DNA of 30,025 nucleotides from a virus (taxonomy: Duplodnaviria; Caudoviricetes), in the IMG/VR virus record IMGVR_UViG_3300032290_001058, positions 1-30,025 of that record; one strand, written 5' to 3'. Position 1 is the first letter of the stretch; every line of letters begins with the position of its first letter. This document shows positions 1 through 30,025 of this stretch, piece by piece. The translations under genes and the position numbers were made by a program. The notes beneath the pieces were generated by a model. That model was not told the DNA's origin. It did no database searches and was given only the letters and a program-made list of their open reading frames with translations.

Positions 1-123
1 ATACAAGCGTTTCGTAGTATCGATCGTACCCAATCGGCACGTATGTTGCATCGTTTACCCCGCCAGCGCCTCGCATTAACCCTACCGTGCTTACCAACAG
101 CCGCGCGTGCCGATAATATACCA
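1..123. repeat. Terminal direct repeat (circular assembly overlap), copy 1
   Basis: 1-123 is identical to 29903-30025; unit genome length 29902 bp. Confidence 0.97.
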
Positions 124-253
124 GCGTCTGCCGCTTAAATGCCATTTCACCCGGCTTGTACGTTGCTGGCGGGTTTGGCACCTCGTACACGCGCACCCAT
201 TGCGGGTTAACCTCATGATTCTCAAACTTGCCGCTGTGTAGTATGTCGCTCAT
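1..253 (-). CDS. Hypothetical phage protein, 5' part; spans the circular junction (146 aa total with 29715..)
   Basis: ATG at 253 overlaps the TGA of 250..579 (ATGA). Reads MSDILHSGKFENHEV...RHARLLVSTVGLMRG without stops into the 29715..29999 ORF. VSTV...YETLVF resembles a motif common in small phage proteins. Confidence 0.8.
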   Translation of the reverse strand, partial: MSDILHSGKFENHEVNPQWVRVYEVPNPPATYKPGEMAFKRQTLVYYRHARLLVSTVGLMRGAGGVNDATYVPIGYDRYYETLV

Positions 254-579
254 TCTGCTGCCTCCTTTGTTTCAGGTAATCCCAAATCCATCGTTAACCG
301 TATCAGCTCTCGTACCTCGGTATGCAACGTGCCTACCATTTGCTGCAGTGAATGCCGTTGCAATACGTCTGGGTATTGCTCGTACAATGCAGCCAGCCCG
401 CGCGTTGCCTGTAACGTTCGCTCGATCTGCCGAAACTGCCTGCTGATTGCTGGGATTGTTACCATTGGTGTACCTGGCTTTTCGTGCTTATCGTACATGT
501 ACATAAACCTGCCGAGAATGCGCTTTTGCTCATCTGTCAATGATTCAAAATCGCTATGCCATTTGTCGTACCCGCTCAT
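250..579 (-). CDS. Hypothetical early protein (109 aa)
   Basis: GGAGG RBS upstream (CAGGAGGTTGAGCA-ATG); ATGA coupling to the next gene. Confidence 0.8.
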   Translation of the reverse strand: MSGYDKWHSDFESLTDEQKRILGRFMYMYDKHEKPGTPMVTIPAISRQFRQIERTLQATRGLAALYEQYPDVLQRHSLQQMVGTLHTEVRELIRLTMDLGLPETKEAAE

Positions 580-602
580 TGCTCAACCTCCTGTATTACA
601 GT

Positions 603-626
603 GGTGCCAGGTATTACCCTGGCACC
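603..626. promoter_or_regulatory. Intergenic GC hairpin (9-bp stem, 6-nt loop), no U-tract
   Basis: GGTGCCAGG-tattac-CCTGGCACC between ORFs 656..922 and 250..579. Confidence 0.55.
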
Positions 627-655
627 TATTCCCCGCTGTGTGTTATCCGTGCCGC

Positions 656-922
656 TTAGTACTGTGCATACACTCGAGCAACATACTTTGCTTCTTTTTT
701 GTATGCCTTTTCAGCCTCGGCAGCCGTGTTGTAAAAATCGTACGAATACTGCGAATTGGTAGCGTAGCTGACTAACCAGCAATCAGCAATGTGCATTGAT
801 TTGCACAATTTCGCCGCAAATGTTTTGCCGTGCTTGCTCAGCTCGATTGCTTGCACGATTTCCAACCCGCTCAATGCATCCCAACCGTATTGTGTCAAAA
901 TCGTTTCGCTTGCGTTGCTCAT
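656..922 (-). CDS. Hypothetical protein, first gene after early promoter A (88 aa)
   Basis: AAGGG RBS-like site upstream; lies ~45 nt downstream of a consensus promoter. Confidence 0.75.
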   Translation of the reverse strand: MSNASETILTQYGWDALSGLEIVQAIELSKHGKTFAAKLCKSMHIADCWLVSYATNSQYSYDFYNTAAEAEKAYKKEAKYVARVYAQY

Positions 923-966
923 CTTCGTTGCCCTTCGTTGTCTGCGTTGATTACCTAACCATCGAT

Positions 967-995
967 AGTATAAACGATGCTGTACAAGTTGTCAA
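967..995 (-). promoter_or_regulatory. Sigma70/SigA-type early promoter A
   Basis: Minus strand TTGACA (995-990), 17-nt spacer, TATACT (972-967). Confidence 0.85.
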
Positions 996-1024
996 TACGT
1001 TATAGGCGCAATTCTGTAGGCATT

Positions 1025-1351
1025 TCAGCTGCTGTATTGATCAGCTACATACTCGCGCGCGTAGCCGTCGTATTGCGCTGCCACTATCACCCGCTCTATG
1101 TGTGCATGTACCCGCGCTTGCATCTCGGCTGCAGTGCTTGCCACTATGCATACCGCGTGCCGCCCGTCGATATCGTTGTATACCTCGGCTGTATAGCGCC
1201 TGGCTTCGATCCGCCTGCCCAGCGCGTGCCAGTATCCGAGGTAATGCCGTGTAATCATTCGATACGCTGTACGCTCTACCGATGTTGTCCACACATGCAC
1301 TAACCCAGGCACCACACTGCTGCCATATTGTTTGCCACTATGCCGCGCCAT
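1025..1351 (-). CDS. Hypothetical protein (108 aa; start revised from 1426 to 1351)
   Basis: GAGGTAACAGC-ATG RBS at 1351; the longer ORF-track N-terminus only translates the A-tract. Confidence 0.6.
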   Translation of the reverse strand: MARHSGKQYGSSVVPGLVHVWTTSVERTAYRMITRHYLGYWHALGRRIEARRYTAEVYNDIDGRHAVCIVASTAAEMQARVHAHIERVIVAAQYDGYAREYVADQYSS

Positions 1352-1385
1352 GCTGTTACCTCGTTGCCATTGATTGTACAGTGCC

Positions 1386-1413
1386 TTTTTTCTTTTTTTT
1401 TCTTTTTGTTTTT
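1386..1413. repeat. Poly-T/poly-A tract (T6-C-T9-C-T5-G-T5)
   Basis: 25 of 28 bases are T on the plus strand; borders the GC-rich non-coding block. Confidence 0.9.
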
Positions 1414-1429
1414 CATCGCCTCGCACGGT

Positions 1430-1960
1430 GCTACCTTAGGCGCGCGGCGTTCCCCACAGTTGGCAGCCAGCCCCGAGCCTTGCCCAGCCCAGCCCGCCCG
1501 CTGCCTCGAGCACTGCCCAGCCCAGCCCGCGCGCGATCACTGCAGCGCGTGCCGAGCGGGTGCCGAGCTGCCGCCGCCGATTGTGCCGAGTGTCAGGCAT
1601 TGCGCGCCAGTGCCGAGGCTGCAGGGCATTGCAGTGCGTTGCGCGCGCATCGCTGTCAATGCAACATTGGAGCACAAATGTTGCTTTGAGCACGTTTGAG
1701 GCATTGGGATGCGCAACGCTGAAACGCATTACACACGATGTGCTAGCGCTGCCGTGCCCAGTGTCAGGCATTGCAGGTGCGTTGCTCGGCAGGCTCGAGC
1801 CCAGGGCAGGGCATGCACCCGATGCGATCGACAGCGCCCGCGTGCCCAGCCGAGGCGCGTTCGCGCGCGCGAGGCTGGGCGCGCCCATTGCCTCCCAACA
1901 TCAAACAATGCCCGCGCATTGACAACAGCAAACACACTGCCCAAACAGCCCCAACATTGC
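1430..1960. other. GC-rich non-coding block with direct repeats and hairpins
   Basis: 17-mer TGCCCAGCCCAGCCCGC at 1481 and 1514; 15-mer AGTGTCAGGCATTGC at 1589 and 1760; GTGCCGAG x4 (1549, 1560, 1583, 1610); hairpins at 1661-1684 and 1840-1884. Overlapping ORFs are low-complexity Ala/Arg/Pro/Cys shadows. Confidence 0.65.
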
Positions 1961-2129
1961 AGCGCGTGTATATCAACGTTAGTAGAGATTGCTCGCGCGT
2001 CGATACGTATTGAATAAGCATTTCAGCTGCTGTGCGAATAAATCGCCTAAAACCCTATATAACCACTAGATTAACCAGACATACATTGCAGGCTGCAAGG
2101 GATTGAGCAACGCGCGCAACAGTGCGAGA

Positions 2130-2505
2130 AACAAACAACAACAATACAAACACTACATACATAGATATATATATATTCATTACCTATATGTATTCTCTAT
2201 GTTTACCCTGTGTACTCCTGTGTACTCCTGTGTACTCGTGTGTACCTGTGTACTCCTGTTTACTTTAGTACACGCTAGTACACAGGGTACACTATTAGGG
2301 TGTGTACTCGTTTTACTGCATTGGGATGCTATAAACTCAAAAAAGTACACAGTACACACTATTTTTTCTATGCAACGTATACAATAGTACACATGCCGCG
2401 CGAAATGCCCAGCACTGGCAGCATACAGGGCATTAGTACGCGAAATAGCCAGCATACCAAACGATATGCCAGCCCGTGTGTACCCTGTGTACTGCTGTGT
2501 ACCGA
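2130..2505. repeat. Candidate replication origin: AT-rich segment plus iteron-like GTGTAC/GTACAC array
   Basis: AT-rich 2130-2200; 10-bp period TGTACTCCTG at 2209-2260; about 15 GTGTAC/GTACAC copies in both orientations through 2502; lies immediately downstream of the replication module. Confidence 0.6.
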
Positions 2506-2507
2506 CG

Positions 2508-2807
2508 TTACGAGCGCAACGCCTCGAGGAAATCGCGCGCCTGATCTGGCGTATAAATAATGCCGATTGGTGCCCCGAGCCAGGCAGCGTGCCACTCTTG
2601 TTGCCGCTCATTGAGCTTGCCGCGGGTATCTGGGTTTTTCACCTCTACCAGGCACGTTATACCGCGATATCCAACGAGCAAATCAGGCACGCCAGCCCCT
2701 GCATCATGCAATGACACTACAGACGCTCCCAGGGCTTCCAGGGTTGCTACAATGAGCTTCTGATTTGCATCTACTCTGCGCTTTTGGTACGCAAGCTTAT
2801 TTACCAT
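2508..2807 (-). CDS. VRR-NUC domain nuclease / Holliday junction resolvase-like (PD-(D/E)xK)
   Basis: RVDANQ..IV..LE.LGASV, GVPDLLVG, LVEVK, KLNERQQEW motifs. Confidence 0.85.
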   Translation of the reverse strand: MVNKLAYQKRRVDANQKLIVATLEALGASVVSLHDAGAGVPDLLVGYRGITCLVEVKNPDTRGKLNERQQEWHAAWLGAPIGIIYTPDQARDFLEALRS

Positions 2808-3840
2808 TTTGCAACGCCTCTAATGCACTCGGGTATTTGCCCGTATCTTGTAACCAGGCAATGACGGCTGCCTTTTCATGTACGCCATTGTATACCGGTC
2901 TGGGTAGCCCTGCATAGTACACACTGCCAGTAATCAATTTGCCAAACAGGCGCTGCAGTGTCTGGGTAGTGACATATTCGCGCGCGAATCGATCTAATAT
3001 GCCTTGGTACCAATCTTCGCCAGGCAGCGCGCGTTGATTCAGCCTGGGTACAACCCTCATGAGCTGATCAGCAACAAATGCCCTGTTGTACACATTGCCG
3101 TAACCCCAAACGCGCCCGATATAGGCAGGCTTGAGCGCTTTAATATTGACGCTCTCATGTATGCTAAAACCGTATGCCTTTAGCTCGAGCGCCCCAATAT
3201 AATCGCGCTTGCATTGCGCTACAATTTCCTGTAATTCGGTATTGAGCTTTTCAGGATTCGTTAACCGCAATGCATGCCCTTGCGCGAGCCAGTTGTATAC
3301 CGCCTCGATATCGTACGAGCGCCTGCCGCTTGGGTGCACCTCTACAGGCATCTTGCACAGCTTTACCCAGCTCCAAATTTGCTCTGTAGTGATCCCGAGC
3401 TCATCCGCAAGCATGGTAGCCGTTAAACCGAGCGCTGAATTATAGGTAACGCCGAGCTGCCGCGCTCGCTCGCATACAGCACGGGTAGTTCGCTTGAGCT
3501 TTTTAGCAATATCAGTTACATGCATAATGTGTATATTCATTGCTACAAACTGATCATGTTTCTTTGTCCAGGCGTTGCGTATGCCCTTCACACGGTAGCG
3601 TTTGAGCCTGGCATATAACCCGCTGTCCGTAATTCCGTAATACTTTGCTAGTAATGGTACGTTGTTATGAAACTTGCGCATATCCTGCATAAGCACGTCG
3701 GTATCATGCCAGGGCTTGCGCATTCGCGCCGTGCCGATTATTTTTGTTATCTTGTATTGAGAAATATTGAAATGTTGCATAGCTTCTTTTTGGGTATGCG
3801 TTTGTAAATACGTTCGCACCTCCCGATCGGTGTAGCTCAT
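2797..3840 (-). CDS. Multi-HTH DNA-binding protein (347 aa)
   Basis: HTH-like segments TQKEAMQHFNISQYKI and LLAKYYGITDSGLYARLKRY; Myb-like WTKKHD..DIAKKLKRTTRAVCERARQLG; MerR/Xis-like LTATMLADELGITTEQIWSW..RSYDIEAV. Confidence 0.7.
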   Translation of the reverse strand: MSYTDREVRTYLQTHTQKEAMQHFNISQYKITKIIGTARMRKPWHDTDVLMQDMRKFHNNVPLLAKYYGITDSGLYARLKRYRVKGIRNAWTKKHDQFVAMNIHIMHVTDIAKKLKRTTRAVCERARQLGVTYNSALGLTATMLADELGITTEQIWSWVKLCKMPVEVHPSGRRSYDIEAVYNWLAQGHALRLTNPEKLNTELQEIVAQCKRDYIGALELKAYGFSIHESVNIKALKPAYIGRVWGYGNVYNRAFVADQLMRVVPRLNQRALPGEDWYQGILDRFAREYVTTQTLQRLFGKLITGSVYYAGLPRPVYNGVHEKAAVIAWLQDTGKYPSALEALQNGK

Positions 3841-4238
3841 GGTATTGCCTCGTACAAGTTAGTAATCTGAATGTAGCGCGCCTGGGCTGTGGTTAGCTGT
3901 CGATGCAATCGCAATGCCTCGGCAAACTTGCCGCCAGCGTTTATGCTTCTATCGGCTTTACGCTGCAATGCCTCTCGAGTGTCAGGCGTTGCAGATCGGT
4001 ATGCATGGTAATACGTGCTATAGCGCTCGTTGTCTGCTTCCTCGAGGCGCTCAATAGCGTTAACCAGCGAAGCGTTAAGCACGTCTACCATTGTGCGCAA
4101 TCGCTGCACAATCTTTGCCTGTTGGTGCCGACAAAATCCACATAACCCGATACCGTCGTTTTTGTCTGGGTAGAACTTTTCACAGCAATAGGCACAAATC
4201 GGATTCCATAGCCCGCTATTGCGTACTGGCGTGCTCAT
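3837..4238 (-). CDS. Zinc-finger (CxxC...CxxC) hypothetical protein
   Basis: CAYC...CGFC near the N-terminus; ATGA overlaps on both sides. Confidence 0.7.
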   Translation of the reverse strand: MSTPVRNSGLWNPICAYCCEKFYPDKNDGIGLCGFCRHQQAKIVQRLRTMVDVLNASLVNAIERLEEADNERYSTYYHAYRSATPDTREALQRKADRSINAGGKFAEALRLHRQLTTAQARYIQITNLYEAIP

Positions 4239-6259
4239 CGGCTTAATTCCTCTCGTAATGTATCAATCAGCGAGCGTGTTGGTAGCCAAATGCTCGCCAT
4301 ACGGTCAAACTCTTTTAGGTTGCCTACTGCCAGGGTTGCGCGCAATTGCTCGAGCCTATTCTCGGGTATCATCTGGGCAGCGGTATACCTCGGCAGCGGC
4401 TCGGCTGGCGTTACTGGCTCGGGTGCTGTTGGTGCTGGCTCTTTGCTCGGTTGCGCTTCGTATCCCTTGGGTACATAGGGTGCTACGCTCTTGAGCGCGA
4501 AATACTTACCGCTTGCATCTTGCTTTACATGCCCCGTGCCTTTAAGCCTATGCAGCAAATTGTGCGTGCTCTGTTTGCTTCTGCCGATTGCCTCGGCTAT
4601 ATCCTGGGCTCGCCAGTGTGTACCGTCTGCCAAATACTCGAGCACTGCTGCCCGCTCTTTGGTGAGTAAGAATGATTCAGGATCACCAATTACCTCATGA
4701 TGCGCACCGATGCTATTCCAAGTCAATAGCCGTTTGTCATCGCTCTCGATATCGCGCCCGCGTACGATTAATTCGGATTGGTTTTCATCGCCTGGGATTC
4801 GCGACAAAATAAACATACCTGAAACGCCGCCTGCGAGCCCAGTGGTGCCGCTGATTTCGTCGAATGCATCATCGCTTTTACTCTTGCGCGTGTGATGTAT
4901 GACGAGTATTGCGCAATGGTATTTCTCTGCAAGCATCGTCAACGGTTTTACCGCGTCGTAATCTTCACTGTAGGGATTTGCGTATTTTTCTCGAGGCGCT
5001 CGTATATTCTCGAGAATATCAACCACAACCAACACTGTATCAGGGTATTTCAATAGAAACGCCTCGAGCGCGTCGACAGCCTCGGCACCGCGTCCCCAAT
5101 TGGTAGCAATAATCAGGTTTTTCGGCTGCCCTTGGTTGTCTATTTCCATCTGGCGCAATCGCTGCTGCATACGTCGCTGATTGGATTCGAGATCCAAATA
5201 CAACACCGTACCTGGCTCTGTTTTGTATTTGCCGAATACGAGATCACCCCGAGCAACAGCCCGCGCAATGTGCGTACCTGCCCAGCTCTTGCGCGCCTTA
5301 GGCTTGCCAGCAAACACAAAACAGCCTTCTGGTAATATCTCTTCTACAATCCAGGTCAATGCAGCAAACTGTTTGCCCTCGAGCTCATCGGCTGTAATCA
5401 GCTCGTATGCCAGCTCGTTTGTGATTGCGAATTGCTCGGGTTTGAGCGCCTCGAGCATCTGCATACTATCAGCCTGGTATAGTTTTGCCCAGTCTGCCAG
5501 ATCACCGCCGTTGCCGAGCTGCATATCAACCGCGTATACAGACAATTTTGCATCTTGCATAGCTTTTACGGCTTTTGCCGTGGCTGCCCTGCCTGCCTTG
5601 TCGCAATCGAGCGCAACCACAATGCCGCCAGCCCAAACGCGTGCCAGCTCTGCAAGTAGGCTTGCTGTTGGTGCGCGCTCCCCGCCGCCTGCCAGTGTTA
5701 TTGCAGGTATACCGAAATGCTGGGCTACTACCGTACTGGCTTCGCCATTGCAGTACACAAGCGGCTGCTTGGTTGCCCGTGCCATTTTGATTGCCTCGGG
5801 TAGCTTGTACCAGCACGCGGTAAACCCTTTTTCGTTTGTGTATGTATCCCCGTCGCGATAATCGAGAAACCGGTAACGTGTGCCGTTTGTTGTTTGTATG
5901 CTGAGGGCAGGTCTACGCATATGCCGACAGGCACGAAACCCTGCAGCCGCGAATACGTCCCAATGTACGCCTTTTTGCGAGGCGTAATCGTGCTCATTGG
6001 TATAAACCCTCTTGCTGCTGTCTATCGTCGATCCTGGTGGCTCTATGCCCCAATCTGGCATACGTCGTACCAGGTCGTACAAACTGCCTGATTCTTGGGT
6101 TACATGATCAATCCAGGTGCCGTGCTCATCCCCTGTAATGTGCAAGCTAAACCCGTTGCTGTCGCTGCCTGGTCTAAATGGTGAATTGATTCGATACTGA
6201 TTATTACTGGCAGGCTCGAGTTTGAGCGCTGCCAGTACCTGTGCTGCTGTGCTGTCCAT
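4235..6259 (-). CDS. Primase (Toprim)-helicase (RepA/AAA_25, SF4-like) fusion with C-terminal wHTH
   Basis: Toprim: YCNGE, ALDCDKAG, GGDLADW. Helicase: Walker A GKPKARKS, VLYLDLE, Walker B LVVVD, ILVIHHTRK, ISGTTGL, GRD. HTH: AQDIAEAIGRSKQSTHNLLHRL. Start placed at 6259 after AGGGTAC RBS. Confidence 0.88.
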   Translation of the reverse strand: MDSTAAQVLAALKLEPASNNQYRINSPFRPGSDSNGFSLHITGDEHGTWIDHVTQESGSLYDLVRRMPDWGIEPPGSTIDSSKRVYTNEHDYASQKGVHWDVFAAAGFRACRHMRRPALSIQTTNGTRYRFLDYRDGDTYTNEKGFTACWYKLPEAIKMARATKQPLVYCNGEASTVVAQHFGIPAITLAGGGERAPTASLLAELARVWAGGIVVALDCDKAGRAATAKAVKAMQDAKLSVYAVDMQLGNGGDLADWAKLYQADSMQMLEALKPEQFAITNELAYELITADELEGKQFAALTWIVEEILPEGCFVFAGKPKARKSWAGTHIARAVARGDLVFGKYKTEPGTVLYLDLESNQRRMQQRLRQMEIDNQGQPKNLIIATNWGRGAEAVDALEAFLLKYPDTVLVVVDILENIRAPREKYANPYSEDYDAVKPLTMLAEKYHCAILVIHHTRKSKSDDAFDEISGTTGLAGGVSGMFILSRIPGDENQSELIVRGRDIESDDKRLLTWNSIGAHHEVIGDPESFLLTKERAAVLEYLADGTHWRAQDIAEAIGRSKQSTHNLLHRLKGTGHVKQDASGKYFALKSVAPYVPKGYEAQPSKEPAPTAPEPVTPAEPLPRYTAAQMIPENRLEQLRATLAVGNLKEFDRMASIWLPTRSLIDTLREELSR

Positions 6260-6277
6260 GCTGTACCCTATGCAAAT

Positions 6278-6304
6278 GCCAGGCATGCAATGTGCATGCC
6301 TGGC
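6278..6304. promoter_or_regulatory. Intergenic hairpin (12-bp stem) just upstream of the primase-helicase RBS
   Basis: GCCAGGCATGCA-atg-TGCATGCCTGGC, perfect inverted repeat. Confidence 0.6.
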
Positions 6305-6317
6305 GTAACGTCATTAC

Positions 6318-7121
6318 CTAGAACATCGCTTCGTCATCATCGATAGGCGCTGCCGTGTTGTTTGCTGTTGGTGTTGGTGCTGTCGCGTCTGGCTCGAGGT
6401 TGCCCCGTCGCTCATCTAACCAGCCCGTGGTTATTAGCTCGGCACGCAATACGGCTGCCTGATTAAACAGATCATCACCAATGTACAAACCTGTTAATTG
6501 CTTTTCGGTTGCTGGCTCGGTAATCCCGAGTAACACTACATCATGCAATGCAGCTTTTTGTGTACCGCTGCCTACCTCAACAAACAACGGTTTTCCCTGC
6601 TTATCAACAGCCCCGCCAAACTCTACCCAAAATGCCCATTGCGGTAACGCTGCCTCGGCTTGCGCGTTTGCAATCTTTACAACCCAATCGTTATGATTTG
6701 AGAATACCGAATGTTTCGCGCCTGTGATCCTGCCAGCTATCCAGCCTTTTGTAGCAAATATGACAGGCTCGCTATACCCGCGCAACAGGCAGACGATTTC
6801 GGTATACAGTTTCATACCCTTATCGCGCTCCCAATGCTTATGCCAAACCATGTTACCGTCGATCAGGGTAAACGGCTGGGTACGTCGTGCAATTGGGATA
6901 AGCGCAACGTCAGGCGCTTCGTAGCCTTCCTCGTTTGGGTATAGGCTCGATTCCGTCCAACCTACTGGGCAGCTCTGCATGTACTGGGCTTTCACATAGA
7001 ATTGCCCAGGCTCCCCAACGCGCCCAACCTTGCGCCCGTTGTTCCAGCGAATGCGCGCGTAGCTTGCCTTGTCTTTGTCTTCTGTCCACTGTACGGTTTT
7101 GGCAGCGTTTTTCCAGCTCAT
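6318..7121 (-). CDS. Putative ssDNA-binding/annealing protein
   Basis: Flexible Pro/Thr/Ala linker and acidic-aromatic tail (PIDDDEAMF) typical of SSBs; lies upstream of primase-helicase; start MSWKN at 7121 after GGGGAG. Confidence 0.5.
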   Translation of the reverse strand: MSWKNAAKTVQWTEDKDKASYARIRWNNGRKVGRVGEPGQFYVKAQYMQSCPVGWTESSLYPNEEGYEAPDVALIPIARRTQPFTLIDGNMVWHKHWERDKGMKLYTEIVCLLRGYSEPVIFATKGWIAGRITGAKHSVFSNHNDWVVKIANAQAEAALPQWAFWVEFGGAVDKQGKPLFVEVGSGTQKAALHDVVLLGITEPATEKQLTGLYIGDDLFNQAAVLRAELITTGWLDERRGNLEPDATAPTPTANNTAAPIDDDEAMF

Positions 7122-7125
7122 TGCA

Positions 7126-7323
7126 TTACTCCCCTTCAATCTGCGTTGTTCGCTTCTGTCTGATGATCTCAATTACTCGCTCAATAGTATTGTGATCTGC
7201 GTGCGTCCAAAATGCCTCAAGTATTGCCACAATGATTGCCGATACCGAAACATTGTACAGGGCTGCCGTTTCGCTCATGCGCTTATGCAACCAGGTAGGC
7301 ATAGCTAATACTGGTCGTGGCAT
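7126..7323 (-). CDS. Ribbon-helix-helix (Arc/CopG-like) regulator
   Basis: RPVLAMP-TWLHKRMSETAALYNVSVSAIIVAILE fits the beta-alpha-alpha RHH pattern. Confidence 0.6.
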   Translation of the reverse strand: MPRPVLAMPTWLHKRMSETAALYNVSVSAIIVAILEAFWTHADHNTIERVIEIIRQKRTTQIEGE

Positions 7324-7326
7324 GTT

Positions 7327-7671
7327 CTATGCCTTTTCGATTCGCAGAAACGGTTTTACCGTCGTGGTTTTTTTGTACGCTCGCAAGCGACGTGCTACCG
7401 CGTCTGCAAATTCGTTATTTTGGTCAATGAGCTCTAAAACAAAATTATCGATTGCCGCTGTATCGTAGCTGACTCGCTCGCTCTCGCCTGTCATCTTGAG
7501 CGTTGCAACACCCTTGATAGTGTGGCTCTTGAGCTCGGCAGCCTGCATAATATCTGCAATAGCTGTGCGCGTGGTCTTCTGGCGTTCCTCGAGCTCTTTT
7601 ACCTCTTGCGAATATTCCATGTAATCATTAGTAAGTATTCGCAGGTAATCCAAATCGGTTTCGTTAGGCAT
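7327..7671 (-). CDS. Gp157/Gam-like coiled-coil protein
   Basis: Coiled coil (EVKELEERQKTTRTAIADIM), then KGVATLK..., ending KPFLRIEKA; start MPNET after AGGGGTAC. Confidence 0.45.
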   Translation of the reverse strand: MPNETDLDYLRILTNDYMEYSQEVKELEERQKTTRTAIADIMQAAELKSHTIKGVATLKMTGESERVSYDTAAIDNFVLELIDQNNEFADAVARRLRAYKKTTTVKPFLRIEKA

Positions 7672-7690
7672 TGCGTACCCCTTTGCTATA

Positions 7691-7933
7691 CTACTCTTGC
7701 TGTGCCTGTGCTGCAGCGCGCGTGCTATCGATTTCGGTAGCACGCGCTTCTGTGCTAGCCTCTATGTGCTCGATTGCGATAATTAGCCCCTGCAACAGCA
7801 ACCCCGTTGCTGTCATCTGGGCTGTAATGGCTGCTGCCTTCCATCTGGGTATTAGCTCCTGTGGTACACGGATCGTTACCGCCTTGCTGCTCGTGCTCGC
7901 TATACCAGGTCGCTGGTATTTCTTTAGGTACAT
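7691..7933 (-). CDS. Second RHH-like regulator
   Basis: KAVTIRVPQELIPRWKAAAITAQMTATGLL; GAGGGT RBS. Overlaps the 3' end of 7755..8303. Confidence 0.55.
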   Translation of the reverse strand: MYLKKYQRPGIASTSSKAVTIRVPQELIPRWKAAAITAQMTATGLLLQGLIIAIEHIEASTEARATEIDSTRAAAQAQQE

Positions 7934-8303
7934 ATACGTAACCCTCTGCTAGTATTGCGGCTGCTAACCAATCGGCAGCCTGGCATAATGCCTCATCATA
8001 ATCAAACACCCATAACAGCCGCGCGCGCTCAAACGAGCTCGATAGCTCAACCAGGGTAACGGTTTCGTTATCAATAATTGCCTCCCAAATCCGTGCCGTT
8101 TTGTGCGAGGCAATTACCCCGCCTGGGTTGCGTACCGTGTAGCTAATGCCCAGGTGCGCATTGTTTGTAGCTGGGCATTTGATTACCTCGCGCAATGGAT
8201 CAATAAACACGTTCAAGTTTGGTGCCATTTCGTACACGAAATCGAGGTTATACCGTTGCTCGATTTGCTCTAGAGGTGCCTTGGTTGCAATCCTGGCAAA
8301 CAT
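7755..8303 (-). CDS. Hypothetical protein (start revised to 8303, MFARIATK)
   Basis: AAGGAG RBS upstream of ATG 8303; the last ~60 codons overlap 7691..7933. Confidence 0.6.
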   Translation of the reverse strand: MFARIATKAPLEQIEQRYNLDFVYEMAPNLNVFIDPLREVIKCPATNNAHLGISYTVRNPGGVIASHKTARIWEAIIDNETVTLVELSSSFERARLLWVFDYDEALCQAADWLAAAILAEGYVYVPKEIPATWYSEHEQQGGNDPCTTGANTQMEGSSHYSPDDSNGVAVAGANYRNRAHRG

Positions 8304-8305
8304 CT

Positions 8306-8407
8306 CTACCGCTCCTTTTTCTGTGGTGCTACCACAATAATCAATACCAAACCAGTGCCGATTATGATATACGCTAGCGCTGCAAAAAACAGAATAGCGG
8401 TTATCAT
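8306..8407 (-). CDS. 33-aa single-pass membrane micro-protein (not in the ORF track)
   Basis: MITAILFFAALAYIIIGTGLVLIIVVAPQKKER*; ATG overlaps the upstream TGA (8404-8407); TAG ends 2 nt before the next ATG. Confidence 0.7.
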   Translation of the reverse strand: MITAILFFAALAYIIIGTGLVLIIVVAPQKKER

Positions 8408-8694
8408 CTGCTAAGCTCGGGTACACAATACGCAATAGCCGTAATGCGCTCATATCCTGAAATGCCGAGTAAATTGCCTTGCTCATCTTTCTCGAGCATT
8501 ACCCATTTGGTGCGCGCGTTATGCAGCTTTGTGCAATCGAACACGGTAAACAGCTGCCGAATATCCTGATCGAAAAAAATCAGGCTATGTACCTTGTTTT
8601 CTTGCGTCGTCAACGTAGCCGTTACGCCAGGGCTGGGAAAATCTTTCCGAATGCCGAATACAATTGAGATGCACTGTACAGGTATTTGAATCAT
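8404..8694 (-). CDS. Hypothetical protein (96 aa)
   Basis: ATGA-coupled to 8691..9038 and to the micro-protein. Confidence 0.7.
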   Translation of the reverse strand: MIQIPVQCISIVFGIRKDFPSPGVTATLTTQENKVHSLIFFDQDIRQLFTVFDCTKLHNARTKWVMLEKDEQGNLLGISGYERITAIAYCVPELSR

Positions 8695-9038
8695 CGCAAC
8701 ACCGCTGCTGTCATAAGAGGCGACAAATTAAGCCCTGGTACTACTTGCGCCTCTCGGCTCGAGCGCTCGGCACGGTACACATTCTCGACAGCCAGCGCGT
8801 ATACGGTTTTCTCGGCTTGCCGTGTGCGCATTGCATCAATAATGCGCGCATTCAGCGGCTGCCCTGTCAGGGTGCGTTTTGCAAGCTCTTTGTGTGCCTC
8901 GAGCATATGCAGATCGTAGCTGTTAAGCGTTTCGATAACGTCATCTAATTCGTTAGGCAATGCAGGGCAATACCCGTCACACTCCCCAATTGCAGCCCCG
9001 CAAGCTGGGCAATCTGTGTTGTGCTGTGTGTTGTTCAT
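8691..9038 (-). CDS. Hypothetical protein with N-terminal Cys cluster (CPACG..ECDGYC)
   Basis: Four Cys in a zinc-ribbon-like spacing; operon context. Confidence 0.7.
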   Translation of the reverse strand: MNNTQHNTDCPACGAAIGECDGYCPALPNELDDVIETLNSYDLHMLEAHKELAKRTLTGQPLNARIIDAMRTRQAEKTVYALAVENVYRAERSSREAQVVPGLNLSPLMTAAVLR

Positions 9039-9059
9039 TGGTGTAACTTTCTCTGTAGT

Positions 9060-9086
9060 GCCTGCCCAGCTCGATACTGGGCAGGC
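9060..9086. promoter_or_regulatory. Intergenic GC hairpin (10-bp stem, 7-nt loop), no U-tract
   Basis: GCCTGCCCAG-ctcgata-CTGGGCAGGC. Confidence 0.6.
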
Positions 9087-9099
9087 GTTGTGCTGTTGA

Positions 9100-9333
9100 T
9101 TATTGCTGGTTTGGATTCTGCCGAGCCCATTGCCAATCTTTGATAATTTCTGTTACTGCCTCGTGGTGCTCGGAAATGGTAACGTCAAAACCCAGGATTT
9201 TCAACGCTGATCTCATATCCCAAATCAAAATATTCACATCACCTGTTATAACGTTGTACAGACCGCCGTGAATTGCATCAAGAATGATGTTAATTTGCTT
9301 CTGCTGTTGGGTTGCTGTCAGTGTGTGTGCCAT
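9100..9333 (-). CDS. Hypothetical protein, first gene after early promoter B (77 aa)
   Basis: AGAGG RBS; lies directly downstream of a consensus promoter. Confidence 0.75.
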   Translation of the reverse strand: MAHTLTATQQQKQINIILDAIHGGLYNVITGDVNILIWDMRSALKILGFDVTISEHHEAVTEIIKDWQWARQNPNQQ

Positions 9334-9384
9334 GTTCGCGCCTCTTTCGTTTCAGATTGCTTAGTGTCATTGCTGACTGACTGC

Positions 9385-9413
9385 ATAATATATCATGCTG
9401 TACAATTTGTCAA
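9385..9413 (-). promoter_or_regulatory. Sigma70/SigA-type early promoter B
   Basis: Minus strand TTGACA (9413-9408), 17 nt, TATTAT (9390-9385). Confidence 0.85.
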
Positions 9414-9441
9414 TACGTATATTGAAACTGATAAACAGACA

Positions 9442-9476
9442 CACAAAACCCGCTAGTACGCGTAGCGGGTTTTGTG
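9442..9476 (-). terminator. Rho-independent (probably bidirectional) terminator ending the structural operon
   Basis: 14-bp inverted repeat CACAAAACCCGCTA-7 nt-TAGCGGGTTTTGTG after the last tail gene. Confidence 0.85.
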
Positions 9477-9519
9477 CTGGTTGGTGGAGATTGGTTGGTG
9501 CTATTGGATTGCCTACGTA

Positions 9520-9843
9520 TTATAGCACTGGTTTTTGTGGGTACGGTGCCGCTGTCCATAGCACCGCATCTACCGTTGCAGGATAATCGCGCAATGCTTG
9601 CCGATACTCTCTGTAGGCTTCTTTTTGTGCTGGCGTTAGTGGTGCGTCGTCTAATTGCGTCCAATCAGATTCAATGAGGCGCGCTGTCCGACATAATCGC
9701 AATTCGTCCATAGCATCGGCTGGGCTCGGGTTATCTTCTACCGTTGCCTCGGCTGGTAATGGCTCTTGATACTGTGTGCCGAAATCGTCCCAATATTCAA
9801 TGCGTAAAATATCTGCCTGTATGCGTATTCGGTAAATTTTCAT
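9520..9843 (-). CDS. Tail fiber assembly chaperone-like protein
   Basis: R..RL.ESDWTQLDDAPL....EAYREYRQALRDYP motif. Confidence 0.8.
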   Translation of the reverse strand: MKIYRIRIQADILRIEYWDDFGTQYQEPLPAEATVEDNPSPADAMDELRLCRTARLIESDWTQLDDAPLTPAQKEAYREYRQALRDYPATVDAVLWTAAPYPQKPVL

Positions 9844-10334
9844 TATTCAACGCTCCCTGTGAGTTGCACTACGTGCAGAAATGGTGATTCGCTCAATGCA
9901 TTTTCCGCTGTTACGCTAATTGTTGTGTTGACATTCGGCAGCAGATTGATTGCTACTACATCGCCTGTACTAAAATAACGCGTAATGGTAACCGCTTGCC
10001 GTGTTGAAGATTGTCCCATTGATGCCAGAAACGCTACGTTTACGGTATTCACAAATAACCGCGCTTGCACGGTATGCGCTGCTGTTGCATTGTATAGCAT
10101 GGTGAATTGATAGTACCCCGAGCTGGGTATGGTAACATCGGTACCTGCCCAGCTAATAGCGTAGCCGCGCGTTTCTACCTGCCAGGTAATCGTAGTGCCT
10201 GCCGTGGTAATAGCAAGCGTGCTCGAGCGCGTCAACGTCAACCCAGCCGCTGGGTATTCTACCGCTGCTATGTTGTCTATTTCGCCCTGGGCTATGTTGA
10301 TCAGGTCGTACAAATTAGCTGTTGAGTTTGACAT
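9843..10334 (-). CDS. Minor tail / receptor-binding protein (C1q/BclA-like beta-sandwich)
   Basis: VTIPSSGYYQF...FSTGDVV pattern; located at the tail-module end. Confidence 0.55.
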   Translation of the reverse strand: MSNSTANLYDLINIAQGEIDNIAAVEYPAAGLTLTRSSTLAITTAGTTITWQVETRGYAISWAGTDVTIPSSGYYQFTMLYNATAAHTVQARLFVNTVNVAFLASMGQSSTRQAVTITRYFSTGDVVAINLLPNVNTTISVTAENALSESPFLHVVQLTGSVE

Positions 10335-11403
10335 TAATTATTTCATCCCCTGTGCTTTTCCATTCAAGCCCGACAGCCGATACATACTGATTAACTTTGC
10401 TGTTATTCCAGGCTACTGCAATCTTATCGCCAAAAAAATAATCGCGCCCGTATCGCATCTGGCTTGTTTGCAATACCTCTACCTGGTACTGTACGCGCTT
10501 GCGCGCCTGTATTGCTAGCGTTTTGCTGCCGAATTGCTGCAAATATGCTGCCGTGCTATTTTGCTGGTTTTTCGCATCTTGAAACGATTCTTTTAAATCG
10601 AGCCCTGTAGGCAATGTAGCTGGTCTGGTTGCAAATACTTTTGCTTCCTCGGTACCGCTGCCGCCTACAATTACCGCGTTGAAATCGTTCAATACATCGC
10701 TAATCTGGGTAATCGTTGCAACCGTGCCTGTGCTTACTGACAGCGTAATTGTTGCTGTACGATCCGTACCAATCTGCCCTACATAGGTAGTAAATACCCA
10801 GCTGGCAGGCGCTGTATATGACAGGGTAAACGCCAGCCCCGAGCTATACGCTACCTCTTGCATTGTTTTTAATAACGGCTGCATACTGCATTTCAGGGTA
10901 AGGGCTGTACCCGTGCCTGCTGTCGCTGCCGTGCTCATGCCTGTAATACGTCCGTCAAGCAAGCGCCCGTTTGCAACCGTTGCCGAACTGCCTACGTTGT
11001 AATTGAATAGCCGTTTTAAAATCGTTTCACCTGGCTGGGCTGTGAATTTCGATAGATCTGTTTTGTTCGCCTTGTACGCAATCGTACGGTAGCCGAGAAT
11101 ACCCAGCATACCGATTGCCTGCAATGTAAACGAGGTTACTACCGATCGAGTTACAATACGTTTCCGTATGATGCCTGCAAACTCGAGCGCATTTGGTATG
11201 CCGAGCTCTACATCTTGCCTATATATTTCTATGATTGCGTTTAATACCATGTATTGCGCGCTTGGTGATCGATTGCGAATCGTAAATTGCAGCATATCGA
11301 TTGCGTTCAGCTGTTTGCTGATTGCTAGGTTATCGAAATCAGTTACGACAGCCTGCAAGGCTCCTGCGCTGTCGTATACCTGCATGGTGTAATACGGTGC
11401 CAT
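10315..11403 (-). CDS. Minor tail hub protein (ReqiPepy6 Gp37-like / Tal position)
   Basis: FAGII, VIVGGSGTEE, YGRDYFFGDKIAV motifs; follows the Dit region. Confidence 0.7.
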   Translation of the reverse strand: MAPYYTMQVYDSAGALQAVVTDFDNLAISKQLNAIDMLQFTIRNRSPSAQYMVLNAIIEIYRQDVELGIPNALEFAGIIRKRIVTRSVVTSFTLQAIGMLGILGYRTIAYKANKTDLSKFTAQPGETILKRLFNYNVGSSATVANGRLLDGRITGMSTAATAGTGTALTLKCSMQPLLKTMQEVAYSSGLAFTLSYTAPASWVFTTYVGQIGTDRTATITLSVSTGTVATITQISDVLNDFNAVIVGGSGTEEAKVFATRPATLPTGLDLKESFQDAKNQQNSTAAYLQQFGSKTLAIQARKRVQYQVEVLQTSQMRYGRDYFFGDKIAVAWNNSKVNQYVSAVGLEWKSTGDEIINVKLNS

Positions 11404-11407
11404 ATGG

Positions 11408-12316
11408 CTACACTCGAGCTACAAGAAACGTGCTATCTGTTACTGATCGTCCTGCATTACTTGCCCAGGCTTGAATATAAAATACTTTCGGCGTACCTGG
11501 TGTAACAGATACATACGCCGTTACTTCAGCCTGGTATACCGAAATGCCGCCGTTTGGTAATTGTGCTGCCGACAGTGTCAAAAATTGCATATCGAGGTTT
11601 CGCACCTGTATATTACGGTTGCCTGTGGTGTTGGTATCAAAATGCAGTTTCAGCGAGAAACAATACAGCCCGCTTGCTCGTATTGATATTTCCCCTGTTG
11701 TTGCATTTACCCCAATTGATGCATCTGAGCTGGCAGCTGCTGTTGCATAGTTTGTAAGATCGTAATAGGTGCTTGCACTGGTTAACGTAGCCGTGCCGCC
11801 TGTCATTACTGCGTATTGGGTATTGGGTACCTGCCGCCCGCTTGCCAGTGGGTATAAGCTTGTAACGCTGCTGATAATGCCTGTAGCGCCTACAGATACC
11901 GTTGCAATGCTGATATAGTTTGCAGCACCGATTGTAGTAAGTTGTGCACTGGTTGCCAATGCCATACGTACGGTATTAGTCAATACGGTTGTGGTATCTG
12001 CCGTGCTTCGTGCAACAGTGTACGAGCTTCCCGAGCCGTTTGCAATCAATGCGAGGGTATAGGTACCGTTTAGCGTGCTGGTTGGGATTGTGCTAGCGCT
12101 GGTGCTCTCGTAAAAATACCCGTTGATTAATGCTGCCCCGTCTGCAATGGTTAGCGTAGTGCTCGCACCCGATATTGCAAGATTCGAGCCGATAAACAAA
12201 ATACCGTTGCCGAGCGTTTTTTGTTCCATTGCAATCATTCGGCTGCTGTCGTATGTGGTTGCCCCGTCGTTTGATGTTGATGTATTCCAACCTAATGAGC
12301 GCTCATTACTTGCCAT
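11408..12316 (-). CDS. Minor tail/baseplate protein, putative RBP
   Basis: TIADGAALINGYFY N-terminal motif; Ser/Thr-rich; C-terminal ASGLYCF beta-sandwich. Confidence 0.65.
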   Translation of the reverse strand: MASNERSLGWNTSTSNDGATTYDSSRMIAMEQKTLGNGILFIGSNLAISGASTTLTIADGAALINGYFYESTSASTIPTSTLNGTYTLALIANGSGSSYTVARSTADTTTVLTNTVRMALATSAQLTTIGAANYISIATVSVGATGIISSVTSLYPLASGRQVPNTQYAVMTGGTATLTSASTYYDLTNYATAAASSDASIGVNATTGEISIRASGLYCFSLKLHFDTNTTGNRNIQVRNLDMQFLTLSAAQLPNGGISVYQAEVTAYVSVTPGTPKVFYIQAWASNAGRSVTDSTFLVARV

Positions 12317-12327
12317 GGTGTTACCTC

Positions 12328-13224
12328 TTATATTCCAACAAATCGATCGTAATAGCTTAAATATACACTGCTGGCTGTGGTTGTACCCGTACCCGATACA
12401 ACCAGGGTATTAATACCGTTTGCAACGTCAGGCGCTGGGAAAATGGCAAACTGTGCAAGCTCGCTGCTACTGTCTACCAATCCAATCCTGTTAACGCCTG
12501 CCTGATCTGTTACGGTTTTGTACCCGTATCGCAGATCGAAACGCAATGAGGTGCCAGCCGCAATAACGGTGCCAGGGTCCAACGTAATATTTTGCCCGCT
12601 CGAGCTGTTGGTGATTGAAAAATTTGTAATTGGTCCCGTTGCCGTAATAATCGGGTAACTCAGCCAGGTGCCAGCGTACGCAATATCAAACGAGCCGCCA
12701 AACGTCGTAATACCGTATGTGGTTGGGTATACTTTCGGGTATGCTGTTTGTGTACCTGCAATAGTCACAATAGGTAATGTGTATTCATTGGGGTTGTACC
12801 ATGTAGGATCACTGCAACGCAATTTTACTACCGCTCGTATTGCATAGCCCGAGCTGGTTTCCATGTTAAAATCTAAGCCGCCTAATACCCGCGTTGTAAT
12901 CCATCGTTCGCGCCCGTCTGGGTATTGCACAATAAGCGTGCCGTCAGTATTCGACGGCTTAAACAGCTGCAGCAAATAATTTCGCTGGTCGTATTGTTCC
13001 TGCAATGTTTCGCATTCTACCAACAGCGGTATTTGTATGATTCGCGGATCAAGCCGAAAATCGAGCGTTGTATCACCATGCTGTACAGGTGATCGGCTGG
13101 TAATCATGTGTAACGGTGCCATGCCGAAATTCTCATCCCCGAGGTAATGCACAGGAAATGCAGGGCTCTGATTCGATATGTTGTACGTATTGCCGCCGAT
13201 TTGGTAGGTTACTTGATATGCCAT
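12328..13224 (-). CDS. Distal tail protein (Dit)
   Basis: PVQHGD...LDPRII, LRCSDPTWY, YPIITATGP, GINTL; directly follows the tape measure gene. Confidence 0.8.
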   Translation of the reverse strand: MAYQVTYQIGGNTYNISNQSPAFPVHYLGDENFGMAPLHMITSRSPVQHGDTTLDFRLDPRIIQIPLLVECETLQEQYDQRNYLLQLFKPSNTDGTLIVQYPDGRERWITTRVLGGLDFNMETSSGYAIRAVVKLRCSDPTWYNPNEYTLPIVTIAGTQTAYPKVYPTTYGITTFGGSFDIAYAGTWLSYPIITATGPITNFSITNSSSGQNITLDPGTVIAAGTSLRFDLRYGYKTVTDQAGVNRIGLVDSSSELAQFAIFPAPDVANGINTLVVSGTGTTTASSVYLSYYDRFVGI

Positions 13225-15189
13225 TTACAACGCTCCTGACATTAATTGCATAGCTCGTAAATCCTGCATAATGTTGCCTTCGCTCTGTACTGTAGCATAC
13301 GAGGCATTCAGGTTGTAATTGTATGTGGTAACCGCTGCCGCGTTGCCTACTGCCATACTCGAGGCGTCAGCAACCAGCCCCGAGCTATTTACAATGCCTT
13401 GTGCCATGCCTTGCGAAATTGGTGCGCCTACCATATCTGCAAATAGCTTACTTGGGCTCTCGATTAAACCCCAATCGCGCGCCTTCTGCAATGCAGCCCC
13501 GAGCACGCGCTCGATAGCATCTTTGATAAACGAAACGCCAGCGTCAATACCATCTGCAATGCCTTTAACCAAATCGGTGCCGAGCGTTTTTGCTTCGTCA
13601 ATCTTGGTTTTAATTGCATTGGTGATATAGTCAACGCCTGTTTGTACTGCAATTTTGATGTTATCCCATACAGTAGTAAATGTTTCGCCTAATTTGTTCA
13701 ATGCGCCTGTAGTGTCACCATTGAGAAACAATACAACGCTCTCGAGTATCCCTTTAATGACAGGAAATACCGCGTTGATTACCGTTGCCAGCCCATTAAT
13801 TACCATTGTCGCTACTGGTAACAGGTAGGTTTGAAACGCTTCTACCAGTTTCATGATGTTGTTATACACAACCGTTACCACAATCTGCCCGAGCAATCCA
13901 AATACCTGTATGATTGCATCTACTGCAGCTAATACGGCTGGGCTAGATAACGTGTTTGTTATAGCTTCAGCGATTGGTAGCACTGCATTGATAATAAGCG
14001 CTACTTTTTCCCCAATCATTGCAGCCAGTGGTGCGAATGCCGTACCGAAACTGCCTATAATGCTCGAGGCGACGGTAAAAACATTAGTGAAAATGGTTTG
14101 TATAGCGGGTAGGTTATTCATTACGGCATCAAATATGCTCTGCAGCCCTGCCATGAGCCCGCCTAATGCAGTTTGCAACCCTGTCACGGCTTCGCTGTTC
14201 ATCAAGATTTCAAAAAACGTCGATACTGCAGTTTTGATACTGTCAAAATTGGTAATTAGCATCTGCAGCCCAGTTTGCAGCTGGGTTACCCATACGCCTA
14301 CTTGGTCTGTCTGAAATCCTGAAATAAAACCCGCCAGTGTTGTTGCCGCTTGCTCGATGTATGGCATAAACTTGGTAGCGAACATTTCCATAAGCTTCGA
14401 CAGCACAGGCAGCAACGCGTCCCCTACTTTTTGCTTTACGTCTTCGAATTGCGCTGCTAACCGTGCCTGTCTACCCGTAAACGTATCGGCTGCAGCCGCT
14501 GCCGAGCCGCCAAACTCTTTATTGAGCTCGGCAATAATAACCTGTTGCGCGCCTGCAACATCGCCTGTTTCTACAAGCTGCTTAATGACGTTTTTCTGAT
14601 CTTCACTAAATGTAACGCCTACCCGAGATAATGCGCTAATACCTGCAACAGGATCGTTAAGCGCCTTGCCTACTTGTATCGAGGTGCTTTGCAGATCTTG
14701 CCCGAGCGCCTGGCTAACGTCAAGAATTGCGCTCGTTGCATCCCCAAAATTGGTACCCTTGATTTGTGTAAACGTTGCTAATACGTTTGTTGCCCCGAGA
14801 ATAGCATCATCACTAAAAATACTGTTACCGCTGGCAGCGCTCATATTGCTTGCCATATCTGCCATTTGTTGCGCTGTTAGCCCAGCCGCTCCGCCTGTGG
14901 ATTTTACGACAGCCTCGGTTTGTGCAAGAGCGCTTGCCCAGCTTGATGATTCTTCTATGGCACTGGTGAAGAAACTGCCGAGCTGGGCAACGCCTGCGCT
15001 GGCGAGGTTGGTAATAGCCCCGCCGATTGCCATAAACGCGCCCTGTGCAATGCCATTAAACGCGCTCATTTTGGTACTGACGGCTTCAGCCTGGTTGCCC
15101 AGCGCACCCATGTTTTTATCAATGGTATTGGTTACGTTGCTTACGTCATCTTCACCAACAAACCTGATAATTACGTTCTCTTGTGTCAT
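13225..15189 (-). CDS. Tape measure protein (654 aa)
   Basis: VGKALNDPVAGISALSRVGV..FGGSA motif; long amphipathic helical repeats; IESPSK near the C-terminus. Confidence 0.92.
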   Translation of the reverse strand: MTQENVIIRFVGEDDVSNVTNTIDKNMGALGNQAEAVSTKMSAFNGIAQGAFMAIGGAITNLASAGVAQLGSFFTSAIEESSSWASALAQTEAVVKSTGGAAGLTAQQMADMASNMSAASGNSIFSDDAILGATNVLATFTQIKGTNFGDATSAILDVSQALGQDLQSTSIQVGKALNDPVAGISALSRVGVTFSEDQKNVIKQLVETGDVAGAQQVIIAELNKEFGGSAAAAADTFTGRQARLAAQFEDVKQKVGDALLPVLSKLMEMFATKFMPYIEQAATTLAGFISGFQTDQVGVWVTQLQTGLQMLITNFDSIKTAVSTFFEILMNSEAVTGLQTALGGLMAGLQSIFDAVMNNLPAIQTIFTNVFTVASSIIGSFGTAFAPLAAMIGEKVALIINAVLPIAEAITNTLSSPAVLAAVDAIIQVFGLLGQIVVTVVYNNIMKLVEAFQTYLLPVATMVINGLATVINAVFPVIKGILESVVLFLNGDTTGALNKLGETFTTVWDNIKIAVQTGVDYITNAIKTKIDEAKTLGTDLVKGIADGIDAGVSFIKDAIERVLGAALQKARDWGLIESPSKLFADMVGAPISQGMAQGIVNSSGLVADASSMAVGNAAAVTTYNYNLNASYATVQSEGNIMQDLRAMQLMSGAL

Positions 15190-15377
15190 AGGTGCGCCTT
15201 TTTGTTTAGCCGTCGCTCGATACTAATCATCATGAGATGCCGCGAAATGGTTTCATAGTCTGGCAGCTGATCGGGTGTACAGTGGTACAAATCTCTACAG
15301 GCAAGCAATTCCAAATACTCGAGCGGCATTGGTTGTGCTGTCCATAGATGCGCAATCAGCTGCCTTTCAAGTTTGGG
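15186..15377 (-). CDS. Tail assembly chaperone T extension reached by -1 programmed frameshift
   Basis: Slippery C CCA AAC (plus strand 15371-15377). The -1 frame reads LERQLIAHLWTAQPMPLEYLELLACRDLYHCTPDQL...KKAHL*, with its TGA overlapping the TMP ATG. Confidence 0.8.
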   Translation of the reverse strand, partial: PKLERQLIAHLWTAQPMPLEYLELLACRDLYHCTPDQLPDYETISRHLMMISIERRLNKKAHL

Positions 15378-15580
15378 TCTTGGTACTGCAATCGCTGTAG
15401 GATTTTGTCTACAATTGCGCTGAAATGCTCAAACGGTAAATCACTGGCTGGGCTACCGTCTTCAGTAGTTACGCATTTCTCGATAATCGGCAGCATCTCG
15501 CTGATATCGCCTGTACGTGCCGAGCGTTGCAGGTTAGCAACGTCTTTGATAGATAGCTTAGTACGGTTAATGGTGTACAT
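15356..15580 (-). CDS. Tail assembly chaperone (G-like)
   Basis: Lies between the major tail and TMP genes; AAGGA RBS before ATG 15580; ends DPNLKGS. Confidence 0.8.
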   Translation of the reverse strand: MYTINRTKLSIKDVANLQRSARTGDISEMLPIIEKCVTTEDGSPASDLPFEHFSAIVDKILQRLQYQDPNLKGS

Positions 15581-15619
15581 ATATTCCTTTGTATCAAGGG
15601 CTATGCCTGTGCGCATTGC

Positions 15620-16066
15620 CTAGGTTGTACGGGTAATGGTTGTGCATTTCATGGTAAACGAGCAAATAATAACATCGCTGTTACTTGCATCACCATTAGG
15701 CAACTGCAGCTTGTAAATCCGTGCTGCATTGGTTTGGTATGTATCGTTACCTGCCGTGCTGCCGCCTGGCTGCCATTTCAAACTAACCAGTGTTTTGTTA
15801 GTGAATGCATCAAACACCATATGATATGCTTCTGACGCTGATTCGGTGTAAATAACATTTACAACCAAATCAAACGGCTTCTGCTTACCAAATACCACAA
15901 TGCCAGTATCAGCATCTGGCGTATACGCTTCGCCTGTAAACCGCTCAAGCTCTGGCATTTCGATTGATTGCGAGCTGCCTGCAATGTCCGTAAATGCACC
16001 CGTGCCGCCCGTTTGCATCGACAGTGTAAATACACTGCCGTTCATTGCTCCTGTGGTTTGTGCCAT
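15620..16066 (-). CDS. Major tail tube protein
   Basis: Position, size (148 aa), beta-rich composition, LKWQPGGS..GN; GAGGT RBS. Confidence 0.75.
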   Translation of the reverse strand: MAQTTGAMNGSVFTLSMQTGGTGAFTDIAGSSQSIEMPELERFTGEAYTPDADTGIVVFGKQKPFDLVVNVIYTESASEAYHMVFDAFTNKTLVSLKWQPGGSTAGNDTYQTNAARIYKLQLPNGDASNSDVIICSFTMKCTTITRTT

Positions 16067-16078
16067 GGTCGTACCTCT

Positions 16079-16531
16079 CTATTGCACAATGTCTGTAAAT
16101 GTCAGTGTGCTAATTACCGCGTGGTATGTGCGCTCGCTGCTTGCAGGAAATTGCATTACCTGCGTACGCTGTTGTACCAGATCGAGCGTATACACCGAAT
16201 TGCCCAGCTGCCGCGTGCATTCAATGTAGCTATTCATATACTCAATGTATACGGTAGCGATATCTTTCAGCCCGAGCCCTTCCCCAACAAACCGTAATAA
16301 ACAAATATCCTCTATTGTCCATTCAGTAACCATTACGCGCCCCGCTCCTGGCGTTACGCGCTTGGTGCGCTGGCTGGTTGCGTTGAGTGGGCTAATAACT
16401 CGGCAGGGCAGATCAGCGTTTTCTACCGTGTTTAGTAGGCTTGTACCTGATCGTACCGTAACCGTTGCCCCGTACGCTTGCACTGGCATTGCTGCTACTG
16501 CTGTAATAATGTTTGTTACGTTTGTTGCCAT
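16079..16531 (-). CDS. Tail terminator / completion protein
   Basis: Lies between the connector and major tail genes; ADLPCRVI motif. Confidence 0.55.
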   Translation of the reverse strand: MATNVTNIITAVAAMPVQAYGATVTVRSGTSLLNTVENADLPCRVISPLNATSQRTKRVTPGAGRVMVTEWTIEDICLLRFVGEGLGLKDIATVYIEYMNSYIECTRQLGNSVYTLDLVQQRTQVMQFPASSERTYHAVISTLTFTDIVQ

Positions 16532-17127
16532 TATGATTGCCGCCTATATGGCTCGAGCATGCGCGTAACATCGGTAGGGATTGCAGGCGCTGCAATGCTT
16601 ACCCCGTCTGCGCTCATAATGCTTCTATCGGTTTCAGCTGTGTTGTCTTTTGCTCGATACATGTACCCAGCCAGGCGACGGGTTGCCGCTCTAATTGGTG
16701 TAGGGCATGTGATGCTGTATGCAAATCTCCCTGTAACAGAAATAGCCGTATCTGGCGTACCTACGTATGTCCAGACGTACGCTGTATTCATCTTGATTTT
16801 TATTGCGTAGCTCGGTACGAAATTGGTAGGCAGCAATACGTACGCCTCGGCTGGTATTGTCTGTCCGTTGCCATTTACTACCGTGGTGATCTGGCACAAA
16901 TCAAAATCAAGCAACAGGGTATTTTGAAACGCATCAACCCGCCCGCCGTACCTGATATCGAGCGCATTGTAGTACCTGGTCGTATCTGCCGCAGCCTCAA
17001 ATGTTCGGTTGCAATAATCGTCTACTGCCGCCTGGGCTTCAGCTACGATATCTGCTAATAACGAATCATCGGTACCCGATTGTATGCCCAGGTACGTTTT
17101 CAATTGTGCTACGGTTAAATACCCCAT
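16531..17127 (-). CDS. Head-tail connector (HK97 gp6 / SPP1 gp15-like)
   Basis: YLTVAQLKTYLGI..DDSLL....AEA..AVDDYCNRTF ... IRAA ... V..MLEPYRR. Confidence 0.88.
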   Translation of the reverse strand: MGYLTVAQLKTYLGIQSGTDDSLLADIVAEAQAAVDDYCNRTFEAAADTTRYYNALDIRYGGRVDAFQNTLLLDFDLCQITTVVNGNGQTIPAEAYVLLPTNFVPSYAIKIKMNTAYVWTYVGTPDTAISVTGRFAYSITCPTPIRAATRRLAGYMYRAKDNTAETDRSIMSADGVSIAAPAIPTDVTRMLEPYRRQS

Positions 17128-17331
17128 TTATGCGCCTCGCTTCGGCTTGGGTTTCGCTGTCGGTGCTGCCGCTGTTGGTGCTGGCGCTTCTGGCTCTACT
17201 TGCTCGGCACGCCCTGTATTCAGCAGGTGTTGTGCCTCGCTCGCTGGCAGCTCGATTACCGAGCCGCCAGCGTAGCTACGCATTGAACCATTAACCATGC
17301 AGCTTAGGGCATTTTTTAGCCTGATCTGCAT
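17128..17331 (-). CDS. Small head-associated hypothetical protein
   Basis: GSVIELP..EAQHLLNTGRAE followed by a Pro/Lys tail, typical of small genes just after an MCP. Confidence 0.65.
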   Translation of the reverse strand: MQIRLKNALSCMVNGSMRSYAGGSVIELPASEAQHLLNTGRAEQVEPEAPAPTAAAPTAKPKPKRGA

Positions 17332-17341
17332 TGCTTAGCCC

Positions 17342-18892
17342 TTACGGATTCACGCCGTATACAAATGCCTCTGCCTGGGTAACGTCGCCGCCCCAACGTG
17401 CCGTAACAAAAATAGCCGTTTGGTAATTTGGCTGGTATACGTACGGATTGCGGCTAACCTCGAGCCCGAGATTTTCAACAAACGCGTAATAGCTCCAATT
17501 ACCGAAAATGATAGGCTTGTTACCCGTGCCCAGTACTGCAATTTTGTCCGTAACCGCAATAGGCTTGCCGTACAGGTTATCAATTGAGCCCATTGGTGTT
17601 GGTTGGAAGCTGTAGAAATTGCCTTGCAGCGCGCGAATTGCGCCCAGCGTGCTGTTTTGCATAACCCAGCCCGTTGCGTTGCCATCATCAACGTACCATG
17701 CAGGCAGCTTGTATACGATGTTATGTACGTCGGTTTGATCGATACCGCTAACGCTTGCAAGGGTTTCGCTGACTGTAGCACGTGTGAGCACGCCGTATGG
17801 CTGGCTTGAGCCCGTGCCGTTAATCATGTAATCATTGAGGTGCCGAGCGTACGCGCGCCCGATTTCGCGGGTAAGAAATCCCTCGAGATCCATTGCATTG
17901 TCGCGCAACAGCTGATTAGAAATCTTCATTGCAAGAGATGCGGTATAGACTGTGATTGCAGATTGTGCGAACGTCGGCTCATCAAAATTTGCAGCGCCTG
18001 ACTCTGCAACAAATGCAAAATTTGCCTTTGCATTCTGGTCTGCAATGTCGAAAATTTGACGATCAGTAGTGTAACGCTGAATGCCAAGCTTTGCACCAAT
18101 CCAGCTCTGATCACGCTTGTCGATAACCTGATTGTAAAAATCACGTGGCACCAAAAAACCGCCGTTTGCGCCCGTTCCTTCTACCAGGGTTGCCTTTGCT
18201 GCAACCTCATCACCTGTTTTCAGGTAATGCACAATTGATTCGGATTGCTCGTTGCTAAACCCGCGGCTGGTCAGCTTCTTGGTTGCTGGTGCCTGGCGCG
18301 TGCTGTCTACAACGCCGCCTGCTACTGGCTCGCCTGCAGTGTCTGCGAGAATCTCGAGCACTGCAGCCTTCATTTCTTCTTTGTTCATGGTGTTTGTACC
18401 CTTTGGTGTTGAATGATCTGTATATGCATAAGCGTACGTATCTGCAGCGGCTGTAATGCCCTTTGCTGTAGCTTTTACGTCGCTGGTTGCCGTGGTACGT
18501 GGCTCGGCTGGTGTTGGTGTTAGGCTGATTTCGCCTACTACCCAGCGTTTGAGCTCTCCTGATTCTCGCACTACTAAATGCGATAACGCGCCCGTTGACA
18601 GCCCGAGCGCCCCGCGCTTTACGAGCTGCATAACCTGTTTGGCGTATTTGTCGCGCCTGTCTAGCTCAATTTCAACGTCTATACCGTCGTCATCGGGTGC
18701 CCAGGCTTTTACAACCCCAATCTGCCGCCGCAAATTCCCAAGACTGTGATCGTAGTACACAGGCATACCGATAAACGAGCGCGTTTCGCCTAAATCGGTT
18801 TGTGGTGTAAACGTATCGCCTTGCAGATCACGCCCGCCCCAAACAATGCCCTTGCCCTTGAGCGTATACTCACCAATTGCCTTTACGCTCAT
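17342..18892 (-). CDS. HK97-family prohead protease - major capsid protein fusion
   Basis: Protease: RDLQGDTF, YYDH, GLSTG, EISLTPTPAEPR. Capsid: GGFLVP, FVAES, ISNQLLRD, NGTGSSQPYGV, LYGKPI, IIFGNWS, ARWGG. Confidence 0.93.
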   Translation of the reverse strand: MSVKAIGEYTLKGKGIVWGGRDLQGDTFTPQTDLGETRSFIGMPVYYDHSLGNLRRQIGVVKAWAPDDDGIDVEIELDRRDKYAKQVMQLVKRGALGLSTGALSHLVVRESGELKRWVVGEISLTPTPAEPRTTATSDVKATAKGITAAADTYAYAYTDHSTPKGTNTMNKEEMKAAVLEILADTAGEPVAGGVVDSTRQAPATKKLTSRGFSNEQSESIVHYLKTGDEVAAKATLVEGTGANGGFLVPRDFYNQVIDKRDQSWIGAKLGIQRYTTDRQIFDIADQNAKANFAFVAESGAANFDEPTFAQSAITVYTASLAMKISNQLLRDNAMDLEGFLTREIGRAYARHLNDYMINGTGSSQPYGVLTRATVSETLASVSGIDQTDVHNIVYKLPAWYVDDGNATGWVMQNSTLGAIRALQGNFYSFQPTPMGSIDNLYGKPIAVTDKIAVLGTGNKPIIFGNWSYYAFVENLGLEVSRNPYVYQPNYQTAIFVTARWGGDVTQAEAFVYGVNP

Positions 18893-19680
18893 TGCTTACC
18901 TCGCAATACGTATAACAGCTGGCTTGCAAGCTCTTTTACGTGCTTGGGTTGTTCCATCGGCATTGCTGCAGTTTCTGCCATTGCCTCGAGCATTTCGCCT
19001 GGCTCTTCCATCTCGGCAGGCTCTTCAGCTTCTGGCATTTCTTGCGTTGGTGTTTGGATTGCTCGCAACATCCATCGCAATTTTTGATGATAGCCTAATC
19101 GATCCTGTAGGAAATTCTGTACTGCAAATTCACCTGCAATGCCTGCAAAATAAATGCCGCCCTGCAAGAGATCGAGCATACGCATATTTTCAAGCGTAAT
19201 GCTTGCAAGCATCTCGGGTAGGCTCGCTTCCTCTGTCATGGTATCTACAGGCTGGGCAGCGAGAAGCGCATAAATCGTTGCAGGCGTTTTGAAACCTAGC
19301 GCGCGTATGTATTCGGCAGTTGGATCAATGCCCGCCTCGAGCGCTTCGTACAGCTCCCCGAAAAATGCATGATACTGAGGAAAATTTTCGCCTTCTAAAT
19401 TCCAGTGCGCTGCCGATGCCTTGTACCATAGGCATACCGTTGCCCCGAGAATTTCGCGCAATTGCCCTGGCAGGTCTGCAGCCTTGACAGCTCGCACCGC
19501 GTCGGTTTCTGCCTGTCGGCTGTTTACCTCTTCGATGTCCTGCATATCGTCGCCTAGGTCTGCAAAATAACTTTTCATCATCTCGGCATGCGCTGCCGTT
19601 GCACCTGCATGTTCGAGCACTGCCTTGCGTGCTGCCTTAATTAGTTGTACGTCGCTTGCGCTATGTCTGCTGCCTGCCAT
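18889..19680 (-). CDS. dps: Dps/ferritin-like protein with N- and C-terminal extensions
   Basis: HWNLEGENFPQYHAFFGELY..IDPTAEYIRALG..P and C-terminal HQKLRWML. H92/H104/D119/E123 match the Listeria Dps ferroxidase ligand spacing (H31/H43/D58/E62). Confidence 0.9.
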   Translation of the reverse strand: MAGSRHSASDVQLIKAARKAVLEHAGATAAHAEMMKSYFADLGDDMQDIEEVNSRQAETDAVRAVKAADLPGQLREILGATVCLWYKASAAHWNLEGENFPQYHAFFGELYEALEAGIDPTAEYIRALGFKTPATIYALLAAQPVDTMTEEASLPEMLASITLENMRMLDLLQGGIYFAGIAGEFAVQNFLQDRLGYHQKLRWMLRAIQTPTQEMPEAEEPAEMEEPGEMLEAMAETAAMPMEQPKHVKELASQLLYVLRGKQ

Positions 19681-19707
19681 GTTGTCACCTCATGCCTAAT
19701 TAGTGTG

Positions 19708-19716
19708 ATAATACCA
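19708..19716 (-). promoter_or_regulatory. Extended -10 promoter upstream of the dps-capsid genes
   Basis: Minus strand TGgTATTAT in the short intergenic gap, followed by GAGGT RBS. Confidence 0.55.
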
Positions 19717-19719
19717 AAC

Positions 19720-20193
19720 TCATGATTTAAACGCGTTTTGCACAGCATCTGCAATAACGCGCTGAATAATCCCCGATGCTTGCATTTCGGCTGCAACGTC
19801 GCTGCCCTTTTTCCAGCGCCCGCGGTGTATCTGGCTCTGCTGATCTCCTACAACATACTGCGAGTATGTCGCTGTGCTGATAATCGATACATCACCAATT
19901 TGCTCTTTCATAATGACGTATGAATTATTCAGGCGTTGCGTTGATTGCCAGGGTAACCCGTTGCCGCGCCCGCGTAGGTATTTTTTCATCTTACCCATTG
20001 CAAACATACGTTTTACGAATCGCTCTTGTTTCGCGCTCACCCATTGCATCGAGCCGTCGGCTGGCTCGGGTGGTTTCTCTTTGTTCAGCTTGCTTTTTGC
20101 AATGTCTGCAATAACCGCAATTGCTGCCGCCTGGGCTGCTTTTGCTTTTGCCGTTAAATGCAGGGCTGCATTCTCTACGATAATTTTTGTCAT
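19720..20193 (-). CDS. Putative HK97 gp10-like neck/tail completion protein
   Basis: Basic protein; SAKQERF, TQRLNNSY, ATYSQYVVGDQQ..IHRGRW pattern. Confidence 0.45.
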   Translation of the reverse strand: MTKIIVENAALHLTAKAKAAQAAAIAVIADIAKSKLNKEKPPEPADGSMQWVSAKQERFVKRMFAMGKMKKYLRGRGNGLPWQSTQRLNNSYVIMKEQIGDVSIISTATYSQYVVGDQQSQIHRGRWKKGSDVAAEMQASGIIQRVIADAVQNAFKS

Positions 20194-20417
20194 ACGTCTA
20201 ACGTGCCTTCTGGGTATACGTCTGGCTCGTATTCCAATACTTGTATATTTAGTGCTTCTTGAGCGTCGATAAGATGTAGATATGCATCATTACCAATGCC
20301 AGTAATAACCGATACATACAAATTTATGTTTGCTACTAATTCTGCATCACCTTCCAGCTTTTGTGTTGCTTGATTCCAGACAGCATTAAAATTGCCTTGT
20401 TTTGCTGTAAATTTCAT
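20190..20417 (-). CDS. Small acidic protein, candidate immunity protein for the MuF C-terminal domain
   Basis: 75 aa, low GC, ATGA-coupled to the stop of the portal-MuF fusion. Confidence 0.55.
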   Translation of the reverse strand: MKFTAKQGNFNAVWNQATQKLEGDAELVANINLYVSVITGIGNDAYLHLIDAQEALNIQVLEYEPDVYPEGTLDV

Positions 20418-23401
20418 TTGCCGCCATCCTTTACGATTTGTGCAAACAGTTCTATTAATCCTGTATCTTTGTTTGTTGGTATCAATGCAATATCAGTAAT
20501 AGCCATTGTCAGCACCTCGGGAAAATTACCCGAAATTTTCTGTATGTAACTCGGATAAATACGAAACGTATATGCAGAATCTGTAGCATCTAAATATGTA
20601 CTGCCAGAAATACCAAAATTTTGTGATCTTAGGCTAACTGGTTTTTCACCTGCTGTTCTCATTGCTGCAAAATCGTTTGTTGCTCGTACGCCGTACTGCT
20701 GATGATCTTGTAACGCATGCATAGATTCATGCACAATTGAAGATGCATCTGCATTTTTGTGCCCTGTCATAATTCCGCCGCCCATCGATGCATTTAGTGT
20801 TGATTGTCCTGCAGTAGCTTTATATACAATGTTGAACGGTTTGCCGCTGTCAGGCGCAATACCTACAGACAACTGTATTAATTCGGTTATTCGTGCTTGT
20901 TGTGCCTTGTTTAATTTAGCGCCTGCAAATGTAATATTTGCCGTTGCTGGTGTTGGGTGTTGCAAATCTTTTAATACAGATTTGTATACTGCTTCTTCTC
21001 GTGCTTGTAATGTCGCTTGAATAGTTTGCTGTCTAGCAAATTCTGCCCAGTATGCTTGACTTGCTGCTTCATATTCAGGCGAATTATAGCCGTATGTTTT
21101 TGCAGTTTGCCCCAATGCTTTTTCTAATTGTAACCTCGTGCCGCCTACTTTATCCCAATCTGCAGCAGATCGAGAATCAATTACAAGATCAGCCGGTACA
21201 GCATCTTTTATATACTGGGCAATCTCGGCAGCATCTCGCTGCAATAGTGGCACCTCGGCAGGCGCTGGTATTGGTGCCGTTGCCTCGTCTACCGTCAATT
21301 CCTCTACAGGCGTTTCGGCTGGCTGTGTGATGCTGTCTACATACTCAAGCCCCGTATCACAACGGCAGTTTACATGAGCTGGCGCGCCCTGGCTAATATC
21401 TTGATCACCGGTATACACACTAGCCCATAAATCATCGGTTAACCCGTCGAGATCAGCGCACATTTGGCATACTCTACGATCTTTTTCGGTATTCCAAATG
21501 CGCACTACAGAAATACCGTTCGAGCGTGCCAAATCTCGCACCTGCAACGTTTGCTGTGATGCCGCGCGCGTCGGCTCGGTAAACGCAATACGGCTTGCGC
21601 GTAGCTGCCCAAACATCGACAGTTGCTGCATAATGTCGGTTGCCGTTGTGCCAGGTGTAACCATGGTTGTCTCGATTACTTTATCAACGTATTTTTTTTC
21701 GGTTGCGCTCAAATCGATTAGAAATGGATTCCAGTATTTATCGAGGTATGTTGCCCCGTGTGCTTTTATTCCTTGCTCGATTAGGGCTGCTGATTGCTCA
21801 TCTGCCATGCCGCGTATAGGCTGTACGCGCTCGGCTCCTGCATCGAGCACCGTATCTGCTACTGATTTATCAAGTATGTTGCGTAGATCGGTATCGATGC
21901 CGCTATAATCGCCTGCAGCAATTTTCTGGCTAACGTCTATGTTGCGTTTCTCGAGCTTCTTTACGATGCTCTTGTATACCTTTTGTTCGCCTGGCGTCAT
22001 ATCAGCGTAGGTTAGCTTGAGCGAATCAAACAGTGCTACGATTTCATATTTTTTTTTTACGTCGCTCAATTCAGTATCAATGTAATCGAGCATGTACTGT
22101 GGCAATACATCGCTGGTAAACTTTACGGCTGCTGGCTTGCCTGGCTTGTGCCGAGCAAGGGCTTTAGCCTGGTATCGCTCAAGCTCTTGTACGCGCTTCT
22201 GGGCAGTGTCGGCTATTGCTGTACGTTCGTCAGGCATTGCAGGCGCTGGGGTGTTTACAGGCGTGCCAGTGTCAACGTTTACGCCGCCGTCGGTATCCTG
22301 TTGGATAACAGCAGGCAGCCCGAGCGCTTCCTCGATATTATCGTAGCCCAGCTGTTTCATTGCGGCAGCTAACGGTAGCCCAGCTTGTACCAGCAATACC
22401 AGGCTGTTCGCGCGCGCGGCTTCGTCTACCTGAAACACATCAAGTTTTTCTGGCAAAAACTTAAACTGATATTTCAACGTACGAAATAATTGCTCATTAA
22501 GCACGCGCTCGTAAAATGCCAGCCGAGGCACAATCGTTTCACGCCAGAATGATTGCCGATCACTATCAGCCGTAGCATAATTTGCCGCGCTGGCTTCAAT
22601 CATGGTACGAGGTACCCCAAACGTGCTGACGATGTTCATCACCGCGCGCTCTTGTATTGGTACCATGTCCATCTGATCGAGCGGAAATGTCACAATTTGG
22701 GCATTCACCTGCCCGCGGAAAAAAAACGTTTTAAACGCGTTGCTGACGTTTTCAACGTAGCGCGTCCAATGGCTTTTCATTCGCTCGAGCTCGGGAGGTG
22801 TAATACTTTTGTCGAGGCTCAACACCAATGCAGGCTGTGCGCCGTGTTCGAAAAATGCCGAGGCAAACCGCTCGAGGTAATACGCAAGCTGGGCAGATTG
22901 CAACGCTACCCGCGCTGGGCTAACTTCCTCATTGATATCGTTTTTAATGCTCGGCTCGTGGAAATACACAATATCGGCTGCTGTCCAGGTTGCATGTATT
23001 TGCCCGTCGATTTTCTGGGTAAATCGCAAGCCTGTAAGGTAATCGGCACCTGTCATCATTTCGGGGTGAAATGTCACCTCGACAGATCGAGGATTAATAA
23101 ACTGAAATCCATACAGTACGCGCCCTCGATACAAGCGCAGCCAAAATGCGCGCCCTACCAACATAAGCGCGCGCTCGGTTTGCTGTATGAGATTCTCAAG
23201 CGGTGTAGAAAATGGATAATCGACAGGTAGCCCAGCGCGAATCAATTCATATGGTACCGTGCCGAGCGCATCCGCGCGCAAATTGATAGCACGATAGTAC
23301 ATCGGTACCTTTTCGTATGCATCCAGGGTGCCGTATAATTCGCCTGCCTTTTTGGCAATGCTATACCAGCCTGGTATTGCCTCGATTGCTTTAAAATCCA
23401 T
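20414..23401 (-). CDS. Portal - MuF (SPP1 gp7-like) - HExxH zincin-like fusion (995 aa)
   Basis: HK97-type portal aa ~1-350 (AINLRADAL, SPARVA, FFEHGAQP, FGVP, NYAT, FWRETIVP). MuF: RASRIAFTE, W.TEKD.RVC..C..LDG, PAHVNCRC (H676). C-terminal HESMH (H891) and PEVLTM (E962). Confidence 0.88.
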   Translation of the reverse strand: MDFKAIEAIPGWYSIAKKAGELYGTLDAYEKVPMYYRAINLRADALGTVPYELIRAGLPVDYPFSTPLENLIQQTERALMLVGRAFWLRLYRGRVLYGFQFINPRSVEVTFHPEMMTGADYLTGLRFTQKIDGQIHATWTAADIVYFHEPSIKNDINEEVSPARVALQSAQLAYYLERFASAFFEHGAQPALVLSLDKSITPPELERMKSHWTRYVENVSNAFKTFFFRGQVNAQIVTFPLDQMDMVPIQERAVMNIVSTFGVPRTMIEASAANYATADSDRQSFWRETIVPRLAFYERVLNEQLFRTLKYQFKFLPEKLDVFQVDEAARANSLVLLVQAGLPLAAAMKQLGYDNIEEALGLPAVIQQDTDGGVNVDTGTPVNTPAPAMPDERTAIADTAQKRVQELERYQAKALARHKPGKPAAVKFTSDVLPQYMLDYIDTELSDVKKKYEIVALFDSLKLTYADMTPGEQKVYKSIVKKLEKRNIDVSQKIAAGDYSGIDTDLRNILDKSVADTVLDAGAERVQPIRGMADEQSAALIEQGIKAHGATYLDKYWNPFLIDLSATEKKYVDKVIETTMVTPGTTATDIMQQLSMFGQLRASRIAFTEPTRAASQQTLQVRDLARSNGISVVRIWNTEKDRRVCQMCADLDGLTDDLWASVYTGDQDISQGAPAHVNCRCDTGLEYVDSITQPAETPVEELTVDEATAPIPAPAEVPLLQRDAAEIAQYIKDAVPADLVIDSRSAADWDKVGGTRLQLEKALGQTAKTYGYNSPEYEAASQAYWAEFARQQTIQATLQAREEAVYKSVLKDLQHPTPATANITFAGAKLNKAQQARITELIQLSVGIAPDSGKPFNIVYKATAGQSTLNASMGGGIMTGHKNADASSIVHESMHALQDHQQYGVRATNDFAAMRTAGEKPVSLRSQNFGISGSTYLDATDSAYTFRIYPSYIQKISGNFPEVLTMAITDIALIPTNKDTGLIELFAQIVKDGGK

Positions 23402-23424
23402 GCCTGGTACCTCTGTCTGTATGT

Positions 23425-24630
23425 CTATATGAAATCGTACAATACTTGCCCGCTGGCTAGCATTTCAACAGCACCTGAAACCGCGTCTACCATATCATCA
23501 TGCTGCCCGTGTGGAAATGACAAACACTCATCTATAAACTGGGCTACCCAATCGCCTCGCACTACTCGTACCATGCCTTGCTCGGCTCGCACTGCCCAGG
23601 GCATTGCCCGCTGCATTTTATCCCGTGTTACTACGTAGCCTTGCAATGATACATTTACCAATTCTGGCATACGCCTGATATCTTGCAGCGCGCCTAATCC
23701 TGCTTGCGCTTGCTCGATACCCTGCATAGTATCGTATTGTTCTGTTTTCATGGTATCTACCATAATTTTTCGTACGTCAGGAAATTCGGCTTTTATCCTG
23801 ATGCCGTCTGCTATGTACAGGTTGCCCGAATCATCCATAGCACAGCGTACGCTAGCGGTATAGTCTGCTGTTTCTCTTATGCTGGTTGCCGTATCCCAAT
23901 ACCGAAACCATGCCAGCCCCTCGGGTGCGCGTTCAATAATGGTAAACCATTGCCGCTTAAATAGCGCGCCTGCCATATCGACGAATTCGCCTTCTACCTC
24001 TTGCCTAAATTGCTCGCTGGTATACGATTTCTTCAACGTATCGAGAAACGAATTGGGCAGGAAAATATTATCAGCGGTTTTGCTGTGTATAATTTCGTAA
24101 TCAGTATCGCCCGATGTCCATAGATCGTAAATCCAATCGCGCCCGCGTGGTGTAGTGGTAACCCATGCGCGCGCTGGCTCTTCTCGCAACGTAGCAATAG
24201 CAATAGTCCAGGTATTGATTGGTACGAGCGCTGCCTCGTCTACCCATAGCCAGCCCAAATTAGCACCGCGTAGCCGCTCGGGATTTTCGGCAGATCGTAG
24301 CAAAATGGTACGGTTACCATGCAGCTTAATCGTGCCTGTACTGATATTCTCTTGTACAAGTATTTTTGCCTTGCGCGCAATGTCTAGCAACATCTTGCGC
24401 GCCCCGTCGCGTAGCATGGCATTGGTAGGCGCAATAATCATGCCTGTGCTACCCGCTGGCTGGCGTAATACCTCGATAACCCCTGCCCGAGTTTTACCGC
24501 TGCCGCGCCCGCCAATGAATGCCCGAAACCTGGCGCTACTCCGGAAAAATGCGAGTTGTGGCGCTGTCGATTCGGTCTGCTTCAATAAGCGCACTGGGTT
24601 GCTGGTCTGCGAATCTGTGTACTGGCTCAT
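23425..24630 (-). CDS. terL: Terminase large subunit
   Basis: Walker A GGRGSGKT, Walker B WVDEAA, TTTPRG, QEVEGEF; nuclease YWDTA..ADYTA, HDDMVDA. Confidence 0.96.
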   Translation of the reverse strand: MSQYTDSQTSNPVRLLKQTESTAPQLAFFRSSARFRAFIGGRGSGKTRAGVIEVLRQPAGSTGMIIAPTNAMLRDGARKMLLDIARKAKILVQENISTGTIKLHGNRTILLRSAENPERLRGANLGWLWVDEAALVPINTWTIAIATLREEPARAWVTTTPRGRDWIYDLWTSGDTDYEIIHSKTADNIFLPNSFLDTLKKSYTSEQFRQEVEGEFVDMAGALFKRQWFTIIERAPEGLAWFRYWDTATSIRETADYTASVRCAMDDSGNLYIADGIRIKAEFPDVRKIMVDTMKTEQYDTMQGIEQAQAGLGALQDIRRMPELVNVSLQGYVVTRDKMQRAMPWAVRAEQGMVRVVRGDWVAQFIDECLSFPHGQHDDMVDAVSGAVEMLASGQVLYDFI

Positions 24631-25171
24631 TGCCTATCTCTACGATAAAATCAGTAGCCTGTTGGTTTGCTGGCGCTTCGTATTTCTCTCGATACTTTTC
24701 AGGCTTCAAGCCCTTTAGCAGAAACATTGCAAGCAAATCGGATTTGCGCGCGCGCTCTGCTACGTCCATTTCGAGCCGCTCGGCTGCTTCGTCTATTGCT
24801 TCGTGCCATTGCTCGCGAACGTCTGGGCGCTCGTTATACGCCTTGCGTGCTGTCTTACGGCTAATGCCTACATACTCGGCAGCGGCTGTGACGTTACCCC
24901 ATAAACTGAGGTGTTTTATAAACACGGGTAGCCATGCGTCAACGTCTAGATTAGTCGTACGCGCCTCGCGCCCGTCGCTGTATTTCAATACGATTGTGTC
25001 AGGTCGTACGTATGCTTTACTGCTGACGGGTTTCACTTTAGGCGCGTTTAGTGGTGGTCGCCCGCGTGGTCTGGGCTGTTGCATAGGAAATTCAGGTTTA
25101 CGTTTTGGGCGCCCTGGCTTGCGTTTCATCTTGCCATGTAACGGTAAAATTTCTTCTGGTTGTTCGCTCAT
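24536..25171 (-). CDS. terS: Terminase small subunit with N-terminal AT-hook-like motifs
   Basis: GNVTAAAEYVGISRKT HTH, WHEAIDEA, SDLLAMFLLKGLKPEKYRE; directly upstream of terL. Confidence 0.85.
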   Translation of the reverse strand: MSEQPEEILPLHGKMKRKPGRPKRKPEFPMQQPRPRGRPPLNAPKVKPVSSKAYVRPDTIVLKYSDGREARTTNLDVDAWLPVFIKHLSLWGNVTAAAEYVGISRKTARKAYNERPDVREQWHEAIDEAAERLEMDVAERARKSDLLAMFLLKGLKPEKYREKYEAPANQQATDFIVEIGNEPVHRFADQQPSALIEADRIDSATTRIFPE

Positions 25172-25175
25172 GCAT

Positions 25176-25358
25176 TTACTCGATTTCTGTAACCGTAATA
25201 ATGCGCAATGCAGCATTAGCCAGCGCGTTAATCATAAGCATGCCTTGTGCAAATTCACCCCAGGCAGGATCACCCGATAAAATCATGCTCATTGTTGCAA
25301 TTGCGGTTGTGATGTTGAGCCAAATAACTCGGCTTTTGTACCATGGTTTTTTTGTCAT
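25176..25358 (-). CDS. Holin-like protein (two hydrophobic segments)
   Basis: KPWYKSRVIWLN...ANAALRIIT; within the lysis cluster. Confidence 0.7.
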   Translation of the reverse strand: MTKKPWYKSRVIWLNITTAIATMSMILSGDPAWGEFAQGMLMINALANAALRIITVTEIE

Positions 25359-25603
25359 TGTCCTACCATCCTATTCACGAGCCACATAATAACGCTGATC
25401 AGGCTTGCAACAGCTGCAACGCCTCCCCAAATTTTGCTAATTGATTGCTCGAGCTCTGCGAGCCTGCCCGCCAGCTCTTTTACCTCGGCTCGCATCTCAA
25501 TTTCGTTTGCTTTAATTGCCGTTTCGTTTGCTCGAGATAACCGCAACAGATTGTCTATTTTTTCCTCAAGCCTGGCAAGCTTTACCTCGATAGTGTCTGT
25601 CAT
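25355..25603 (-). CDS. XhlA-like coiled-coil plus TM lysis protein
   Basis: KLARLEEKID...RLAELE..KIWGGVAAVASLISVIMWLV. Confidence 0.65.
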   Translation of the reverse strand: MTDTIEVKLARLEEKIDNLLRLSRANETAIKANEIEMRAEVKELAGRLAELEQSISKIWGGVAAVASLISVIMWLVNRMVGQ

Positions 25604-26094
25604 TCTGTCACCATGTAGGTTGCAAGTATTGCGTAGAATTGCTGCCAGGGAAAATTATACGGATCGTATTTGCCCTTGGTATCGATGCCCGCGTGTGAGG
25701 TAATCATTTGGATTGGGTACGCGTGCAACCAGCGTGCTACAACTTGGGCTGTGCTCTCAATTTGTGCAAGCGGGTACGGATCGGGTACGGTTTTGCTGCC
25801 AGTGTTGCAAATCTCAATGCCCAGGCTGGCAGCGTTTGGCGCCCCGAGGCTGCCTACTTTGCTATTACCGCAATGATAGGCTATGACGTCGTCAGGTACC
25901 ATACGCGTACGCGCGCCTGTTTTTGAAATGTAGTAATGTATGCTTACCCCAGGTGGATTGTTTTGCAGGTAGGCAATTTCGTTTGCATCGTTGCCGCTGC
26001 CGCCTGTGTGGTGTAGCACAATGACGGTAGGCAGTGCTTTACGCTTGCCGCCTGTGCTCGAGGCTGGTACGTTCGTTTCTGGGTATTGTTTCAT
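25600..26094 (-). CDS. Endolysin, N-acetylmuramoyl-L-alanine amidase (Amidase_2)
   Basis: IVLHHT, SIHYYI, AYHCG, SLGIEICN, ITSH, KYDP motifs. Confidence 0.92.
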   Translation of the reverse strand: MKQYPETNVPASSTGGKRKALPTVIVLHHTGGSGNDANEIAYLQNNPPGVSIHYYISKTGARTRMVPDDVIAYHCGNSKVGSLGAPNAASLGIEICNTGSKTVPDPYPLAQIESTAQVVARWLHAYPIQMITSHAGIDTKGKYDPYNFPWQQFYAILATYMVTE

Positions 26095-26426
26095 TCTGGC
26101 AGCCCCTGAAATCGTTCAATCATTGTGGCAGTAACAGTGCCGTTTTTGTTATTCACCATAAAAAACAATTTGCCCTGTAGTACTGTTAGGTTACCGTGGC
26201 AACCGTCGTTGAATCGCAACAGTTGCCAGGGCTGATCAATTGCTTTACGGTACCAACAATGTATGCCGAATTGCCCCGCTGGTACCTGGGCATTGCTCAT
26301 ACTGGTTGCAAACCATTGCCCTGCTTTATCGATCACCACAAACGTAGGCGTTGCCGTATAGGTACCTCCAGGTATGCCCAGGTCAAACGCTTTTGGTAGT
26401 GGTGCTGGCGCTTTTGGTGTTGTCAT
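26091..26426 (-). CDS. Hypothetical protein heading the late/lysis operon
   Basis: AAGGGG RBS; ATGA-coupled to the amidase. Confidence 0.75.
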   Translation of the reverse strand: MTTPKAPAPLPKAFDLGIPGGTYTATPTFVVIDKAGQWFATSMSNAQVPAGQFGIHCWYRKAIDQPWQLLRFNDGCHGNLTVLQGKLFFMVNNKNGTVTATMIERFQGLPE

Positions 26427-26453
26427 TGTTTGCCCCTTATCTGTATTAATAAG

Positions 26454-26462
26454 AGTATAGCA
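26454..26462 (-). promoter_or_regulatory. Extended -10 promoter upstream of the lysis/packaging genes
   Basis: Minus strand TGcTATACT in an intergenic AT-rich gap. Confidence 0.6.
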
Positions 26463-26464
26463 AA

Positions 26465-26689
26465 TCAGCCGCGTAACAGTGCCTGCAAGCGTTCGCGCTC
26501 GGCTTGCGCATCATTGATGCGCTGCTGTACGTTTGCTAACCAGCTCGGGTAGAATTCGGTGCCGCCTCTGTCGCTCTCATCTGGGTTGTCTATCCAGCGC
26601 TGTATTTGTTTTGCCTTGCCCTGCCAAAATTGTAAATCGTGCTCTACTCGCTTCAACGCAACGATTGTTTTATCTCTACTCATTTCCAC
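26465..26689 (-). CDS. Hypothetical coiled-coil protein
   Basis: Helical hairpin-like sequence; overlaps the upstream gene end. Confidence 0.65.
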   Translation of the reverse strand: MEMSRDKTIVALKRVEHDLQFWQGKAKQIQRWIDNPDESDRGGTEFYPSWLANVQQRINDAQAERERLQALLRG

Positions 26690-27048
26690 ACCGCTCTATT
26701 GTTGTCATTGATTCGCAACCATTGCTGCCAGCACGGTTGTGATGATTTCCAATGTTGCCAGCCTTTGCCGTCATCCCATAACCGTACAAACGTTGCATAT
26801 TGATTTGCTGGGCTATCGAGCTCGGCATTTGTTTTACCCGTTAACCAGTTATAGGTTTTGTCGTTAAATTGAAATAGCCCGCCGTCATTGGTTTCTGATC
26901 GAGCCCAGCGGCTATAGGTACCATAGTTGTACCCGTCCCCTGATTCGCAAGAAATGATAGCCAGTGCCTCGGGTGTTACCTCAAACGGCTCTGTATGGCA
27001 GGTGCCGCCGTTGCATACCAGGTACCAAAATAGAATAATCGTGCTCAT
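26680..27048 (-). CDS. Rpf-like / lysozyme-fold lytic transglycosylase
   Basis: IISCESG...GGLFQF..KTY...SPANQ...GWQHW..SQPC; short hydrophobic N-terminus. Confidence 0.75.
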   Translation of the reverse strand: MSTIILFWYLVCNGGTCHTEPFEVTPEALAIISCESGDGYNYGTYSRWARSETNDGGLFQFNDKTYNWLTGKTNAELDSPANQYATFVRLWDDGKGWQHWKSSQPCWQQWLRINDNNRAVWK

Positions 27049-27458
27049 TCGTCTGTATCCCGTTCTATGGTGATCGGCTCGCCATGGTAATAGGCTGGCA
27101 TCGTTAGCCCTTTTTCCCAGGTAGGCTCGCTCGCTCGCAAGTGATTGAGGTTATATAGCAAATCTTCGTACGGCTGCTGGGTATCGTGTGCAAACTTTAC
27201 ACACATATCAAGCCAGTAATCAAACTCGATATTTTGGCGTACCGATTGCAGCTGCAGTTGTAGTGATTTGTTCACATGCATTGCTGCAATAAATCGCAGG
27301 CTGTAACGTTTCTGCAGTGTACGTTTGGCGTATATCTGTATCGAGGTCGGTTGGTTAGCTGTCGGCTTAATCTCTACCCATTCGGATTGCTTTGCCCAGC
27401 GTCTATCAACCAGTATGCCATTGCCTACATATACCTCTTGTTTGTGCCAGCTCGGCAT
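27045..27458 (-). CDS. Hypothetical protein (137 aa)
   Basis: Coupled to neighbours by TAATG and ATGA overlaps. Confidence 0.7.
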   Translation of the reverse strand: MPSWHKQEVYVGNGILVDRRWAKQSEWVEIKPTANQPTSIQIYAKRTLQKRYSLRFIAAMHVNKSLQLQLQSVRQNIEFDYWLDMCVKFAHDTQQPYEDLLYNLNHLRASEPTWEKGLTMPAYYHGEPITIERDTDE

Positions 27459-28693
27459 TATGTACCAGCCCTTCTAATGTTTGTGTACGGTGCTTGTACG
27501 CGCTTAAATGTCCAGCCCTTGGTACGTAAAAAACAACGTAGCACGTTATCGGTACAACCCAGGATTTCGCGCGCCTCTCGTATGGTTTTGGTTGCGTACC
27601 ATTGTGGATCAGTAGGAAAATGCAATAATTCAGGCGTGGGTAAATCCTGATACTTGTCGATAAATGTATACCCATGCCTACGAATGAAATACCGTATTTG
27701 TTTTTGGTTTGATTTGAGCTCGGTAATCAATTGCGCCATGGTGCGAGTAGCGTAATACTCGGCATCCCTTGGAAATGCCAGCGGTTTTGCTTTTGGGTAT
27801 ATCTGTTGGTATTTGATATTGCGAACACGCATATAATTGCGCACCGCGTGCTGAGTCATCCCGAGCGCGTCGCAAATTTGCTCTACGGTGCGCACTGCAT
27901 ACCAGTCTGCATCTTGCGGCATGGTTTCTACTCGATTTGCATACGGCTGCCTGGTTTTACGAAACGGTATACCCCTCGAGGTGAGAAAATGCCGAATTGC
28001 CGAGCCGCTGTACCCGAGCATAATTTCTAATTGCGGTATTGTTTTGTGTTTGTACAATTCTGGGTCACTGTCGTAAATCTGATCGATTTGCAAACGTTTC
28101 GGATTTGGTACAAATGTGTACCCGCGTTTGTAAATGTGATTGTGTATGGTTTTTCGCTCTACTCCTAACTCGGCTGCCGCTTGAGCTAGGGTACGAGTTG
28201 CATACCATTGCGGATCTGTTGGGTAATCGATTGCGCGTGTATTTCTGCCAAATGCTACAAGCTTTTTAAACTTGTACCCATATCGCGTCATATGCTTATA
28301 GGCAGCATCACGGCTGCAACCCATATCTGCACAAATCTGCATGATATTGCGCGTTTCATAGTATGCAGGGTTTTTGCTCCAAATGCGCCCAGTAACGTAT
28401 AGTGCATATTTGGGCGCCTGGGCTTTTGGTGCTGGCTCTTTTGGTTTCTCGGCACGCGCTGCCATCCGTCGATAATCGCGGATATCCGAAATGCCGAGCG
28501 GTTGCGCACCGTTCGCGCGTAGCCCTTCAATTTCGCGCATATGGTACGGTATGTCATCTTCTGGCACGTTCAATAGCACAGCCTTAAACCATGCTTCGTA
28601 CCCGCTATGCTGCAGCGTTGCTATTACCTGATCGGTGTACCTGAGATCGTCGCGCCCTGTCAACGCCTGCTGTATGTTTTTGTGCAATCCCAT
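27458..28693 (-). CDS. Tandem six-HTH repeat protein (411 aa)
   Basis: Six ~50-aa repeats with consensus [FY]PxDPxWYAxRTxxQxxxxLGxSxxAIxxxxxxxG[YI]xF. Confidence 0.8.
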   Translation of the reverse strand: MGLHKNIQQALTGRDDLRYTDQVIATLQHSGYEAWFKAVLLNVPEDDIPYHMREIEGLRANGAQPLGISDIRDYRRMAARAEKPKEPAPKAQAPKYALYVTGRIWSKNPAYYETRNIMQICADMGCSRDAAYKHMTRYGYKFKKLVAFGRNTRAIDYPTDPQWYATRTLAQAAAELGVERKTIHNHIYKRGYTFVPNPKRLQIDQIYDSDPELYKHKTIPQLEIMLGYSGSAIRHFLTSRGIPFRKTRQPYANRVETMPQDADWYAVRTVEQICDALGMTQHAVRNYMRVRNIKYQQIYPKAKPLAFPRDAEYYATRTMAQLITELKSNQKQIRYFIRRHGYTFIDKYQDLPTPELLHFPTDPQWYATKTIREAREILGCTDNVLRCFLRTKGWTFKRVQAPYTNIRRAGT

Positions 28694-28699
28694 ACGGCT

Positions 28700-28939
28700 T
28701 TATTTCCTCTCGGCTCGCTGATTAACCCATTGTTCTACCAATGCAATTGCGCCTGCCTCGCTCCTGGCTGCAAACGTCATCTGCTTTACCCTGCCGCGCA
28801 TTCGCGCTGTTGGTGCTATCGTTACCGTTACCGTTGCAATCCAGTTATTATCAAGCGTAGGCGCTACTCGAGCCTTGTATACCCTGTTTGGCGTTATCAG
28901 CTCGGCATACAAGCCCAGCCCGCGCGCTGTCCAATTCAT
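28700..28939 (-). CDS. Hypothetical protein (79 aa)
   Basis: ATGA coupling in early operon A. Confidence 0.7.
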   Translation of the reverse strand: MNWTARGLGLYAELITPNRVYKARVAPTLDNNWIATVTVTIAPTARMRGRVKQMTFAARSEAGAIALVEQWVNQRAERK

Positions 28940-29169
28940 TGCCCTGCCTCGTTGCTCGGCAGCGGCTCGGCTGTCGTGCCGTTCGCGCGCGCCATTTCGT
29001 TTGCCGTTTCTATTGCCTCTTGTACCGTCTTAAAAACAAACGTACTAGTTTCGCCTGTTGGAAAATGCATATACTTCAGCTCGATACCGTTCACTACCGC
29101 GCGTATGGTGTACATTGTTTTGTTATGCGCTGCCCGAAATCCCCCAATAGATTTTTCAAATGTCAACAT
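28936..29169 (-). CDS. Hypothetical protein (77 aa)
   Basis: Overlap coupling in early operon A. Confidence 0.7.
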   Translation of the reverse strand: MLTFEKSIGGFRAAHNKTMYTIRAVVNGIELKYMHFPTGETSTFVFKTVQEAIETANEMARANGTTAEPLPSNEAGQ

Positions 29170-29725
29170 CGGTGCCGCTGCCTTCTGTTAGTAGTGCGCT
29201 GAATACTTGCGCCCTGGTTGGTTGCGTTTTGAATATCGTTGTGCTTGTCCAGTTGTCACCATCATTGCCTACGTCAGCCTCGAGGTAATACCCTGATTTG
29301 TCGCTGAATTGCTTTACCACAATTTCACCAAATGCCAAATCGATAACATCAACATCTTCTGCCTGATCGTCATCGATGCGCATTGAATAGCGCTCGGCTT
29401 GAGTGAAACCGTGCCGCTCTGCATACCAATCACCTAATACCGTGCTGATTCTATGCCTTGCATCGCGTATGATCTTTGTACCGTCGGTAATGTTCAATAC
29501 ACCTGCAAATGTAATCATCGCTTCGTATTGCATCGATTGCGAAAATAGCGGGTGCTTGTATCGAAACATCTGCCAGGTATCGAGCGCTGTTACTGTGCGC
29601 ATCTCTTTAACGGCACTGTTGGTAGTGAAATACATTACGCTAAATTCGTAGCGCGCGCGCTCTTTAGCTTGCCGAAATCGTTTCGCTACCTCTGGCTCGG
29701 TAAATGTCCATTGTTCATCGCTCAT
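29156..29725 (-). CDS. Hypothetical protein (start revised to MSDEQ, 29725)
   Basis: GAGGG RBS upstream of ATG 29725. Confidence 0.7.
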   Translation of the reverse strand: MSDEQWTFTEPEVAKRFRQAKERARYEFSVMYFTTNSAVKEMRTVTALDTWQMFRYKHPLFSQSMQYEAMITFAGVLNITDGTKIIRDARHRISTVLGDWYAERHGFTQAERYSMRIDDDQAEDVDVIDLAFGEIVVKQFSDKSGYYLEADVGNDGDNWTSTTIFKTQPTRAQVFSALLTEGSGTDVDI

Positions 29726-30025
29726 CGGTGTTGCCCTCATTCTCTGGCTGGTATTCGCCTGCCTCAAGCCGCTTTATTAGCTCATCCAAAATACGGCTGT
29801 GGTTTGCAATCGCCTTAAAATTGCTGTTTTTGTCTACGCTCCCAACAGCCCAGGGTAGCCCCAATTCTTCTACCTGGTTGTACCCGCGCCCATAGTCTGC
29901 AAATACAAGCGTTTCGTAGTATCGATCGTACCCAATCGGCACGTATGTTGCATCGTTTACCCCGCCAGCGCCTCGCATTAACCCTACCGTGCTTACCAAC
30001 AGCCGCGCGTGCCGATAATATACCA
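29715..30025 (-). CDS. Hypothetical phage protein, 3' part of the junction-spanning gene (start at 253)
   Basis: Same frame as 1..253 through the 123-bp overlap. Confidence 0.8.
   Translation of the reverse strand, partial: VYYRHARLLVSTVGLMRGAGGVNDATYVPIGYDRYYETLVFADYGRGYNQVEELGLPWAVGSVDKNSNFKAIANHSRILDELIKRLEAGEYQPENEGNTDER
29903..30025. repeat. Terminal direct repeat, copy 2
   Basis: Identical to 1-123. Confidence 0.97.

Follow-up and report, generated by a model that had tools for sequence, protein, structure and literature searches.

The genome of an uncultured tailed phage, 30 kb long and judged complete, contains a Dps (mini-ferritin) gene directly ahead of the capsid gene. The question raised by this locus is whether the Dps is a passenger of the phage head or a stray auxiliary protein. 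The stretch of DNA analysed, called here the window, is 30,025 nucleotides long (IMG/VR record IMGVR_UViG_3300032290_001058). An intact Dps precedes the capsid gene, and in close relatives of the phage this slot encodes a predicted iron-sulfur domain together with the same type of C-terminal helix, indicating that the gene product, referred to as the carrier, is likely a head passenger. We put the probability at about 0.6 that the carrier is optional head cargo, which is tethered into the prohead by its helix and trimmed by the protease.

Domain organization of the carrier

The carrier gene and its upstream signals contain the following features:

18889..19680, minus strand: carrier gene, 263 aa, consisting of module C, Dps, acidic linker and terminal helix
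19543..19680, minus strand: module C, aa 1–46, a family-wide RHS...LGDD helix, present also in relatives without Dps
19480..19485, minus strand: K66-A67, predicted prohead-protease site just ahead of the Dps core (K-[AST] conservation)
19054..19479, minus strand: Dps core, aa 68–209, with H92, W93, H104, D119 and E123
18946..19053, minus strand: acidic Pro/Glu linker, aa 210–245, predicted disordered (net charge −11; pLDDT below 50 at 213–243)
18892..18945, minus strand: C-terminal basic amphipathic helix, aa 246–263, predicted prohead-targeting signal
19686..19691, minus strand: Shine-Dalgarno-like GAGGTG, 5 nt ahead of the carrier ATG (sequence)
19708..19716, minus strand: extended −10-like motif TGGTATTAT, a putative promoter in the 39-nt gap ahead of the carrier gene

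The carrier has a net charge of −19 and a pI of 4.7, and is basic only in its 18-residue end. The 67-residue N-terminal extension, acidic linker and amphipathic end helix described in an earlier note on this DNA agree with the structure model and the charge distribution. The ATGA overlap of the carrier stop with the start of the 516-aa ORF at 17342–18892 (minus strand), also claimed there, is present in the sequence and couples the two genes. The Dps gene is not the first of the head module: the terminase subunits, the portal-MuF fusion and two small genes precede it on the same strand. The extended −10 motif proposed ahead of it exists, with one mismatch to TGnTATAAT, but by itself does not exceed chance: the window contains 30 matches to the pattern against 35.7 expected by chance, and a sigma-70 promoter scan found nothing at the carrier gene. 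The one argument for a promoter is that most of the 11 relatives inspected have a similar motif at the corresponding position. A contig of sequencing run X1 is identical to the window over 18097–20300, with zero differences, although X1 may be the source sample.

Organization of the head module

The genes next to the carrier have these features:

17342..18892, minus strand: protease-delta-capsid gene, 516 aa (PF05065, TIGR01554, NF045541 partial)
18473..18892, minus strand: S78 prohead protease domain, about aa 1–140, with H49 and S99 (PF04586 and PHROG head-protease matches)
18386..18403, minus strand: predicted nested in-frame start M169 (ATG 18386–18388) with Shine-Dalgarno-like AAGGGT (18398–18403)
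18194..18388, minus strand: short delta (scaffold)-like domain, aa 169–233, ending at the predicted maturation site K233-A234 (alignment)
20414..23401, minus strand: portal-MuF fusion, farther upstream within this head module (PF04860 and PF04233)
23425..24630, minus strand: terminase large subunit, which marks a DNA-packaging phage (PF03237, PF17289)

The head module is of the HK97 type, with a portal, an S78 protease with its His and Ser, and a PF05065 capsid protein with a delta-like domain. The nearest solved relative of the capsid protein by sequence is the gene-transfer-agent-type HK97 capsid Rcc01687. PF04586 matches residues 1–164 alone with an E-value of 8.5e-4, below the cut-off, and H49 and S99 are kept in all 47 representatives of the family, for which a quick capsid tree was used. 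Since the representatives are related, this and the other conservation counts are non-independent. Pairing with the anti-Shine-Dalgarno sequence at −4 kcal/mol or better is seen at the M169 start in all 44 representatives that have it, compared with 28 of 460 other ATGs, and a K-[AT] pair lies ahead of the GG[SFY] motif of the N-arm in 47 of 47. The conserved internal start suggests that the capsid gene likely supplies its own scaffold. The nested start would yield the bulk capsid protein, 348 aa long, with its own delta domain, and the long product would supply the protease.

Structure of the Dps core

The intact Dps core described previously, with H92, H104, D119 and E123, is borne out by sequence and structure comparisons. 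Pfam Ferritin (PF00210) matches carrier residues 73–209 with 60.4 bits (cut-off 24.5), the match to PHROG 3636 has an E-value of 2e-25, and the closest PDB sequence match is P. aeruginosa Dps 8ff9 (E 7.5e-12). The AlphaFold2 model of the core has pLDDT mostly above 90 (81–97 in ten-residue blocks). Its helices 70–94, 100–127, 136–141, 154–182 and 185–209 form a four-helix bundle with a short BC helix, which Foldseek aligns to solved Dps structures with an rmsd of 1.5–2.1 Å over about 142 columns. None of H92, H104, D119 and E123 varies among 23 aligned sequences, and all four align with solved Dps, where the His-His-Asp-Glu set forms the ferroxidase site between subunits. The ferroxidase residues are retained in 31 of 35 family sequences, and the pN/pS of the core among eight close relatives is 0.20.

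The carrier shares its fold and the His-His-Asp-Glu ferroxidase set with cellular Dps from P. aeruginosa (8ff9), Bacillus (1n1q and 1jig) and V. cholerae (3iq1). In contrast to these proteins, it has long tails at both ends and scores below the cut-offs of the NCBIfam Dps equivalogs (30.3 against 114 for NF006975, 36.8 against 170 for NF041388). The basic terminal tail of the DNA-binding Dps subtype is absent from the carrier (residues 1–66 have a net charge of −3, the linker −11), and would be absent after the predicted cut. Given the net charge of −19, DNA binding by this Dps is unlikely. A DNA-condensing role was rejected. Dps cages have a diameter of 9 nm. One cage of this size would take up, by calculation, about 1.2% of the genome volume.

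Exchange of candidate cargo domains among related phages

Nearly all loci of the family contain the carrier gene, whose constant part is the basic amphipathic C-terminal helix. Among 120 distinct loci, 25 encode Dps, 67 a HiPIP-like four-cysteine domain, four a degenerate Dps and five neither of these, whereas none encodes both; 19 loci are without a cargo assignment. Near-identical phages exchange Dps and the HiPIP-like domain in the same slot. The four degenerate Dps-like domains do not have the ferroxidase residues, and together with the five empty loci they indicate that iron handling is dispensable. In locus L124 the slot is filled by an unrelated gene, and no carrier module was found in the fetched locus. 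Outside the family, P0096 carries both Dps and the HiPIP-like domain.

The alternative cargo of the relatives is predicted to be an iron-binding domain with a HiPIP-like fold. Residues C53, C56, C70, C83 and W86 of the module are invariant in 18 sequences, which gives the four-cysteine pattern. In structure comparisons, based on the one confident model of five, the top 17 Foldseek rows are all HiPIPs (best E 7e-3), as are the top seven VIA rows (Z 4.2–6.0, rmsd 2.5–3.7 Å over 54–63 residues). The HiPIP family PF01355 matches three of the 18 sequences at E ≤0.1 (best E 1.9e-5), with the first member at 21.3 bits against a cut-off of 22. A HiPIP is an electron carrier and not an iron sink; therefore, the swap is no demonstration of the same function.

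C-terminal helix of the carrier

The end helix has a net charge of +3, and residues 246–259 are modelled as helical with a pLDDT of about 55. The ribosome-binding site of the next gene (18898–18902) lies inside the last codons of the helix, and the last Gly codon of the helix doubles as part of it. A profile of the helix scores at least 5 bits on the end of the upstream gene in 111 of the 120 distinct loci, whatever the cargo, a count that is partly circular because the profile was built from 47 of those loci. Other reading-frame ends match in two of 528 cases, both of them mis-assigned carrier genes. The helix persists across cargo types and across capsid proteins down to 34% identity. When applied to 142 Dps proteins outside the family, the profile ranks highest nine ends that all belong to head-protein fusions; scores above 3 bits are reached by five of 32 head fusions, none of 49 other long Dps and none of 61 short Dps. 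However, the likeness to protease ends is weak (best score 16.4 bits), and 27 of the 32 head fusions score at most 3 bits, which counts against the carrier being head cargo. The helix is only moderately conserved among the eight close relatives, with a pN/pS of 0.50 compared to 0.48 for the acidic linker. Modelling the last 36 residues in complex with a pair of delta-capsid copies gave a score of 0.00; the controls were not folded, and the result carries no weight either way.

The protein families and their order are those of HK97/D3-type heads, including a delta-like domain that ends at a Lys site. The HK97 protease is reportedly packaged through a C-terminal capsid-targeting signal, in work attributed to Duda, Oh and Hendrix in 2013. 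Unlike in those heads, the protease and the capsid protein form a single chain here, for which a nested start is predicted. The protease thus needs no such helix; instead, the helix is at the end of a distinct polyprotein that has no protease but contains Dps or a HiPIP-like domain. By analogy with HK97, the helix may bind the delta domain or the inner capsid wall and so target the carrier to the head. HK97 Prohead 1 contains some 60 packaged protease copies (PMC12749128).

Modules and predicted cleavage sites

Carrier genes encode two to four modules per chain, in 13 architectures among the 47 representatives (CD, ABC, ABE, BCE and others), and no folded module is universal. The LGDD of module C is invariant in the aligned sequences, and the module also accompanies HiPIP-like cargo or no cargo. 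It has no Pfam match, and a search of the ESM Atlas with residues 1–50 gave no usable match. Predicted structures that match module B fall into clusters containing portal and prohead-protease domains. The protease-capsid chain of loci L252 and L253 has modules C and B joined directly to it (module C in L252), without an intervening helix.

In 11 of 11 representatives Dps is preceded by a K-[AST] pair, and the same holds for the HiPIP-like module (31 of 32), module C (32 of 35) and the mature capsid start (47 of 47). The background frequencies are 65 of 557 windows inside modules and, in a second background, 124 of 818 windows. The conservation of the Lys-Ala/Ser sites ahead of the modules suggests that they are cleavage sites like the capsid maturation site. 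The scarcity of such pairs before module F (two of 17) and before Dps in head fusions outside the family (only five of 32) counts against head cargo. No K-[AS] site lies between the Dps core and the end helix of the window protein.

Dps homologues in other loci

The extended form of Dps lies directly upstream of the same protease-capsid gene in all 30 loci that encode it, out of 80 fetched, as the earlier note had anticipated. The other 50 depart from this expectation, with short Dps of 142–178 aa that do not have the carrier architecture. No protease or major capsid gene was found beside the short Dps in the 18 loci with scanned neighbours. Of 81 other long Dps-bearing proteins, 32 are fusions with a head protein, namely prohead protease, portal or MuF. 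The conserved synteny, the constant end helix and these fusions uphold the view that the Dps is not a stray gene. A search with alignment A1 for longer forms (805–2295 aa) gave none at E ≤0.001, which is weak evidence: an exhaustive search afterwards did find long Dps fusions that had been missed. Descent of the carrier Dps from protease-fused Dps was rejected, as the family is not nested there in a weak tree with no cellular outgroup.

In isolated phages, the only match to the Dps is in S-EIV1 (one of 50,697 records), away from the annotated head genes, and no record matches at least 80% of the capsid gene. One 33% match was found in an Anaerolineae genome bin, and six of 401 genomes of the same phylum have distant matches, with no carrier module in the fetched loci, which may weakly hint at a host in this phylum. 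Of the runs with a small share, the one drawn on for habitat is lake-water run X4, in which a relative that is mostly 90–95% alike occurs; among the 20 runs listed, none is an RNA run.

Comparison with encapsulins and polyvalent proteins

The resemblance of the locus to encapsulin operons had led to the suggestion of a link to encapsulin evolution. In encapsulin core operons, the gene for a ferritin-like cargo immediately precedes that for an HK97-fold shell, and a terminal peptide sits on a flexible linker (10.1101/085266); encapsulins have been proposed to derive from tailed-phage capsids (10.1101/2021.03.18.436031). Both points favour reading the carrier and capsid as an encapsulin system, or as an intermediate between such a system and a phage head, and the cargo gene indeed lies directly upstream of the shell gene (ATGA overlap, 30 of 30 extended loci). 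However, the shell belongs to PF05065/TIGR01554, with PF05065 the only match at E ≤0.01, and not to PF04454, by which the latter source defines family 1 encapsulin shells, and the nearest solved capsid is Rcc01687. The former source sets the absence of phage morphogenesis genes within 10 kb as a criterion, whereas terminase, portal, adaptor and tape measure genes are nearby, and terminase, portal, protease and tail genes surround the shell in a complete phage genome. A PF05065 shell inside a full phage morphogenesis operon is not an encapsulin; membership was therefore rejected, and a transitional form is highly improbable. Family 1 encapsulins are alike in the iron-handling cargo gene directly upstream of the HK97-fold shell and in a terminal tag on a linker, for which the carrier has a candidate. 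They differ in shell family, phage context, protease processing and DNA packaging; the phage cargo is Dps and its candidate tag an amphipathic, basic helix some 15 residues long. The cargo may work in an encapsulin-like manner without membership, and the closer model would be HK97-type protease targeting.

Polyvalent proteins and MuF- or portal-fused effectors, as covered by Iyer et al. 2017 (PMC5512222), also combine several domains in a mosaic fashion, are encoded among virion genes and are predicted to undergo packaging and peptidase cleavage. The carriers share with them several swappable domains per chain, but their modules are small metal-binding or unnamed domains (A, B, C and F are unnamed, and an enzyme among them is conceivable), and no conflict-type enzyme or embedded peptidase was matched by Pfam in the window protein or in the proteins of 17 relatives. 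The main text of PMC5512222 contains no occurrence of "dps" or "iron".

Alternative functions of the carrier

It is conceivable, if unlikely, that the carrier is a cytoplasmic auxiliary protein against oxidative stress, whose place in the late operon provides strong expression and coupled protease translation and whose tails are relics of a head polyprotein. Dps was already known from Gratiaviridae, Flandersviridae, Lactobacillus myophages and cyanophage S-EIV1; in the available parts of PMC8008677 and PMC6669764 these free-standing proteins are interpreted as host-side protective enzymes, with no coupling to a head module or tails described. Short free-standing Dps do occur in many phages in other contexts, and the modest conservation of the helix with its overlapping ribosome-binding site would fit a relic. 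Such a relic would not be expected to persist across cargo types and such divergent capsids, to be accompanied by boundary K-[AST] sites that resemble the capsid maturation site, or to have sister modules fused to head proteins.

The presence of the carrier gene in nearly every locus and the acidic linker with a terminal helix, the usual plan of scaffolds, whose termini bind the inner capsid wall (PMC12749128), would also suit a structural co-scaffold. Module C and the helix would then organize capsid assembly or portal recruitment, and the Dps or HiPIP-like domain would be an oligomerizing hub or passenger, removed at maturation. One clade that retains a Dps-like domain without iron ligands agrees with such a role, whereas the retention of the ligands in 31 of 35 sequences speaks against it, as do the lack of a universal folded module, the unrelated gene in the slot of L124, and the delta-like domain and nested start of the capsid gene itself. 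A small HiPIP-like domain is also an unlikely geometric substitute for a dodecamer, and we regard a co-scaffold as quite improbable. The scaffold core suggested previously is unsupported as an essential dodecameric component and was rejected in that form, because relatives replace, lose or inactivate the Dps and the capsid gene already encodes a delta-like domain.

Proposed function as head cargo

As optional head cargo, the carrier would be tethered by its end helix inside the assembling prohead and trimmed by the head protease at Lys-Ala. Dps itself, still folded, would remain there, capturing ferrous iron and peroxide close to the DNA and protecting it from iron-driven damage. The fate of the cargo after maturation is the least certain step: given packaging, retention in the head has about an even chance, whereas ejection as unfolded monomers and degradation or loss are each rather doubtful. 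A more speculative, tentative extension is that the slot is devoted to iron or redox chemistry, with the helix of the protease-free carrier loading each capsid with either Dps cages or HiPIP domains of the 4Fe-4S type, and the virion iron guarding the genome or reaching the host. A literature search, covering mainly titles and abstract openings and few subscription papers, found none that treats Dps or HiPIP as cargo of phage heads; the "DPs" of PMC12796354 are decoration proteins and irrelevant.

The system is small and accessible without the host, with two adjacent genes, one candidate tag and one candidate cut site, and natural variants with Dps, HiPIP-like, inactive, empty or directly fused cargo provide ready controls. 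If the iron slot exists, phage heads would be true iron compartments, in which the encapsulin design was reached independently, and the helix would be a portable loading tag. If the carrier is loaded into the head, virions would carry their own iron chemistry, with consequences for virion survival in oxic water and for the iron held by viruses, and the system would bear on the way in which terminal peptides might have come to load cargo before encapsulins existed.

Genome and head module

The virus record is complete (30,025 bases, direct terminal repeats). Its minus strand encodes an amidase, both terminase subunits (small and large), a portal-MuF fusion of 995 aa, two small genes, the Dps gene, a fused protease-capsid gene, an adaptor and siphovirus-type tail genes. 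Individual features are:

18889-19680, minus strand: carrier gene with Dps core, 263 aa
17342-18892, minus strand: protease-capsid gene, 516 aa
20414-23401, minus strand: portal-MuF fusion, extended at its C-terminus by about 300 residues that belong to no known family
27458-28693 and 2797-3840, minus strand: two proteins, each with several short helix-turn-helix repeats

The homologous loci L021, L023, L024, L028 and L045 encode 686-aa portal-MuF forms without the C-terminal extra part. None of the isolated phages searched with the capsid gene covers 80% of it. Distant matches in genomes of the Anaerolineae phylum give a weak hint that the host may come from that phylum. Three loci from such genomes (L263, L267 and L268) encode similar proteases fused to capsid proteins; that of L267 is extended by 330 aa at its N-terminus, and those of L263 and L268 are joined to a different capsid type.

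The Dps gene precedes the protease-capsid gene

The Dps core that the earlier note placed in a head-module gene is supported for the 263-aa reading frame by Pfam, PHROG, PDB sequence and predicted-fold matches, and the ferroxidase residues described as intact (H92, H104, D119 and E123) are invariant in 23 sequences. The proposed overlap of the Dps stop with the start of the protease-capsid gene is seen as ATGA, and the ribosome-binding site of the latter sits in the codons for the last residues of the carrier. The suggested extended -10 promoter motif before the Dps gene is present, but such motifs are no more numerous than by chance; motifs resembling it also occur in the matching gap of relatives. 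The pN/pS of the Dps core is 0.20 in eight close relatives. The position of the Dps gene upstream of the protease-capsid gene is genuine and conserved.

Searching viral contigs with a Dps profile gave 140 relatives, the best 80 of which were kept for a synteny survey. The expected synteny holds for the extended form, which immediately precedes the same protease-capsid gene in 30 of 30 cases, but not for short Dps (142-178 aa; 50 of the best 80 of 140), near which there is no match to the head proteins of the window phage. Thus, the tails accompany this position, and neither is a general requirement for phage Dps. Neighbours were scanned at 18 of the 50 short-Dps loci: in T4-like genomes, two of these Dps genes separate the small from the large terminase; three have a PHROG "head protein" at most two genes away, and the remainder are amid metabolic or unknown genes. 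At L030:1462-3938 and L046:3404-5126, a free-standing 144-aa Dps is wedged between the terminase genes of T4-like genomes, and identical gene lengths recur in many other loci.

Putative cargo modules are exchanged upstream of the capsid gene

The contents of the slot directly upstream of the protease-capsid gene were surveyed by searching with the capsid gene instead of Dps, and 209 records collapsed to 120 distinct loci. The upstream gene encodes a polyprotein with at most four of six modules (A-F). In proportions biased by the queries used, the cargo is a four-cysteine module in 67 loci, Dps in 25, a Dps-like domain without iron ligands in 4, neither in 5, and both in none; 10 loci are truncated and 9 were left without a class by the script. 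Most of these nine are cut contigs or frameshifts, and one is a chimera; they also include L124, with an unrelated gene in the slot, the distant L147, and two direct fusions.

In a quick tree of the capsids from 47 representatives, where the degenerate Dps of L115 carries the label "none", the Dps label needs three changes, each imposed by well-supported branches; the cysteine label needs five. The DNA of L098 (Dps) and L099/L105 (cysteine module) is 85-91% identical on both sides of the cargo, but unalignable across it.

L115:4639-5955, L117, L119, L230 and protein P0050 form one clade, in which the Dps-like domain has lost all four iron ligands and gained Cys, yet keeps its place in the slot. 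At L124:1695-3053, an unrelated gene, which from a motif we take to resemble a DNA methyltransferase, fills the slot, and all carrier modules are absent from the fetched locus. At L249:59-778 the carrier end continues into a sequence that by eye resembles SecY, probably an assembly chimera.

The alternative cargo module is HiPIP-like. Four Cys and one Trp are invariant in 18 sequences of the module. The best PDB matches of its profile are three HiPIPs with weak E-values (0.014-0.18), and PF01355 matches three of the 18 sequences, the first one below the cut-off. One of five AlphaFold2 models is confident (pLDDT 90.5, the others 41-44), and HiPIPs occupy the first 17 rows of its Foldseek search and the first 7 of its VIA search. 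The module is predicted to carry a cluster. It is widespread, with 718 longer proteins found and two copies in 28 of the best 120. In P0176-P0203 the module occurs twice in tandem, and some of these proteins also contain DUF5872 or DUF5824.

The C-terminal helix and fusions to head proteins

No folded carrier module is universal; the constant part is the C-terminal helix, which is amphipathic and basic (net charge between +1 and +4 for 45 of 47 representatives). At the carrier end, the helix profile reaches 5 bits or more in 111 of 120 loci, a result partly built into the profile; of 528 other reading-frame ends, two reach this score, and both belong to carrier genes that had been mis-assigned. 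However, the pN/pS of the helix (0.50, eight close relatives) is no better than that of the linker, which counts against its constancy. Modules C and B are fused directly onto the protease-capsid chain at L252:72-974 and L253:2660-4831, where the end helix is absent; a further domain in L252, about 70 aa long, is unrecognised.

An exhaustive search found 5,463 Dps-like proteins. Among the 150 matches listed, 81 are long Dps proteins from outside the family of phages with a related protease-capsid gene, and in 32 of these Dps shares its chain with a prohead protease, portal or MuF (protease by Pfam in 23, MuF in 1 and PHROG matches in 8, with PHROGs run on 64 of 86 long proteins). When the ends of 142 outside proteins were compared with the helix profile, nine head fusions ranked first, with low scores. 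UniProt records named "Prohead protease" match the Dps fold of the window protein; therefore, Dps-protease fusions are already in databases. The fusions P0057, P0087, P0112 and P0126 have added HAD phosphatase, AAA_33 kinase-like or RelA/SpoT domains. P0037, P0039-P0043 and P0046 are long Lys/Glu-rich proteins with Dps at the end and many [ILV]xE motifs, resembling the T4 internal proteins cut by gp21.

Putative protease sites and a predicted nested start

The motif K-[AST], with a background rate of 12-15%, stands just before Dps (11/11), the HiPIP-like module (31/32), module C (32/35), module B (19/28) and the capsid N-arm (47/47), but before module F in only 2/17. It is family-specific; only 5 of 32 outside head fusions have it before Dps. 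Protease residues H49 and S99 are kept in 47/47. Met 169 inside the protease-capsid fusion opens a conserved helix and is found in 44 of the 46 representatives that have the anchor motif; a Shine-Dalgarno-like sequence accompanies it in 44 of 44, compared to 28 of 460 other ATGs.

18386-18403, minus strand: predicted nested in-frame start (conserved Met) and ribosome-binding site; product, delta-capsid protein

We infer from the sequence that the nested start would make an HK97-style delta-capsid protein, and that the long form would supply the protease. A separate scaffold would therefore not be needed, and an end helix of the protease type would be available for passengers.

Proposed head-cargo loading

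Most likely, the carrier would be made late, with its translation coupled to that of the protease form. Its helix would bind the inner prohead, with twelve helices per cage if Dps forms a dodecamer, as cellular Dps does. A C-terminal signal in HK97 protease packaging was reportedly described by Duda et al. in 2013. The protease would cut the carrier at K66, leaving folded, acidic Dps inside the head. A 9-nm cage is computed to take about 1.2% of the volume of the packaged DNA; folded, it could not leave through portal and tail channels. We put the probability that the carrier is packaged in the head at 0.6-0.65, and consider it rather unlikely that mature virions hold iron. The preferred function of packaged Dps would be protection of the packaged DNA. 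This is the weakest step of the proposal, because some relatives lack the cargo, keep it in an inactive form or have an electron-carrier fold in its place; the charge of the carrier protein also argues against DNA binding.

In print, phage Dps is described as a host-side enzyme (PMC8008677, PMC6669764). The literature search found no paper on Dps or HiPIP as head cargo, and supplementary domain tables could list such fusions. The carrier/protease-capsid pair works like an encapsulin cargo operon (on encapsulins, see 10.1101/085266 and 10.1101/2021.03.18.436031). However, it does not qualify as an encapsulin system, on account of its shell family and its phage gene context. Nearer models for the carrier are HK97-type protease packaging (PMC12749128) and the polyvalent virion proteins of PMC5512222, the main text of which contains neither "dps" nor "iron". 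The carrier/capsid pair is probably a form of head-cargo loading; it is not an encapsulin.
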